A DNA stretch of 64,000 nucleotides, from positions 1 through 64,000 of the forward strand of contig CAWGHO010000002.1 in assembly GCA_963822445.1 (NCBI GenBank). The letters are read 5' to 3'. The notes beneath the pieces are model-generated. The model was not told where the DNA came from, ran no database searches, and saw only the letters and a list, made by a program, of their open reading frames with translations. Position numbers and translations under genes: made by a program. Positions within the stretch are counted from its first letter, which is position 1. The number at the start of each line of letters is the position of its first letter. Shown one piece after another: positions 1 through 64,000 of this stretch. Origin of the DNA: an uncultured Acidobacteriota bacterium (GTDB lineage Bacteria > Acidobacteriota > Thermoanaerobaculia > Gp7-AA8).

Positions 1-335
1 AGCAATACGTAGTCGCCAACGAAGAGGAGGGCAAAAACATGGCCATTGCCATTGTGCTCGGTGTTGTCCTGCTTTCGATAGACGGGGATGGTCTCGAAAG
101 CCTTCACGAACCAGCCGATGATCGGGTAGCCGAACAGCGGCGCCTTGGCAAGAAACGACACAGGCCGTGGAGCGAAGCAGAGCAGAAAGAGCGGATCGAC
201 AAGGCCGTTCGGATGGTTGACGGCGAAGACGACTGCCTCGCCTTCGGGCACGCGCTCGAGGCCGACCAGTTCGATGCGCCGGAAGAACACGCGGACCGCG
301 AAACGGAGGAAGGCGGTGATTAGGCGGCGGGTCAT
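1..335 (-). CDS. PlsC-like (lysophospholipid) acyltransferase, N-terminal part, runs off window start
   Basis: Manual minus-strand translation from ATG at 335 gives MTRRLITAFLRFAVRVFFRRIELVGLERVP...VFAVNHPNGLVDPL...FLAKAPLF...IPVYR, with the acyltransferase NH..D and FLAK blocks. Not in the ORF track because it has no stop inside the window. Confidence 0.8.
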   Translation of the reverse strand, partial: MTRRLITAFLRFAVRVFFRRIELVGLERVPEGEAVVFAVNHPNGLVDPLFLLCFAPRPVSFLAKAPLFGYPIIGWFVKAFETIPVYRKQDNTEHNGNGHVFALLFVGDYVL

Positions 336-443
336 GAGCCGAAGACTGAGAGCGCCGGCGTCCACGCCGGCTGTTGCGCCGGCGTCCCGCCGGCTTGGCA
401 GGCGAGCCGCCTGCGGTCCAGCCGCCGGGCCGGCGGCGCTCCA

Positions 444-1655
444 CTACTGCGCATGTCTTTCCGCCGTCCACGCCGCGTACGTCCAAACCAACCCCGCGAT
501 TGCAATCGCCACCGGCACGACCAACACACCCTTCTCCAGCGAAGTTGCGTCCGAGATCGCGCCGATCAGCGGCGGCGAAGGGATGTCGCCGAGGAAGTGC
601 ATCACGAAGACTGACAGGCCGACCGCGGCCGCGCGTTCGAGCGGCGAGACGGCGTTGAGAATCGCGGAGTTCACCGGGCCGGTGCACATGAAGATGAGCA
701 CCTCGGCGATGACGATCGCGGTCAGGTAGACCGTTTTGTCATGGCTCATCAGACCGACCAGCGTCAGCGGCGCGGCCAGCAGTGTCGCGATTCCGGAGAC
801 CCACAGATACGACTGTTTCGTGCGCGGCAGCAGCCAGTCGCCGAGAAATCCGCCGAGGAACGTGCCGACGAAACCGGTCACGATCACGATCGCCCCGAAC
901 GTCACCGTCGCGTCGGATCGCGCCATCCCGCGGGCGCGTTCGAGAAAGGCCGGCATCCAGAATCCGAGTCCGCCGAGCGCGAATGTGTACGCGGCGTATC
1001 CGAGGACGGCCAGGATGTATGGACGATTCTTCAGCAGATTGAGATAGCCGGTGCGCGCGCCCGCCGCGACCTGCGCGTCGTTCTGTCCACGCGGCGGGTC
1101 CTTCACGAGCAGCACGAGCAGCGAGAGCGCGATCCCCGGAAATCCGGCGATCCAGAATGCCGCGCGCCAGCCGAAATGATGATCGGCCAGGCCACCCAGG
1201 ACGTAGCCAGCCGCGGAGCCGATCGGGATCGCCGCGAAGAAGACAGCCATCACCCGGCCGCGCTTTTCGTAAGGAAACTGATCGGCGAGCAACGCCGGGG
1301 CGATCGTTCCGTACGCCGCCTCACCGACACCAACCGTAGAGCGCGAAATGAAGAGCGTCCAGAACCCGCGCGCGAATCCGGCCAGACCCGTGGCCAGGCT
1401 CCAGACGGCCACGCCGATCGCGATCAGCGGCGGCCGGGCTTTCTTATCGCCTAACGCACCGAACACCGGCGACGTCAAAGCGTAAACGACGATGAAGCCC
1501 GCGCCGATGATGCCGAGCTGGGTGTCGGTCAGGCCGAGGTCGCGCTTGATCGGCTCGACCACGGCCGCGACGACCCAACGGTCGACGTAATTGAAAAGGT
1601 TGATGAACGTGAGAACCGCGAGTGCGTAGGTCGCGTGGCGATCGCGGGTCGGCAT
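444..1655 (-). CDS. MFS transporter, spinster-like
   Basis: LFNYVDR, GALGDKKAR and GVGEA motifs; about 12 hydrophobic segments. Start trimmed to MPTRDR. Confidence 0.9.
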   Translation of the reverse strand: MPTRDRHATYALAVLTFINLFNYVDRWVVAAVVEPIKRDLGLTDTQLGIIGAGFIVVYALTSPVFGALGDKKARPPLIAIGVAVWSLATGLAGFARGFWTLFISRSTVGVGEAAYGTIAPALLADQFPYEKRGRVMAVFFAAIPIGSAAGYVLGGLADHHFGWRAAFWIAGFPGIALSLLVLLVKDPPRGQNDAQVAAGARTGYLNLLKNRPYILAVLGYAAYTFALGGLGFWMPAFLERARGMARSDATVTFGAIVIVTGFVGTFLGGFLGDWLLPRTKQSYLWVSGIATLLAAPLTLVGLMSHDKTVYLTAIVIAEVLIFMCTGPVNSAILNAVSPLERAAAVGLSVFVMHFLGDIPSPPLIGAISDATSLEKGVLVVPVAIAIAGLVWTYAAWTAERHAQ

Positions 1656-1731
1656 TGAACTTCGAGTGTAATCGAGCGAAACCGCGATGCAACTGCAACG
1701 TATCAAGGCTGGGCACAACGGCCCGCTTATC

Positions 1732-4206
1732 ATGTCCCGGCCAATGAAAAGGTTCTTGCCGTGGCTTCTGGCGATTGCCGGAGCGGCTGTCGTGATGCTC
1801 GTGCTGCCGCTGTACCGGCCCGGTCAGCCGCGAGGCATCAGCATGACCCGGCCGGCGGTGAAGAAGATCGCCGACCAGGCCGCGCGCGATGTGGGCATCC
1901 CCGTCGACCGATCGTGGGCGACGATCACCTGGTCGCCATCCCCCTTCCTGTCGAAAGAGCTTCGCAATCACCCGCGCCGCAATCAGGCCTGGGAAGACCC
2001 CGTGGTCGGGCCGCGCATGCGCACGTACCGGGTCACCTACTACGACAAGAACGACGTCAAATTTCCGCCGATGGGCTTCGTCTGGATCGGCGGAGAGCGG
2101 GGCAGCATCGTCTCGGCACGGCGGATCCGGCGTCCCGAGGAAGTCGGCAAGACGATGACCGAGGCGCAGTTGCGGCCGATCGCGGACAAGTTCGTGATCT
2201 CGCGGAAGTTCCGCGCCGCACCCGAGCCGGTCTTCGAGTCCGCGCGCCCGAACGTGCTGCGCAGCCGCACCGACTGGATCTTCCGCTACCGCGTGCCGAT
2301 GCAGTTCCCGCTGAAGAACGTCGTGCCGTATCTCAACGTGCACTTCGCCGGCGATCAGATGACCGGGTGGCAGCTCACCGAAGAGTACGCAGACGGCCGC
2401 CAGTTCACCGGCGACGATCAGGGGAACATCGTCGGCACCTTCGGGCAGTTCGCGATCATGTTCGCGATCATGCTCCTGCTGCTGATCATCTTCCTGCGCA
2501 AGTACCACGCGGGCGAAGTGGGCGTCGGCGCATCCTCGGCGCTGTTCATCCTGATGATCGTGCTACTCGTCGCCGGCACACTGCTCACGCGCGTCTCGGG
2601 CTCCGACGGCACCGGATTCGGAGCAATCTCCGCGCGCGCGACGTCATGGGCGGTCGCGTCATTCACGATGCTCTTCGCGAACATCCCTCTGGCCGTGGTC
2701 GTGTTCCTGGCCTGGGCGGTCGGCGAGAGCTTCGCGCGCGAACGATGGGGCGAGAAGCTCGCCGGATTCGAAGCAATCGCCCGGCGCGATCCCGTCAACG
2801 CGACCGTCGGCCGTTCGCTGATGCACGGCGCGTTGCTCGCGCCGGTCGTCGCCGCGGGCGCGCTGGGCATCGGCGCGATCCCGATCCTTCTGCGAATGGC
2901 CTGGCCGTCGCAGAGCGGCGGCACGTTCGACATCCTCTACGCGGGCGGTCCGGTGTATCCGCTGCTCCGCTCCGCCGCGGATGCGGTGACCGTTTCCATC
3001 GCCGGCTTGCTGTTCATCCTCGCCTGGACGCACAAGCACCGCGTGCTCTGGCTGGGCATCATCACCACGATCGTCCTCGGCACGATCGTCGCCACGACTC
3101 CACCGCCGATCGATCCCCTTCCGATCCGCCTGCTGTTCGGCTTCGGAGGAATGACCGTGGCGGTGATCATCTTCCTCGCGACAGACGTTCTCACCACCGC
3201 CACGTCGATCTTCGGCGGATCGTTGATCACGTTCATCGCGCCGCTGCTCTACGTTTCGAAAGGGCCGCTCGCACAGGATCTGACGATCGTCCTGACACTG
3301 CCGCTGCTGCTCATCTTCGGTTTCGGTATTGCCGCGGTGCTGACCGGACGGGAAGTCGTGTACACGCCCGATGACCTCGCGCCGCACGTGAAGCGGATCA
3401 TCGAGCGCGAACGGGTCAAGGCCGAGATCGACGCCGCGAACCGGATTCAGGGAGCGCTTCTGCCGCTCGAGGCACCACGGCTCAACGGCGCAACGGTCTC
3501 TTCGCACTATCGCGCCGCGACGGAAATCGGCGGCGATTACTTCGACTTCCTCGCGCAACCGACTGGCGAGATCGGCATCGCATTCGGCGACGTCTCCGGC
3601 CACGGCCTGACCAGCGGCATCGTCATGGCCATGGCCAAGTCGGCGTTGCTGGTGCAGGTCGAATACGACTCGTCGCCTCGCGCGGTGCTGGAGGTCCTGA
3701 ACGAGATCGTGATCAAAACCGCGCCGAAGCGCATCCTGATGACGTTCTTCTTCGGGCTGCTCGATCCCCGCTCGCAGACGTTGCGCTTCTCCTCGGCCGG
3801 CCATCTCGATCCGTACGTCTTCCGCGCGGCTTCGCGAAAACTCGAGGCCCTTTCCTCCTGGGGCTTCCCCCTCGGCGTCCGCCGCCGCGGCGAAGGCTTC
3901 CGCGAGCACACCGTCGACTTCGCGCCCGGCGATCGCCTGATCCTGTACAGCGATGGCCTGATCGAAGCCATCGACGACGACGGCGAGCCGTTCGGCTTCG
4001 AGCGCTTCGAGCAAACCATCGTCAACAGCGGCCACCTGGGCGCCGACGACCTCAAAAAGTCGCTTCTCAACGCCGTCAAGAAGTTCACCCGCAACCGGCC
4101 GCCCGAGGATGACCAGACGCTGGTGGTGGTGGCGTTCGAAGAGGTGGAGGAGGCGCTGCTCGTCGATCGCGCGGAGGCGCTGGCTACGGCTGAGGCCGTG
4201 AATTGA
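1732..4206 (+). CDS. Membrane-bound PP2C/SpoIIE (RsbU-like) Ser/Thr phosphatase with N-terminal extracytoplasmic and multi-TM region
   Basis: GGDYFDF, GDVSGHG, SAGH, LYSDGL and DDQT motifs at the C-terminus; many TM helices upstream. Confidence 0.9.
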   Translation: MSRPMKRFLPWLLAIAGAAVVMLVLPLYRPGQPRGISMTRPAVKKIADQAARDVGIPVDRSWATITWSPSPFLSKELRNHPRRNQAWEDPVVGPRMRTYRVTYYDKNDVKFPPMGFVWIGGERGSIVSARRIRRPEEVGKTMTEAQLRPIADKFVISRKFRAAPEPVFESARPNVLRSRTDWIFRYRVPMQFPLKNVVPYLNVHFAGDQMTGWQLTEEYADGRQFTGDDQGNIVGTFGQFAIMFAIMLLLLIIFLRKYHAGEVGVGASSALFILMIVLLVAGTLLTRVSGSDGTGFGAISARATSWAVASFTMLFANIPLAVVVFLAWAVGESFARERWGEKLAGFEAIARRDPVNATVGRSLMHGALLAPVVAAGALGIGAIPILLRMAWPSQSGGTFDILYAGGPVYPLLRSAADAVTVSIAGLLFILAWTHKHRVLWLGIITTIVLGTIVATTPPPIDPLPIRLLFGFGGMTVAVIIFLATDVLTTATSIFGGSLITFIAPLLYVSKGPLAQDLTIVLTLPLLLIFGFGIAAVLTGREVVYTPDDLAPHVKRIIERERVKAEIDAANRIQGALLPLEAPRLNGATVSSHYRAATEIGGDYFDFLAQPTGEIGIAFGDVSGHGLTSGIVMAMAKSALLVQVEYDSSPRAVLEVLNEIVIKTAPKRILMTFFFGLLDPRSQTLRFSSAGHLDPYVFRAASRKLEALSSWGFPLGVRRRGEGFREHTVDFAPGDRLILYSDGLIEAIDDDGEPFGFERFEQTIVNSGHLGADDLKKSLLNAVKKFTRNRPPEDDQTLVVVAFEEVEEALLVDRAEALATAEAVN

Positions 4207-4208
4207 CC

Positions 4209-4271
4209 CGTGTAGTGTGGGCCTCCGGCCTACCGCCCGCCCCAGGGTAGGCCAGAGGCCCACACTACACG
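4209..4271. repeat. REP-like palindrome, family A (CGTGTAGTGTGGGCCTCCGGCCTACC...GGTAGGCCAGAGGCCCACACTACACG)
   Basis: Near-perfect inverted repeat directly after a stop codon; second copy at 32731-32804. Confidence 0.9.
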
Positions 4272-4299
4272 TCCAATCCCCGGTTAGAATCCCGCCCCT

Positions 4300-5981
4300 A
4301 TGGCCCTACCCGAACCAAACAAGATCATCTATTCGATGGTCGGTGTCTCGAAGTTCCACGGCAAGAAGCAGGTCCTCAAAGACATCTACCTCTCCTATTT
4401 CTATGGCGCGAAGATCGGCGTCATCGGTCTGAACGGATCCGGCAAATCCTCCCTCCTGCGCATCCTGGCCGGCAAAGACAAGGATCACCTCGGCGAGACG
4501 GTGCTGTCCCCCGGCTACACCGTCGGGCATGCTCGATCAGGAGCCGCAGCTCGACGAGACCAAGACTGTCCGCGAGATCGTCGAGGAAGGCGTGCAGCCC
4601 GTGCTCGACCTTCTCAAGGAATTCGACGAGATCAACAACGCCTTCGGCGATCCCGACGCGGACATGGACAAGCTCATGGAGAGGCAAGGGAGAGTGCAGG
4701 ACAAGCTCGACGCTGTAGGCGCGTGGGATCTCGACTCGAAGCTCGAGATGGCCATGGACGCGCTGCGCTGCCCGCCGCCGGACACGCCGATCGCCACGCT
4801 TTCGGGCGGTGAAAAGCGGCGCGTCGCGCTCTGCCGTCTGCTGCTGCAGGCGCCGGACATCCTTCTCCTCGACGAGCCGACGAACCATCTCGACGCGGAA
4901 AGCGTGCAGTGGCTCGAACAGCATCTGCAGCAGTACGCCGGAACGGTCATCGCCGTCACGCACGACCGCTACTTCCTCGACAACGTCGCGGGCTGGATCC
5001 TCGAGCTCGACCGCGGCGAAGGCATTCCCTGGAAAGGCAACTACTCGTCGTGGCTCGAACAGAAGCGGACCAGGCTCGCCCAGGAAGAGAAGATCGAGTC
5101 GAACCGGCAGAAGACCCTCGAGCGCGAGCTGGAGTGGATCAAGATGTCGCCGAAAGCGCGCCACGCCAAGGGCAAGGCCCGCATCAACGCGTACGAGAAC
5201 CTGCTCAACCAGGAGACGAAGGAGAAGGTCCAGGAGCTGGAGATCTACATCCCGCCCGGCCCGCGTCTCGGCGACATCGTCGTCGAAGCCGACGACGTGC
5301 AGAAGGCCTACGGCGACAACCTGCTCATCGACGAGATGTCGTTCAAGCTTGCCGCCCGGCGGCATCGTCGGCGTGATCGGACCGAACGGCGCGGGCAAGA
5401 CCACGCTCTTCCGGATGATCATCGGCGCAGGAGAAGCCGGACGCCGGCAACATCCGCGTCGGCGAAACGGTGAAGCTCGGCTACGTCGATCAGAACCGCA
5501 CGCCTCGATGGCGAGCGAGACGATCTTCGAGGAGATCACCGGCGGCGGCGACGTCATCCAGCTCGGACCGCGGGAGATGCAGTCGCGCGCGTACGTGGCC
5601 CGCTTCAACTTCTGCGGATCCGATCAGCAGAAGAAGGTCGGCGTGCTGTCGGGCGGCGAGCGCAATCGCGTGCATCTCGCGAAGATGCTCAAGGAAGGGG
5701 CGAACGTGCTGCTCCTCGACGAGCCGACCAACGACCTCGACGTGAACACGATGCGCGCGCTCGAGGAAGCTCTGGAAAACTTCGCCGGCTGCGCGATCGT
5801 CATCAGCCACGACCGCTGGTTCCTCGACCGCGTGGCCACCCACATCCTGGCCTTCGAAGGCGACAGCCGGGTGTACTTCTTCGACGGAAACTTCAGCGAG
5901 TACGAGGAAGACAAGAAGAAGCGGCTGGGGGTGGAAGCCACGCAGCCGCATCGGATCCGGTATCGGCAGTTGAGCCGTTAA
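4300..5981 (+). CDS. ettA: Energy-dependent translational throttle ABC-F ATPase, split by several frameshifts (about 4528, 5350, 5440, 5505)
   Basis: [56 protein letters not shown] and [13 protein letters not shown] occur in successive frames. Confidence 0.9.
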
Positions 5982-7780
5982 TGATGCGACGGGCGCTGGC
6001 GGCGATCGCGTTTTGCCTCATTTCCGCGAACGCGTTCGCCACCACCGCCACCTCCGCCATCACCGGCCGCGTCATGAGCGGTGGTGCGCCCGCGACCGGG
6101 GTCACGATCACCGTGACCTCCCCCGTCCTGCAAGGCGAGCGCACCACCGTCACCACGCGCAACGGCCGCTACTGGTTGACCGCCCTTCCGCCCGGCCGCT
6201 ACGACGTCACCTTCTCCCGCACGAAACTGCAGACGCTGACGCGCCGTGTGCTGGTCGAGCTCTCGCGCGTGTCGCGCGCGGACGCCGTGCTCGAACCGAG
6301 CGAGGACGAGGAGAGCATCACCTCCACCGCGCTTCCGCTCAACGTCTCCGACACGACGGTCATCACCTCGCATTTTTCGGACGAGATGTTCGACCGTCTG
6401 CCCCTGCGCCGCGATCCGTTCAACGCGACCTTCATCGCGCCGGGTCCGTGGAACGGAGCCTTCGCCTTCATCAATGACGCGACGGCGTTCGGACCGGCCC
6501 TGGGCCAGGAATCGCTCGAACAGGTCGCGGTGCTGCGCGGGGCACTGCCCGCGGAGTACGAGGCGGGATTGAGCGTCTTCACCGCAAAAACCCGCAGCGG
6601 CGGCGAGGATTACTTTTTCTCGCTGCGCGACACGATCACGAACGGCAGCTGGGTCTCGGCGAACTTCCCCAATTTCGAAGCTTACGACAACGGCGTCGAG
6701 CACCTCGTCGAGGCCAACGCCGGCGGCCGGATCGTCAAAGACAAGCTGTGGTTCTTCGCCAGCGGATGGAACGGCAGCGAGCTCTTTTACGGAGATCTCA
6801 CCGGCTACGAGGCCAAGCTCACCTGGCAGCCGGCGGCGCAGCACAATCTGATGGCGTTTGTCAGCGAGGCCCAGGCTGGAACGGCGTTCTTCAGCCCAGA
6901 CACCACCGTCGCCGCGCTGCGTTACACCGGAACGGCCGGACCTCGACTCACCACCGAAGTAGTAGCCGGGCGCGCGACGTCTGGCGATTCGCCCGTCGCC
7001 CGACCATTGCCGATTCCCCGTTATCGCTCCGACTCGCTCTTCGCGAAGACGACGTTCGTCGCGGGCGATCACGTGCTCTCCGCGGGAGGTCAGGCGAGGG
7101 ACGGTGGATACGACGCCGGGACCGGCGGGGAAACCGATACGTTCGCGTTCTTCGTGAACGACCGCTGGCGCATCCAGCGTTTCACCTTCAACCTCGGCGC
7201 CCGTCACGAGCACGATCGCATCTCACCGCGCCTGTCCGGCACCTTCGATGTGCGCGGCAACGGTCGGCAGGCCATCACCGCCTCGTTCAGCGAGTACTCG
7301 GCTCCATTCTTCGGCACCCGCGAGGCCACGCTCGGCTTCGCCACCGCCGTCGGCACCACCGGCACCATTCGCGTCGATGGATTCCGCCGGGAGTACGGCG
7401 CGCAGGGAGACACCTGGGGTGTCATGGGGGAGTTCCGCTACACGCTGTTCGACCGCTTCCACACCGGCGCGAGCTACACCTGGTTCGACTTCGAGCCGAA
7501 CGTCGTCTTTTTCGATGCGCAGCACACTGCGCACGCCTGGGCCGGCGTGGACATCCCTGTCGGCGAACATGAATTCGGCGTGACGGCGATGCAGCACTAC
7601 CGCTCGTCGCTGGGGCCGGGGCCGGGCAACTACCAGAGCGATCTGGCCCTGCGCTACTCGCTGCCGGTCTCGCGCGTCCGGCTGACGCTTGCCGCCGACG
7701 CGCTGAACGTGTTCGATCAGCAGCGGGAGCTTTTCTCGCTGGGCCGGTCGTTCCGCGGGTGGGTCCGCCTGCGGCTCTGA
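5981..7780 (+). CDS. Compact Oar-type TonB-dependent receptor-like outer-membrane protein
   Basis: Signal peptide, carboxypeptidase-regulatory-like N-domain (GVTITVTSPVLQGER...LPPGRYDVTF), KTRSGG, GGRIVKDKLWFF and a C-terminal beta-strand. Confidence 0.75.
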   Translation: MMRRALAAIAFCLISANAFATTATSAITGRVMSGGAPATGVTITVTSPVLQGERTTVTTRNGRYWLTALPPGRYDVTFSRTKLQTLTRRVLVELSRVSRADAVLEPSEDEESITSTALPLNVSDTTVITSHFSDEMFDRLPLRRDPFNATFIAPGPWNGAFAFINDATAFGPALGQESLEQVAVLRGALPAEYEAGLSVFTAKTRSGGEDYFFSLRDTITNGSWVSANFPNFEAYDNGVEHLVEANAGGRIVKDKLWFFASGWNGSELFYGDLTGYEAKLTWQPAAQHNLMAFVSEAQAGTAFFSPDTTVAALRYTGTAGPRLTTEVVAGRATSGDSPVARPLPIPRYRSDSLFAKTTFVAGDHVLSAGGQARDGGYDAGTGGETDTFAFFVNDRWRIQRFTFNLGARHEHDRISPRLSGTFDVRGNGRQAITASFSEYSAPFFGTREATLGFATAVGTTGTIRVDGFRREYGAQGDTWGVMGEFRYTLFDRFHTGASYTWFDFEPNVVFFDAQHTAHAWAGVDIPVGEHEFGVTAMQHYRSSLGPGPGNYQSDLALRYSLPVSRVRLTLAADALNVFDQQRELFSLGRSFRGWVRLRL

Positions 7781-7816
7781 CGAGCTGGCCTGCACGTTGC
7801 CTCACGCCGTACCGAG

Positions 7817-8638
7817 ATGTACCGCTACCTCCGCTACGTTCCGAAAAATCACCTGAGCCGCATGGTCGGCCGCCTGGTGCACGCGCGCCTTCCGCAACCG
7901 ATCGCCCGCCGGCTGGTGAAGTGGTTCGCGAGCACATACCAGATCGACATCGACGCGGCCGGCCGCCCGATTCACGACTACCCATCGATCGGCCACTTCT
8001 TCATCCGCGATCTCCGCGAGGGTCTGCGTCCGATCGAAGGCGATTTCGTCAGTCCGGTCGACGGCGTGTTGCGCAACTTCGGTGTCGTGCAAAACGGCCG
8101 GCTCGAGCAGATCAAAGGAAAGACCTACACCGTCGCCCGGTTCCTCGGCGACGACGCAAATGCGAAGCGCTACGAGAACGGTGCGTTCTTCAACCTCTAT
8201 TTATCGCCGCAGGACTATCACCACGTCCACTCGCCGGTCGGCGGCCGGATCGTGAAGAGCGTGCACATCCCCGGGAAGCTCTGGCCGGTCAACGACTGGT
8301 CGCTGGCGACGATCGACGAGCTGTTCTCGATCAACGAGCGCGTGGTGACGTACATCGAGTGCGCGCTCGGGCTGGTAGCGGTGGTGATGATCGGCGCGAC
8401 GAACGTCGGCAAGATCTCGGTGGTGTACGACTCGTTCATCTCCAACGCCGGCGACGTCGATCGCATCGTGGCACGGACGTATGACGACAATCCCATCGAG
8501 ATCGCGGCCGGCGCGCGACTGGGCACGTTTCACATGGGCTCGAGCGTAGTGGTGCTGGTCGAGCCGGGCCGCGTGGATCTCGCCCGCGTGCGCCTGCACG
8601 CCGGCAAAAAAGTGCAATACGGCTCCGCGATTGTTTAG
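7817..8638 (+). CDS. psd: Phosphatidylserine decarboxylase proenzyme
   Basis: SPVDG, QIKG, YLSPQDYHHVHSP, NER, GATNVG and the FHMGS self-cleavage motif. Confidence 0.92.
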   Translation: MYRYLRYVPKNHLSRMVGRLVHARLPQPIARRLVKWFASTYQIDIDAAGRPIHDYPSIGHFFIRDLREGLRPIEGDFVSPVDGVLRNFGVVQNGRLEQIKGKTYTVARFLGDDANAKRYENGAFFNLYLSPQDYHHVHSPVGGRIVKSVHIPGKLWPVNDWSLATIDELFSINERVVTYIECALGLVAVVMIGATNVGKISVVYDSFISNAGDVDRIVARTYDDNPIEIAAGARLGTFHMGSSVVVLVEPGRVDLARVRLHAGKKVQYGSAIV

Positions 8639-8695
8639 GAGTGCGGCGGCAGAGCCGCCGCTTTGCAAAGCGGTGGCTCTGCCACCGCACTCCTA
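8636..8695. repeat. REP-like palindrome, family B (TAGGAGTGCGGCGGCAGAGCCGCCGCTTTGCAAAGCGGTGGCTCTGCCACCGCACTCCTA)
   Basis: 60-bp imperfect palindrome; its first three bases are the psd stop codon. Confidence 0.85.
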
Positions 8696-8708
8696 TACTC
8701 TCCGAGTC

Positions 8709-10448
8709 ATGAAGCGCGTTTTCTTCATCCTCCTCCTCACCCTCCCCCTCCACGCCGACGAAGTCGCAAAGCTCCACGCCATCTTCGACCGCACCTGGGA
8801 AGCGGTGCTCAAAGACGATCCGCTTTACGCAACCTCCGTCGGCCGCCACGAGTACGGCCATCTCCTTCCCTCCATCACTTCCGCGGATCTGAAACGGCAA
8901 TACGACCGCGCAAAGGCGACGCTGACCGAGCTGAAGTCTGTCGACCGCACGAAACTCCCGCCGTTCGAAGTGGTGAACTACGAGATGTTCCGCCGGCAGC
9001 TCGAAGACGCGGTCGCGTCGTACGAGCTTGGCGATTACCAGATCACGCTCAACGCCGACTCCGGATTTCACAGCTCCTTTTCCCGTCTGCCGAAAGACGT
9101 TCCGCTCGCAACGACGAAGGATTACGAGAACTACATCGCCCGGCTGAAAGCCTGGCCGCGTTACACGCGTGAGCAGATCGCGCACATGAAGGCGGGCCTG
9201 CAGCGCGGATTCACAGTGCCGCGGGTCACGCTCGAGGGCTACGACTCCACCATCGCCGCGCACGTTCTCGACGATCCAACGAAGAGCGTGTTCTACGCGC
9301 CATTCGAGAAGTTCCCGTCGAGCGTTCCCGCTTCCGAGCATGAACGCCTTCGCCGCGAAGGCCGCGCGGCCACGGAAACCGCGATCTCCGGTTATCGCGA
9401 GTTCCTCGACTTCTTCCGCAAGGAGTACTTCCCCGGCGCCCGCACGACCCTCGGCGCAATCGAGATGCCCAACGGCCGCGCGTATTACGCCCAGAAAATC
9501 CGCGAGTTCACGACTCTCGATCTGACTGCCGACGAGATTCACAAACTGGGTCTGGCCGAGGTCGAGCGGATTTCTGCGGAAATGAACTCGGTGATGAAGA
9601 CCGTCGGCTTCGAGGGAGACTTCGCTGCTTTCCTGAAGTTCCTGCGCACCGATCCCCGCTTCTACGCGAAGACACCCGAGCAACTCCTCGAGCGCGCGTC
9701 GCGCATCGCCAAGCGCATCGACGGCAAGCTTCCCTCGCTGTTCAAGACCCTGCCGCGGCTTCCGTACACCGTCGAACCGGTTCCGGCCGACATCGCCCCG
9801 AAATACACGACCGGGCGATACGTCTCCTCGCCGCAGGGCAGTACGCAGCCGGGCATCTACTGGGTGAACACGTACAAGCTCGAGGCGCGGCCGCTCTACA
9901 ACCTCGAAGCGCTGACTTTGCACGAGGCCGTGCCCGGCCATCATCTGCAGATCGCGCTCAGCCGCGAGCTCGAGTCCCTTCCGAATTTCCGCCGCTACTC
10001 GTACATCTCCGCGTTCGGTGAAGGCTGGGGACTGTACTCCGAGTGGCTCGGCCTCGAAGCCGGGTTCTACACCGATCCTTACGACAACTTCGGCCGGCTC
10101 ACGTACGAGATGTGGCGCGCCTGCCGGCTGGTCGTCGACACCGGCCTGCATGCGAAAGGGTGGACGCGGCAGCAGGCCATCGACTACATGGCCACGCGCA
10201 CGGCGCTCCCCATTCACGAAGTGACGACGGAGGTCGATCGCTACATTTCCTGGCCGGGACAGGCCCTCGCGTACAAGCTCGGGGAGATGAAGATCAAGGA
10301 GCTGCGGCGGCGCGCGGAGCAGAAGCTCGGTACCCGCTTCGACGTCCGCGAGTTCCACGACGTCGTCCTCGGCAGCGGGTCGGTGCCCCTCAATGTGCTC
10401 GAGACAAACGTAAACGAATGGATCGCGAAGCAGTCTGTTTCCCCATGA
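8709..10448 (+). CDS. DUF885 family secreted protein (HEAVPGHH metallopeptidase-like)
   Basis: Signal peptide MKRVFFILLL; HEAVPGHHLQ, EGWGLYSE, RACRLVVDTGLH and PGQALAYK motifs. Confidence 0.9.
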   Translation: MKRVFFILLLTLPLHADEVAKLHAIFDRTWEAVLKDDPLYATSVGRHEYGHLLPSITSADLKRQYDRAKATLTELKSVDRTKLPPFEVVNYEMFRRQLEDAVASYELGDYQITLNADSGFHSSFSRLPKDVPLATTKDYENYIARLKAWPRYTREQIAHMKAGLQRGFTVPRVTLEGYDSTIAAHVLDDPTKSVFYAPFEKFPSSVPASEHERLRREGRAATETAISGYREFLDFFRKEYFPGARTTLGAIEMPNGRAYYAQKIREFTTLDLTADEIHKLGLAEVERISAEMNSVMKTVGFEGDFAAFLKFLRTDPRFYAKTPEQLLERASRIAKRIDGKLPSLFKTLPRLPYTVEPVPADIAPKYTTGRYVSSPQGSTQPGIYWVNTYKLEARPLYNLEALTLHEAVPGHHLQIALSRELESLPNFRRYSYISAFGEGWGLYSEWLGLEAGFYTDPYDNFGRLTYEMWRACRLVVDTGLHAKGWTRQQAIDYMATRTALPIHEVTTEVDRYISWPGQALAYKLGEMKIKELRRRAEQKLGTRFDVREFHDVVLGSGSVPLNVLETNVNEWIAKQSVSP

Positions 10449-10960
10449 AACAAACGATTTTTGCCGCCGCACTCGTTATTTTGACGTTCGCTCAGACCGC
10501 CGATGCCGCGCGCGTCCGCGTTCGCAAAGGCCCTCACGGACGGACGACGGTGACCGTTCGCACGGTTCGTCCCGCGCCGGTCGTTCGCATCACGCCGCGC
10601 GTTCATCTCACCCCGGTGGTGTTCCGGCCCGTGGTCGTCACCACCATTCCTTCGAATGTGGTCTGGCACGATTCGGAAGAGATCGACCGCAACGAAGGCT
10701 GGACCGACTTCACCATGAACGTCGATCGCCGCGGCGACCGGATGCTCCTGCAGATCGATCGCGGCGCGGCCGAGCTCAGTTATGCCGAGGTCGTGTTCGA
10801 GAACGGTGAGGCCCAGGTGGTCGACTTCAACGACCGCACCTACGGCAAGGGCGTATACGCGCTGCTGGACTTCAAGGACGGCCGCAAGGTCGATCACGTG
10901 CGCGTCGTGGCGAAGGCCGAGACCAAAGAGACCGAGATCACGCTGCGACTGACTTCGTAG
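10445..10960 (+). CDS. Secreted hypothetical protein
   Basis: ATGA overlap with the upstream stop, signal peptide MKQTIFAAALV..., beta-rich C-domain. Confidence 0.7.
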   Translation: MKQTIFAAALVILTFAQTADAARVRVRKGPHGRTTVTVRTVRPAPVVRITPRVHLTPVVFRPVVVTTIPSNVVWHDSEEIDRNEGWTDFTMNVDRRGDRMLLQIDRGAAELSYAEVVFENGEAQVVDFNDRTYGKGVYALLDFKDGRKVDHVRVVAKAETKETEITLRLTS

Positions 10961-10986
10961 GCAGTCTGAAGTAGCATCATCCGAAC

Positions 10987-11442
10987 ATGAACAAACGGAT
11001 CGCAGTCCTCGCAGCAGTTCTCGCGCTCAGCACGACGCTCGCATTCGCCGGCCCCGGTGGCGAAGTCCGGGGCCGGCATGGCCGGCACGGGAAAGGCGAT
11101 TTCGTCGCGAAGTACGGCGTCGAGTTCAACCTCACCGAGGACCAGAAGCGTCTCATCGCCGACATCCAGAAGAACGCCCGCGTGCAGATGAGGGAGCTTT
11201 TCGAGAAGTCGCGCCAGACGATGAAGGAAGCGCGTGCGGCCCGCCAGGCCAACGACACGGCGAAGCTCGAAGCCCTCAAGCCGGCTCTCGAAGCGAATCG
11301 CGCGGCCATGAAGGATCTCCGGAAGTCCGAGGAGACGCAGATCATGAGCGTGCTCACCGCCGAGCAGAAGGCGGCCTACGAGAAGCTGAAGGACGAGCAC
11401 CGCTCCAGCCGCGGCCGCAGGGGCGGCCGGCGCAACGGATAA
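10987..11442 (+). CDS. Spy/CpxP-family periplasmic chaperone
   Basis: Signal peptide, two LTxxQ motifs (LTEDQ, LTAEQ), helical composition. Confidence 0.8.
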   Translation: MNKRIAVLAAVLALSTTLAFAGPGGEVRGRHGRHGKGDFVAKYGVEFNLTEDQKRLIADIQKNARVQMRELFEKSRQTMKEARAARQANDTAKLEALKPALEANRAAMKDLRKSEETQIMSVLTAEQKAAYEKLKDEHRSSRGRRGGRRNG

Positions 11443-11447
11443 AACGG

Positions 11448-12074
11448 CTACGGGCGTTTCGCGCGTCGCCGAACCGGCTCGCCGATCGTGATCACCCGAT
11501 CGCGTTCCGAAGGGCGGTCGTCATTCTCGATCCCGTGGGTCATGTGCCCGAAGCCGAGCTGCCCCGCGACGGTCATCCAGCGCTCCTGAAAATCGTCGCG
11601 CTCGTGATGCGGTAGCGAGATGCCCCGCGCATAGAAATCGATGTGCAGCATCTCCGCCGCCCACGCGGCGGCCATGACATCCGCGGCACTGCGCGGGAAG
11701 CCGAGATCGATGGCCGCGGGATTGTTGTATTGCGCGGCGAGTGCGGGATTCAGGATCAGCCGGTATTGCTTGACCTGCTGCTCGTCTTTCGCGGCGAGGA
11801 GCGTGCCCGGGTTCGGTTGCGGCGCGCGGCCAATGCCGATCTCGCGACTGTCTTCGACGATCGTCACTTCGCGATCATCGCCGCGCATCCGCTCGAGGAT
11901 CGCCCGCCCCTCGGCGGTCGCGGCCCATTTCGTCAGGCCTGCTCGTGTCGATGCTGCCGTCGTTACGATCTGATGCGCGCTGAAAACGGGACGGTGCTGC
12001 GCGTCGAAGCGAACGCTCTCGCTCGAGAGGTAGATGACCAGAAGGACAGCGAGCTCAGAGCCCATCCTCGGCAA
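11448..12074 (-). CDS. Hypothetical protein
   Basis: Continues the minus-strand gene run, overlaps the upstream stop, hydrophobic N-terminus. Confidence 0.65.
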   Translation of the reverse strand: MPRMGSELAVLLVIYLSSESVRFDAQHRPVFSAHQIVTTAASTRAGLTKWAATAEGRAILERMRGDDREVTIVEDSREIGIGRAPQPNPGTLLAAKDEQQVKQYRLILNPALAAQYNNPAAIDLGFPRSAADVMAAAWAAEMLHIDFYARGISLPHHERDDFQERWMTVAGQLGFGHMTHGIENDDRPSERDRVITIGEPVRRRAKRP

Positions 12075-13425
12075 GTATGTACGCGGTCGCGGCGATCACG
12101 GCCGTGTTCTGCGCGAGCGCTTTCGGATCGACCTTGTCGAGCGTATCCGCGGGCGTGTGGTGGAAATCGAAGTAATGCCGCGGATCGGGAACCAGGCCGA
12201 AGCCCGGCACGCCGGCGTCGGTGAGCGGCGACGTATCGGCGCCGGTGTGTTTCGAGCTCTCGAATTTCATCGGCGCGATGCGGCTCAACACGCGCAGACG
12301 CTGCTGCATCTGGTCGAGCGCTTTGCCTTCGAGCGTCGTGATGAAGCCCGTCGGCGTCGCGGCGCCGGCGTCCGTCTCGATCGCGGCGATGTGCTTGGAG
12401 AGCTCCTCGCGCTTGGCGACATTCGCGAAATACGTGCGCCCGCCGCGCAGTCCGTTCTCTTCGTTCATGAACAGCACGCCCCGGATCGTGCGCTTGGGTT
12501 TGATGCCGAGCTCCTTGAGGATGCGCATGGTCTCCATGACCATGACCACGCCGGAGCCGTCGTCGATTGCGCCGGTGCCGAGGTCCCAGGAGTCGAGGTG
12601 GCCGCCGATGAGGACGACCTCGTCGGGCCGCTCGCTGCCGCGGATCTCGGCGATGACGTTTGCCGACGCGACATCGGGCAGCGATCGCGGCGTCAGCACG
12701 AGATGCATGCGCACCTTCTCTCCTTTGGCGAGGAGGCGATGAATCAGATCGGCGTCTTCAGTGGTGATCGCGGCGGCGGGGATCTTCGGCTTGCCATCCT
12801 CGTAACGCAGCGAGCCGGTGTGCGGCGTGCGCAGCGAAGCGGTCGCGACGGAACGGACCACGGCGGCGATCGCGCCATGCTCGGCAGCGCGGCTCGCGCC
12901 GACGCCGCGGAAGATCACAGCCTTCCCGTACGCATCGAACGCCCGGCCGCTTTCGACGAGCTGCATGTCCATCGCCCCGTTGTAGAAGACGATCTTGCCG
13001 GCGATCTTCGCGCGCCCGAGCTCGGCGAGCTGTTCGTAGGACGTGACCTCGATGACTTCCGCGGTCACGCCTTCTGCTTTCGTGGCCACGCTGCCGCCGA
13101 GGGCGGTGAGAACGATCTTCTGATCGTTGTGGGAGACGAGACGGCCGCGTTCCGCGCCGCGAACCCAGTGCGGGACGATGACCGTCTCATTGCGCGTGGA
13201 AATGCCCCACGACTTGAGTTGCGCGGTCGTCCACTTCACGGCCAGGTCGGCGCCCTTCGATCCCGAAAGGCGCGGCCCGATGTTGTCGGTGAGGTAGGAG
13301 AGATGTTCGTACGCGCGCGAGTTGGCGAGCGTGTGATCGATGATGCGCTGCGCGGTCTGCGCCGTTTGCGCATGGACCGACGCCGCCAGGACGAGCGCGA
13401 GAAGAGCGCTAGATTTCCGTATCAA
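12055..13425 (-). CDS. M28 family peptidase (carboxypeptidase Q-like, PA domain)
   Basis: [30 protein letters not shown] and HHTPADT motifs; signal peptide. Confidence 0.9.
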
Positions 13426-14950
13426 TCTGCGCCCTTTGCAAATTGCCCGAGTAATCGATGTAGATCGACTTCCACTCCGTGAACACGTCGATGCCCGCCA
13501 CGCCGGCCTCGCGGTGACCGTTGCCGGTCTCCTTCACGCCGCCGAAGGGCAGGTGCACTTCCGCGCCGATGGTCGGAGCGTTGACGTAGAAGATGCCCGT
13601 GTACATGTCGCGCATCGCCGTGAAGGCCTTGTTCACGTCGCGCGTGTAGATCGATGAGGAAAGTCCATAGCGCACGCCGTTGCCGATCGCGATCGCTTCT
13701 TCGAAAGAATCGCACTTGATGACCGCGGTCACCGGTCCGAAGATCTCTTCCTGGGCGATGCGCATCTCGTGTTTCACATTCGCGAAGACGGTCGGCTCGT
13801 GGAAGAAGCCCCTGGCGTAATCGCCGTCGCGCAGCACGTTGCCGCCGGACACGCACTCCGCGCCCTCGTCCTTGCCGATCTTCACGTACGACTCGACGGT
13901 CTTGAGCTGTGACGCCGAAACGCTCGGTCCCATCTGCACGCCGGCATCGAGGCCGTTGCCGACCTTCAGCGTCTTCGCCCGTCCGGCGAGTTTCTCGACG
14001 AACTGGTCGTACACCTTCTGATGCACGACGATGCGCGAGGCCGCGGTGCAGCGCTGACCGGTCGTGCCGAACGCGCCCCAGAGCGCGCCGTCCACGGCCA
14101 GGTCGACGTCGGCGTCGTCCATCACCATGATCACGTTCTTGCCGCCCATCTCCAGATGGACGTGCTTGAACTGCGGCGCGCAGGCGACGTTGATGTCGCG
14201 GCCGACCTCTGTTGAACCGGTGAAGGAGATCACCCGGACCTTCGGATTCTTCAGCATCGGCTCGCCGACTTCGCGTCCGCCGCCGGTGACCACGTTCCAC
14301 ACACCTTTCGGCAATCCCGCCTCTTCGAACGCTTCGGTGAGCATGACCACCGACAGCGGCGTGAGCGATGCAGGCTTGATGACCACGGTGTTACCGCAGA
14401 TCAGCGCGGCCATGCCCTTCCACGCGGGAATGGCCATGGGGAAGTTCCACGGCGTGATCAGTCCCGCGACGCCGAGGGGCATACGGACGGCCATGTTGAA
14501 CTTGTTGTGCAGCTCGGACGGCGTGGTCACGCCGAAGAGACGACGGCCCTCGCCCGCGGCGAGGAAGGCCATGTCGATCGCTTCCTGGATGTCGCCCTTC
14601 GTTTCGTCGACGACCTTCCCCATCTCGCGGGTCATCTCGCGCGCCATCTCGTCCTTGCGGCGCTTGAGGATGTCGCCGACGCGGTAGAGGAACTCCGCGC
14701 GCAGCGGCGCGGGCGTCAGACGCCACGATTCGTATGCGCGCGACGCGGCATCGACCGCGGCGTTCAGGTCATCGGCGTTCGAGTCCTGAAACGTGCCGAT
14801 CAGATCGTCCTGATCGGCGGGATTGAGATTGTCGAAGGCCTTGCCCGTGGATGACTTCACCCACTGGCCGTCGATGTAGTTGCCGTACTCGCGCGGCTCG
14901 CGGAGAGAGTGCTGTTGCGCGAAGGTGTTGGGGGCGGTACTCGTTGTCAT
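13409..14950 (-). CDS. NAD(P)-dependent aldehyde dehydrogenase
   Basis: [35 protein letters not shown] and PFGG motifs. Confidence 0.95.
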
Positions 14951-14970
14951 CGTTACCTCTTCTGGGTTGG

Positions 14971-15051
14971 AGTCTCAAAGTCTCAGAGTCTCAGAGTCGC
15001 AAAGGCCGTAGCTCCTCTTTGAGACTCTGCGACTTTGAGACTCTGCGACTT
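14971..15051. repeat. Palindromic element built of octamer tandem units AGTC(T/G)CA(G/A), family C
   Basis: Four octamers, a 12-nt spacer, then four inverted octamers; second copy at 22278-22366. Confidence 0.85.
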
Positions 15052-15475
15052 ACTTCGCGCGAGCCTGATCTTCGCGCGGTCTCGCCGAGCCCATGTCCAC
15101 GCTGCCGCGGAACTTTGCGCCTTCGGCGACGACGATCTTCGGGGCCTTGATGTTGCCGTCGACGGTGGCGCTGGCGACGAGCTCGACGCGGTCATCGGCG
15201 GAGATGTCGCCGGTGAGCTTTCCTTCGACGGTCACGGTCTTGGCGTGCACGGTCGCTTCGACGCGCGCCTTCGTGCCGACGAGCAGTTCGCCGTTCATGT
15301 CGATCTTCCCGCGCACGGTGCCTTCGATCAGCACTTTCTCATTGCCGGTGATCGTGCCGTCGATGGTGATGTTGGGACCGATGTAAGTGCCGTTGAACGT
15401 CCCGCCCGGCTGCGTGGGCACGCTGGGACGCGCGGCCGGCTGGGAAGGAGCGGGATCTTTGGAGAATAGAGCCAT
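15050..15475 (-). CDS. Bactofilin (polymer-forming cytoskeletal protein)
   Basis: IGPNITIDGTITG..VLIEGTVRGKI..VEGKLTGDISA..VDGNIKAPKIVVAEGAKFRGSVDM beta-helix; start MALFSK. Confidence 0.9.
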   Translation of the reverse strand: MALFSKDPAPSQPAARPSVPTQPGGTFNGTYIGPNITIDGTITGNEKVLIEGTVRGKIDMNGELLVGTKARVEATVHAKTVTVEGKLTGDISADDRVELVASATVDGNIKAPKIVVAEGAKFRGSVDMGSARPREDQARAK

Positions 15476-15747
15476 CAAAAAACCTCTCGAAACGGGGGCG
15501 AAGCATAGCACGCGGCTTCGCGCGTCCTCCCGCGTCAATCTCATGAATTGGAACGTCAAATTTCCGAATCCCGCGCCCCGCGGGACGGCTTCATTTTTCC
15601 CGTAAGCCTCCCTTTCTCAGAGGTTTGGAAAATGTTGGCATTCGCGGTAAAAATCGTGCAACATTACCGCTCTCGCAATCGTGAACTGGTGGCGGCACGC
15701 CCATACCGCCCCTACCAAAATCAGCTTTCGTTTCAGGAGGAGGATTC

Positions 15748-18558
15748 ATGACAAAGTCGTTTCGTCTCTGCAGCCTCGTGCTCGCGATGGCGATCCTGCT
15801 TGCTCCAGCAGGGTTTGCACAGACCACGATCAACACCGGAGCAATCTCGGGCACAGTGAAGGACTCGAGCGGCAGCCCGCTGCCGGGCGTCACCGTGACC
15901 GTGTCTTCGCCGCGCCTTCAGGGCACGCGCACCGCGGTAACCGAGGGCGATGGCACTTACACAGTGCCGGTTCTGCCTCCGGGCACGTACACCGCCACCT
16001 ACGAGCTCTCGGGCATCAAGACCCAGACTCGTGAGGGCATCATCGTCAGCGCGTCGCAGACCACGCGCACCGACGTGTCGATGCAGATGGCACTGGCCGA
16101 GACGGTGACGGTCACCGCGGACCAGGTCGTCGTCGACACGACGCAGACCCAGCAGCAGACCACGCTCAAGGAAGAGCGCCTGAAGTACACCTCGGTCAGC
16201 TCGGCCAACCGCAGCTTCCAGCAGGCCATCACCCAGGTGCCCGAAGCGGCCAACGGCGGCAACGCCAACGTCGCCGGCGCCAACATCAACTCGAACACCT
16301 TCATGATCGACGGCATCAACGCGCTGACGGACCCCGTCACGCACACGTTCGCCTCGAACATGGTCTTCGACGCGATCCAGGAGATGAACATCGTCGCCTT
16401 CGGCAAGGACGCCGAGTTCCGCTCCTCGGGTGCGACGATCAACGTCATCACCAAGTCGGGCGGCAACAACTTCTCGGGCAGCCTCGACTACCGCTACAGC
16501 GATCCGGACTTCTTCACCCAGACCGACAAGAAGTACCCGGCGGCTCCGCTCATCTTCGGCGGCCCGCCCAACGGAAACCCGACGCTCCGTTTCGACAAGA
16601 GCGCCGTCACCGACAAATCGGAACAGCCGCAGGCCACCCTCGGCGGTCCGATCATGCGCGACAAACTGTGGTTCTTCGCCTCGGCCCACAATCCGAAGAC
16701 GAGCCGCATCGCTCCGAACCTGTTCGGCTTCCAGCCGGGCTCGCGTGATTTCTCGGGCTGGAACACGCTGGCCAAGCTGACCTTCACCCCGTTCAGCAAC
16801 CACACCTTCGCCGGCCGTCACACCAACAGCTACGCGACGATCACCAACATCCTGTTCAGCTCCCTCGCGCCGACCGAAGCGGACGGCTATCAGACCCAGC
16901 ACAACAAGAACATCAGCTTCGACTACAACGGCGTGCTGAGCTCGAAGTGGCTCGTCAACGCGCAGATCGGGCACACGCCGGCCTCGCTGGCCGTCGCCCC
17001 GATGTCGAACAACGAGGCGTTGATCCGCTTCAGCGATCTGAACACCGGCATCATCGGCGGCAACTACAGCAACGCCCAGGGCCGTGAGAGCACCCGCGAC
17101 GAGCTCATTCTGTCGACGACCTACTACGTGGAAGCCTTCGGCTCGCACGCATTCAAGGCCGGCTTCGCCCTCGACAAGAGCAAGTTCGACAGCTACAACT
17201 ACACAACCGGCGATCCGTCGCTCCTGGCGGGTCTTCCGGCCGACGCGTGCGCGCGTTCCCTCGGCACGACGTCTCTCCGCTGCGGCGTCACCTACACGAT
17301 CCGCAACGGCGTTCCCGTCACCGCAACCCTGACCCCCGTTAACCCGGTCGCCGGTGCCGAAATGGACGGCCGTTCGTTCTACGTCCAGGATCAGTGGAAC
17401 CCGATCGCGCCCCTGACCATCCGCGCCGGCCTCCGCTACGACCACGTGGACTTCGGCTCGTCCAAGCCGGTTCCTTCGTTCAAGCTCCTGCAGCCGCGCC
17501 TCGGCATCGCCTACGACCTGTTCAACAACGGCGGCACGGTGATCCACGCTTACGGCGGCAAGATCATGGATGAGAACCAGCTCACCCTGCCGAACAACCT
17601 GAACACCCGCTACAGTGGCAACGCCGTGTGGACCTACAACGCCGGCACCCAGCAGTACGCGTTCACCCGCACCACCGTCAGCCCGAGCGGTCTGGATGTC
17701 GACCCGGGCCTCGATGCGCCGTTCAGCAACGAGTACAGCCTCGGCTTCACCCAGCGCCTGTTCACCAACACCAGCATCGACATCACCGCGGAGCGCCGCA
17801 CCGGTCACAACCTCTTCGCCCTGTACGCGGGCTCGCACAACCCCGCGACCCCGAATGACTTCAGCGGCCTGCTTCCGACGGCAATCTTCACCGCCTGCCC
17901 GGCCGGTCAGTGCAACGTGGTTCGTAGCGAGTTCCAGGCGATCGTCGCCAAGATCGACACGCGCCCGACCCGCAACTCCGACCTGAGCGTCTCCTGGACG
18001 CACGGCGAGTCGAAGGGCTCGACCGGCAACGACAACGCCGCCGGCCAGAACGTCTCCGGCTCGTTCAACTACTTCCCGTACAACTTCGAGAACTACTTCG
18101 GCTTTGTCCCGGATGACGCCGCCGACCGCATCAAGGTCAACGGCTTCTACCGCCTGCCGTGGCAGTTCACCGTCGGCGCGTCCTACAACTGGGACAGCGG
18201 TACGCCGTACACGCCGTTCCTGTCCCACCCGGCCGGCTTCGGCACCGTGTTCCTCGAAGAGCGCGGCTCGCGCCGTCTGCCGCACTTCCACCAGCTCGAC
18301 ATGCAGGTTCAGAAGGACTTCTCCATCGGACCTGTCAAGGCGGGCCTCATCGCCAGCGTGCTCAACGTGCTGAACACGGAGATCCCGCTGACCATCAACG
18401 CCAACGCCGGCACCCGCGCCATCGTCGGCCCGGACGGCAAGCTGTACATCGATCCGGACCAGCAGGCTGGTGCGAACCGCCTGTCGCCGACCTTCCAGCG
18501 CTACACCTCGTTCCAGCGCCCGCGCCGGTTCGAAGCTGGCGTCCGTTTCGAGTTCTAG
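15748..18558 (+). CDS. Oar-type TonB-dependent receptor
   Basis: GGAGG RBS, signal peptide, carboxypeptidase-like N-domain, ITKSGGN, GGPIMRDKLWFF, QPRLGIAYD and C-terminal GVRFEF. Confidence 0.92.
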   Translation: MTKSFRLCSLVLAMAILLAPAGFAQTTINTGAISGTVKDSSGSPLPGVTVTVSSPRLQGTRTAVTEGDGTYTVPVLPPGTYTATYELSGIKTQTREGIIVSASQTTRTDVSMQMALAETVTVTADQVVVDTTQTQQQTTLKEERLKYTSVSSANRSFQQAITQVPEAANGGNANVAGANINSNTFMIDGINALTDPVTHTFASNMVFDAIQEMNIVAFGKDAEFRSSGATINVITKSGGNNFSGSLDYRYSDPDFFTQTDKKYPAAPLIFGGPPNGNPTLRFDKSAVTDKSEQPQATLGGPIMRDKLWFFASAHNPKTSRIAPNLFGFQPGSRDFSGWNTLAKLTFTPFSNHTFAGRHTNSYATITNILFSSLAPTEADGYQTQHNKNISFDYNGVLSSKWLVNAQIGHTPASLAVAPMSNNEALIRFSDLNTGIIGGNYSNAQGRESTRDELILSTTYYVEAFGSHAFKAGFALDKSKFDSYNYTTGDPSLLAGLPADACARSLGTTSLRCGVTYTIRNGVPVTATLTPVNPVAGAEMDGRSFYVQDQWNPIAPLTIRAGLRYDHVDFGSSKPVPSFKLLQPRLGIAYDLFNNGGTVIHAYGGKIMDENQLTLPNNLNTRYSGNAVWTYNAGTQQYAFTRTTVSPSGLDVDPGLDAPFSNEYSLGFTQRLFTNTSIDITAERRTGHNLFALYAGSHNPATPNDFSGLLPTAIFTACPAGQCNVVRSEFQAIVAKIDTRPTRNSDLSVSWTHGESKGSTGNDNAAGQNVSGSFNYFPYNFENYFGFVPDDAADRIKVNGFYRLPWQFTVGASYNWDSGTPYTPFLSHPAGFGTVFLEERGSRRLPHFHQLDMQVQKDFSIGPVKAGLIASVLNVLNTEIPLTINANAGTRAIVGPDGKLYIDPDQQAGANRLSPTFQRYTSFQRPRRFEAGVRFEF

Positions 18559-18575
18559 TTTCAGCAACAAGTTTC

Positions 18576-18611
18576 AAACGAACGGGGGCCGCAAGGCCCC
18601 CGTTTTCGTTT
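18576..18611 (+). terminator. Rho-independent terminator
   Basis: AACGGGGGCC-GCAA-GGCCCCCGTT hairpin followed by a T-rich tract. Confidence 0.8.
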
Positions 18612-18682
18612 GGGGAATCGACGCGCACCGTCCCCCGGTTGGACGCAGAGAACACTTACCCCACCCGAGGAAAAATACAGAG

Positions 18683-20146
18683 ATGAGAATCGCCGTGCGC
18701 TGTTTCGCCTACGCCCTGGTTCTGTCCGCCGCGATCGCCATGAGCGCCGCGGAGCCCGACTTCCGTGCATGGATCAAGTCGCCTGAAGCCTACTTCGCGA
18801 CGAACGCCGAGATCGACGCCTGGCACAAGAGCGTCGTGAGCAAAGCTGACGCCGACAAGTTCATCGCCGAGTACTGGAATCGACGAGGCGCCGCTTTCAG
18901 GACGTCCGTCCTGACCAGGATCGAGCGCGCCGACGAGCTCTTCGCGCTCTCCGGCACGCCGGGATCGCGGACTCCCAAGGGTCGCGTGTGGATCCTGCTC
19001 GGCAGCCCAACGCGCGAACAAAACGCCCGCGGCAACACCATCGAAGGCACCGCGGCGCTGCCCGGGACGATTCCCAACGCGTTCCAGAACAACAGCATCG
19101 AGCGCGGCGCTCACGTGTCGACGAAGTGGACCTATCAGAAAGAACGCCTGCCTGCCGAGCTGGGCGTGCCGGAACTGGTCGTGAACTTCCAGACCAATCA
19201 GCAGCGCGGCCAGCAGACCATCGAAAATCCCGGCCTCATCGAGCCGTACCTCAAGCGCATCGCCGAGTTCTACGTCGGCAAGGCCCTGGCAACTTCGCCT
19301 GCCGCGGCCGCACCGGTCGCGGCTGCCACGGCAGTCGCCGCGGCACCGATGGCCGATGATCCGCTCTGGGCCGCTCCGGAAAGCCTCGGCGGCGCGTTCT
19401 TCGACGCCGAGTCGTACATCGCCCCGAACGAAAACCCCTTCTACGCGGTCAATTTCTATCTGCCCAAGGCCGTCTCTGCCTTCAAGGACATCCCCTCGGT
19501 GCTGATGGTCGGACTGGTGAAGAACGCCGCCGGCCAGCAGGTCGCCGCGATTCGCGAGGAGCTTCCGCTTCGTCCGTACGGCGCGACCGGTGATCGTTAC
19601 GTCGACCGCTCCTTCGCGCTGCCCCCGGGCCAGTACGCCGGTTCCTTCGCGCTGTTCACGCCCGAGGGAACGACGATGCTCGCCAATCGCCGCGTCGACT
19701 TCACCGTTCAGGCTCCGACGGAGACCGCCGTGTCGCAGCTTCTGCCGACCGCGGTCATCGTCGAGGGCGACAAGCAGCTTCCCCTTGATCCCTTCACCTT
19801 CGTCGCGACGAAGTACGCGGTCAAAGGCGACCGCCGTTTCTCCGCGAAAGACAAGGTCGGCTTCTTCACCGTCGTCTCCAATCCGGCCGGCGATGCCCAG
19901 CCCTCCATGGTGATGACCATGAAGATCTCCAAAAACGGCCAGGTTCTTCACCGCACGCCGCCCGAGCCGGCTCCGCTGACCCAGACCGGCCCGCACACCT
20001 GGCTCGTCGGTCCCGCGTTCGATCCGGGCACGTTCGACGCCGGCCAGTACACGATCGAGATCCAGCTCAAGGACCTCAAGGCCCCGAAGGAAGCGAACGG
20101 CTCGGTCAAGACCTACGTCGCCAAGACCGACTTCACCGTCGAATAA
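18683..20146 (+). CDS. GWxTD-domain secreted protein
   Basis: FIAEYWNRR...RIERADELF...GSRTPKGRVWILLGSP (variant GWxTD block); signal peptide. Confidence 0.8.
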   Translation: MRIAVRCFAYALVLSAAIAMSAAEPDFRAWIKSPEAYFATNAEIDAWHKSVVSKADADKFIAEYWNRRGAAFRTSVLTRIERADELFALSGTPGSRTPKGRVWILLGSPTREQNARGNTIEGTAALPGTIPNAFQNNSIERGAHVSTKWTYQKERLPAELGVPELVVNFQTNQQRGQQTIENPGLIEPYLKRIAEFYVGKALATSPAAAAPVAAATAVAAAPMADDPLWAAPESLGGAFFDAESYIAPNENPFYAVNFYLPKAVSAFKDIPSVLMVGLVKNAAGQQVAAIREELPLRPYGATGDRYVDRSFALPPGQYAGSFALFTPEGTTMLANRRVDFTVQAPTETAVSQLLPTAVIVEGDKQLPLDPFTFVATKYAVKGDRRFSAKDKVGFFTVVSNPAGDAQPSMVMTMKISKNGQVLHRTPPEPAPLTQTGPHTWLVGPAFDPGTFDAGQYTIEIQLKDLKAPKEANGSVKTYVAKTDFTVE

Positions 20147-20167
20147 GCTCCACGCAATTGCGAATCG

Positions 20168-20203
20168 AAACGGCGGGCCCCAAAGCCCGCCGTTTTTTCT
20201 TTT
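20168..20203 (+). terminator. Rho-independent terminator
   Basis: AAACGGCGGGC-CCCAAA-GCCCGCCGTTT followed by a T run. Confidence 0.8.
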
Positions 20204-20255
20204 GCGCGATCCGACACAAGAAGTGGCATCGCTCAAGCTAGACTTCCGCGCTCAG

Positions 20256-21524
20256 ATGAGACGTACCGCGACGATCCTGCTTCTCCTTCTCGCACTGAGC
20301 TCCTGCAAGGGCGGCGACAAGAAAAACGACCAGTACCGCACCGAGAAGGTCGATCGCGGCACGGTGACCATGACCGTCACCGCCACCGGCACGCTATCCG
20401 CGGTCACGACTGTGCAGATCGGCAGTCAGGTCTCCGGCGTCATCGCCCGTCTCTACGCCGACTTCAACAGCCAGGTGACGAAGGGCCAGCTCCTCGCCGA
20501 GCTCGATCCCACGCCGTTCCAGGCGCAGGTCGAACAGCGCCGCGCCGATTTGACCCAGGCCGACGTCGGAGCGAACGACATGCGGATCAAATACGACCGC
20601 CAGCGCCGCCTCGTCGAACAAGGTCTCGCCGCGCAGGCGGACCTCGACGCGGCCAAGGCGCAATACGACTCCGCACGCGCGCAGGTCCAGCAGGCTCGCG
20701 CCGCGCTCAGTCAGGCCACGACCAACCTCAAATACACGCGCATCGAGTCGCCGACCGACGGCATCGTCGTCGACAAGCAGTACGAAGTCGGCCAGACCGT
20801 GGCCGCGTCGTTCCAGGCCCCGACGCTCTTCCAGATCGCGCAGGACCTCACCAAGATGCAGGTGCAGGCCGACGTCGATCAGTCGGACATCGGCCGCGTG
20901 CAGGTTGGGCAGGTCGCGCGCTTCACCGTCGACGCGTATCCGGAGGACGAGTTCCGCGGGAAGATCGCCCAGATCCGCTTCAACGCGCAGGTCAACCAGA
21001 ACGTCGTCACCTACCCGGTCATCATCGAAGTGCCGAATCCCGACGGCCGCCTGCGGCCGAAGATGACCGCCAACGTCACCTTCGACGTCGCCAGCGTGAA
21101 GGATGTGCTGCGCGTGCCGAATGCAGCGTTGCGCTTCCGGCCGCCGACCGACCCGAACGAGAAAGGCAAGAGCGCCGGCGGTGGTGGCGGCGATCCGATG
21201 GCACGTGCCGGACAAAGCGGCGGCGGAGGCGGACTGGCGGGCGCCGCGCGGCAGATGCCCGGACGAAAAGGCGGCGGCGCAGCGAAGTCGCAGACGGTCT
21301 ACATCCTCGCCGGCGGCGAGAAGGAAAAGAAGACGCTCAAGCCGGTCGAGATCCGCACCGGCATCAGCGACGGCCGGTTCACTCACGTCGTTTCCGGCGA
21401 TCTGAAACCGGGCGATCCGGTCGTCGTCGGCATCGCCACGGCGAAGGTCGAAGGCCCGCCGCCGATGGGCGGTCAGGGCGGCCCGGGAGGCGGCGCTCCA
21501 CGCGGCGGAGGCCGGAGACCGTAG
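20256..21524 (+). CDS. MacA-like efflux periplasmic adaptor (lipoprotein)
   Basis: Lipobox LSSC, GSQVSG, SPTDGIV, GQTVAASFQAPTLF and LRPKMTA motifs. Confidence 0.9.
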   Translation: MRRTATILLLLLALSSCKGGDKKNDQYRTEKVDRGTVTMTVTATGTLSAVTTVQIGSQVSGVIARLYADFNSQVTKGQLLAELDPTPFQAQVEQRRADLTQADVGANDMRIKYDRQRRLVEQGLAAQADLDAAKAQYDSARAQVQQARAALSQATTNLKYTRIESPTDGIVVDKQYEVGQTVAASFQAPTLFQIAQDLTKMQVQADVDQSDIGRVQVGQVARFTVDAYPEDEFRGKIAQIRFNAQVNQNVVTYPVIIEVPNPDGRLRPKMTANVTFDVASVKDVLRVPNAALRFRPPTDPNEKGKSAGGGGGDPMARAGQSGGGGGLAGAARQMPGRKGGGAAKSQTVYILAGGEKEKKTLKPVEIRTGISDGRFTHVVSGDLKPGDPVVVGIATAKVEGPPPMGGQGGPGGGAPRGGGRRP

Positions 21525-21525
21525 C

Positions 21526-22278
21526 GTGGCCGGCCGCGCCGTCATCGAGATCCGCGACCTCGTCAAGATCTACCACCTCGGCGAGGTCGACGTCCGCGCG
21601 CTCGACGGCGTGGACATCTCCGTCGAGGAAGGGGAGTTCATCGCCATCATGGGACCGTCCGGCTCGGGCAAGTCGACGCTGATGAACATCATCGGCTGCC
21701 TCGACCGCCCCACCAGCGGGACGTACGTGCTCGACGGCGAGGACGTCTCCCAACTGAGCCGCGACAATCGCGCGCTGATCCGCAACGCGAAGATCGGCTT
21801 CGTCTTTCAGAGCTTCAACCTCCTAGCGCGAACGTCGGCGACGGAGAACGTCGAATTACCGTTGCTCTACGGCGATCTCGGATTCACCCGCAAGCAGCGC
21901 CACGACGCCGCGCGCGGAGCGCTGCATCGCGTCGGTCTGCAGGGACGCGAAGGCAATTACCCCTCGCAGTTGTCGGGCGGCCAGCAACAGCGCGTGGCCA
22001 TCGCCCGCGCGCTCGTGACCAATCCCGCGATCGTCCTCGCCGACGAGCCGACCGGCAATCTCGACTCCCGCACGTCGATCGAGATCATGGGCATCTTTCA
22101 GGACCTCAACGACAGCGGCAAGACCATCGTGCTGATCACCCACGAGCAGGACATCGCCCAGCACGCCAAACGCGTCGTCCACGTGCGCGACGGAAAGATT
22201 CAGCAGGACGAGTTCATTCAGCAGCACAGGATCGAGCGCGGCGGGATTCCCGCGCCCGTGGCACCGGTGGCGAGATGA
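21526..22278 (+). CDS. MacB/LolD-type ABC ATP-binding protein
   Basis: [24 protein letters not shown] and [10 protein letters not shown] motifs. Confidence 0.95.
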
Positions 22279-22366
22279 AGTCTCAGAGTCTCAGAGTCGC
22301 AGAGTCTCAAAGACCCGTCCGCCCGTCCTTTCTCTGCGACTTTGCGACTCTGAGACTCTGAGACTT
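22278..22366. repeat. Octamer-unit palindromic element, family C, copy 2
   Basis: AGTCTCAG AGTCTCAG AGTCGCAG AGTCTCAA ... CTGCGACT TTGCGACT CTGAGACT CTGAGACT. Confidence 0.85.
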
Positions 22367-22369
22367 CCT

Positions 22370-23614
<1,245 letters not shown>

Positions 23615-23747
23615 AGCCGAAAAGGCCGTCCCGTGCCCAAAACTTGCGTCCGCATCGGACTCTCCGGCCCGTACGACCGGCTCTGCAACCTCAGGTAATT
23701 TTCGGGCGAGTGTTTTCCCACGGCGGGATGTCAGGCATACTCGATGT

Positions 23748-24068
23748 ATGACCTCAGCAACTCACCACGCATCACCGACGTTCCTGCTTCAGTTCCAAGA
23801 AACGCACGTTGCGTCTAGCGATCGCACGGTATTGTGCGGAACTGAGACACGCACGGAGACGATCGAATCCTCTGATCAAGATCCGCGTGGGCTCGCACCT
23901 ATCCTCATGGCTACGCGCACCGCTACGCAGACCATCGAAACCGCAGATCAAGATCCACAGATCCTCGCTGCGACTGCGAGTCATACGCTCACGATCGAGG
24001 AACCGGACCAAGATCCCAGTCCGCGGAGCTACTACGCGATCCCTCGACCACCATGCTCCTCGTCCTGA
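23748..24068 (+). CDS. Graspetide (ATP-grasp RiPP) precursor, 106 aa, three core repeats
   Basis: Leader with PTFLLQFQE; cores TETRTETIESSDQD, TRTATQTIETADQD and TASHTLTIEEPDQD; overlaps the ATP-grasp gene start. Confidence 0.88.
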   Translation: MTSATHHASPTFLLQFQETHVASSDRTVLCGTETRTETIESSDQDPRGLAPILMATRTATQTIETADQDPQILAATASHTLTIEEPDQDPSPRSYYAIPRPPCSSS

Positions 24069-24997
24069 CGTCGAGCGGGGATGTCACAGCCGACTATCTG
24101 ACGGCGAAGTTGGCAACGGCGGGTGTTCCATTTGCGCGCCTCGACACGGATACCTGTGCAGCAACAGCGCGTGTTTCGTACGACGACGGCGATGTGCGGT
24201 TGACACTCGACGACAGCAGTTGGCGGCCGGCGGACATCCATACCATCTGGTTGCGTCGCCCCAAGGAAATTCTGATCGACATCGGCGGCGACGAGACAGA
24301 ACGCGTGCACGTTGCGAACGAATGGAGCGAAGCAATTGAGGGATTCCTTGCCCACGTCCCACCCGATCGGTGGATGAATCATCCGACTCGGAACGTTCTC
24401 GCGTCGCATAAGCTTGAGCAACTCAGTCGAGCGAGAGCTGCGGGTCTCATTGTTCCACCGACACTAGTGACGCAGAATCGCGAAGAGCTTGATCGTTTCT
24501 GGACCGCACAGAACGGTCGCGTCGTCGCTAAACCGCTGGCGTCCGGCTATCTCGAGCGCCCGAACGGTACGGTGACGTCGATCTACACGAACCGTGTTTT
24601 CTCGCGACATCTGGACGCGGCGCCCCTGGGTTCTTGCCCGACCCTTTTTCAAGCGGAAGTCACGAAGGATCTCGACGTTCGCGTGACCTTTGTAGACGAG
24701 CGAATTACGGCTGTCGGCATGCGGCGTCATGACAACGGCGCGCAGATTGTCGATATCCGGCGCGACAACATGCAGCACGTCCAATACGTACCGATGACGA
24801 TGCCGGATTCCGTCGCCATGGCGCTCCGTGCTGTCATCGAGTCCTATGGGCTCCGCTTCGCGGCGGTGGATTTCGCAATCACGCCCGAGGGAGAGTGGAT
24901 CTTCTTCGAGATCAACCCCAACGGCCAGTGGGCGTGGACCGACCTAGCAGGAGCGACCGCGATCTGGCAGGACTTTGTTCATGCGTTTGCTGCGTAA
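24053..24997 (+). CDS. MvdC/MvdD-like ATP-grasp peptide macrocyclase
   Basis: [32 protein letters not shown]...GL.VPPTLVT, VAKPL, PTLFQ, DVRVT and [12 protein letters not shown] motifs. Confidence 0.92.
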
Positions 24998-25769
24998 CTT
25001 CATAGGCGAGGTGTTCAATGTTTGCTTTTGGCTCGCCCTTCGCCTTTGCGGCATCGAGTGTTCGCTGCGGTCAGTCCGAGAGCGTCGTTACGACAAAGCT
25101 CCGCCGGTCCCCGATCTCGCGTCGTTGAAACCGACGGATACGCTCAATGAGGCGGCGAAGAGTGAACTTGCCAGCGCAGAGAATCGACGAAAGATCGTCG
25201 ATGACAAGGCGCGTATGTTGCTGACGCTCGTCGGACTACTCATCCCTGTGACGGTCACCCTCGCCTCGCGCATAGCGTGGCCATCAATGATTACTCTTCC
25301 GCTTGTGTGCTTTCTCTTCTCCGCGCTGCTTCTGATTGGATATCTCGGCGTCGGGAAGGGAATGCACTTGACGGTGAGTGTCGAGGAGGTTGGGTATGAC
25401 GAGGATCGCCTCACTCGACAGGTGATCCACGACACGTTGTTGAGTGCGAGGGCCACGGAACAGGCGACAGATTTCCTTGTGGATGTGTATCGCGCAGGAC
25501 TGCGTGCGTTGTTTGCTGGGCTTCTTTGTGTCGTAGCGATAGCCGTGACCGCCTACATGCTTCCAAACGAGGCTACCGCGCGTGTGATCCAGCAACTTCG
25601 CAGTGATCCTGCACTTCTCCGCGAACTGCGTGGCCCGCAAGGGCCGCCCGGCCCTGCGGGCCCTAAGGGTCCGCAGGGCGAACCCGGCAAGCCGGGGCCG
25701 CCCGGGCCTCCGGGATCTCCCGGACGTGCAGGCGCGGCGACAACGACAGGATCAGGATCGGCGCGCTAA
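24981..25769 (+). CDS. Membrane protein with a C-terminal collagen-like (Gly-X-Y)11 tail
   Basis: Three to four hydrophobic helices; [33 protein letters not shown]; overlaps the ATP-grasp stop. Confidence 0.75.
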
Positions 25770-25815
25770 CGTCGGCGTCACTAACGAGTTTAGTGTGCCG
25801 CGGAGCGCACGTAGG

Positions 25816-25883
25816 CTTCGGGTTCTATCCGGCGCGGAAGGCATCGCGCCTCGATCCGATCGACGCCCTGCGCTACGAGTAAA
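25816..25883 (+). repeat. 68-bp direct repeat, right copy
   Basis: Duplicate of 23548-23615; contains the stop codon of the convergent TauE/SafE gene. Confidence 0.95.
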
Positions 25884-26586
25884 ACAACATCGAGACGCCG
25901 AGCGCGATCAGCAGCCCGGACACGACGCGCTTGAACGTGCTCTCGTCGAGGCGGCCCAGAATCATTCGCCCGGCGATGGTGCCGATCACGACGCCGATCG
26001 TGGCCACGAGCACCACGGGCCAGATCGCGAGCAGCTCGCGGCCGTGCGTGAAGAGATAAACCGGAACGCGCATGCCGTCGACGAAGAGCGCCACCGCCGT
26101 GGCCGTGGCGATGAACGCGTCCTTCGGCACATTGAAGCCCATCATCGCGCCGGCGCGGATGCCGCCCTGATTTCCAACCAGCCCGCCGAGCATCCCCGAC
26201 AGCGCGCCCGCGAACCACGCCGTGCGCCGGCCGAAGCGAATGGTGATCCCGATGAGGCCCGTGACTCCGGCGAAAATCAACAATGCCGCGAGCAAGTACG
26301 CGAGCGAGCGCCCGCCCATCCGCGAATGCAGGAGCGCGCCGGTGAGGCCGCCGATCGCGCTCGGCAGTCCGAAGGAAAGCAGCACCCGGCGATCGAGACT
26401 CTTCCGCAGAAACCAGAATCGCAACGCCGTGCCGATGACATGCGGAATCGCCACCGCGGCCACGGCGACCTTCATCCCGTAACGCACCGCCAGAAGCGGC
26501 GTGATGACGCTGCCGATGCCGAAGCCGGCAAGCGACGCCACGATCCCGCCGAATGCGGACGCGATCGCGACGATCAGCTCGAACAT
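25873..26586 (-). CDS. TauE/SafE (sulfite exporter) family membrane protein
   Basis: GIVASLAGFGIG and GMLGGLVGNQGG repeats; about eight TM helices. Confidence 0.85.
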   Translation of the reverse strand: MFELIVAIASAFGGIVASLAGFGIGSVITPLLAVRYGMKVAVAAVAIPHVIGTALRFWFLRKSLDRRVLLSFGLPSAIGGLTGALLHSRMGGRSLAYLLAALLIFAGVTGLIGITIRFGRRTAWFAGALSGMLGGLVGNQGGIRAGAMMGFNVPKDAFIATATAVALFVDGMRVPVYLFTHGRELLAIWPVVLVATIGVVIGTIAGRMILGRLDESTFKRVVSGLLIALGVSMLFYS

Positions 26587-26993
26587 CAGGAGTTCAATTG
26601 CGGACGCGGTGCATTCTGCAGGGTCTCGGGCAGCTTCGCCGCGCAGCAGACCTTCTCCAGCGCGAGGCGGTCGCGTTGCATCTGCCGGTCGCGCTCAAGC
26701 GCGCTGAGGGTCGATTCGAGAACCTTGGCGTGGGCGGGATCGGCCGGTTTGGCGATGCTGTAGTGAATCCACTTCCCGTCGCGCCGCGCGTTCACCACAC
26801 CGGCGCGGCGCAGATACGCGAGATGGCGGGAGACTTTCGGCTGGCTCTCGCCGAGGATCTCGACGAAATAACAGACGCAGACCTCCCCGGCGCTCAGCAG
26901 GTTCAGAACGCGGAGTCTGGTGCGGTCGGCGAGGGCCGCGAATAGGGTCACCAGATCGGCTTGCACGATTGGTTTCACGGGGCGATTATACAT
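26586..26993 (-). CDS. ArsR/SmtB metalloregulator
   Basis: FAALADRTRLRVL, EVCVCYF, SQPKVSRHLAYLR and C-terminal CC. Confidence 0.9.
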   Translation of the reverse strand: MYNRPVKPIVQADLVTLFAALADRTRLRVLNLLSAGEVCVCYFVEILGESQPKVSRHLAYLRRAGVVNARRDGKWIHYSIAKPADPAHAKVLESTLSALERDRQMQRDRLALEKVCCAAKLPETLQNAPRPQLNS

Positions 26994-27066
26994 GCGGATG
27001 CGCGAATACGAAAGCTGACACCGGAACCGGAATAGCCTTTCCCCTCAATCGATTAAGATCGCTCGA

Positions 27067-28449
27067 ATGCGTGGAACTCATGGATGGGCTGAAGTGTCTC
27101 GCGAGCGCAAGCGCGAGATCATCGACGCCATCGTCGCCAACAAGCCGACGCGCGGGCCGGTGCATGCCGAGCTCGACCTCACCGACCGCTGCAACGTGGC
27201 CTGCTACTTCTGCAACCAGCAGGACTTGCGGACCAAGGAGTCGATTCCTCTGCCCCGCCTCACCGACCTCATCGATGAGCTGGCGGAAACGGGACTCAAA
27301 TCGGTGCGCCTCTCCGGCGGCGGCGACCCTCTGTTTCACAAGGACGTCCTGAACGTCATCGATCACCTCGCCACGCGCAACGTCATCGTCGACAACGTCA
27401 CCACCAATGGCGTGGCCATGACCACGGAAGTCGCCACCCGCCTGGTGAAGGGCAACGCCCGCGAGGTGATCTTCTCGCTCAACGCGGCCGATCCCACCGA
27501 TTACGCCCGGATGATGAAGGTCAAGCCGGCGCTGTTCGACAAGGTCGTCGAGAACATCAAGAACCTCATCGCCATCCGCGGCGACTCGATGTATCCGTCG
27601 GTGGTCATCCAGTTTCTGATCGACCGCTACAACGTGGACCGCATCGTCGACATGTACGAGCTGGCCCGCTCCATCGGCCCCGATCGCGCGGCCATCAACG
27701 CCGTTCTGGAGATCCCAATGGAGCGCATCGATCGCGACCGTCTCCTCGGACCCGACGATCGTTACGCCGCCGAAGCGCAGGTGGAAGAAGTCATCCGCCG
27801 CGACAAAGACGTGGGCATGCTGCAGATCGATTTCGCCATCGCCGGCTGGAACGAGATGCTCACCGCCGTCCGCGAGCGCGTCGGCTCGCCGGCGCACAAC
27901 ATGTACCCGATCGCCAAGTCGTTCAAGAACGAGAACGGCGGCTGCTTCTTCGCCTGGTACACCGCGGCCATCACCGGTAACGGCGACATCCGCCCCTGCT
28001 GCCTCCTCCTGAATCCGAACGTGAAGCCCCTCGGCAACATCAACGACGGCGGCAAGTTCGCCGATCACTGGAACGGCCCCGAGTTCGGGAAGATGCGCGA
28101 CGAGATGCGCGAAGTGATGCTGCGCAAGAACAAGATGCAGTACTCGCCGACGAAGTTCCAGGTCATCAAGGAGCCGTGCGTGACCGACGGCCTTTGCTGG
28201 CTGAAGAACATGTACTTCCGCGCGGACGAAGAGTTCTACCAGGAGCTCGACGAGAAGCTGACCGAGGCCCGGAAGAAAGAGATCCGCTTCGTCACCGGCA
28301 ACAACGTCCAGCGCAAGCGGGCCGCGGAGCTCTTCATCCAGGAGCATCCCAAGCTGAAGCGCTCCTGGGACTGGCTGCGCGAGAGCAGCCGCCCGGCGCG
28401 GGTCTTCCTGAAGTCGAAGCTCGGCGTAGATCTGACCGACGCGGTGTAG
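27067..28449 (+). CDS. Radical SAM protein with SPASM/Twitch-like domain
   Basis: CNVACYFC (CxxxCxxC), SGGGDP, TTNG and C-terminal GCFFAW...GDIRPCC...LGNI. Confidence 0.88.
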   Translation: MRGTHGWAEVSRERKREIIDAIVANKPTRGPVHAELDLTDRCNVACYFCNQQDLRTKESIPLPRLTDLIDELAETGLKSVRLSGGGDPLFHKDVLNVIDHLATRNVIVDNVTTNGVAMTTEVATRLVKGNAREVIFSLNAADPTDYARMMKVKPALFDKVVENIKNLIAIRGDSMYPSVVIQFLIDRYNVDRIVDMYELARSIGPDRAAINAVLEIPMERIDRDRLLGPDDRYAAEAQVEEVIRRDKDVGMLQIDFAIAGWNEMLTAVRERVGSPAHNMYPIAKSFKNENGGCFFAWYTAAITGNGDIRPCCLLLNPNVKPLGNINDGGKFADHWNGPEFGKMRDEMREVMLRKNKMQYSPTKFQVIKEPCVTDGLCWLKNMYFRADEEFYQELDEKLTEARKKEIRFVTGNNVQRKRAAELFIQEHPKLKRSWDWLRESSRPARVFLKSKLGVDLTDAV

Positions 28450-28465
28450 CCGTTACACTTTCGCG

Positions 28466-30121
28466 GTGCCCTCGGCGATCGTCTGTGACAGCCTCACGCG
28501 CGATTTCGGCCCCGTCCGCGCCCTCGATGCTCTGACTCTCTCCGTTCCCGAAGGCTCGATCTTCGCCTTCCTGGGCCCGAACGGCGCCGGCAAAACCACC
28601 ACCATCCATCTCCTTCTCGGCATCATCGAGCCGACCAGCGGCTCCGCCCGCGTCCTCGGATTCGATCCCGCGCAGGACGGCCATGACATCCGCCGCCGCT
28701 CCGGTGCATTGCTCGAGCATCCCGGTCTGTACGAACGCCTTTCGGCCGAGGACAACCTGCGTTTCTACGCGCGCGTCGCGCATCTCTCGCGCGAGGAGAC
28801 CGACGAGCGCATTCGCGAGCTGCTGACCCGCTTCGGCCTTTACGAGCGGCGCGGCGACAGCGTCGGCACCTGGAGCCGCGGCATGAAGCAGAAGCTGGCC
28901 ATCGCCCGCGCGCTCATTCATCGGCCGTCGCTGGTCTTTCTCGATGAGCCGACCGCCGGCCTCGATCCGGAATCGACAGTCGCGCTGCGCCGCGACATCA
29001 CCGCGCTCGGCACGACCGTGTTTCTCACGACGCACAACCTCAGCGACGTCGAGAAGATGGCCACGCACGTTGCAGTGATCCGCAGCGGTCAGCTGCTCGA
29101 CTTCGGCTCGCCCGCGGAGCTGCGCAAGCGGGCCATGCGCTCCCACGTGACCATCCGCATGCAGGATCGCGAGCCGCTCGTCGTTGAGGTCGCGGCCGGC
29201 GAAAGCGTGGCGCCCATCGTCACGAAACTGGTGACCGAAGGCGCGCAGATCGAGGAAGTGAGACGCGAGGAAGCGTCACTGGAGGATGTTTTCCTGCACC
29301 TCGTCCGCAACGTAGAGCAGACACTCCTGTCTGCTCCTCAACCAGAACCGGAGCAGACAGGAGTGTCTGCTCTACGTTTCCCCCGCCAGCCCATCTTCCG
29401 CGACATCCTCACCATCATGCGCAAGGAATGGCGCGAGATCCTGAACGCCAGCGGCTCGGGGTCGAGCACGCGAACCAACGTCGCCGTCGGCACGGCCATG
29501 CTGATCTTTTGCGTAGGTCTCGCCGTGCTCATGCCGTCGGACGTGATCGCCCACCCGGCCGTCCTGTCCGTGACGACGATTCCGTACATCATCATCCTCG
29601 CCGCGGTCGTCGATTCCTTTCCGGGTGAACGCGAGCGCCACACTCTTGAAACCCTGCTCGCCAGCGCCATCCCCGACGAAGCGTTGCTCCTCGGCAAGAT
29701 CCTGGCGAGCGTCGTCTGGAGCTGGGTCTTCGTGCTGCTCATCCTCGCGGCGGTGCTCATCGGCGCGAACGTCAAAAACTATCCGACGATGTATCCGCCG
29801 TCGACGCTCGTCGCCGCCCTGATCGCCACGCCGCTTTCGCTGGTCCTCTTCTCGACCGCCGGCGTGCTGGTCTGCATGAAACTGCCGACCGTGCGCGCCG
29901 CCCAGCCGCGCGTCACGGCCATGTTCATGGGCGTCTTCATCCTCGCGGTCATCCTCGGCAAGGTCATGCCTGAGGAATGGCGCCAGCAGGCGAAGACGAT
30001 GATCAGCAACGAGAGCAGCCGCCTCTACGCCTTCGCGACGCAGACCGTCATCCTGGTCGTGCTCAACCTGATCCTGCTGGTCTTCGCGATGATGCGCTTC
30101 AGACGTTCTCGTCTGATCTGA
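28466..30121 (+). CDS. Fused ABC-2 type ATPase and permease
   Basis: [25 protein letters not shown] and SLEDVF, then permease KEWRE...GERERHTLETLL...GK in a single frame. Confidence 0.88.
   Translation: MPSAIVCDSLTRDFGPVRALDALTLSVPEGSIFAFLGPNGAGKTTTIHLLLGIIEPTSGSARVLGFDPAQDGHDIRRRSGALLEHPGLYERLSAEDNLRFYARVAHLSREETDERIRELLTRFGLYERRGDSVGTWSRGMKQKLAIARALIHRPSLVFLDEPTAGLDPESTVALRRDITALGTTVFLTTHNLSDVEKMATHVAVIRSGQLLDFGSPAELRKRAMRSHVTIRMQDREPLVVEVAAGESVAPIVTKLVTEGAQIEEVRREEASLEDVFLHLVRNVEQTLLSAPQPEPEQTGVSALRFPRQPIFRDILTIMRKEWREILNASGSGSSTRTNVAVGTAMLIFCVGLAVLMPSDVIAHPAVLSVTTIPYIIILAAVVDSFPGERERHTLETLLASAIPDEALLLGKILASVVWSWVFVLLILAAVLIGANVKNYPTMYPPSTLVAALIATPLSLVLFSTAGVLVCMKLPTVRAAQPRVTAMFMGVFILAVILGKVMPEEWRQQAKTMISNESSRLYAFATQTVILVVLNLILLVFAMMRFRRSRLI
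29309..29378. repeat. REP-like perfect palindrome, family D, inside the coding sequence
   Basis: 29-bp arms AACGTAGAGCAGACACTCCTGTCTGCTCC / GGAGCAGACAGGAGTGTCTGCTCTACGTT with a 12-nt loop. Confidence 0.92.
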
Positions 30122-32102
30122 CGCGCCGCGTCGAATCGACCCACAGGTACACGCACAGCCCGATGAACAGCACCAGCGACACGACCTGCGACACGGTGTC
30201 GTTGTCGTAGAACGGCGTCTTGATGTTGTCCTCGGCATACCAGGGGAACAGCCGCAGAGCCGCGCCGAACACACCTCCCAGCGCACCGCCGGCCATCAGT
30301 CCGGAGGCGATGATCACGCCGCGCTCTCGCATGGTGCGGCCGCGCGCGCCTCCCTCGCGCTCCGAGCGTTTCGTAATCAGATGGGACAGCCATCCGCCGA
30401 CGAGCGCCGGCGTGTTGAGCTCCAGCGGCAGGTACATGCCGAGTGCAAAGACCAGCGCCGGCACGCCGAGCATCTCCATGGCCACGGCCACCATCGCGCC
30501 GGCGACGAACAGCACGTACGCGATCGGCTGGCGATTCATGAAGCCTTCGACGAGCGCCTGCATGATCGACGCTTGCGGCGCCGCGAGCACCTGGCGCGTA
30601 TCGCCGGGCGCGGCTTCGCCGAACTGGAACACGCGCGCGAGCATGACGATGGTCAGACCGACAGCGATGGCCGCGCCGATCACGCCGATGAATTTCACCT
30701 TCTCCTGCGCCGAAGGCGTGGAGCCGAGCCAGTAACCGGTCTTGAGATCGGTGATGGTCTGACCCGACACCGACAGCGCCGTGCAGACCATTCCCGCGAT
30801 GGCCATCACGAAGAACATGCCTGTCGTTCCGGACAGACCGAACTGCAGCAGAACCGCGGACGAGATGATGATCGTCAGCATGGTCATGCCCGACACGGGA
30901 TTGCGTGCGGTGGTGGCGATCGCGTTCGCGGCGACCGAGGTGAAGAAGAAGGAGAAGCCGAGCGTCAGAAGCAGGCCGGCGATCAGCACGCCGATGCTCG
31001 GCCGCAGCGTTCCGAAGAACACCGCGACGCCGATCGCGCCGAGGACCACGCCAACCAGGATCGACATCACGCTGATGTCGCGATCGGTGCGCTCACCCTG
31101 CCCCTCGCCCGCGCGGAACGCCTTCGCGGCCACGCTGAACGAGCCCGCGATGACCTTCATCGATTTGATGATTCCGAAGATGCCCGCGGTTGCGATCGCG
31201 CCCACGCCCATGTACCGCACGTAGCCGCGGAAGATCTGACTCGCGTCCATCTGCCCGATGGGAATCGTCGCCGGATAAACGGCCTCGGGGAACCGGCTGC
31301 CGATCAGGAAGATCAGCGGAACGAGTACGAAGTTCGAGAGGATGCCGCCGGCGACGAGGATCATCGACGAACGGAGACCCATGACGTAGCCGAGGCCGAG
31401 GATGAAGGCCACGGCGTCGAAGCGGACGACGATCTTCGTCTTCTCCGCGAGCGTTTTCATGGCCGGGATGAACTGGAAGTCGAGGAACTCCTTCCAGACC
31501 AGGAACGTAGTGACGAAGAAGTCGTAAATCGCGGAGATCGCGGTGGCCTGGAGCAGCAGTTTGGCCTGCGAGCCGCCTTTCTCGCCCGTCACGAGCACTT
31601 CCGTGATCGCCGTCGCCTCGGGATACGGAAGCGTGCCGTGCGTCTCGCGGACGAAGTAGCGCCGCAGCGGAATCAGGAACAGAACGCCGAGGCAGCCGCC
31701 GGCGAGGCAGATGAAGATCGTCTGCACCGGATGGGGATTGAGATTCAGGGAGTAGAGCGCGGGGAGCGTGAAGATGGCGCCGGCGACGACGGAACCGGAG
31801 ACGCCACCGATGCTGGTGATGATGACGTTCTCGAGAACCGTCGAACGGCGCCGGTAAACGCGAGCGAGACCGATGGCCAGAATCGAGATCGGAATCGCGG
31901 CTTCCATCACCTGGCCGACCTTCAGCCCGGAGTAGGCCGAGGCCACGGTGAAGATGATGCAGAGGAAGAAACCCCAGAGGATCGCTCGCCAGGTCGTTTC
32001 GGGCGGCGCCTGCTCGGCGGGGACCATCGGCTGGTAGACCTCGCCCGGCGCGAGCGGGACGTAGGCATTTTCGGGAAGCGATTTCGACTCGACAGCTTCC
32101 AT
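30099..32102 (-). CDS. OPT family oligopeptide transporter
   Basis: YSGLKVG, AIFTLPAL, LPYPEA, NPVSGMT, DLKTGYWLG, APQA and ASGLMAG motifs. Confidence 0.92.
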   Translation of the reverse strand: MEAVESKSLPENAYVPLAPGEVYQPMVPAEQAPPETTWRAILWGFFLCIIFTVASAYSGLKVGQVMEAAIPISILAIGLARVYRRRSTVLENVIITSIGGVSGSVVAGAIFTLPALYSLNLNPHPVQTIFICLAGGCLGVLFLIPLRRYFVRETHGTLPYPEATAITEVLVTGEKGGSQAKLLLQATAISAIYDFFVTTFLVWKEFLDFQFIPAMKTLAEKTKIVVRFDAVAFILGLGYVMGLRSSMILVAGGILSNFVLVPLIFLIGSRFPEAVYPATIPIGQMDASQIFRGYVRYMGVGAIATAGIFGIIKSMKVIAGSFSVAAKAFRAGEGQGERTDRDISVMSILVGVVLGAIGVAVFFGTLRPSIGVLIAGLLLTLGFSFFFTSVAANAIATTARNPVSGMTMLTIIISSAVLLQFGLSGTTGMFFVMAIAGMVCTALSVSGQTITDLKTGYWLGSTPSAQEKVKFIGVIGAAIAVGLTIVMLARVFQFGEAAPGDTRQVLAAPQASIMQALVEGFMNRQPIAYVLFVAGAMVAVAMEMLGVPALVFALGMYLPLELNTPALVGGWLSHLITKRSEREGGARGRTMRERGVIIASGLMAGGALGGVFGAALRLFPWYAEDNIKTPFYDNDTVSQVVSLVLFIGLCVYLWVDSTRRVRSDENV

Positions 32103-32165
32103 TCGACTCTCCCTCTTGTAGAGAAACGACTTAGTGCGGACTCGGCATTATAGAATCGGCCGATC

Positions 32166-32729
32166 ATGAAAAAGTTGCTTGCTTTTCTCGCCGTCGCCCT
32201 CCTTGCGCCCGCCGTCTTCGCCGATGACTCCCTTGTCAAAGAGCTCGAACGCACCGAAGCGAAACTGCTGAAGGCCGTCGAAGGCCTGTCTCCCGCGCAG
32301 TGGAGCTACAAGGCCGCGCCGGACCGCTGGTCGATCGGCGAATGCGTCGAGCACATCACCGCCTCCGAGCCGTTCATCCGGGGCATGATCGTGAAGTCGC
32401 TGGAGACACCGGCCGCGGCGGACGCGAAGAAGGACGAGATGGTCCTCAAAGCCATCGTCGACCGCTCGACGAAGTTCAAAGCGCCGGAGCCGCTGATTCC
32501 GACGAACAAGTACGCGACCGCCGCCGAGGCTCTCGCCGCGTACAAAAAGGAGCGCGCGGAGACGATCGCCCTTGCGAAAAGCGCCGCGGACTTTCGCGCG
32601 CACGGCAGCAATCACTTCGCCTTCGGCCCGCTCGACAGCTACGGCTGGGTGTTGTTCCTCTCCGCACACAGCGAACGGCACACGTTGCAGGTCGAGGAAG
32701 TGAAGACCGCCGAGGGCTATCCGAAATAG
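32166..32729 (+). CDS. Secreted DinB-family protein
   Basis: Signal peptide; WSIGECVEH and HSERH metal-binding His motifs. Confidence 0.85.
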   Translation: MKKLLAFLAVALLAPAVFADDSLVKELERTEAKLLKAVEGLSPAQWSYKAAPDRWSIGECVEHITASEPFIRGMIVKSLETPAAADAKKDEMVLKAIVDRSTKFKAPEPLIPTNKYATAAEALAAYKKERAETIALAKSAADFRAHGSNHFAFGPLDSYGWVLFLSAHSERHTLQVEEVKTAEGYPK

Positions 32730-32730
32730 C

Positions 32731-32804
32731 CGTGTAGTGTGGGCCTCCGGCCTACCCTTGGGTGGGCGGGAAACCCAAGGTAGGCCGGAGGCCCACACTA
32801 CACG
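32731..32804. repeat. REP-like palindrome, family A, copy 2
   Basis: Same arms as 4209-4271; lies between convergent genes and supplies the last codon and stop (GTG TAG) of the aminopeptidase. Confidence 0.9.
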
Positions 32805-34552
32805 AGGATCTGGTCGATCGTCCGGTAGCTCACCGCGTGGTACGTCGGCCGCGCCTTCTCGTAAATCCGCTTCGCCCGTTCCATTCCTTCCGGCGACTCG
32901 GCGAGCTTCTGGTACAGCGGCTTGAGGAACTTGCGCCGTCCCTGGCGCAGGAGGAACTTCTCCAGCGCGTCGTAGGCCGGCTCGTACTTTTTGTCGATCG
33001 CGTTGAGCAGCCACTCGTGCAGGATCTCCGAGTTCCCGCTCTCGGTGAACTTGAACGCCGCGTCGAGCTCCGCCATCTGCTCGCGGCTGAGCGTCTTCGG
33101 CAGATGCCGCAGGAAGTGAATCCATTCGTGAGTGGACCACTTCTTCGTCGCCAGACTCGACGCCGCGGTCCCGTTCTCGAAGGCCTTGACCTGCTCTTCG
33201 ACTTTCGTGAACGCATCTGACTTGACCTTCGGCGCGTTCGCGGGGATCCCCGGTCCGTTGATCCACTGCTCGATCTGGACATTGATCCACTGCTGGACCT
33301 CGGGGAACGCCGCCTGCAGCTCGGCGAGGAACTCCGCGGTGGTCATCGACTGGAAGGCGTGGCGATCGAAGTAATCGCGCAGGAACTTGTCCCACTTCTC
33401 GCGGCCCACCGTTTCCTCGAGCAGGCGCAGGAGGAAGTAGCCCTTCTCGTACGGCAGCTTCGTCGCCGCTTCGTCCGGATCGCGGCCGGTGAGATCGAGG
33501 AAGAGATGCGTGTCGCGCGGCTGCAATTCGGCGACCGTGGCTTCGAGGTCCTGATGTCCGAGCAGGGCGAGCATTTCCGAGTAATCGCGGCCCGCCACCG
33601 CTTCCATGATCCGGCGCTCGAAGTAGACGGTGAATCCCTCGTTGAGCCAGAAGTCGTTCCACGTCGCGTTCGTGACGAGATTCCCCGACCACGAATGCGC
33701 GAGCTCGTGGGCGACGAGATTCACCAGCGAGCGATCGCCGGCGAGGATGGTCGGCGTGGCGAACGTCAGCCGCGGATTCTCCATCCCGCCGAACGGGAAG
33801 CTGGGCGGCAACACCAGCACGTCGTACTGGCCCCACCGATACGGCCCGTAAATCGCCTCAGCCGCATCGATCATCTGCTGCGTATCCGCGAGCTCGTACG
33901 CCGACGCCTCGATCATTGGCTTCTCCGCCCACACGCCGCAGTTGCGGCCTAAGGGACGGAACGCGAGATCGCCAACCGCGAGCGCGAGCAGATACGACGG
34001 AATGGGCTGCGGCATGCGGAACCGGTAGACGCCGTCCGCGCTCACGTCCGGCGAATTCTCCGCGCTCATGATGGCCATGAGCCCCTTCGGCACGTGAATC
34101 GTCGCTTCGTAGGTCATGCGCACGCCCGGCGAGTCCTGACACGGAACCCAGGTGCGCGCGAGGATGGCCTGCGACTGGGTGAAGAGAAACGGATGCTTGC
34201 CGCCGGCTGTCTGCGCGGGCGTCAGCCACTGCACGGCAGCGGCGTCGGGCGCGGAGGTGTACTGGATCGACACCGTCTTCGTGTCCTGCTCGAGGTCGAT
34301 GCTCAGCGGGCGGCCGAGGTGCGGTTGGGGCTCGCCGACGCGGAAGAAGGCCGGCTTGCCGGCATCGAGGGTGACCTTGTCGATGGTCAGACCGTTCGTG
34401 TCGAGCACGAGCTCGCGTGCGGCCGCGCTTTTCTCAATCGTGAGCGTGGCCACGCCGGCGAGCTGCTTGCGGTCGAAATCGACGTTCAGATCGAGTGCGA
34501 GATGTTTGACGACGGCCTCATCGGGCCGTGCGAACGAATGGATGTCTCTCAT
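32798..34552 (-). CDS. M1 family aminopeptidase (leukotriene A4 hydrolase-like)
   Basis: GGMENP, HELAHSW...NEG, YEKG and GRRKF motifs. Confidence 0.95.
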   Translation of the reverse strand: MRDIHSFARPDEAVVKHLALDLNVDFDRKQLAGVATLTIEKSAAARELVLDTNGLTIDKVTLDAGKPAFFRVGEPQPHLGRPLSIDLEQDTKTVSIQYTSAPDAAAVQWLTPAQTAGGKHPFLFTQSQAILARTWVPCQDSPGVRMTYEATIHVPKGLMAIMSAENSPDVSADGVYRFRMPQPIPSYLLALAVGDLAFRPLGRNCGVWAEKPMIEASAYELADTQQMIDAAEAIYGPYRWGQYDVLVLPPSFPFGGMENPRLTFATPTILAGDRSLVNLVAHELAHSWSGNLVTNATWNDFWLNEGFTVYFERRIMEAVAGRDYSEMLALLGHQDLEATVAELQPRDTHLFLDLTGRDPDEAATKLPYEKGYFLLRLLEETVGREKWDKFLRDYFDRHAFQSMTTAEFLAELQAAFPEVQQWINVQIEQWINGPGIPANAPKVKSDAFTKVEEQVKAFENGTAASSLATKKWSTHEWIHFLRHLPKTLSREQMAELDAAFKFTESGNSEILHEWLLNAIDKKYEPAYDALEKFLLRQGRRKFLKPLYQKLAESPEGMERAKRIYEKARPTYHAVSYRTIDQILV

Positions 34553-34575
34553 GGCCGCGGTAGCATATGCGACGC

Positions 34576-34821
34576 ATGCCTTGCGATCACGCCGGCGGTC
34601 CGGAGCTAATCGAGATGGCGGAAAAACACCTCCGCGAAAACGGTGTGCCCGTTGATCGCTGGCCGGGTCTCCGCTTCCGCTGGGCCGAGAACCTTACCGA
34701 CAGCATGTGGGCCTCGGTCGTCGTCGAAGTCGAGCGCCGCGGCGAGCAATGGATCATCACCAGGCTCGACCGTAACAGCGACGCTTTAGCAATGGCTGAG
34801 ACCGGCTTCCATTCGGTCTAG
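34576..34821 (+). CDS. Small hypothetical protein
   Basis: Divergent ORF with host-like codon usage filling the gap before the diguanylate cyclase; start uncertain. Confidence 0.55.
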   Translation: MPCDHAGGPELIEMAEKHLRENGVPVDRWPGLRFRWAENLTDSMWASVVVEVERRGEQWIITRLDRNSDALAMAETGFHSV

Positions 34822-34859
34822 GCCTACGATTTGAATACACGGTTTTCGCTCGAAGGCCC

Positions 34860-35918
34860 ATGCCGACCAATCCAACTCGTCGCCGGAGCGATGGCGATAC
34901 GTTTGACGAGTCGCCGTCGATCCGTGTGCTGCTCGTGGACGACGACGATCACTTCCGTCACTGGCTCACGCACCTGATGCGACGCCTCGGGTTCGCCGTC
35001 GAAACGGCCATCGACGGCGCCGACGCGATGACCAAGTTGCACTCCCGGCCCTTCGACGTCCTGATTTCCGACTTCGAGATGCCGCGCATGAACGGGCTCG
35101 AGCTCATTCGCGAGATCCGCGCGACCCCCGCGCTCTACAGCCAGTACGCGGTGATGCTGACTTCGCACGATGACGTGCGGTCGAAGGTCGACGCGCTCAC
35201 CGCCGGGTACGACGACTTTCTGACGAAGAGCTGCACCGAGGTCGAAGTTGCCGCGAAAGTCGTGGCCGCGCGACGCATGCTTTCGCGTCACCAACTGCTC
35301 TCCGTCTCCGTCCGCGAGTGGCAGGCCTTGGCCATGCGCGACGAGCTGACAGGCGTCGCGGTACGGCGGACGTTTTTCGATGAAGCGGAGCGGTTGCTCG
35401 CCGAGAAGCGCTCCATCGGCGTGGCCATCATCGATCTCGACTCCTTCAAACCGATCAACGACACCTTCGGTCATCTCACCGGCGATCGCATCCTCCGCGA
35501 CATCGGCGCGCTGTTCATCCGCAGAACGCGGGCGCACGATCTGATCGCGCGCTACGGCGGCGACGAATTCGTTCTGCTCGTCACTGATCTTCCGATCGAG
35601 GACCTCACCGGCGCGGCTGCGCGCCTCACCGACGAGATCGCGGCGGTGCAATGGGCCGTCACTGACACCACCATTCAGGTCACGGCCACGTTCGGCGTCG
35701 CGCATTCGTCGCTGCTGCCGAATGCGACAGTCGAGCAGTTGCTCGAAGCCGCGGATCGCGATCTGTACGCGAAGAAGTGGGTGCGCAAGAATCCCGAGGC
35801 ACCCGCCCATCTCTACGAATACTCGGGACAGAAGACCGGCGCCGACGTCGTCCCCCTTCCCGTCGAATCGGAACACTCTGGTTCATCTGTTGCACCGAGG
35901 CCAGCCGTGGAGGATTAG
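34860..35918 (+). CDS. Response-regulator diguanylate cyclase (REC + GGDEF)
   Basis: LLVDDD, SDFEMP, DLDSFKPINDTFGH and ARYGGDEF motifs. Confidence 0.92.
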   Translation: MPTNPTRRRSDGDTFDESPSIRVLLVDDDDHFRHWLTHLMRRLGFAVETAIDGADAMTKLHSRPFDVLISDFEMPRMNGLELIREIRATPALYSQYAVMLTSHDDVRSKVDALTAGYDDFLTKSCTEVEVAAKVVAARRMLSRHQLLSVSVREWQALAMRDELTGVAVRRTFFDEAERLLAEKRSIGVAIIDLDSFKPINDTFGHLTGDRILRDIGALFIRRTRAHDLIARYGGDEFVLLVTDLPIEDLTGAAARLTDEIAAVQWAVTDTTIQVTATFGVAHSSLLPNATVEQLLEAADRDLYAKKWVRKNPEAPAHLYEYSGQKTGADVVPLPVESEHSGSSVAPRPAVED

Positions 35919-35921
35919 GCG

Positions 35922-36182
35922 ATGAAGAATTTCGTTCGAATGCTGGCCCTGGCGCTCGCACTCACCGGACTCGCGGCGTGCGATTCACCGAAAGAAAACG
36001 CGACCGAGGAAAAGATCGAAGATGCGGGCGAAGCCGCCGGCAAGTCCGAGGATGCCGCCGAAGCGAACGCGGAAGCCGTGACCGACAGCGGCGCGACCGA
36101 TACGACCGGAACCACCGGAACCACGGGCACGACGACGACGCAGACCGAGACCTCGACGACGACGGTTACGACTACGACCTAG
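35922..36182 (+). CDS. Small acidic, Thr-rich lipoprotein
   Basis: GGAGG RBS and lipobox LAAC. Confidence 0.8.
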   Translation: MKNFVRMLALALALTGLAACDSPKENATEEKIEDAGEAAGKSEDAAEANAEAVTDSGATDTTGTTGTTGTTTTQTETSTTTVTTTT

Positions 36183-36194
36183 CAGCGGTCACGC

Positions 36195-37700
36195 TCATTT
36201 CCGGGTCATCATCTCCTCCCCGAACTTCACCGCGTCCGCTTTGTCCGCGCTCGTGAAGACGAATCGGAGGACCGAGCCTGTCCCGGGAATGAGCTCGACC
36301 CGCGCGCTTTCCGCCTCCGTGAACGGAGTGAGCTCGCCGGAGAGCCGTCCGATCGACGCGACCAGCGTCGTTCCGCGCTGCTCGACGGTGAGCGTTCCGT
36401 ACGTCGCACCTTCGTACCGGCCGGTGTACGCGCTGAGCGGATGCCCGAGCATCCACTTCCGCGCCGCGAGCTTTTCAACCTCGGCGACCGTGTTCGCTTT
36501 CACCGTGTCGAAACGCGCGCGGAGCTCCGCGAGCTTCTCCGTGTAGGTCTTGTCGACGTCCGGAACGTTCAGCAACCGGTCATACGCGTATGCGGACACG
36601 AGCTCGAGCGGCGAGTGCGACAGCCCCGCATTCGTCATCGCGCCGACGGCCATCTTCTTCCCGGGCAGGAACGAGTACACGGAGCGCCAGCCTTCGAACC
36701 CACCGCCGTGGTAGATCGCCTTCTCGCCGTGAAGATCCGACTGGTACCAGCCGAATCCGTATCCGGTGCCGTCGAAAATGAAGCTGTCGCGCTTCGCCGG
36801 CGTCTGCTCCTTGTGCGTCTCCGCGAACGCGGCCGCGGGGATGACCTGCCGCGATCCGATGCGGCCCTGCGTGAGATTGGCATTCAGGAACTTCGCGACG
36901 TCGGCGGGCGTCGTCGCGATTCCTCCCGCGGCGTGCATCATCGAGTCGTCCTTCCAGCCGTACTCCTGAATGGCCATGGCCCCCGTTCCGCTCATGTCGT
37001 ACGGCGTCGCGATCCGCTGTTTGCGCGCGGCGGACATGTAAGCAGTCGTGCGAGTCATGCCCAGCGGCTTGAAAACGCGCGACGCGAGCGCGTCCTGCCA
37101 CTTCTGACCGGTGAGGCGTTCGACGACCAGGCTGGCCACGACGTAGCCAAGGTTGTCGTAGCGGAAGTCTTCGTTGCGCGGCGTGCTCAGGCCGAGAATC
37201 CGCACCAGCTCCTGCGGCGTGTGATCGCCGGTGAACGCCGTGCGGTAGACGATCGCATTGTTCTGGATGTTCGAGGTGTGCGACAGCAACCGCCGCAGCG
37301 TCACCCGCGACGCATCGATCTCCGGCGGGAATCGCAATTCGGGAAGATAGGTCGTCACCGGCACGTCGAGATCGAGCACCCCCTCCTCGGCTAGCACCGT
37401 GCAGAGCAGCGCCGTGTACGCCTTCGTGTTCGAGCCGTTGTAGTAGATCGTGTCCGCGTCCGATGGCCGTTTCGTCGCGAGGTCCGCGTAGCCGTAGCCG
37501 CGCGCGTAAGTCTTTCCATCGTGAACGATCGACAGGCCGATGCTCGGGATCTCCGGAAGCGTCTGCAGCGTCTTGCCGACGAACCGGTCGATGTCCCGCA
37601 TCTGGGCATCGGTCCCAGGCAGCGGTGACGAACTGCACGAGATGAGAAACGTGAGGGCGAGGATCAGGAAGGAAACGCGAACCGCGGCGAATGGGTGCAT
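36195..37700 (-). CDS. Serine hydrolase, beta-lactamase/AmpC-like, with C-terminal DUF3471-like domain
   Basis: SNTK (SxxK), LLSHTS, YDN (YxN) and HGG motifs; lipobox-like LISC. Confidence 0.88.
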   Translation of the reverse strand: MHPFAAVRVSFLILALTFLISCSSSPLPGTDAQMRDIDRFVGKTLQTLPEIPSIGLSIVHDGKTYARGYGYADLATKRPSDADTIYYNGSNTKAYTALLCTVLAEEGVLDLDVPVTTYLPELRFPPEIDASRVTLRRLLSHTSNIQNNAIVYRTAFTGDHTPQELVRILGLSTPRNEDFRYDNLGYVVASLVVERLTGQKWQDALASRVFKPLGMTRTTAYMSAARKQRIATPYDMSGTGAMAIQEYGWKDDSMMHAAGGIATTPADVAKFLNANLTQGRIGSRQVIPAAAFAETHKEQTPAKRDSFIFDGTGYGFGWYQSDLHGEKAIYHGGGFEGWRSVYSFLPGKKMAVGAMTNAGLSHSPLELVSAYAYDRLLNVPDVDKTYTEKLAELRARFDTVKANTVAEVEKLAARKWMLGHPLSAYTGRYEGATYGTLTVEQRGTTLVASIGRLSGELTPFTEAESARVELIPGTGSVLRFVFTSADKADAVKFGEEMMTRK

Positions 37701-37730
37701 GCCGCCTCAGACGTCTCTTGGCGGCGATCG

Positions 37731-38516
37731 TTAGAACGTCATGCCCAGCGTGACGCCGACGTTCTTCCGCTCGACGAGCAGCACCGTCACTGACGCCTTG
37801 CGATGCGCATACGTGGCCGACAGATGCGTGTGCACGCCGTCGTTCATCAGCATCGCCGACACGCCTGGTAACACGCTCACGTTCACGCCGAACGGATAGA
37901 TCAGCCGCCGTTCATAGCCGCTGTAGCTCACGCCCGCGTACGGTCCGATGCGGCCGAGACCTTTGCTGACCGTGACGAAGTAAGCCTGCCCGGACGGTGT
38001 ACCGATGCGATCGGAGCTCGTGCCGAAAACGACAGCCGGCCGCGTTTTCGTTTCGCCGAGGGCTCGCCAGTTCGCGACGAGGCCGACTTCGTTCGCCTCC
38101 GCGTTCCACTCGACGCCGGCTTTCAGATCCTTCGTCAGACGATGGGTGATCACCGTGCGATGTGTGGCCCGATCGATCACCCCTTCGATGAAACGATGCG
38201 ACAGCTCCCAGCGATGCTTGTCCGAAGCGGTTCCCCGAACCGCGATCCCTTCGCCGGGTCAGCCGGGTCAACTGGGGACGAGCGACGGCTGACTCTTCTC
38301 GATGACCGCGCCTTCCGCGGCCAGCTCCAGCAGCGCGTCGTAGAGCTGGGCGAAACGCTCGGGATCGGAGAGGAACTCGGTGCGGCAATCCTCGAAGCGG
38401 AACTTGTACGTCTTCCCGCCATGTTCGACGGTCACCGCCGCCTCCCCCTTCGCCACGATGCACTCCTCGGGAGTGTGAATCGCGGCGAGAACGAAGAAGA
38501 CCGCGGCGAAGGTCAA
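37731..38516 (-). CDS. Putative selenoprotein: signal, YHS-like domain, UxxU (SUPGUPG), beta-barrel-like domain; 261 aa with read-through of UGA at 38268-38270 and 38259-38261
   Basis: ORFs 38268-38516 and 37731-38180 are in the same frame (87-nt gap); the only stops between them are two TGA codons; a SECIS-like hairpin follows; the protein ends in Phe after alternating beta-strands. Confidence 0.7.
38222..38258 (-). promoter_or_regulatory. Candidate bacterial SECIS element
   Basis: On the mRNA: UGA CCC GGC UGA CCCGGCGAAGGGAUC-GCGGUUC-GGG-GAACCGC-UUCGG. 7-bp stem with a G-starting apical loop 22 nt after the second UGA and 31 nt after the first. Confidence 0.6.
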
Positions 38517-39145
38517 CGGCGAATGGCCTTTTCGATCTCGGCGAGCATCGCCGCGCGATCGGCTTCCCCGCCGTACCGCTTCACGATGCGTCCGTCGCGG
38601 CCGACCAGGACCAGCGACGGCAGCGCGTTGACTTTGTACGCGCTCCAGACCGCGGGCGTGGATTGCACGATCGGATACGTCACCTTCGCGGCCTTGGTCG
38701 CTTTCACGACGAGCGGCAACCGATCGTCGACAGTGACACCGACGACGGCGAATCCGCGATCCGCGTACTTCGCGTGGAGGGCCTGCAACTCAGGCAGCGC
38801 CTTCACGCAGGGCGGGCAGAACGTGCCCCAGAAATCGAGCAGCACGACCTGTCCGCGAAAGTCCTCGAGCGAGACCTGCCGTCCATCCAGTGCCTTCAGC
38901 GTGAATCCCGGCGCGGGCTTCCCTTCATCGGTGATCAGGAACTCGTCGGGGTTCTTCAGGAACTCGACTTTGCACTCCAGGCTGCAGAAGGCGTAGTCCT
39001 TCCCCTTGTACTTCGCGCGGGCCTTGACCGGCTCGAAGCCGGAGCCTTCCCGCGGTCCGCACACGGCGCAGACGGCCTGGTCTTCGGCCATCGCGGCAAA
39101 GGCGACGAGGGCAATCAGAGCGAGGATGATCAAGCGTCGGGTCAT
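38513..39145 (-). CDS. Exported YHS/TRASH domain + TlpA-like redoxin fusion
   Basis: Signal peptide; CAVC...YKGKDYAFCSLECKVEFLKNP (YHS); LDFWGTFCPPC thioredoxin site; VNALP cis-Pro loop. Confidence 0.9.
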   Translation of the reverse strand: MTRRLIILALIALVAFAAMAEDQAVCAVCGPREGSGFEPVKARAKYKGKDYAFCSLECKVEFLKNPDEFLITDEGKPAPGFTLKALDGRQVSLEDFRGQVVLLDFWGTFCPPCVKALPELQALHAKYADRGFAVVGVTVDDRLPLVVKATKAAKVTYPIVQSTPAVWSAYKVNALPSLVLVGRDGRIVKRYGGEADRAAMLAEIEKAIRR

Positions 39146-39200
39146 GCTCCGAGCGTAACGTGGCGCGTGTGGAAACGCTTCCAGCCCGAACGCGGCGACG

Positions 39201-39587
39201 TCACATCTCGGTCTTCAGCATGACCTGCACGCGCTCCACAACGTCCGGCAGGCGGAACGGTTTGCCCATGAAACTGTCCGCGCCCGCTTCCATCGCCGCC
39301 GGCTTCTGACTGGCATCGGCGGAGATGACCAGGATCGCCACCGGGTGCGCTTCCCGAATCGCCTTCAGTCGTCCCAGCACCTCGATACCGCTCATCTCGG
39401 GCATCTGCAGATCGAGCAGGATCAGGTCATAGTCGTGCTGCAGGTGCAGCGCCGCAACCTCGGTCGATTCCAGAGTCGCCGTCACCGCGCCATACCCGGC
39501 GCGTCGCAGCGTGTGCTCGAGCAGACGAACATTCGATTTCTGATCGTCGACGATCAGGATTCGCGGACCGGGAGCTTCATTAGACAT
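39201..39587 (-). CDS. Single-domain response regulator
   Basis: ILIVDD, LLDLQMP and KPF motifs. Confidence 0.9.
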   Translation of the reverse strand: MSNEAPGPRILIVDDQKSNVRLLEHTLRRAGYGAVTATLESTEVAALHLQHDYDLILLDLQMPEMSGIEVLGRLKAIREAHPVAILVISADASQKPAAMEAGADSFMGKPFRLPDVVERVQVMLKTEM

Positions 39588-41673
39588 CGTGGCTCTCTTC
39601 GGCGAATGCCAGCGCGACGTTCAGCGTGTGCATGAATTCACTCACCTTGATGGGCTTGGTCAGATAGCGGAAGAAGCCCGCGTCGAGCCCGCGCTCGATG
39701 TCCCGAGGCATGGCGTTGGCGCTCAGGGCGATGACCGGAATGTGCGCCGTGGTGATGTCGTCGCGGAGAATTTTCAATGCCTCGAGACCGCCGATGCCCG
39801 GCAGGTTGATGTCCATGAGGATCACGTCGGGCAGACAGCTCTTCGCCAGATCGACGCCGAGGTTACCGTCCATTGCGCTCAGCAGGCGGATGTCGTTGCG
39901 GCGACCGATGAGCCTCTCCACGAGTTGCAGGTTGGCGGGATTGTCTTCGACATAAAGAAGGGTGCGCATGCCCTCGAGAGCCACGGTGCCTGATTCGGCG
40001 ATCGTGACCGGATCGATTTCCGCGGGAAGAACGAGGGGCGAGGTCGATGGCAGCTCGACCCAGAAAATGCTTCCTGTGCCGACCATGCTCTCCACGCCGA
40101 TGACGCCGTCCATCAGTTCGACCAGCCGCTTGCTGACCACGAGGCCGATGCCCGTCCCTTCCTCGCCTTTGGCCTCCTGGCCCAGACGATTGAACGGCTG
40201 AAAGAGCTGCATCAGTTTCTCAGGCGGTAACCCTGCTCCGGTGTCCTTGACCGTAATCCGAACGCGACCCGAAATCGAGTTTGCCGAGCAATCGACGGTG
40301 ACCGATCCACCGATCGAGTTGTATTTGATGGCGTTGGACAGCAGGTTGATCACGACCTGTTTGATGCGGGTGCGGTCGGCATTGACACAATACGCGGCGT
40401 CGCTGCGCGGAAAGCCCATGCGGATGCCGCGGCGCTGCGCGAGCGGCTCGATCATGGAGTGGCACTCCAGAAGCAGCTCATTGAGCGAGACCGGCTCGAC
40501 CGACATGGAAAGCTTTCCCGACTCGATTGTGGCCAGGTCGAGAATCTCGTTGATCAGCTCCAGCAGATACCAGCCGGCATTGAGGATCTGGATGATGCTC
40601 TCGCCTTGAGCAGGCGTCGGCGGCGGAGTGTCGGATTCCATCAACTGGGCAAAGCCGAGGATGGCATTGAGTGGCGAGCGGAGCTCGTGACTCATGCTGG
40701 AGAGGAAATCGGACTTGGCGAGATTCGCCTTCTCCGCGGCAGCCGTCGCATTCGTCAGAATTGCTTCGACCTTGTTGCGCTCGGTCAGATCACGAGTGAG
40801 CTTGGCGAAGCCGCGCAGGTCGCCGGCCTGATCGCGAATGGCAGTAAAGACGATGTTCGCCCAGAACGTCGAGCCATCCTTGCGGATGCGCCAGCCTTCA
40901 TCTTCGTGCCGGCCCTCTGCAGCCTTGTCGAGGTCGTGTTGCGGTTTGCGGGCGGCAACATCCGCGGGCGGATAGAAAACAGCGAAGTGCCGCCCTACGA
41001 TCTCTTCAGACGTGAATCCCTTGATGCGCTGGGCGCCGGTATTCCAACTGACGACGTGTCCATCCGGATCGAGCATGACGATGGCGTAATCGGAAACGCT
41101 TTCGACCATCAGCCGGAAGCTCTCCTCGGTCCAGCGCAGTTTTTCCTCGACATGTTTCCGGGCGCTGTTGTCGGTGCCGATCAGCAGATAGCCGATCACG
41201 GCCTCGCTGTCGTCGCGCAGCGCGGTAACAGAGACGATTGCCGGAAAGCGCGTCCCGTCTTTGCGGATGTAGGTCAGCTCGTAAATGTCTTCGATGCCGC
41301 GTGAAGCCTTGAAGGCCAGCGCTTCGAAACCGGGAGTGATCTGCGTTCCGAGCTCGACGCTCAGCGCCGCGGCGCGGGCGATGACTTCGAGCGGATCGGA
41401 GATGTCCGCGGGTGTGATCTGATCGATGACTTCCGACGCGGAGTAGCCGAGCATGCGCTCCGCACCGACGTTGAACAGCTGGATCACGCCTTTCTCGTCA
41501 GTGGCGATACTGGAGAAGTTCGCGCTGTTGAGAATGGCGTTCTGAAGCGCGCCGGTCTTGAGGAGCGCTTTCTTGCGCCGTACTTCAATGACCGCGATCG
41601 CTCTCGCAGCCCGCGAGGATTTCTCGCTGGGCCGCCTCGATGGTGTCGCTCGCAGCCGTCCGTGTGCAGTCAT
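39580..41673 (-). CDS. Cytoplasmic hybrid histidine kinase (2 PAS, HisKA, HATPase, REC)
   Basis: Two PAS blocks (FNVGAERMLGY, WNTGAQRIKGF), SHELRSPL, NLLSNAIKY, GTGIGL and LMDINLP. Confidence 0.93.
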   Translation of the reverse strand: MTAHGRLRATPSRRPSEKSSRAARAIAVIEVRRKKALLKTGALQNAILNSANFSSIATDEKGVIQLFNVGAERMLGYSASEVIDQITPADISDPLEVIARAAALSVELGTQITPGFEALAFKASRGIEDIYELTYIRKDGTRFPAIVSVTALRDDSEAVIGYLLIGTDNSARKHVEEKLRWTEESFRLMVESVSDYAIVMLDPDGHVVSWNTGAQRIKGFTSEEIVGRHFAVFYPPADVAARKPQHDLDKAAEGRHEDEGWRIRKDGSTFWANIVFTAIRDQAGDLRGFAKLTRDLTERNKVEAILTNATAAAEKANLAKSDFLSSMSHELRSPLNAILGFAQLMESDTPPPTPAQGESIIQILNAGWYLLELINEILDLATIESGKLSMSVEPVSLNELLLECHSMIEPLAQRRGIRMGFPRSDAAYCVNADRTRIKQVVINLLSNAIKYNSIGGSVTVDCSANSISGRVRITVKDTGAGLPPEKLMQLFQPFNRLGQEAKGEEGTGIGLVVSKRLVELMDGVIGVESMVGTGSIFWVELPSTSPLVLPAEIDPVTIAESGTVALEGMRTLLYVEDNPANLQLVERLIGRRNDIRLLSAMDGNLGVDLAKSCLPDVILMDINLPGIGGLEALKILRDDITTAHIPVIALSANAMPRDIERGLDAGFFRYLTKPIKVSEFMHTLNVALAFAEESHDV

Positions 41674-41870
41674 CGTTCTCTTCTTTCCGTCCTGTCGCGC
41701 GCAGCAACATCACCGGGAACGACGACGCGTACATCAGATTGTGGGGCTTGGTTCGGCCTCTTCAACTGCACGATGTACGCCGCATTGTGAATGTGGCAGT
41801 GAAGCGGCAAGGACAATGATCAAAACATCGTCAATCCGCGCATTTCCCCCATTCAATCGAGGAGAAACTC

Positions 41871-43616
41871 ATGAAAGCCGTCCTGTCGAGCCGCTCTAAT
41901 CTCACCTCCTCCAAAGCGCCGACCGGGATCACCGGGCTGGATGAAATTACCGGTGGAGGCCTTCCTCGGGGCCGCACGACGCTGCTCGTCGGAGGATCGG
42001 GATCGGGCAAAACGATCCTCGGCACTGCAGTTTCTCGTTCACGGCGCGAAAGAGTGCGATGAGGCCGGCATCTTTGTCGCGTTCGAAGAGACGCCGTCGC
42101 GAATCGTCGTCGAACGCTGAAACGTTTCGGATGGGATCTCGAGGACCTGCAGAAAAAGAACCTGTACTTCATGGACGCGCAGCCCGCGCCCGATCTCGTA
42201 CAGTCCGGAACGTTCGATCTCAGCGGTATGCTCGCCGCACTGGGCGCGAAGGTCGAAGAAATCGGCGCCACACGCATCGTCTTCGATGCTTTGGACATCA
42301 TGCTGGCGCTGCTGGTCGATCCGACCGCGCAGAGACGCGAGATTTACCGGCTCCATGCCTGGCTGCTGCAGCACGAGCTCACGGGCATCATCACCTTGAA
42401 GGCCGACAGCGACGAGACCGGCTCCGTCAAACAGCCGTTCGGCTTCATGCAGTTCATGGTCGATTGCGCGGTCATCCTCAATCACACCGTCGTGCTCGGC
42501 GTGTCCCAGCGCAACCTGCGCGTCCAGAAATACCGCGGCTCGAGCTTCGATGAAAACGAGTCGCCGTTCCTGATCGGCAAAGGCGGATTCGAAGTCGCCG
42601 TAACCCGAACCCTCGGCCGCGGCGACGCCGAAGTGACGAACGAGCGCGTATCGAGCGGCGTCGCGCGCTTGGACACCATGCTCGGTGGCGGCTATTACCG
42701 CGGTGCTAGTGTGCTCATCACCGGCTTTCCCGGAACTGCGAAAACAACGCTGAGCGGTGCTTTCGCGGAGGCTGCCTGCGCGCGCGGCGAGCGGACGATG
42801 TTCGTCAGCTTCGATTCCGATTCCAACGAAGTAATCCGCAACCTCGGCTCGGTAGGCATCCAGCTCAATCGCTTCGTCGAGGACGGGACGCTGCACATGG
42901 TTTCCGCCCGCACAATCACCGGAAGCGCGGAAACCTACCTCGTGCGCATCAAGACCCTCGCAAAAGCGCATCGCGCGCGTTGCCTGGTCGTCGATCCGGT
43001 TTCGACACTATCGAAATCCGGCAATGAACTGACGGCACACAGTGTCGCGGAACGGCTCATCGACTGGTCCAAGGCCGAAGGAATCACTCTTGTCTGTACA
43101 AGCCTGCTCGATGAGATGTCCAGTCAGTCCGAAGCCGGCTCGCCTCTGCAGATTTCGACACTGGCCGACACCTGGATTCATCTCAATTACCTGGTACAGG
43201 CCGGTGAGCGCAATCGCGGCATGTCCATCATCAAGTCCCGCGGAACGGCGCACTCCAATCAGGTGCGCGAGCTGATTCTCAGCGACGCCGGAATTACAGT
43301 CACAGACGCGTACACGGCCGGCGGCGAAGTGCTCATGGGCACAATGCGCTGGGAAAAGGAAAGCGCCGAGCGTCATGCCTGCGAAATCGCGACGGTCGAG
43401 GCAAAGCTAAGAAGCGTGAAGCTGGAAGCCGAGGAGGCAGAGCTCGAAGCGCGGGTGAAGTCGCTGCAGGTCGAACTGGCGGCCAAGCTCACGGAGAAAG
43501 CGGTCCTGGCGCGAAGTGCTGAGGTTCACGAGCAGGAGTTGCTGCTGGGACGCGACAGAATGCGCGAGTTGCGCGGCAGCGACGTCACGTCAGAGGCTCT
43601 GAGTGTGTCGCGATGA
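41871..43616 (+). CDS. kaiC: KaiC-family ATPase with C-terminal coiled coil; frameshifted near 42030 and 42100-42125
   Basis: KAPTGITGLDEITGGGLPRGRTTLLVGGSGSGKT, VQKYRGSS, RVSSGV..LD.MLGGG, GFPGTAKT, QISTLADTW and IIKSRGTAHSNQVRE. Confidence 0.9.
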
Positions 43617-43963
43617 TCCCAGAGATCTTCACGTTCCGGCTGTACGTCTCCGGTGATGCGCCGAATTCATTGCAGGCCATCGCCAACCTGACCCAGCTCT
43701 GCGAGACGCATCTTCCCGATCGTCATCTGATCGAGATCGTCGACGTGCTGCTCGATCCGAAGCGCGCGCTGACTGAAGCGATTTACATGACGCCGACGCT
43801 GGTCACCGACTCGCCCTATCCCGGCCATCGCATCGTCGGCACGCTCAGCAACACCGAGCCGATCCTGCAGATCCTCGGCCTCGGCGCCGCACAACGGCGT
43901 GTCTTCCCGGGCCTCAAAGACCGGGATTCCGCGCCGCAATTGCGGACGGTCAGCGAGACGTAG
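43613..43963 (+). CDS. kaiB: KaiB-family protein
   Basis: FRLYVSGDAPNSLQAIANL..LCE..L...IEIVDV...TPTLV...RIVGTLS; ATGA overlap with kaiC. Confidence 0.9.
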   Translation: MIPEIFTFRLYVSGDAPNSLQAIANLTQLCETHLPDRHLIEIVDVLLDPKRALTEAIYMTPTLVTDSPYPGHRIVGTLSNTEPILQILGLGAAQRRVFPGLKDRDSAPQLRTVSET

Positions 43964-44040
43964 CGAAGAGCGGTCGTGTCATGAACGGCAGGATGGCGAT
44001 CTTGAGATTCAGCCCGATCACGCTGAAGAGATCCGCCGCA
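43950..44040 (-). pseudogene. Probable C-terminal remnant (ADLFSVIGLNLKIAILPFMTRPLFATSR*) of the gene starting at 46050
   Basis: Coding-like minus-strand stretch ending in TGA immediately left of the REP/IS insertion, on the same strand as the truncated ORF to the right. Confidence 0.5.
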
Positions 44041-44044
44041 GGGA

Positions 44045-44086
44045 CGACGAGAGGCCTCCGGCGGGCCGGCCCGTGGCCGGCCCGCC
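44045..44086. repeat. REP-like palindrome, family E, left part (interrupted by IS110; right part at 45626-45642)
   Basis: Joining the flanks over the CC core gives the perfect palindrome CGACGAGAGGCCTCCGGCGGGCCGGCC-CGT-GGCCGGCCCGCCGGAGGCCTCTCGTCG. Confidence 0.9.
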
Positions 44087-44099
44087 TATAGCTTGTCCG

Positions 44100-44345
44100 G
44101 CCGTCTCTCCGCTTCTCCCTCAGCCCTCAGAGAAGTACCCGTTGGGTGGCAATCGGGAGAATCGGGTTCAGGCGGCGCGATACTGAGAAGAAGGGTTCGT
44201 CCCGCTACGAATTCCGCCCGTGTTCGGATCGACGAATCCCTCCGGACTTTCGAGCGGGACGAAGTGCTTTGGCCCGAAACGCATTCTCAGATGCTGTCGG
44301 AGCACGACTCGACTATAGGCCTTGCGCGCGGCCAAAGCCAACCCG
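44100..44345 (+). ncRNA. Putative IS110 bridge RNA (target-binding loop 44196-44263, donor-binding loop 44266-44338)
   Basis: Two stem/internal-loop/hairpin modules. The loop strands match the target (CCGCCCG; CCTCCGG) and the donor (CTCAGATG; CTATAGG). The 5' and 3' ends are approximate. Confidence 0.8.
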
Positions 44346-44358
44346 AAGGGAGGGTGTG

Positions 44359-45603
44359 ATGAGCGAGTTCGAGTTTGGGGCGTTGGTGGGACTGGATTGG
44401 GGTGACACATCGCACGAGGTGGCTCTTTGGGACGAGCAACAGCAGACGTGCACGAAAGAGCGCATCGAGCACACGCCTGCGGCTCTGCGCGCATGGATCG
44501 AAGCGCTGCAGGTGCGCTTCGGCGGGGCACCGATCGCCGTGGCCATCGAGCAGTCCCGCGGCGCGGTCTTCGACGCGCTCAGCGGCTATCCGTTCGTCAC
44601 GTTGTATCCGATCAACCCACGCAGTGCAGCCCGGTATCGTGAGGCGTTTCATCCGAGCCTTTCGAAAGACGATCCGACCGACGCGGCGTCCTTGCTCGAC
44701 CTGCTTCGTAAGCACCGCAACGAGCTGCGCCCGTTCATCGCCGACGACGCTTCTACGCGTCTGCTGCGGCTTCTGACCGAGGATCGGCGGGAGCTCGTCG
44801 ATCAGAGGACGCAACACGTCCAACGCATGACCGATCGGCTCAAGACGTACTACCCGCAGGCGCTCCGGTGGGCCGGCGCGTTGATTACGGCGCAGGCCTG
44901 TGACTACCTCGAACGCTGGCCGACGCTCGAGGCCATCCAAAGGGCTCGGCCGTCCGCGATAAGGAGGTTCTATGAGCGTTATCATCACGCGGCCGCGTGG
45001 ATCGACCAGAAGCTCGCCGAGATCCGTTCAGAGGTCGCGTTCCACGACGATCAGGTCACCACTGACGCTGCCGTGCTGCTGATCGGAAGCGAGGTTGCGC
45101 AGATCCGGGCTCTCAACGCGAGCATCGCCACGTACGACCAGAAGATCTCGGCGGCGTTCGCCGCCCACCAGGACGCGTCGATCTTCGCGAGCTTCCCTGG
45201 CGCCGGCCAACAGCTCGCGCCGCGGCTCGCCGCCGCCTTCGGGACCGATCGCAAGCGCTTCGGCAGCGCCGTCAACGTCGCCACCCGAAGCGGCATCGCC
45301 CCGGTTCTCCGCCGGAGCGGCAAAACGGCGGTCGTACACATGCGCTGGGCTTGTCCGAAGTTCCTGCGTCAGACGTTCCATGAGTACGCCCGCGTGTCGA
45401 TCGGTCAGTCCCTATGGGCTCGAGCCTTCTACAAGCAGCAACGCGCGCGCGGACACAGCCACCACGAGGCTATCCGCACGCTCGCTTACCGCTGGATCCG
45501 CGTCCTTTACGCCTGCTGGAACAATCGCACCGTCTACGACGAAGCTCTCTATCTGCGGCAGCTCGCCACCCGAGGCTCAACCCTCGCCACAGCTGCTCCC
45601 TGA
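44359..45603 (+). CDS. IS110-family DEDD recombinase/transposase
   Basis: VGLDW (D), AIEQ (E), KDDPTDA (DD); C-terminal FPGAG...SGIAP..RSGK catalytic Ser region; GGAGG RBS. Confidence 0.95.
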   Translation: MSEFEFGALVGLDWGDTSHEVALWDEQQQTCTKERIEHTPAALRAWIEALQVRFGGAPIAVAIEQSRGAVFDALSGYPFVTLYPINPRSAARYREAFHPSLSKDDPTDAASLLDLLRKHRNELRPFIADDASTRLLRLLTEDRRELVDQRTQHVQRMTDRLKTYYPQALRWAGALITAQACDYLERWPTLEAIQRARPSAIRRFYERYHHAAAWIDQKLAEIRSEVAFHDDQVTTDAAVLLIGSEVAQIRALNASIATYDQKISAAFAAHQDASIFASFPGAGQQLAPRLAAAFGTDRKRFGSAVNVATRSGIAPVLRRSGKTAVVHMRWACPKFLRQTFHEYARVSIGQSLWARAFYKQQRARGHSHHEAIRTLAYRWIRVLYACWNNRTVYDEALYLRQLATRGSTLATAAP

Positions 45604-45642
45604 CTTGACAGGAAGGCTCAGATGTCCGGAGGCCTCTCGTCG

Positions 45643-46050
45643 CTGAGCTGCGCGATCATCGCGCGCGCGCTCCACGACTTCCACGGTCGTCAGCGGAATC
45701 GCTCTGTGTCCGCGCGACGTCTCGCGCGATTGCCACGCCGCCTCCTGCCCCATCGTCGCCATCAGCGTGAGGCAACGAACCTCCGGTGCGAGTGGTTCGT
45801 CCCCTGCGGCCGCTCGTGCGAACGCTCGCGACTCCTGATCAAGATCGTCATACGGAACGGTCCTGAAAAACCGCACCAGCGCACATGCCGGCTTACCGGA
45901 GTCGTCAACCAACTCGTCGTAGAAAAAGTGAACGACGCGCTCCGCCGCCTCGGACACAGTCGCCGGAGGCGCGTCGTCGAACAGACCACGAACGCGCGTC
46001 CGGCAATCCATCATGTCGGTGAAACCGAACGTGCGGAGGCGATAGGGCAT
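45643..46050 (-). pseudogene. Truncated hypothetical gene (N-terminal part) cut at the REP/IS110 site
   Basis: Coding-like MPYRLRTF...ACALVRFFRT...CLTLMAT.G....W.SR..SRGHRAIPL, which then runs into the palindrome. Confidence 0.6.
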
Positions 46051-46081
46051 CGCGGCAAAGTTAGCACGCCGCCAACCTGCG

Positions 46082-47317
46082 TCACTCGATGTACGCGAAC
46101 CCGATCCGCAGCGCTCCCCGGCTGTACCGCCTCATCCACGACGCCGAGGCCTCGTACGAAGTGTCAGTGATGTCAGAGAACCTCTCGCGGTCCCGCCCGT
46201 CGGCCTGGCGCAACACCACGCCGCCCTTCAGCTCGACGTACGAGCCGCGGATCTTTCTCGTGTATCCGCCCTGGATCAGCTCGAAGGAAGGCTCCCAGCG
46301 CAGGTCGCCGGAAAGGTTGTCCGGATTCTGCCGCGAGTGAACGCGCGCCCATCCCGCCACGAGCTCCGTCGAAAACGAGCTCGCGTCGGAGATCTGCCAA
46401 TGCCGCTCGGCAGACACGTCGAGTCCGTGGGCGGTGGAGTGGCGGGCGATGGTCGTGAATGGCTGGCCGGGGCGGCCGGTGAAGGACGTCTGCTCGCCCA
46501 TCCAGACGAACGGCTCGACCTTCACGAACGTCCCTCGCATCGGCGTGTACGGCTCGTTGGTCGTGTCGAACGTCCAGGACGCGGACAGCATCCGTTCGGT
46601 ATGAAGATCGCGCAAAGGTGTGCCGCCGATGCGGACCGTGCCTTTGACGAAGGTCGTGTCCTCGATTTCGAGCCGCAGCGTCTGATTGGCCGTCACCGGC
46701 AGGCCTACGACGACCTCCGGCGAGAACGTCTTCTCTTCCAGCGAATCGACCGGGCTGCGCACGATCACCGTCGCGAAAACCGGCGTGCCCACGATCTGGT
46801 GACGGGTGTAGCCGAGCTCCCACGCGGAGTAGTTCTTGCGAAACGGATGGCGATTGCGAAGCACGGTCATGCCGAAGTGGGCCAGGCCGCCGTCGCCGAA
46901 CAGCCACCGCACACCAGCGGCCGCATGCTTCCAGTCCGAGGTGGGATCGGGGAACTCGTAGTCGAGCATGTCCACCGGCTGGTTTACCTGGCCGAAACGG
47001 CCGTCGAGGAGAAACCAGAACCGATCGTTCTCCCGGACGCTGATGACCACGACCCGGCGTGTATCGTCCGATCCCGGCTCGAGCGCGTAGCCGGCAGTGA
47101 AGACGGAGGGCGATCGCATCAGCCGGCGCACTCCGGCCCGCACATCCTCTTCCGAGACCTCGCTTCCTTCGCGGAGCAGCGTCTCCGCGGCCAGGAACTG
47201 CGCGTCGACGCGCTGCGCGTTGCGGATCTCGACGCGCTCGATCGTGAATCGCTCCTGGGAACGGGCGGAAAGCGCACACGTGATCAAACAGACAGCAATC
47301 AGAATTCGCCGGATCAT
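46082..47317 (-). CDS. Secreted/outer-membrane protein with POTRA-like N-domain (Omp85-like)
   Basis: Signal peptide, IERVEIRN...VRRLMRSPSVF...VVISVRE POTRA pattern, amphipathic beta-strands. Confidence 0.65.
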   Translation of the reverse strand: MIRRILIAVCLITCALSARSQERFTIERVEIRNAQRVDAQFLAAETLLREGSEVSEEDVRAGVRRLMRSPSVFTAGYALEPGSDDTRRVVVISVRENDRFWFLLDGRFGQVNQPVDMLDYEFPDPTSDWKHAAAGVRWLFGDGGLAHFGMTVLRNRHPFRKNYSAWELGYTRHQIVGTPVFATVIVRSPVDSLEEKTFSPEVVVGLPVTANQTLRLEIEDTTFVKGTVRIGGTPLRDLHTERMLSASWTFDTTNEPYTPMRGTFVKVEPFVWMGEQTSFTGRPGQPFTTIARHSTAHGLDVSAERHWQISDASSFSTELVAGWARVHSRQNPDNLSGDLRWEPSFELIQGGYTRKIRGSYVELKGGVVLRQADGRDRERFSDITDTSYEASASWMRRYSRGALRIGFAYIE

Positions 47318-47448
47318 GACTCCTCCTGGCTCGTTCGGAGGCGCGTGCTATGCCAGCGCAGAGAGTCGTGCGTCAGAGAGGAACGAGCCGGTTCGGCGGC
47401 GCGACCGTCAACGAATCCATACACCTGTGTCGAGATTTGCCGACGGTC

Positions 47449-49671
47449 TCACAACAGCTTGTCCGGTGTAATCGGCAACTCCCGAACGCGCCGGCCCGTC
47501 GCATGGAACACCGCGTTGGCGATCGCCGCCGGAATGCCGACCATCCCCAGCTCGCCCATGCCCTTCACCCCGAGTGCATTCACGATCCGGTCGTCCTCCT
47601 CGATGAACTCCGTCTCGATCTGATGGATGTCCGCGTTGACCGGCACGTGGTAGTGCTGGAGGTTAGGATTCATGATCCGGCCGAAGCGGTGATCGATCTC
47701 CGTGGCTTCCGTCAGGGCCATGCCGATGCCCCAGACGATGCCGCCGATCTCCTGGCTGTGCGACGCCTTGGGATTGATGATCTTCCCGCACGCGGACACT
47801 TCGATCGCGCGCGTGACGCGCACGGTGCCCAGGTCGGGATCGACTTTGACCTCGATGAACTGCGCGCCGTGCGCGAGCGATGCGTAGTTCTGTCGCTCCG
47901 GCGAAGGTCGCGACTCGAATGTCTCCGTAATCTCGCCCAAACCGTTCTGCTTCATGACCTCGGCGATGACGCCGAAACGCGAGGGATCCGCTTTGAGCCG
48001 GAGACGGCCATCGAGCATCTCCACCTCCGCTCCGACAGCGCCGCTCAGCGGTGAGTTGAGGTCTTTTCTGGCGAGCGACAGCAATTTCGCGCCGATCGCC
48101 AACGCCGCTCCATGCACCGCCGAGCCGACGCTGGCCGTGGTCCACGACCCGCCTTGCGCCGGAGCGCGCGGAAACCGCGTGTCGCCGATCTCGGAGGTCA
48201 CCTTTTCCGGCCGCAGGCCGAGATATTCGGCGGCGATGATCGTGATCATCGTGTACGTCCCCGGTCCGATGTCGCTGGCTGACGTCATGACGCGCGCCGT
48301 GCCATCCGCGTTCAACGTGACCCGCACCGTGGCCGGCATCATCGACGCACCCCACACACCCGTGGCCATTCCCCAGCCGACGAGCAGGCGTCCATCGCGC
48401 ATGGAGCGCGGCTCGAACTTCCGGTTCTTCCAGCCGAACTTTTCCGCGCCGAGGCGGTAGCACTCGCGGAGCGCTTTGCTCGACCAGGGCTTGCCGCTTT
48501 CGGGATCGAGCTCCGCGTAGTTGATCAGCCGCAGCTCGAGCGGATCGATCTTCACCGCGTACGCCAGCTCGTCCATCGCACATTCGAGGGCGAACATCCC
48601 GCTGACCGCACCCGGCGCGCGCATCCAGGTGGGCGTGTTGAGATCCGTGGGGGCGATCTTCAGCGGCGCGTGAAGATTGGGACAGGCGTAGACCTGCCGC
48701 GTGAAGCCGGTCGTGCTGTCGTTGAAGTCCTCGAACGACGAGGTGTTGTGCACGACCTCGTGAATCATCGAGGCGAGCTTGCCGGATGCGTCCGCGCCGA
48801 GGGCTATCTTCTGAATGGTGTGGGGGCGGTAGCCATGGCCGGTGAACATCTGCGTGCGCGTGTACACGAGCTTCACAGGGCGTTTGAGCTCGCGCGCCGC
48901 CATCGCGGTGAGCGCCGGATAGTAGTTGGGCCGTAAGGAAGATCCGAACGCGCCGCCGACGAATGGGGAGACGACGGTCACGTTTTCCTGGGGGATGCCG
49001 AAGCTCGCGGCGAGGTGGTCGCGAACGCCGTAGACGTTCTGGGTCTTGTCGAAGATCGTGAGCTTCTCCCCCTCCCAGTACGCGACGGCGGCATGCGGCT
49101 CCATCGCATTGTGATGCTCGATGGGGATGCGGTATTCGCCCTCGATCTTCACGGTGGCCGCGCGCATCGCCTCTTCGGCATTCCCTCGCGACGGCGTGGC
49201 TCCGCGGCCGGGAGTGACGGGCACCTTCGCGCTGCCGCGCACGGCCTCCGTGTCCGTTGCGTGCTTTTCGGGGTTGTAGGTGAGCTTGACCAGGCGCGCC
49301 GCGTAACGGGCCTGTTCGTACGATTCGGCGACGACGAGCGCCACCGGTTGGGCATTGAAAAGGATGCGGTCGGATTGCAGCGCGCGGAACGATTTGTCCT
49401 GTTCCGGCGCCGCGCGCGGCGGCGCTTGTTCGACCGGAGGTTTCGGTCCGAACTTCGGCGTGTTGAGATGGGTAAACACGCGGACCACGCCGGACGCTCG
49501 TTCAGCAGCGCTCGTGTCGATCGATTTGATCGAGCCTTTGGCGATGCCTCCGAGCACGACGAATCCGTAAGCGATGTTCGGCGCTCGGAACTCGGCGGCG
49601 TATTTTGCTTTGCCCGTCACTTTGGCCACGCCGTCGACGCGGCTCATTTCTTTTCCGATGTATCGCGGCAT
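47449..49671 (-). CDS. Xanthine dehydrogenase-family molybdopterin subunit (PaoC/YagR-like)
   Basis: RVDGVAKVTGKAKY, HNAMEPHA, GGAFGS, WMRAPG, DIGPGT and KGMGELG motifs; start MPRYIG. Confidence 0.93.
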   Translation of the reverse strand: MPRYIGKEMSRVDGVAKVTGKAKYAAEFRAPNIAYGFVVLGGIAKGSIKSIDTSAAERASGVVRVFTHLNTPKFGPKPPVEQAPPRAAPEQDKSFRALQSDRILFNAQPVALVVAESYEQARYAARLVKLTYNPEKHATDTEAVRGSAKVPVTPGRGATPSRGNAEEAMRAATVKIEGEYRIPIEHHNAMEPHAAVAYWEGEKLTIFDKTQNVYGVRDHLAASFGIPQENVTVVSPFVGGAFGSSLRPNYYPALTAMAARELKRPVKLVYTRTQMFTGHGYRPHTIQKIALGADASGKLASMIHEVVHNTSSFEDFNDSTTGFTRQVYACPNLHAPLKIAPTDLNTPTWMRAPGAVSGMFALECAMDELAYAVKIDPLELRLINYAELDPESGKPWSSKALRECYRLGAEKFGWKNRKFEPRSMRDGRLLVGWGMATGVWGASMMPATVRVTLNADGTARVMTSASDIGPGTYTMITIIAAEYLGLRPEKVTSEIGDTRFPRAPAQGGSWTTASVGSAVHGAALAIGAKLLSLARKDLNSPLSGAVGAEVEMLDGRLRLKADPSRFGVIAEVMKQNGLGEITETFESRPSPERQNYASLAHGAQFIEVKVDPDLGTVRVTRAIEVSACGKIINPKASHSQEIGGIVWGIGMALTEATEIDHRFGRIMNPNLQHYHVPVNADIHQIETEFIEEDDRIVNALGVKGMGELGMVGIPAAIANAVFHATGRRVRELPITPDKLL

Positions 49672-49697
49672 CGCGTGCCTCCTCCTCAGCGGACGAC

Positions 49698-49874
49698 AGA
49701 GAGAACGACGAGGGGCCTCCGGCGGCCGGGGCCGCGGGCCCCGGACCCCGCTGACAGGCCAAGCCTCCGCGCTACAGAGTCTTGTTTTGCACGAGTGTCG
49801 AGCAGGAGGCTTGGCCTGCCAGACGGGTCCGGGCCCGTGGGCCCGGCCGCCGGAGGCCTCCCGTCGTTCTCTCT
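49698..49874. repeat. Long nested palindromic element (family E arms; MITE/REPIN-like)
   Basis: About 50-bp imperfect terminal inverted repeats AGAGAGAACGACG.G.GGCCTCCGGCGGCCGGG plus an inner IR CAGGCCAAGCCTCC/GGAGGCTTGGCCTG. Confidence 0.85.
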
Positions 49875-49882
49875 CCGGCGGC

Positions 49883-50872
49883 TCATGATGAAACCCCGCT
49901 CGCACGCAGGAGCGCGCGGACGATCGCTCGTTTCGCAAGCTCGACTTTGTACGCGTTGTGCGCGAGCGGCTTCGCATCCCGCATCGCAACCTCGGCCGCA
50001 CGCTGGAAGCTCTCCTGTGACGCGGGTTGTCCCGCGAGAGCCGCTTCGGCTTCGCGGCTGCGCCACGGTTTGTGGGCGACTCCGCCGAGGACGACGCGGG
50101 CGTTGCGAATCGTTGCGCCGTCGAGATCGACCGCCGCCGCCACCGCGACGAGTGCAAATGCGTACGACGCGCGATCGCGAACCTTCAGGTAGTACGCGTT
50201 TTTTGTGAACGTCGACCTGGGCAGCTCGATGGCCACGATGAGATCGCCGTGCTCGAGGTTCGTGTCGCGCTGCGGCGTCTCGCCGGGCAGGCGATGGAAC
50301 TCGTCGATGGGGATCGTGCGCTCGCGTCCATTCGCAGCGCGAATGCGGATGACCGCTTCGTGCGCATACAGCGCGTTGGCCATGTCGCCGGGATACGTGG
50401 CGACGCATGCCTCGCTCCAGCCGAAGATCGCGTGAATGCGATTGAGACCTTCGCGTGCGCCGCAGCCCGTGCCGGGATCGCGCTTGTTGCACGGCATGGC
50501 CGTGTCGTAGAAGTACTGGCAGCGCGTGCGCTGCAGGAGATTGCCGCCGTTCGTGGCCATGTTGCGCAATTGCGCGGAGGCACCGGCCACGATGGCCTGC
50601 GACACGAGCGGATAGTTGCTGCGGATGAGCGGGTGGTTGGCGGTGATGGTATTCGTCGCCAGCGCGCCGATGGAAACGCCGCCGCGTAATGGTTTGATCT
50701 CCGCGAGCTGCAACCGCGTGACGTCGACGAGTTGCGTCGGCCGCTCGACGTCCTCTTTCATCAGATCGAGGATGTTCGTTCCGCCCGCGAGGAACTTCGC
50801 CTGAGGGTTTGCGCCGACTGCCCGGGCCGCGGCGTTCGCGTCTCTGGCGCGTACGTACTCAAACGGTCTCAT
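49883..50872 (-). CDS. Xanthine dehydrogenase-family FAD subunit (PaoB/YagS-like, with 4Fe-4S Cys insert)
   Basis: LAGGTNILDLMK, LRNMATNGGNLLQRTRC..F...CNKR..G.GC and KVRDRASYAFA motifs. Confidence 0.93.
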   Translation of the reverse strand: MRPFEYVRARDANAAARAVGANPQAKFLAGGTNILDLMKEDVERPTQLVDVTRLQLAEIKPLRGGVSIGALATNTITANHPLIRSNYPLVSQAIVAGASAQLRNMATNGGNLLQRTRCQYFYDTAMPCNKRDPGTGCGAREGLNRIHAIFGWSEACVATYPGDMANALYAHEAVIRIRAANGRERTIPIDEFHRLPGETPQRDTNLEHGDLIVAIELPRSTFTKNAYYLKVRDRASYAFALVAVAAAVDLDGATIRNARVVLGGVAHKPWRSREAEAALAGQPASQESFQRAAEVAMRDAKPLAHNAYKVELAKRAIVRALLRASGVSS

Positions 50873-51677
50873 AGCCATCCTCCCTTCTGACGCGCGCAAG
50901 CCGCTCTTCATCGACGAACCGCCATGTGTGCTTCGTTTCCCGTCCCGAATGGACTTCCTGAATGGCGGCGACGATGCCGGGATAGGCGCCGCAGCGGCAG
51001 ATGTTGCCGCTCATGCGCTCGCGGATCTGGCCGTCGGTGAGCTGCGTAGTGGTCGCGTTGACGTCTTCCGTCACGTGACTGATGTCGCCGCGCCGCGCTT
51101 CGTCGAGGAGGGCAACGGCGGAACAGATCTGGCCGGGCGTGCAGTAGCCGCACTGGAAGGCGTCGTACTTGATGAACGCCGCCTGCATCGGATGGAGCTG
51201 ATCGTTCTTCGCCAGTCCTTCGACGGTCGTGACCTCTTTCCCTTCGACCGTGGCGGCGAGGGTGAGACACGACAGCACGCGGCGGCCGTCGACGATGACC
51301 GTGCACGCGCCGCACTGGCCCTGATCGCAGCCTTTCTTGGAGCCGGTGAGCTCCAGCCGTTCGCGCAGAGCGTCGAGCAGCACGACACGCGAGTCGAGCT
51401 CGAGGGTCTTCGCCGCGCCGTTGACCTTGAATGCGACTTTGACGAGGTTCTGGCCGGCGGCTCCGGTCGCGGTAACGGCATCGGACGCAGGAGCGAGTGC
51501 CGCCAGCGCTTCCTGCTGCGCGAGCAGGTCGAGCGCGAAGAGTCCGAGGCTGCCGGCGATGGTGGTACCGAGGAAGGTGCGGCGGGTGTGGCCGCCGATG
51601 TCCACCAGCTCGGGCATTTCGTCGAGCAATGCCTTCTCGTCGTCACTCAATGCGTCGTCATCGAGCTCATCGCTCAT
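50859..51677 (-). CDS. Xanthine dehydrogenase-family 2Fe-2S subunit (PaoA/YagT-like) with twin-arginine motif
   Basis: AGGAGG RBS, TRRTFL, KKGCDQGQCGAC, QCGYCTPG and GNICRC motifs. Confidence 0.92.
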   Translation of the reverse strand: MSDELDDDALSDDEKALLDEMPELVDIGGHTRRTFLGTTIAGSLGLFALDLLAQQEALAALAPASDAVTATGAAGQNLVKVAFKVNGAAKTLELDSRVVLLDALRERLELTGSKKGCDQGQCGACTVIVDGRRVLSCLTLAATVEGKEVTTVEGLAKNDQLHPMQAAFIKYDAFQCGYCTPGQICSAVALLDEARRGDISHVTEDVNATTTQLTDGQIRERMSGNICRCGAYPGIVAAIQEVHSGRETKHTWRFVDEERLARVRREDGYETV

Positions 51678-51909
51678 CGCATCCTCCTGCTCTGCTTCGC
51701 CCAGAAGCGCACTGCGTCCTGAATCCATCCTTCCGCTTTCGTACCGGCACCGACGCCAAACCCGTGCCGATGTCCGGGCCCCATCCTGCCTACACAAGGG
51801 CCAGTTCCACGCGAGGCCGGCGAAACGAACGGCCGAGTCGAGCGGCGGGATGAGTCGCCAGCTCCGTAGTAAGGTAGCGTTGGATCCGGCGAGCGCACAC
51901 GCGTCACTG

Positions 51910-53697
51910 ATGCGACGAACTTCTCCCGTTCTCATCCTTTTCGTTTTTCTGGCCTGTTCCACGCGGGAGCAGGCCGGAAAGCCGCCCATCGTTCTCATCT
52001 CGGTCGACACGCTCCGATCGGACCGGCTTCCAATCTACGGCCATGGCCAGGTGGCCACGCCACACATCGACGCGTTGCGGGGCGATGGCGTTTTGTACGA
52101 ACGGGCCTACAGCCATGCGCCTCTCACGCTGCCGGCCCACGTCTCGATGTTTACCGGCCTGCTGCCGGCCGCCCATGGAGTGCGCAACAACATCGGCTAT
52201 CAGCTCCACGGGACGAAGGTCCGAACGCTCGCCAGTGTGCTGCGCGAGAACGGCTATCGCACCGGGGCGGCGGTGTCGTCCTATGTCCTTCGCGCGGAGA
52301 GCGGGCTGGCCAATGGATTCGACGTCTACGACGACGACATCCCTTACAGCGCCACGGCAGCGACGGCTGAAAATCAACGAGCCGGATCGGAGACGGTGAA
52401 ACGTGCCCAGTCGTTTCTGCAGTCGGCCGGCGCGGCGCCGGCCTTTCTCTTCTTTCACATCTATGAGCCGCACGCTCCGTACACGCCGCCCGAACCGTTC
52501 CGCAGCCGCTACTCCGATCCTTACGACGGAGAGATCGCCGCATCAGACGCCATCGTCGGGGAGTTGATCGCCACGTTGAAGACGGCCGGCCTCTACGACG
52601 AGGCCCTGATCGTCTTCACCTCCGATCATGGCGAGGCCCTCTGGGAGCACGGCGAAGAACAGCACGGGATCCTGCTGTATCGCGAAGTGCTGCAGGTGCC
52701 GATGGTGATCAAGCTCCCGGGATCGGAGCGCGCCGGCTCCACCATCGCGCAACCCTTCGCGCTCAGCGACGTCTTCCACACGGTCCTCGATGCAGCGGGC
52801 ATTGTCCGGCGGAAGGGCGAGGCACCCCGCCCCATCTACGCCGAGACGTTCTATCCGCGCATCCATCTCGGCTGGAGCGAGCTCCGGTCGATGATCGACG
52901 GCCGGTATCACTACATCGAGAGCTCCAATCCCGAGCTGTACGATCTCGAGCGCGATCCGAAGGAGACTACGAATCTCGTCGCCACGGAGCGGCGGATTGC
53001 CGCGGCCATGCGCCGCGAGCTCGCCGCGATTCCCGCCGGGGATGTCGCGCTGGGCGCCATCGATCCGGAGGCGGCGAAGAAGCTCGCTGCGCTCGGTTAC
53101 ATCGGTACGCCGCAAAACCGGAGCGGACCGCTGCCGAATCCGCGCGAAGAGATTCACGTGTTACGCGATTTGAAGGCCGCCTTTCAGCTCGCTGCGCAGA
53201 ATCGCACTGAAGAGGCGATCGCCTCGCTGCGTGCACTGTTGAAAGCCAACCCGAAGCTGACCGACGCATCCACGCGCCTCGGCGAAGTGTTGCTGGCCAG
53301 TGGACGCCCGCGCGAAGCCGTCGAAGTGTACAAGTCCGCCATGGCTAACGCGGAGAGGTTCTCGACCGATCTGGCAATGGCACTGGCCGTGGCGCAGCGC
53401 GCCGCGGGCCAGTACGAGGACGCGCTCGAGACGCTCGATCACGCCGGATCCGCGGAAGGGGCCGACTTCGCGCGGGGAGATCTCTATGCGCGCACGGACC
53501 GGCCCGAAGAGGCGATCGCCGCCTACCGCCGCGACATCGCCCGCCGTCCGCACCACCTTCAGTCCTACGCGAATCTCGCCATCGTCTACACGATCCTCGG
53601 CCGCACGACCGACGCGAACGCGACGCTGGAAGAAATGATGCGAAAGAATCCAGGCAGCGAGTCGCGCGCCGTGGCGGACCGGGTGCGGAACCCGTAG
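51910..53697 (+). CDS. Sulfatase-like hydrolase with C-terminal TPR repeats (lipoprotein)
   Basis: Lipobox FLAC, SVDTLRSD, PLTLPAH.SMFTG, TSDHGE and ELYDL..DP.E motifs; TPR helices. Confidence 0.9.
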   Translation: MRRTSPVLILFVFLACSTREQAGKPPIVLISVDTLRSDRLPIYGHGQVATPHIDALRGDGVLYERAYSHAPLTLPAHVSMFTGLLPAAHGVRNNIGYQLHGTKVRTLASVLRENGYRTGAAVSSYVLRAESGLANGFDVYDDDIPYSATAATAENQRAGSETVKRAQSFLQSAGAAPAFLFFHIYEPHAPYTPPEPFRSRYSDPYDGEIAASDAIVGELIATLKTAGLYDEALIVFTSDHGEALWEHGEEQHGILLYREVLQVPMVIKLPGSERAGSTIAQPFALSDVFHTVLDAAGIVRRKGEAPRPIYAETFYPRIHLGWSELRSMIDGRYHYIESSNPELYDLERDPKETTNLVATERRIAAAMRRELAAIPAGDVALGAIDPEAAKKLAALGYIGTPQNRSGPLPNPREEIHVLRDLKAAFQLAAQNRTEEAIASLRALLKANPKLTDASTRLGEVLLASGRPREAVEVYKSAMANAERFSTDLAMALAVAQRAAGQYEDALETLDHAGSAEGADFARGDLYARTDRPEEAIAAYRRDIARRPHHLQSYANLAIVYTILGRTTDANATLEEMMRKNPGSESRAVADRVRNP

Positions 53698-53741
53698 TTG
53701 GGGGAACGCAAAGTTTGCTTTTCGACGATGCGTCTGCTGGC

Positions 53742-54002
53742 CTAGCCTTCACTCTTCCAAGTGCTAAGTTCGCGTTTCAAGCGCCTTACCACGTTCCAAG
53801 CATCCTGCAGTTCATCTTTGCCATGCCGTACAAGCACAATGAGACAGTCACCTAAGATACTAAACTCGTGGAGCAGACCGAGGAGGATCGCAATCGTCAT
53901 GAATAGACCGAGGAAAGCGGCAATAAAGGGATGATCGCTTGCGGCTCCAATGACTTTCGCGATGTCGAGGGAAAGGAAGTCGCTTTGAATGCCGCGTTCC
54001 AT
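53742..54002 (-). CDS. Small hydrophobic hypothetical protein
   Basis: GGAGGT RBS before MERGIQ; AT-richer than the flanks. Confidence 0.5.
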   Translation of the reverse strand: MERGIQSDFLSLDIAKVIGAASDHPFIAAFLGLFMTIAILLGLLHEFSILGDCLIVLVRHGKDELQDAWNVVRRLKRELSTWKSEG

Positions 54003-54294
54003 CGTTACCTCCCGGTGAAAGCTTTCAAAAGGTTTCCGAAGCTTTCTGTAGGAGACCAATGGAGCAATATGAACCTCGGCTCATGAATTACGAGTGTCAA
54101 GCGTTTGATAGCCAGCCACGCGTTCACATTCAGAACGTCGACTGGCAATCTCTGCGCGACATTAGGTCAACCAGTAGAACGACTTACCCTCGCTCTCGTC
54201 ATTCGTGCAGGACCTTCAGCACATTGAACCTGCTGTCGCGCGACGCGAGACATGTAACGAATTGTTCATTGCTCCGAGGGCCACGCTCGACGGA

Positions 54295-54436
54295 CCAGCT
54301 AGTGCGCAGGCGCTCGAAAGCAATGTCGGCGGGCCGTTTGCCGCGCCCGGCGCTGAAGCGCCTCGTTCGGGGTGAATGGGCCGGCACCCGCTCGCACGTG
54401 GGCCTCGCCGCAGCTCAGGCGATAGACGTTAGACGG
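54295..54436 (-). repeat. attC-like element, inverted and degenerate copy
   Basis: Reverse complement begins CCGTCTAACGTCTATCGCCTGAGCTGCGGCGAGGCC, identical to 54868-54903, and shares GCGGCAAACGGCCCGCCGACA; the GTTRRRY end is decayed. Confidence 0.65.
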
Positions 54437-54593
54437 ACAAACCAACTCCGCTCAGCGCACGGTCTCCATGAAGCTCCGCGTACTAGCGCGTCGCTAAGAT
54501 CTGCGAGCATTCCGATGGGCGGCGGGCGCTTTCGATCCCCAGCCGACAGAATCCGGGGAACGGTCTGGCTCGCCGAATGACCGGCTCATTGGC

Positions 54594-54875
54594 ATGGCTG
54601 AGAGCGAAACTGCCCACAGCGTGCGAATCGCGTTAGAGGCGAGTCGAGCTGAATTTCATCAACTTCTGGATGCAATCGCTTGGGAGGCCTGGTCCCGTCC
54701 CAGCAAGAATCGTAGCTGGACAAACGGTCAACTCTTGTTCCACATCGCTCACGGCTTCTTTCTCGTTGTGCCGCTCATCGTAGTCATGTGTGTCTTCGCC
54801 GCCTTGCCGTCTGGTGCCTGCAAGGTATTCGCAGTTTGCTCGTCGCACCGAACAGTGGGTTGGCGCGCCGTCTAA
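54594..54875 (+). pseudogene. Truncated DinB-like gene in cassette configuration
   Basis: LEASRAEFHQLL...W..PS....WTNGQLLFH DinB-like N-terminus; its TAA lies inside GTCTAAC. Confidence 0.55.
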
Positions 54876-54976
54876 CGTCTATCGCCTGAGCTGCGGCGAG
54901 GCCTCGCGTGCGAGCGGATGCGCGGCGCGGCGGGTGCGGCAAACGGCCCGCCGACAGCGCCTGGCAGTAGTTAGGC
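54870..54976 (+). repeat. attC-like integron cassette recombination site (107 bp)
   Basis: RYYYAAC (GTCTAAC) ... GTTRRRY (GTTAGGC) with imperfect internal dyad GCTGCGGCGAGGCC / GGCCCGCCGACAGC. Confidence 0.7.
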
Positions 54977-54990
54977 GCACCGCACTGGAA

Positions 54991-55923
54991 TTAATCGATC
55001 CGCCAGCAATAGATCGTATCGTCAAACTCGCCAACTTGAGCGTCAGGCACCCAATCTCCCATCGGAAATCGACGTGAAACGACACGGGCACCCGGCCGCA
55101 GCTCACGGCGTAGCCGTTCCCGCAGTGTCATGTTTATGTGGCCCAACAAGTACATCGTCACAACGGTAGCCTCGGACAGGCTCACGTCGAGAATATCGGC
55201 GCGCAGAAATTTCACGAGATGTGAAACATTCGCTTCCTCGGCAGCGCGCTTTCCGGTTTCGACATTTTCAGGATTCAGGTCGACACCTATACCGTGACAG
55301 CCATACAGACAGGCTGCGGCAACCACAATGCGACCATCACCCGACCCAAGATCCATGACGGTGTCGGCACGGTGAACGCCAGCCAGCCCCAACATCGTTT
55401 CGACGACTCTGGTCGGTGTTTCTGCATACGGTGCGTCCAGGCAGAAACCATAACCGGGGAAAGGATGGACGGGCATGTCGAAAGGAGCGTCATCCTTGAC
55501 GATGGCGAGAAGCTCTGGGTGATTCAGTGAGCCGTTTTCGCCGAGAAGGTTTTGCCACTCCTTCTCAACCATGGCGGGCTCAGGGTGATACCAGCAATTG
55601 GGGTGACTGTAGGCTCGTAAACTCAGAATGCGGTCATCTAGAGATGTCTGCGGGTTATTCAGGTGTTCACGAATATGAAACCGTTGAGTGAAGTCGGGGC
55701 CAAAACTAAGACAGAAAAGGACGTATTCGGCCACTGCGCCGGGTGAAGTCAGTCCCCACGACAGCGCTTTCGCTACGCCAACCTGAATCCTTCGACAAAG
55801 GACCGGGTCATCGAGCCCGCCAACTCCTTCGGCCGAGACGCTGCGGCAACGGTGAACCAAAGCGGATACGAAATGATCACTGCATCCGAGACATCGGGTC
55901 CCGTGATAGCGCTCGTCAGTCAC
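54991..55923 (-). CDS. Class I SAM-dependent methyltransferase with an unrelated helical N-terminal domain
   Basis: PYAETP..VV..ML.LA, DLGSGDGRI, ATVVTMYL and LRPGARVVS motifs; lower GC than host genes. Confidence 0.85.
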   Translation of the reverse strand: MTDERYHGTRCLGCSDHFVSALVHRCRSVSAEGVGGLDDPVLCRRIQVGVAKALSWGLTSPGAVAEYVLFCLSFGPDFTQRFHIREHLNNPQTSLDDRILSLRAYSHPNCWYHPEPAMVEKEWQNLLGENGSLNHPELLAIVKDDAPFDMPVHPFPGYGFCLDAPYAETPTRVVETMLGLAGVHRADTVMDLGSGDGRIVVAAACLYGCHGIGVDLNPENVETGKRAAEEANVSHLVKFLRADILDVSLSEATVVTMYLLGHINMTLRERLRRELRPGARVVSRRFPMGDWVPDAQVGEFDDTIYCWRID

Positions 55924-55938
55924 GGGTTCAGTTTATCG

Positions 55939-56003
55939 GCATGCGGGGCCTCGCTGAAGCTTAGGCGATAGGCGTTGGGGCGGGCCTGAAAGCCCGCCCC
56001 AAC
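55939..56003 (-). repeat. attC-like half site fused to a GC hairpin (GTTGGGGCGGGC/GCCCGCCCCAAC; REP family F or terminator)
   Basis: Minus strand reads CCCCAACGCCTATCGCCTAAGCTTCAGCGAGGCCCCGCATGC, homologous to the left half of 54870-54976. Confidence 0.55.
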
Positions 56004-56012
56004 TCGCGAGGT

Positions 56013-60101
<4,089 letters not shown>

Positions 60102-60257
60102 TCAGTTCGTGCAGAAGGCCTACTACATTGAAGCGACACTCACGACCAGCTCGATCGAACCGTTCAGCGCGGCCGGAATCGCGGCCATTCAGCTGAGCGC
60201 GACACCGTGCCCGTAACGCAGGGGGTGGCGTCTCCTGAAGACGCCACCGCGCCGCTG

Positions 60258-61085
60258 TCACCTCAGACGTTGCGCGATCGCCATCGACAGACCCATTCCG
60301 AGCCACCATCCCATCGGAAAACTCATACCCAGGCCGACCAGCGGGACCGGGAACCATCCGAAGAACGGAGCGATGGATACAGCGACGAAGTACGCTGAGA
60401 GCGCAACTGCTCCGTCCCGTGAAAACAACAGCGGCGTGAGAGCGGCGGCGGTGAGCGCGAGACCAGCGATCAACGCAAGGAACGGCGACACAGCGGCGCA
60501 CATCGTGAAGATCTGCTCGACTTCAGGTGTGGGCTGCAGCGGATCGGGCCGCATCCAACCGGCGATTGCGAAAAGAACCGCGCCGAGGATGGCGAACGCT
60601 CTCACGTATCGCGTCAGATTCGATCGCAGCAGGAGAAAGGAGAGGGCGACCGCGAACGCCATGAGCTGCGAGGCGTCGGGCTGCGCCAGCAAAACACTTG
60701 CTGTGACCACCGCGACGACGACTCCGATCGGACGCGAAACACCCATCGCGGCGAGCCCGACGATCAAAGCCGGCAGGACTAAGGCCGCGACGTTGATGTG
60801 CAGAGGACCGACATCGAGCCATCTGTGCACGCCTTCGGTGCCTGCGGCGAACAAGGTTGCGATCAACGCCGCTGCCCCCACGATCACCGCTCCGATCGAC
60901 GCGCTTCGTGGTTCCGCGTAGCGTGCAAGCACGGCGGCGAGACCGCCGCCAACCACCCAGGCCACCACGCTTCGCAACCAGGATGACGGTGCCACGCCCG
61001 CTTCGGCCATGGCCACGCAGCCAGCGGCGATCGCTGTGAGAGACGCCACAGCACAGATCACCATCGACCGTGTGGGGTCACGCAT
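60258..61085 (-). CDS. Short FtsW/RodA-like multi-pass membrane protein
   Basis: GVHRWLDVGPL, LLAQPD and PVPLVGLG blocks resemble SEDS motifs; start MRDPTR after a GAGGAGG RBS. Confidence 0.6.
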   Translation of the reverse strand: MRDPTRSMVICAVASLTAIAAGCVAMAEAGVAPSSWLRSVVAWVVGGGLAAVLARYAEPRSASIGAVIVGAAALIATLFAAGTEGVHRWLDVGPLHINVAALVLPALIVGLAAMGVSRPIGVVVAVVTASVLLAQPDASQLMAFAVALSFLLLRSNLTRYVRAFAILGAVLFAIAGWMRPDPLQPTPEVEQIFTMCAAVSPFLALIAGLALTAAALTPLLFSRDGAVALSAYFVAVSIAPFFGWFPVPLVGLGMSFPMGWWLGMGLSMAIAQRLR

Positions 61086-61149
61086 CAGCCCCTCCTCATC
61101 ACCCAGTTGCAGCGTATCAGGAGAGGAGGAGGCAGGATCTGGAGCGGGC

Positions 61150-61285
61150 GACGAGGAGCGGGGTAGTGGTTGCGCATGGGGGATTGTTGGCTGGCGGTGC
61201 TCGTCGCCAGAGCGCCGATCGAGACGCCGCCGCGCGCCGGCTTGATCTCGGTGAGCTTCAGCCGCGTGAGATCCACCAGCGGGCA
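61150..61285 (-). pseudogene. Decayed fragment of a second XDH FAD-subunit gene
   Basis: LVDLTRLKLTEIKPARGGVSIGALAT versus LVDVTRLQLAEIKPLRGGVSIGALAT in 49883-50872. Confidence 0.75.
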
Positions 61286-61552
61286 CACCCAACGAGGCAA
61301 AGCTGAAGGAAGTGATGGGGTTGCGCGGCAAACGACCCATGGTGTGTTCTCTAGTGCTTCCGGGGTTGACTCGGCGGCCCGTACGTCGAGGTTCCGCTAG
61401 TGGTCAGCGACGGCTTCTCAGGAGCCGTTGTCGTGAGCGGCTGGGTTGCTTCGCGATGGACCGTCTTGGAGTTCGCGCACTGCCGCCACGAGACCACGAT
61501 CGCGAACAGGATAAAGGCGAGCGCAAACGCGTGATGCCGCTTCATGCTGCGC

Positions 61553-61912
61553 CTACCCTGACCGCGGCCAGAGGACGATCGTCCCGCAAACCACTCCGGC
61601 GATGTGAGCGCCCAGCCACCAGGCGAGATCGGCCCAGCGATCACAGATTTCCTTTCTGTAGTTGTCGAGATCGGGCGTCAGGTCATCGATCTCATTCAGC
61701 ACGCCCTCGGCCGTGAGGGCGTAAGCCGCGGCGACCAGATAAAAGAAAGAGGAAGTCAACACCATCCTGGTCTTCGCCTGATCCGCGCCGCCGACGAGTG
61801 AAGTCATGAGATTGGTCACTGCGGATACTTCCAGCGTGAATAGAAGCATCAGCACGCGAGGGGTGAGCAGGCGTGTGTGCAGTTTCGTCACGAGGGCAGG
61901 GACTGTCGTCAT
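61553..61912 (-). CDS. Small three-TM hypothetical protein
   Basis: ATGA overlap with the upstream ORF; three hydrophobic segments. Confidence 0.6.
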   Translation of the reverse strand: MTTVPALVTKLHTRLLTPRVLMLLFTLEVSAVTNLMTSLVGGADQAKTRMVLTSSFFYLVAAAYALTAEGVLNEIDDLTPDLDNYRKEICDRWADLAWWLGAHIAGVVCGTIVLWPRSG

Positions 61913-63198
61913 TCCGTCACCACTGTCTCGCGAAGGAAGGCCTGCACCCGTTCGAGCAGCCTCTCTTTCTCACGCTTGTCGAAGGGTAGTCCAAGGAGAT
62001 TTGCCACTCGTGTGGTGAACTGATCGGGCCGACAGGGCTGTAGGGTTTCAAGGTGATCGCACAGTTGGGGGATCGCCTGTTTGAGCCGGTCGATCCGGCC
62101 GTGCTTTGAGCCGTAAACGAATGTAGCGGCGACGTCGATTGATCGCAATTTCTTGATCATCGAGGCGTAGAACAGCGGAGCAGCCACGTCCTCATAGAAA
62201 AGAAAGTCTGATCGTTTCAGCTTCCGCGCGACCTGCTTCCGATGGCCTTGGCGATCCGGCTTGAACTTCTTGGACAACATGTCCCGGGTGAAGCGGAGAA
62301 TCGTTTCGATATCCTCGAGGGAGGCGCCCTCACCGGTACGCGTCGGGGTTTGTGTGCGGCGTTCGACCTCGTCGGGAGGCCGCAGTTCGCGCGATTTCCG
62401 TTCGTAGTCGTCGATCTCTTCGTTGACGACCTTTGCGAACGTTTGCACCGCCTCGAGACCGTCTCCTTCCGTATCACTGGCGAAGACCGCGTAAACGGCA
62501 CGTGGAAACATGGGAACGCTGTAGATGTTGTTAACGAGCCGATTCAGGTTGGCGACGTCGATCAGCCGCTCATCATCGAACGGCCTCACTTTTTCGAGCT
62601 CGCTGCCCATGAAAATTGCGATGTGCGCCTCGCCGTTGACGATTTCGTCGATGCGAGCCTGGGGATCGGAAACTGTGTAGTGACTGACCACGCCGAACCG
62701 CTCGACCTTATTGTCATGCCATTCATGAGGTGACCCGCGCGGCGGAAAGAACACATCGGGTGTCGAGTGATGAAGAACCACGCGCGAGATGTTGCTCGTG
62801 GTCAGCTCCGCTTCGCGCACAGCGACCATGAAGATGTCTTTTTCCGATGCAGGCGTACTGGGAGGTGGCTCCTGACGGAGTCTGAAAACGAAGATGTCGT
62901 TTCGCGTCGCTACCGCAGGTCCGATGATCTTCAGCGCCTCGGACTCTACATTCTCGGCACAGTGGCCTATGGGCAGGAGCATGATCGACAGGGCGTTAGG
63001 CCGCCGCTCCTTGCGGAAGCGTTGATAAGCGGTAGGGTTGATCCCCGATGTCTCGACGTCGAACTGGCGGTGCTCCAGCTTACCTTTGGTAGAGCGCTGC
63101 CACCGCTCCGCGAGTCGATTGAAGTCCAGGCGATTCTCTGAGAACAGGTTGTTCCACATCTCCGGCGTGTACAGCACCACGTCGGTCAGAGCGCTCAC
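61909..63198 (-). CDS. Hypothetical cytoplasmic protein, 429 aa
   Basis: Long ORF, GGAGG upstream of GTG, no recognised motif. Confidence 0.7.
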   Translation of the reverse strand: MSALTDVVLYTPEMWNNLFSENRLDFNRLAERWQRSTKGKLEHRQFDVETSGINPTAYQRFRKERRPNALSIMLLPIGHCAENVESEALKIIGPAVATRNDIFVFRLRQEPPPSTPASEKDIFMVAVREAELTTSNISRVVLHHSTPDVFFPPRGSPHEWHDNKVERFGVVSHYTVSDPQARIDEIVNGEAHIAIFMGSELEKVRPFDDERLIDVANLNRLVNNIYSVPMFPRAVYAVFASDTEGDGLEAVQTFAKVVNEEIDDYERKSRELRPPDEVERRTQTPTRTGEGASLEDIETILRFTRDMLSKKFKPDRQGHRKQVARKLKRSDFLFYEDVAAPLFYASMIKKLRSIDVAATFVYGSKHGRIDRLKQAIPQLCDHLETLQPCRPDQFTTRVANLLGLPFDKREKERLLERVQAFLRETVVTE

Positions 63199-63551
63199 TG
63201 AATTTGTTCCTCCGAAGGATGGTTTTTGTCTGCTACCCGTCTAGGAGTGACGCGTCCAGTGATTTCCCTACCCTGAGCGGCCGCTAAACCGAAGGACCAA
63301 TCCCTGCAACGCGGTTTCACTCCTCTGGTGCCATGATCAATGCCTCGCGTGTCATCCGCCCGGGTAGGGAACCGCATCTCTCCGTCACTCCTACAGGAGG
63401 GAGGCGTCCATCGATGGGGGAAGTACTCGCTACGTGCGTTCTTTTTCGGAGGACGTCACCGGGAACGACGGATGGAACGACGATGCGCGGCGATCGATCT
63501 TCCGTTCTCTACGGGACAGTTCAAAGGTAACTTGAGTAGAGTGGAGGCTTG

Positions 63552-64000
63552 ATGCAATACCGTCATGTCCGGCTCGTTCCGGTCGCCGTCATCGCCATCG
63601 TTCTCTGCGCCTGTCCCACCGTCGAAAAACCGGTCAACACCGACACGGCGGCAACGGCGACCACCGCCACTTTCGCTACCAACACACCCACCGCCGCATC
63701 CGCGCCGATTCGCATCGGCTACCAGAAGCTCTCCATCTACGCGCCGGTGTTTATCGCGCAGGACAAGGGCTTCTTCCGGGAGCAGGGGTTGACCGTCGAG
63801 CTGTCGCCGTTCACCTCGGCTAATCAGATGATGAATGCGGTCCTCGCCGGACAGCTCGAAGGTACCGGACTGTCGAACGTGCAGGTGGCGTTGTCGGTCG
63901 AGGCGAAGGACCCGGGGAAGGCGCGTTTCATTAACTTCCTGGTCTGGAATCCCGATAGCTACGCCGACTACTTCATCACCCGCAAAGGCAGCGGCATCAA
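63552..64000 (+). CDS. NitT/TauT (SsuA/THI5-like) ABC substrate-binding lipoprotein, runs off window end
   Basis: Manual translation MQYRHVRLVPVAVIAIVLCAC...IRIGYQKLSIYAPVFIAQDKGFFREQGLTVEL..F; GGAGG RBS. Confidence 0.85.
   Translation, partial: MQYRHVRLVPVAVIAIVLCACPTVEKPVNTDTAATATTATFATNTPTAASAPIRIGYQKLSIYAPVFIAQDKGFFREQGLTVELSPFTSANQMMNAVLAGQLEGTGLSNVQVALSVEAKDPGKARFINFLVWNPDSYADYFITRKGSGI

Follow-up and report, generated by a model that had tools for sequence, protein, structure and literature searches.

A 64,000-nucleotide stretch of DNA from an uncultured Acidobacteriota bacterium (the window in what follows) encodes a short peptide with three repeated cores beside an ATP-grasp enzyme. 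This raises the question of whether the peptide is a graspetide with a ring topology of its own, as a preliminary description of the sequence had suggested, and what such a peptide could do for the cell that makes it. In this study, the precursor, its ligase, the third gene that lies behind them and the neighbourhoods of related loci were analysed computationally. The parts of the islet described are on the forward strand, and positions are those of the window.

Precursor peptide and ligase

The precursor, recognised as an open reading frame, by pattern match and from its relatives, is a peptide of 106 aa (23748..24068, from the ATG at 23748 to the stop at 24068) consisting of a leader, three cores and a C-terminal tail. 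It is nested in a 180-aa frame with a TTG start (23526-24068), which we rejected as the true precursor because its extra segment extends back into the macB-like gene and the related precursors begin 7-10 residues before the leader Pro; the ATG start is consistent with the leader length of these relatives. The peptide is short, bears a leader motif and places Thr/Ser donors ahead of Asp/Glu acceptors, which is what marks a graspetide precursor. The leader motif at residues 10-18 (23775..23801) is of the Phhx(1,2)h type, as this is defined in section 5 of PMC8939145, is kept in the relatives and is the predicted recognition site of the ligase. The three cores occupy residues 32-45 (23841..23882), 56-69 (23913..23954) and 76-89 (23973..24014), with the linkers VLCG, ILMA and ILAA and with a Pro directly after each core; the residue before the cores is small and mostly Gly (108/150). 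At the C-terminal end, residues 95-100 (24030..24047) form a conserved motif of the Y/F-A-I-P-R type, and a motif like it is present in 34 of the 84 related precursor ORFs. Coordinates and pattern thus bear out the preliminary description as to the 106-aa frame within a longer one, the three 14-aa cores, the leader motif, the linkers and the trailing Pro.

The core consensus is T-x-[T/S]-x-T-x-x-x-E-x-x-D-x-D. An earlier version of it, TxxxTxTIExxDQD, left out position 3, which is Thr, Thr and Ser in cores 1, 2 and 3; position 2 is E, R and A in the same order. Among 15 DQD-ending cores taken from the five nearest loci, Thr or Ser stands at positions 1, 3 and 5 in all 15, at position 7 in 13 and at position 2 in one, and the three donors and three acceptors are all kept in 15/15. 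Across all 74 DQD-ending blocks, the corresponding counts are 55 (position 1), 66 (position 3), 66 (position 5), 37 (position 7) and 14 (position 2). The precursor holds three copies of the pattern [TS]x[TS]x[TS]xxxExxDxD, while 100,000 shuffles of its residues produced one copy 49 times and two copies never, and it is the sole place matching T-x-[TS]-x-T-xxx-E-xx-D-x-D when the genome (6.0 Mb) is read in all six frames. The 106-aa precursor contains no Lys anywhere, so that its absence from the cores, remarked on before, extends to the entire peptide, and it contains no GG pair.

The ligase gene (24053..24997) encodes an ATP-grasp macrocyclase, or graspetide synthetase, of 314 aa, identified from Pfam, NCBIfam, an alignment to the structure 5IG8 and its relatives. 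It overlaps the precursor gene by 16 nt, its start being covered by the final four residues of the precursor, and it matches PF21068 with a score above the cut-off, which upholds the reported overlap with an ATP-grasp gene. Among NCBIfam models, TIGR04187 scores highest (233 bits, E 4e-69; below its cut-off of 350), with MvdC and MvdD behind it. The catalytic positions of the enzyme line up with those of 5IG8 (alignment E 1.8e-37), and K120, K160, R210, D234/R236, D273, E286 and N288 are invariant across 28 close relatives. We obtained 804 ligase homologues at E<=1e-40, and the nearest named relatives are from Thermoanaerobaculia.

Group placement and ring connectivity

Eight ligase homologues were looked up, five of which have accession numbers, and all five (50-56% BLAST identity) appear under Group 6 in supplementary file 2 of PMC13097080, a 2026 RODEO catalogue that follows the group numbering of Lee et al. 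2020. Alignment scores of the window ligase against these five are 83-98 by an EFI-style approximation, compared with the threshold of 70 used for the sequence similarity network (SSN) of that catalogue, and the placement in published groups that the preliminary description had called for is accordingly Group 6. Two of the five, MCM2314035.1 (locus L001) and HXI12026.1, belong to three-core precursors with the same leader type, core spacing and C-terminal tail. The window peptide resembles Group 6 in being a multicore precursor with lysine-free cores, in its T-x-T-x-T donors and E-x-x-D-x-D acceptors, and in the three nested links predicted for it; this core pattern was taken from group-labelled sequences, and the window follows it with Ser at position 3 of core 3. 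It differs in its much shorter leader (31 aa), in cores that end in DQDP, in the conserved C-terminal tail and in having the short loop in all three cores. The earlier comparison had covered thuringinin (Group 3) and plesiocin (Group 2), not Group 6. As catalogued, SSN Group 6 is broad and takes in some unlike precursors.

The loop between T5 and E9 deserves attention, as it comprises three residues in all window cores, whereas the commonest spacing in Group 6 is four and most of the Bacteroidota members seen have four in most cores. We did not treat the four-residue spacing as defining the group, because a loop of three also occurs among the listed Group 6 members, in certain cores or in every core. 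The characterised peptide OEP6-1, for which the legend of Fig. 1 of PMC12291112 gives a stem-loop shape and three nested cross-links, derives from Chryseobacterium greenlandense UMB34 according to PMC7327761, and a Group 6 precursor of that species (C. aquaticum subsp. greenlandense) has two long cores, their loops comprising four residues, and a short last core whose loop comprises three. One Group 6 example in Fig. S2B of Makarova et al. likewise mixes short and long cores. Core types were tallied over 60 rows (59 related loci and the window, near-duplicates included), which were also used for a quick ligase tree: short cores alone occur in 29 rows, long cores alone in 28, both in one and neither in two. 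The core-length label clusters on this tree, where it changes 3 times as compared with 19.7 times in shuffles, and the window ligase falls together with L001 in a short-core clade of six rows, with a support of 99. The short loop is thus a common sub-type within a catalogued group, because listed Group 6 members share the spacing, mix the two lengths and cluster on the tree. Taking identity and chemistry jointly and leaving the role aside, the window cassette is very probably a Group 6 graspetide of the short-loop sub-type.

Two other groups were considered and set aside. Group 3 membership was rejected in that core position 2 carries E, R or A here in place of a Thr donor, the donors being at 1, 3 and 5, and Group 4 membership in that the window cores end in E-x-x-D-x-D, as against E-x-x-D-x-x-E in the two Group 4 rows seen (Sphingobacteriales).

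On family chemistry, the ligase would bind the leader motif and use ATP to phosphorylate an Asp or Glu carboxylate, which a Thr or Ser hydroxyl would then attack, in line with the mechanism described in the PsnB preprint. The simplest nested pairing joins positions 5-9, 3-12 and 1-14 of each core into a three-ester hairpin. With the connectivity modelled on OEP6-1, the predicted esters are T32-D45, T34-D43 and T36-E40 in core 1, T56-D69, T58-D67 and T60-E64 in core 2, and T76-D89, S78-D87 and T80-E84 in core 3. This course of leader binding, phosphorylation and joining, which would give at most nine dehydrations and no amides, is in all likelihood the one followed, and up to three nested esters per core, as suggested earlier for Thr donors and here for Thr/Ser donors to Glu/Asp/Asp, stays the best prediction from the sequence. 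By our own count, the predicted rings have 18, 26 and 22 atoms here and 21, 26 and 22 in a long core. Thr at core position 7 permits an alternative register. For the thuringinin branch, Makarova et al. describe motifs as poor predictors of connectivity.

Though the three-ester hairpin is preferred, the cores could be modified as in thuringinin, with two esters per repeat, at most six dehydrations in all and one acceptor left free in each. Thuringinin belongs to Group 3 (precursor cluster 13 of Makarova et al.), and its first core shares positions 1, 5, 9, 12 and 14 with the window cores, aligning without gaps at T5, T7, I8, E9, D12 and D14; its repeats carry two esters each (PMC12291112), and groups 3, 5 and 6 are merged into one precursor cluster by Makarova et al. 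However, its donors are at positions 2 and 5 and not at 1, 3 and 5, it falls in another SSN group, the window ligase groups with Group 6 and not with Group 3, and the nearest cores keep every donor and acceptor, all of which makes the two-ester pattern improbable. Even less probable is the ring topology first envisaged, by which the peptide would found a new graspetide group. In its favour, the ligases with only short cores (29/60 rows) cluster, with the highly supported six-row clade among them, the conserved Thr7 could allow a different pairing, and no characterised precursor with short cores throughout was found in the part of the graspetide literature that was covered. On the other hand, the catalogue already places a member of this short-core clade in Group 6, one and the same Group 6 precursor can hold both short and long cores, as does that of the OEP6-1 species, and a loop shorter by one residue alters a ring size (18 as against 21 atoms) and leaves the topology unchanged. 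Since Group 6 relatives share the core spacing and OEP6-1 has three nested cross-links, the claim of a possibly new topology is not supported. The core largely coincides with a group already characterised, the outcome that the preliminary description had named as removing its novelty, and what is left is an inner loop one residue shorter than in the commonest Group 6 core.

The islet and its membrane protein

The cassette lies in an islet bounded by two direct repeat copies of 68 bp, which are identical at 67 of 68 positions in a repeat alignment. The left copy (23548..23615) contains the last 21 codons and the stop of a macB-like ABC permease gene (22370-23614; domains MacB_PCD and FtsX), and the right copy (25816..25883) adjoins a tauE-like gene. 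In the related genome G019 the site is empty, with a single repeat copy and with the tauE-like gene immediately behind the macB stop, and no ligase of more than 32% identity was detected in 34 other genomes of the genus, a tally that includes one unpublished genome (G002). The GC content of the islet is 59.9%, compared with about 64% for the genome, and GC3 is 0.59-0.68 in the islet against 0.90-0.91 in two flanking genes. Because of the repeat, the empty site, the absence from the rest of the genus and the GC and GC3 values, we conclude that the 2.2-kb islet was acquired horizontally and that the end of the target gene was restored on insertion. No integrase was detected between the repeats among the ORFs or with Pfam and NCBIfam. 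The three genes span 2.0 kb of the islet and run in the same orientation as the upstream macAB-like operon. The macAB-like transporter was rejected as a member of the cluster, being the insertion target, and a macB match was found in 0/86 related loci. A radical SAM/SPASM gene (27067-28449) was not counted as a tailoring enzyme because it lies outside the repeat and has an orthologue at the macB loci of relatives. The preliminary account was right that the islet encodes no protease or methyltransferase; it overlooked the 68-bp bounding repeat and the third gene.

This third gene, ORF3 (24981..25769), was recognised from profiles, a structure model and relatives as encoding a conserved membrane protein of 262 aa with three predicted transmembrane helices and a collagen-like tail, the latter a Gly-X-Y repeat of 12 triplets (25632..25739). 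Its start overlaps the ligase stop by 17 nt. The ligase is followed by an ORF3 homologue in 53 of the 66 related loci that had at least 900 nt downstream (from 86 fetched) and in 5/5 plasmid or phage loci examined (69 records matched), including a Leptospira phage. The ORF3 profile family has 479 representatives at E<=1e-10, and the Gly-X-Y tail was observed in 83/144 new family members among the matches listed. Because two natural fusion proteins of ligase and ORF3 exist (P0389 and P0417), the link between the two genes is taken to be functional.

ORF3 weakly resembles PycTM (PF18967/DUF5706), the membrane effector of Pycsar systems. Both have three transmembrane helices in the same order, with D-x-K-A leading into helix 1, and weak profile similarity is seen in both directions; ORF3 differs in an extra N-terminal helix, in its collagen tail and in having a RiPP ligase as partner, and the islet differs from Pycsar in comprising three genes only, with no adjacent pyrimidine cyclase gene. 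Three PADLOC models of PycTM match 16, 16 and 13 of 51 ORF3-family members (E<=0.1, best 6.8e-6), and any PADLOC model other than PycTM matches at most 1/51. The window ORF3 itself reaches no better than E 0.03 with a PycTM model and stays far below the family cut-off. With a PycTM profile built here, 12 ORF3-family members outrank every one of the 913 other membrane ORFs in the genome; in the reverse direction, 36 of the 120 closely related PycTM proteins score higher with the ORF3 profile than any unrelated ORF does, and the genome's own PycTM protein comes behind two unrelated ORFs. Alignment of the ORF3 family with PycTM by hhalign gave a probability of 54-84%, and the Atlas feature score for PycTM, 0.88, serves as a lead only. 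No Pfam family was assigned to the window ORF3, none is convincing for the 51 members taken together, and PF18967 is absent among the 25 of 47 families listed for the 51 members. The structure model has a pLDDT of 92; Foldseek found no match to it in the PDB at E<=0.001, its best VIA Z (8.5) lies among generic helical bundles of the PDB, and a sequence-profile search of the PDB returned one chance-level match only. Judged by sequence comparison, a distant kinship of ORF3 with PycTM is somewhat favoured.

ORF3 also agrees in position and nature with the membrane proteins of cluster 18 of Makarova et al., which are specific to thuringinin loci, a comparison made by description. With the ORF3 profile, the gene behind the ligase was also detected in four loci with precursors of the Group 5/cluster 13 type and in one broken cyanobacterial locus, and a search of the Makarova neighbourhood table by organism name gave no match. 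For cluster 18 these authors propose transport, and the parts of their paper that were available mention neither a PycTM likeness nor a collagen tail.

Genomic neighbourhoods and possible role

To the 86 related loci a heuristic pick was applied that set aside 4 near-duplicates and 35 loci with less than 1.5 kb of flank, giving 47 loci with 145 flank ORFs. PADLOC matched 36 of these ORFs at E<=1e-10 and 24 at E<=1e-40, three of the matches being generic (two sigma-54 activators and one reverse transcriptase). A defence-like neighbour is present at 21 of the 47 loci and absent at 26, and a component of a named defence system lies near 12, the systems being restriction-modification, Shedu, BrxL, Thoeris with Avs, Dpd, E1/JAB, Pycsar and SEFIR. 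Integrases, transposases and resolvases are also carried in these flanks. As a control, we used ORFs from the window, the macB loci of relatives and other ATP-grasp loci, 87 of 108 being kept once repeated MacB and TauE orthologues, an FG-GAP insert, PycTM proteins and ligases had been removed (two control ORFs are from unpublished G002); 11 of the 87 gave PADLOC matches, all generic, and 0/87 did so at E<=1e-40. Because the control is unmatched for mobile DNA, the result signifies that these cassettes move with variable regions rich in defence genes and not that they defend. The window copy itself lies among housekeeping genes and has no defence-like neighbour, and no PADLOC model matches the window ligase or precursor.

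With reference to these observations, ORF3 likely acts with the ligase or the peptide, and its most likely part would be that of effector in a cell-associated anti-phage or conflict module. The stapled peptide would stay inside the cell and either hold the PycTM-like membrane protein shut or trigger it, and the protein would damage the membrane of the infected cell. That the cassette is such a module, with a stapled peptide controlling a membrane protein, is our tentative preference and falls short of an even chance; an anti-phage role of the window cassette in particular may be called plausible, though hardly probable. It is doubtful, if conceivable, that Group 6 and related thuringinin-branch cassettes in general form a widespread three-gene anti-phage system in place of clusters for secreted inhibitors. 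RiPP clusters in defence islands that protect against phages have been described as lanthiphages (bioRxiv 10.1101/2024.06.26.600839); those involve lanthipeptide chemistry in Actinobacteria, and in the publications covered no graspetide is shown to have this function. RiPPs generally are tied to phage defence in PMC11118758, in which, as far as the text was covered, graspetide cassettes are not part of that link, and in the portion of the literature that was searched no connection of graspetides with PycTM or with phage defence was found.

Instead, host proteases may free the tricyclic cores, which would then be secreted inhibitors of proteases, ORF3 serving as an exporter or a membrane scaffold. 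This stands nearly as high as the conflict module, because the graspetides characterised so far are protease inhibitors: in the publications covered, all that have been functionally characterised are reported as such. Makarova et al. suggest transport for the cluster 18 membrane proteins because, in the account available, the thuringinin loci are without other transport genes. The small residue before the cores could mark a cleavage site, and fusions of ORF3 with the ligase would fit a scaffold. Yet three helices seem small for a peptide exporter, the precursor lacks a GG pair, the 145 flank ORFs include no C39 peptidase and no ABC exporter, and secreted inhibitors would leave both the defence-rich neighbourhoods and the PycTM likeness unexplained. 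It is very unlikely that a larger mobile element has decayed to leave the islet as a remnant with its expression lost. The missing integrase and the lack of a sigma-70-type promoter match within 23560-25900 speak for this reading, but the promoter scan was limited to that one type, all three frames are intact and full-length with overlaps as in the relatives, and the islet shares the orientation of the macAB-like operon.

For the chemistry of the family, a Group 6 precursor with short loops throughout is a modest addition, useful for understanding how one ligase family sets ring size. For its biology, the islet provides a compact test case for the natural role of the multicore graspetides of the thuringinin branch and of their membrane protein. 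If the reading of Group 6 and related cassettes as a widespread anti-phage system is true, this would be the first role in defence for a graspetide, with a RiPP acting as the switch of an immune effector, and if the cassette does protect against phage, several hundred similar clusters, going by the number of ORF3 representatives, would have to be reinterpreted as immune systems.

Gene content of related cassettes

With regard to precursor gene number, it was observed that the long-core loci, in which four residues separate the last donor Thr from the Glu of the core, often harbor two tandem precursor genes upstream of the ligase, a single-core gene followed by a multicore one (L002-L004, L006, L018, L028, L030, L031 and L050). 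The short-core loci (three residues) closest to the window carry one precursor gene each. A related precursor-ligase-membrane protein cassette was also found in a Leptospira phage record (L120, KF114876.1 59111-60699), and its precursor is shown as a Group 5 example in Fig. S2B of Makarova et al. (PMC8939145).

Caspase-domain (Peptidase C14) genes adjoin the cassette in three of the 47 related loci with usable flanks (L017:5822-6865, L030:1395-2342 and L034:634-2157), and their products are possibly targets or processing proteases. In L007, the nearest relative of the window's cassette, a divergent ORF lies upstream (L007:1-987, minus strand) whose His/Asp spacing recalls trypsin; a Pfam search with this protease-like ORF gave no match. 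Immediately 3' of the short-core cassette in L067, and of its near-duplicate L066, we noticed a Pycsar-like set consisting of two genes resembling the pyrimidine cyclase PycC and a cNMP-binding TIR effector (L067:5425-7944).

PycTM and ATP-grasp genes elsewhere in the genome

The window's own genome (G000) harbors a stand-alone gene for the Pycsar membrane effector PycTM (PF18967), which exceeds the family cut-off (G000:C1:427288-427599; L112:1330-1851); the ORFs listed for this 3.3-kb locus include no cyclase. A similar copy in genome G118 likewise stands alone. G000 also encodes a second ATP-grasp ligase, distantly related at 25-28% identity (G000:C1:469276-470157; L106; L110:2777-3715). Its gene lies immediately 3' of one for a 419-aa protein that resembles an astacin-type metalloprotease and has a repetitive tail, and no small precursor was seen.

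The macB region and the insertion site

The radical SAM/SPASM gene at window 27067-28449 lies outside the islet and has an orthologue at the macB loci of relatives; no tie to the graspetide was found. A 37-bp inverted repeat made up of 8-bp tandem units (window 22277-22367) lies between the gene for the ABC ATPase and that for the macB-like permease; its arms are 92% complementary and separated by 17 nt. In relatives, other sequences are inserted at this macB-tauE junction, namely an 814-aa FG-GAP-like gene in G007 (L108, G007:C71:55800-60800) and, in G008, about 150 bp of palindromic sequence (L109, G008:C83:21300-23600), indicating that the site is variable.

Follow-up and report, generated by a model that had tools for sequence, protein, structure and literature searches.

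A complete and probably still mobile IS110-group element with a predicted bridge RNA in a repeated palindrome of an uncultured Acidobacteriota bacterium

The locus and its features

The window, a stretch of 64,000 nucleotides of DNA from an uncultured bacterium of the phylum Acidobacteriota, carries at positions 44087-45625 an IS110-group insertion sequence of 1539 bp with the dinucleotide CC at either side (44085-86 and 45626-27). The element has no terminal inverted repeats, and duplication is limited to the 2-nt core. The left end is 272 nt long, with about 100 nt preceding the first RNA module, and the right end comprises 22 nt. Joining the flanks over a single CC yields a perfect inverted repeat with arms of 27 nt and a 3-nt loop (CGT), the left arm lying at 44045-44071. 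The palindrome that excision over the CC core was expected to restore is thereby reproduced, and every motif of the original prediction was found at its position. The features of the locus are as follows.

44045 to 44086, no strand: left part of the host palindrome, made up of its left arm (44045-71), a loop (44072-74) and the 12 nt with which the right arm begins; the left target CGGCCCG occupies 44078-84 and the left CC core 44085-86, and the left flank motif is the same in 9/9 copies
44087 to 45625, plus strand: IS110-group insertion sequence, 1539 bp, delimited by nine full-length copies (96-100% identity) and rearranged ones with identical junctions
44087 to 44092, plus strand: TATAGC, the opening hexamer of the left end, -10-like by analogy with IS621, which would meet the -35 of the right end only once the ends are joined; TATAG- opens the left ends of most orthologues
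44093 to 44195, plus strand: 5' region of the presumed transcript, in which a 5' stem-loop may form
44196 to 44263, plus strand: predicted target-binding module, from sequence, folding, covariation and guide-versus-flank tests
44266 to 44338, plus strand: predicted donor-binding module, from sequence, folding, covariation and handshake tests
44346 to 44354: ribosome-site-like AAGGGAGGG, upstream of the recombinase gene
44359 to 45603, plus strand: recombinase gene, 414 aa, with DEDD RuvC-like and Tnp domains
45604 to 45625, plus strand: right end, 22 nt, with the -35-like TTGACA (45605-10) and the left donor CTCAGATGT (45617-25)
45626 to 45642, no strand: right host flank, opening with the second CC core (45626-27), followed by the right target GGAGG (45628-32) and what remains of the palindrome's right arm

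A longer frame started by GTG (44146-45603, 485 aa) was considered as the gene and rejected, because the orthologue alignments begin at the ATG at 44359, after the ribosome-site-like motif.

Copies in the genome and the host repeat

The genome holds nine intact copies and one that is inverted internally; each of them is inserted at GCCCG-CC^GGAGG. The nine full-length copies (9/9) share the junctions GCCCG-CC/TATAGC on the left and CAGATGT/CC-GGAGGC on the right; they are 96-100% identical to each other, and each of them keeps the 414-aa frame and has identical guide loops. The insertion site is identical in the 10/10 copies that retain both ends, including the inverted one. Other genomic copies thus share the palindrome position and the ends, as had been proposed for checking. 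Two head-to-head right-end fragments also occur, each followed by CCGGAGGCC.

Empty GCCCGCCGGAGG sites number 41, compared with 8.3 expected from base composition. The left target CCGCCCG, which matches the guide at 7/7 positions, is present at 3/9 genomic copies. Occupied versus empty sites stand at 3/8 when the left target is CCGCCCG and at 7/32 when it is CGGCCCG (Fisher p = 0.67), and therefore no preference for the 7/7 target is shown.

The host repeat of eight of the nine intact copies is a composite palindrome of about 150 bp, MITE-like and with two inverted target sites; these copies lie in one of its terminal inverted repeats. There are 22 intact composite repeats in the genome, with their ends 100-130 bp apart, and no empty short hairpins; the site in the window, a 57-bp perfect hairpin between convergent genes, is the genome's only short form. 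A short GC hairpin (GCCGGCC-CGT-GGCCGGC) within the palindromic repeat adjoins each insertion, which lies at its foot. The target had been called a host REP. A repeated host palindrome it is, but the label is loose because 8/9 intact copies sit in the composite repeat and the link to RAYT is absent: the genome contains four matches to PF01797 (Y1 transposase), and the target motif of the repeat was found within 1.5 kb of 0/4 of them, which leaves the reading as a classical RAYT-associated REP unsupported.

Bridge RNA modules

The outer stem of module 1 (44196-206 with 44253-263) is followed by a bulged A (44207) and by a helix of CGAA (44208-11) with TTCG (44249-52). The left target guide CCGCCCG (44214-20) precedes UG (44221-22), which occupies the core positions and is noncomplementary. 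An inner hairpin (44223-36) pairs TTCG (44223-26) with CGAA (44233-36), and the right target guide CCUCCGG (CCTCCGG in the DNA, 44239-45) is followed by the handshake bases AC (44246-47). Module 2 consists of an outer stem (44266-74 with 44330-38), an inner helix (44280-83 with 44323-26), the left donor guide CUCAGAUG (CTCAGATG in the DNA, 44286-93), a hairpin at 44296-308 (GTCG 44296-99 with CGAC 44305-08) and the right donor guide CUAUAGG (CTATAGG in the DNA, 44313-19) with the handshake bases CC (44320-21). The identity of CTCAGATG with the right end of the element holds for 45617-24 and stops one base short of the final T (45625).

The 6/7 match between the left target guide and the left target is present, but at chance level when taken alone: at most one mismatch was reached in 68% of the dinucleotide shuffles of the left end. 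Support for this guide comes only from the other copies and the orthologues. The remaining three guide matches were reached in 5.8%, 0.2% and 0.4% of the dinucleotide shuffles, and all four jointly in 0/5000. Right guides of about 7 nt had been pointed out; they do measure 7 nt, core included, and this falls within the range of 4-7 nt already given for IS110 elements in the published description (Durrant 2024, PMC11208160).

For the two-module stretch 44190-44342 the described fold was recovered (z = -3.31), and 0/200 shuffles fold equally well. Folding of a wider stretch (44160-44362) was nonsignificant (z = -1.4), and the trimmed two-module stretch was used instead. Upstream of the modules a 5' stem-loop may be present in the left end: RNAalifold predicts 30 pairs from five close relatives, and the structure is weakly supported because a compensatory change occurs in just 1/30 pairs. 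A scan of 43500-46200 against Rfam with E up to 1 gave no match in the left end. The sole match in this region was a Burkholderia sRNA, at chance level and located inside the gene.

Stems and guides in the orthologues

Among 33 orthologues RNAalifold predicted 24 pairs, 20 of them with compensatory changes. Stem positions were paired in 90.6% of the cells, compared with 69.4% in shuffles and 32-49% in slid registers. The covariation score of the stems was 0.547 versus 0.188 in shuffles, and 0/500 shuffles reached the observed score. These figures cover the two-module stems, the inner hairpins lying outside the alignment. The proposed fold and covariation check across homologues was thus positive for the outer stems of both modules.

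For the comparison of guides with flanks the donor loop alone served to place the element boundaries; six of the 33 orthologues, whose flanks are missing, were left out, and 16 independent target classes were used. Agreement with the own flank over these classes was 96/112 positions for the left target guide (permuted mean 59.6) and 107/112 for the right target guide (permuted mean 62.3), while 0/100,000 permuted pairings were as good as those observed. The own guide was strictly best in 11/16 classes on the left and in 13/16 on the right; the left guide of class L058 matches at 4/7 positions. Relatives from the Vicinamibacterales (51% identical) share the ends and the CC core, are inserted at ACCTCC(C)-CC-ATGCC and carry the loops ACCUCCCC and GGCAUGG. 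A sister type from the same order has a target ending in CTCGC-CC and a loop ending in CUCGCCC, so that between the two sister types a one-base difference in the target is mirrored by a one-base difference in the loop.

Handshake bases form Watson-Crick pairs in 24/32 cases in the target loop, a value reached by 0/20,000 shuffles, and in 18/32 cases in the donor loop (3/20,000 shuffles). With module order and strand logic the same as in IS621, stems that covary and guides that track the flanks, the layout of a target loop followed by a donor loop was upheld.

Recombinase

The 414-aa protein matches PF01548 (DEDD RuvC-like, 4.2e-28) and PF02371 (Tnp, 5.1e-11), each above the curated cut-off, and NF033542 'IS110 family RNA-guided transposase' with 141.8 bits (cut-off 140). 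Residues D13, E64, D105, D108 and S320 are invariant in 15 orthologues (40-89% identity) and are probably the catalytic residues; the D-x-x-D spacing matches D102/D105 in the published description of IS621, and S320 aligns with the Ser of the ISCro4 ESG motif. The system has its closest relatives in Thermoanaerobaculia and other Acidobacteriota MAGs.

A predicted model of the protein (pLDDT 88.8) has its best PDB matches in IS621 (8wt6, E 5.5e-12, TM 0.73) and ISCro4 (9t56, TM 0.76), and each of the ten highest-ranking PDB matches of the model is a chain of IS621 or ISCro4 (E 5.5e-12 to 3.6e-11, TM (target) 0.72-0.76). Identity to IS621/ISCro4 in the structural alignment is about 17%, and a search by sequence against the solved bridge recombinases found ISCro4 alone (E = 2e-4). 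The protein of 414 aa is longer than the 305-319 modelled residues of the solved IS621/ISCro4 entries and the full ISCro4 chain of 341. An intact IS110 element had been predicted, and the 414-aa frame, the residues of catalytic type, the IS621/ISCro4 fold of the model and the presence of both ends agree with it.

Core dinucleotide

The predicted CC core was recovered at both junctions in 9/9 copies and is the element's one unusual trait. Both right guides pair with CC. In the two left guides the core positions (44221-22 and 44295-96) are occupied by UG, which in this copy leaves the reading of the core to the right guides alone. According to the published description, the core of IS621 is paired by all four guides (Durrant 2024, PMC11208160). 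Such pairing is absent here, the left guides not pairing with CC; it characterizes IS621 and is not required of IS110-family members. Close relatives have CC, CA or UG at the left-guide core positions, CC being kept in L016 and L019. At the left junction the 16 target classes have the cores CT (9), CC (2), AT (2), TT (1), AA (1) and GT (1), and the right guides follow the core in every one of them. In the lineage of the window element C is the second core base, and core pairing has been lost altogether from the left guides.

One tentative and rather doubtful reading is that this clade of bridge recombinases of roughly 410 aa does not read the core itself, the core being set by the right-guide RNA only. 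If this were true, members like the window element would offer natural starting material for bridge editing where the T-ending core of IS621 and IS622 is lacking. In the core changes described for IS621 only the first base was varied, with lower efficiency (Durrant 2024, PMC11208160). No paper on a bridge RNA with a CC core came up in the literature, which does not imply novelty, as the large published IS110 tables may include CC-core members: thousands of IS110 elements and 72 tested orthologues are listed in the supplements to Durrant 2024 and Perry 2025.

Putative junction promoter and proposed cycle

When the ends are joined, TTGACA (45605-10), a 17-nt spacer and TATAGC (44087-92) stand in line. 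A -35-like hexamer (at least 5/6 to TTGACA) is found 6-7 nt before CTCAG in 25/32 orthologues. TATAGC agrees with the -10 consensus at 4/6 positions, the final T being absent. A promoter scan of the integrated copy gave no plus-strand site. Contigs from four soil metagenome runs contained fragments of related elements and no joints, circle junction or empty site; such contigs cannot show rare circles. Among the listed public sequencing runs none is registered as RNA.

By analogy with IS621, the element would depart as a circle in which the right end is joined to the left end over one CC, bringing TTGACA 17 nt upstream of TATAGC. The resulting junction promoter would transcribe the left end and the recombinase gene, and the left-end RNA would fold into two modules of stem and internal loop. 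The first module would read the host site, the second the joined ends of the element itself, with CUCAGAUG pairing with the right end and CUAUAGG with CC and TATAG. Strands would be exchanged at CC by the 414-aa DEDD/Ser recombinase, and the two bases 3' of each right guide would pair with the partner DNA after the exchange (handshake). Transcription, circle formation, RNA binding and recombination are steps that we infer from this analogy.

Mobility and choice of target

The most probable reading, which we hold with high confidence, is that window positions 44087-45625 represent a complete and probably still mobile IS110-group element that chooses its target by its own bridge RNA. An IS110 relic would present a similar picture if the element had spread in the past, the lineage were now immobile and the matches between RNA and target were fossils of former activity. 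Such a history is compatible with the weak -10-like hexamer, with the two rearranged, broken copies in the genome, with the loss of core pairing in the left guides (relatives L016 and L019 keep CC) and with the absence of a circle junction, an empty site and RNA from the public runs of soil metagenomes. Those runs, however, consist of contigs that are unable to show rare circles, and nine near-identical copies, all with the full frame, the putative catalytic residues and the same guide loops, indicate recent spread; we regard a relic as unlikely.

It is even less probable that target choice rests chiefly with the protein or with the shape of the hairpin in the host repeat, loop complementarity being minor or coincidental. 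The position of each insertion at the foot of a hairpin and the nonsignificant left-guide match of the window copy taken alone point in this direction, as does ISPpu10, in which the target stem-loop is described to act together with base pairing (bioRxiv 10.64898/2026.03.19.712850). Against it, the guides change with the targets over the 16 classes while the ends remain similar, at a level that none of the 100,000 permutations equalled, and the Vicinamibacterales sister types meet a change of a single target base with a change of a single loop base. Under guidance by the bridge RNA, the target hairpin may still make a structural contribution on top of pairing.

Relation to known systems

The published descriptions of IS621 from E. 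coli and of IS622/ISCro4 (Durrant 2024, PMC11208160; Hiraizumi 2024, PMC11208158) likewise give ends of unequal length, long on the left and short on the right, a 2-nt core that donor and target each contain once, a promoter with its -35 on the right-end side and its -10 on the left (putative in the window element), an RNA with 5' region, target loop and donor loop, two handshake bases after each right guide, and a palindromic repeat as natural target. The strand logic of the guides is that described for IS621, in which the 3' strand reads the top strand of the core and the right side (Durrant 2024, PMC11208160), and the DEDD and Ser residues and the fold are shared with IS621 and ISCro4 (TM 0.73-0.76, from the predicted model). 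The window element differs from IS621 in having a CC instead of a CT core, with UG at the core positions of the left target and left donor guides, and its left end, which measures 272 nt and leaves about 100 nt upstream of module 1, is unlike those of IS621 and IS622/ISCro4 as described.

ISPpu10 and ISPpu9 from Pseudomonas putida are IS110-family elements that insert into REP sequences (bioRxiv 10.64898/2026.03.19.712850; PMC12288879). Compared by description, they too are multi-copy elements at one position of a repeated extragenic palindrome; their genome likewise holds numerous unoccupied targets, frequently arranged in convergent pairs, and they have a junction promoter, as is putative for the window element. 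The natural G.G mismatch in the donor interface of ISPpu10 (bioRxiv 10.64898/2026.03.19.712850) has its counterpart here in G 44296 opposite the bottom-strand G of the second core base. The core of ISPpu10 is given as CT versus CC in the window element, and the target of ISPpu10/ISPpu9 as a short REP versus the composite palindrome of about 150 bp with two inverted target sites.

It is well supported that the element is a further example of the known bridge-RNA recombinases and not a new kind of system; no new mechanism is opened by it. It offers a predicted complete natural bridge-RNA system from a poorly studied lineage, with ten insertions and 41 empty sites in a single genome and with relatives that show natural re-programming of the target loop at single-base resolution. 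The CC core and the unpaired core positions of the left guides set it apart from the CT-core editing systems. For annotation, it accounts for a repeated 1.5-kb element and the adjoining split palindromes.

Elements of the IS1111 group (seekRNA; Siddiquee 2024, PMC11187229) likewise have a DEDD recombinase guided by an RNA from a noncoding end. As described there, these elements encode the guide RNA in a long right end and have subterminal inverted repeats, a layout opposite to that of the window element. A separate family of 1462 bp in the same genome has an IS1111-like layout.

Element organization and insertion site

The IS110-group element spans 1539 bp (44087-45625), with CC on either side (44085-86 and 45626-27), and the sequence motifs of its originally predicted layout are present as described. 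When the flanks are joined over a single CC, a perfect inverted repeat is restored, its arms 27 nt and its loop 3 nt long (left arm 44045-71).

Features of the element and its surroundings
42171-43963, plus strand: kaiC/kaiB pair on one side of the insertion site
Left end of the element: non-coding, 272 nt
44359-45603: recombinase gene (414 aa), the sole gene of the element
Right end of the element: 22 nt
45577-46050, minus strand: convergent ORF on the other side of the insertion site, no family assigned

The kaiC-like gene (481 aa, PF06745) and the beginning of kaiB (116 aa, PF07689) overlap, and the pair (42171-43963) lies directly upstream of the insertion. The hairpin split by the element may formerly have been the terminator of kaiC/kaiB.

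Recombinase

The 414-aa protein matches PF01548 (DEDD_Tnp_IS110, 4e-28) and PF02371 (Transposase_20, 5e-11) and narrowly passes NF033542, 'IS110 family RNA-guided transposase' (141.8 bits, cut-off 140). Residues D13, E64, D105, D108 and S320 are invariant across 15 orthologues, and the D-x-x-D spacing is that of D102/D105 in IS621 as given by Hiraizumi et al. (2024, PMC11208158). ISCro4 was the only solved relative detected by sequence search (E = 2e-4). For the AlphaFold model (pLDDT 88.8) the ten best PDB matches are all IS621 or ISCro4 chains (E ~1e-11, TM 0.72-0.76 on target, 16-19% identity), followed by TIGR-Tas and Nop5 proteins. The solved IS621 and ISCro4 chains comprise roughly 310-340 aa, whereas the recombinase has 414; secondary structure in the model suggests that the extra length is a helical region between the two catalytic domains.

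Structure of the putative bridge RNA

Seventy-five related loci were fetched, 33 of which contributed to an alignment of the RNA region. The closest relatives (82-89% protein identity) occur in Thermoanaerobaculia MAGs and one Longimicrobiales MAG, multi-copy relatives at 51% identity in Vicinamibacterales, and those at 37-49% identity in Pyrinomonadaceae, Planctomycetota, Colwellia relatives and others. The two modules drawn in the original prediction are borne out by folding of 44190-44342 (z = -3.31; 0 of 200 shuffles as good). The consensus of the 33 orthologues contains an outer stem and a 3-4-bp inner helix per module, with compensatory changes in 20 of 24 consensus pairs. Paired cells amount to 90.6% (69.4% in shuffles), and the covariation score of 0.547, versus 0.188 in shuffles, was reached by none of 500; registers slid by 1-3 columns are only 32-49% paired. 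These values refer to the outer stems and inner helices; the inner hairpins vary in length. A 5' stem-loop ahead of module 1, almost without covariation support, is possible. At two loci from Vicinamibacterales MAGs (L029, L033) the TATAG end and the donor-loop anchor are 285-298 nt apart, compared with 148-155 nt for sister copies, so that the left end contains about 135-150 bp of additional DNA upstream of module 1.

Guides and their DNA partners

In IS621 the core is part of all four guide pairings (Durrant et al. 2024, PMC11208160), and the strand rule reported there is obeyed by the guides of the element.

Guides of the putative bridge RNA
44214-20: left target guide CCGCCCG, same sense as the left target
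44239-45: right target guide CCUCCGG, reverse complement of CC+GGAGG
44286-93: left donor guide CUCAGAUG, same sense as the right end (45617-24)
44313-19: right donor guide CUAUAGG, reverse complement of CC+TATAG

Chance was weighed as the source of these matches with dinucleotide shuffles of the left end in the window, in which the left donor match arises in 0.2%, the right donor match in 0.4%, the right target match in 5.8% and the left target match in 68%. All four matches together arise in 0 of 5000 shuffles. The left target match is not significant by itself and therefore needs support from beyond the window, which the orthologues supply. Element boundaries in these were located from the donor loop only, and the target loops were then scored against the flanks. 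Flanks were usable in 27 of 33 orthologues; L038, L041 and L055 were excluded for short flanks, and L043, L051 and L066 were left out as their boundary was not located. Sixteen different targets were each represented by one orthologue. Left guides agree with their own flank at 96 of 112 positions, right guides with theirs at 107 of 112; when the pairings are permuted, the means are 59.6 and 62.3, respectively, and sums as high as those observed occur in 0 of 100,000 permutations. Of the 16 guides, the own one ranks strictly first for 11 left and 13 right flanks. Three examples show the agreement most clearly. The Vicinamibacterales elements, with nearly the same ends and a CC core, occupy the site ..ACCTCC(C)-CC-ATGCC.. 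and carry the target loops ACCUCCCC and GGCAUGG. In a sister type the site ..CTCGC-CC goes with the loop ..CUCGCCC, and the relative at L019 (82% identity) combines the target ..GGCCG-CC with the loop ..GGCCGCC.

According to Hiraizumi et al. [quoted passage not shown] In the element, AC (44246-47) is the complement of GT (45624-25), the final two bases of the right end, and the first C of CC (44320-21) is complementary to the last base of the left target. Over the 16 target classes the target-loop handshake forms 24 of 32 possible Watson-Crick pairs (0 of 20,000 shuffles as good) and the donor-loop handshake 18 of 32 (3 of 20,000).

A -35-like hexamer (TTGACA, 45605-10) is present in the right end and a -10-like one (TATAGC) at the start of the left end, an arrangement shared with IS621; the 17-nt spacing of the two hexamers arises only once the ends are joined over one CC. 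A match of at least 5/6 to TTGACA, 6-7 nt before CTCAG, is present in 25 of 32 orthologues, and the -10 is weak in the window lineage. A promoter scan of the integrated copy found no plus-strand promoter-like site. The sole promoter-like match in the region (44312-44341, minus strand; TTGGCT, 18 nt, TATAGT) lies opposite the putative RNA strand, across the right donor guide, and probably just reflects the complementarity of that guide to the -10-like left end.

Copies in the genome and the host repeat

The genome holding the window (G000, ~6.0 Mb, 3 contigs) contains nine full-length copies with 96-100% identity, all of which keep the 414-aa frame, identical guide loops and the same junctions (..GCC(G)GCCCG-CC then TATAGC; CAGATGT then CC-GGAGGC). 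In a tenth copy in the same target site (contig 3, 469301-470839; L010, L012, L014) an internal stretch of 161 bp (element positions 415-575), bounded by short inverted repeats of TCGAA type, is inverted; this breaks the gene, with three in-frame TGA codons. On contig 1 (940359-941429; L011, L013) two fragments that retain the right end, one covering element positions 847-1539 and the other 1161-1539, stand head to head with both outer sides facing CCGGAGGCC, an arrangement that fits two copies in both inverted sites of one host repeat and a subsequent internal deletion.

The left target is CGGCCCG (6/7 match to the loop) in six of the nine intact copies and CCGCCCG (7/7) in three, with no significant difference in occupancy between the two variants (p = 0.67). 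Unoccupied GCCCGCCGGAGG sites number 41 in the genome, versus 8.3 expected from base composition, and 40 of them have repeat-type sequence just upstream of the motif.

For eight of nine insertions the site is not a simple hairpin but one of the terminal inverted repeats of a composite palindrome, and every target is at the foot of a short GC hairpin. The composite repeat has terminal inverted repeats (GGGAACGACGAGGGGCCTCCGGCGGGCC...) and a small GC hairpin at either end, and its two target motifs start 100-130 bp apart, from which a total length of ~150 bp is estimated. Its centre faces either way with respect to the insertion (L002-L009; 160 bases left of each element examined). Twenty-two intact repeats with two inverted target sites are present. 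The window site (44045-44086 + 45626-45642) is the only short form in the genome, no other, empty hairpin of this form having been found; its two ends abut, and it looks like a deletion derivative of the composite repeat. The repeat does not occur within 1.5 kb of any of the four Y1-transposase matches in the genome. The name REP given to the target in the original prediction therefore fits only if the term is used loosely, for a repeated extragenic palindrome.

In a related element on a soil metagenome contig (run X5) the changes cluster in two parts of module 1, the left target guide and the inner hairpin (window 44213-15, 44221-22 and 44224-35, within 44213-44235); the resulting guide type is that of L015 and L020. 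No joints were seen in metagenome contigs, and none of the listed sequencing runs is an RNA run.

Comparison with known systems

Bridge RNAs are predicted in 85.7% of catalogued IS110-group elements, and guide/target covariation has been shown over thousands of them (Durrant et al. 2024); REP targeting is known for IS621, ISPpu9 and ISPpu10. The element is therefore a well-documented new bridge-RNA member and not a new kind. Its right guides, put at about 7 nt in the original prediction, measure 7 nt with the core included, which is not outside the 4-7 nt range given by Durrant et al. (2024).

The CC core differs from that of IS621. At the left junction nine of the 16 classes have the core CT, two CC, two AT, and one each TT, AA and GT; with T as second base in 13 of 16, CC lineages are unusual. 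A literature search, run without supplementary element lists, returned no paper pairing 'CC core' with 'bridge RNA'. Unlike those of IS621, the left guides of the window element, in target and donor loop alike, carry UG where the core would be paired, giving a U.G wobble and a G.G mismatch against the bottom-strand core. Because close relatives have CC, CA or UG there, this subgroup can apparently do without left-guide core pairing; the ISPpu10 donor interface is also reported to contain a natural G.G mismatch (bioRxiv 10.64898/2026.03.19.712850). In Colwellia-type elements (L046, L047, L048, L073) the left junction reads CT and the right junction GT; the core expected from the right target guide is CT. 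Recombination between unlike cores, with a heteroduplex outcome, may account for the difference.

An unrelated IS110-family element of 1462 bp (NF033542, 228.9 bits) is present in three identical copies on contigs 1 and 3 (L090:1350-2811, L091, L092). Its layout is IS1111-like: the left end is short, the right end measures ~330 nt, and there are subterminal inverted repeats. Its flanks are unlike the host repeat. A weaker further IS110-family match lies on contig 1 (95634-96518).
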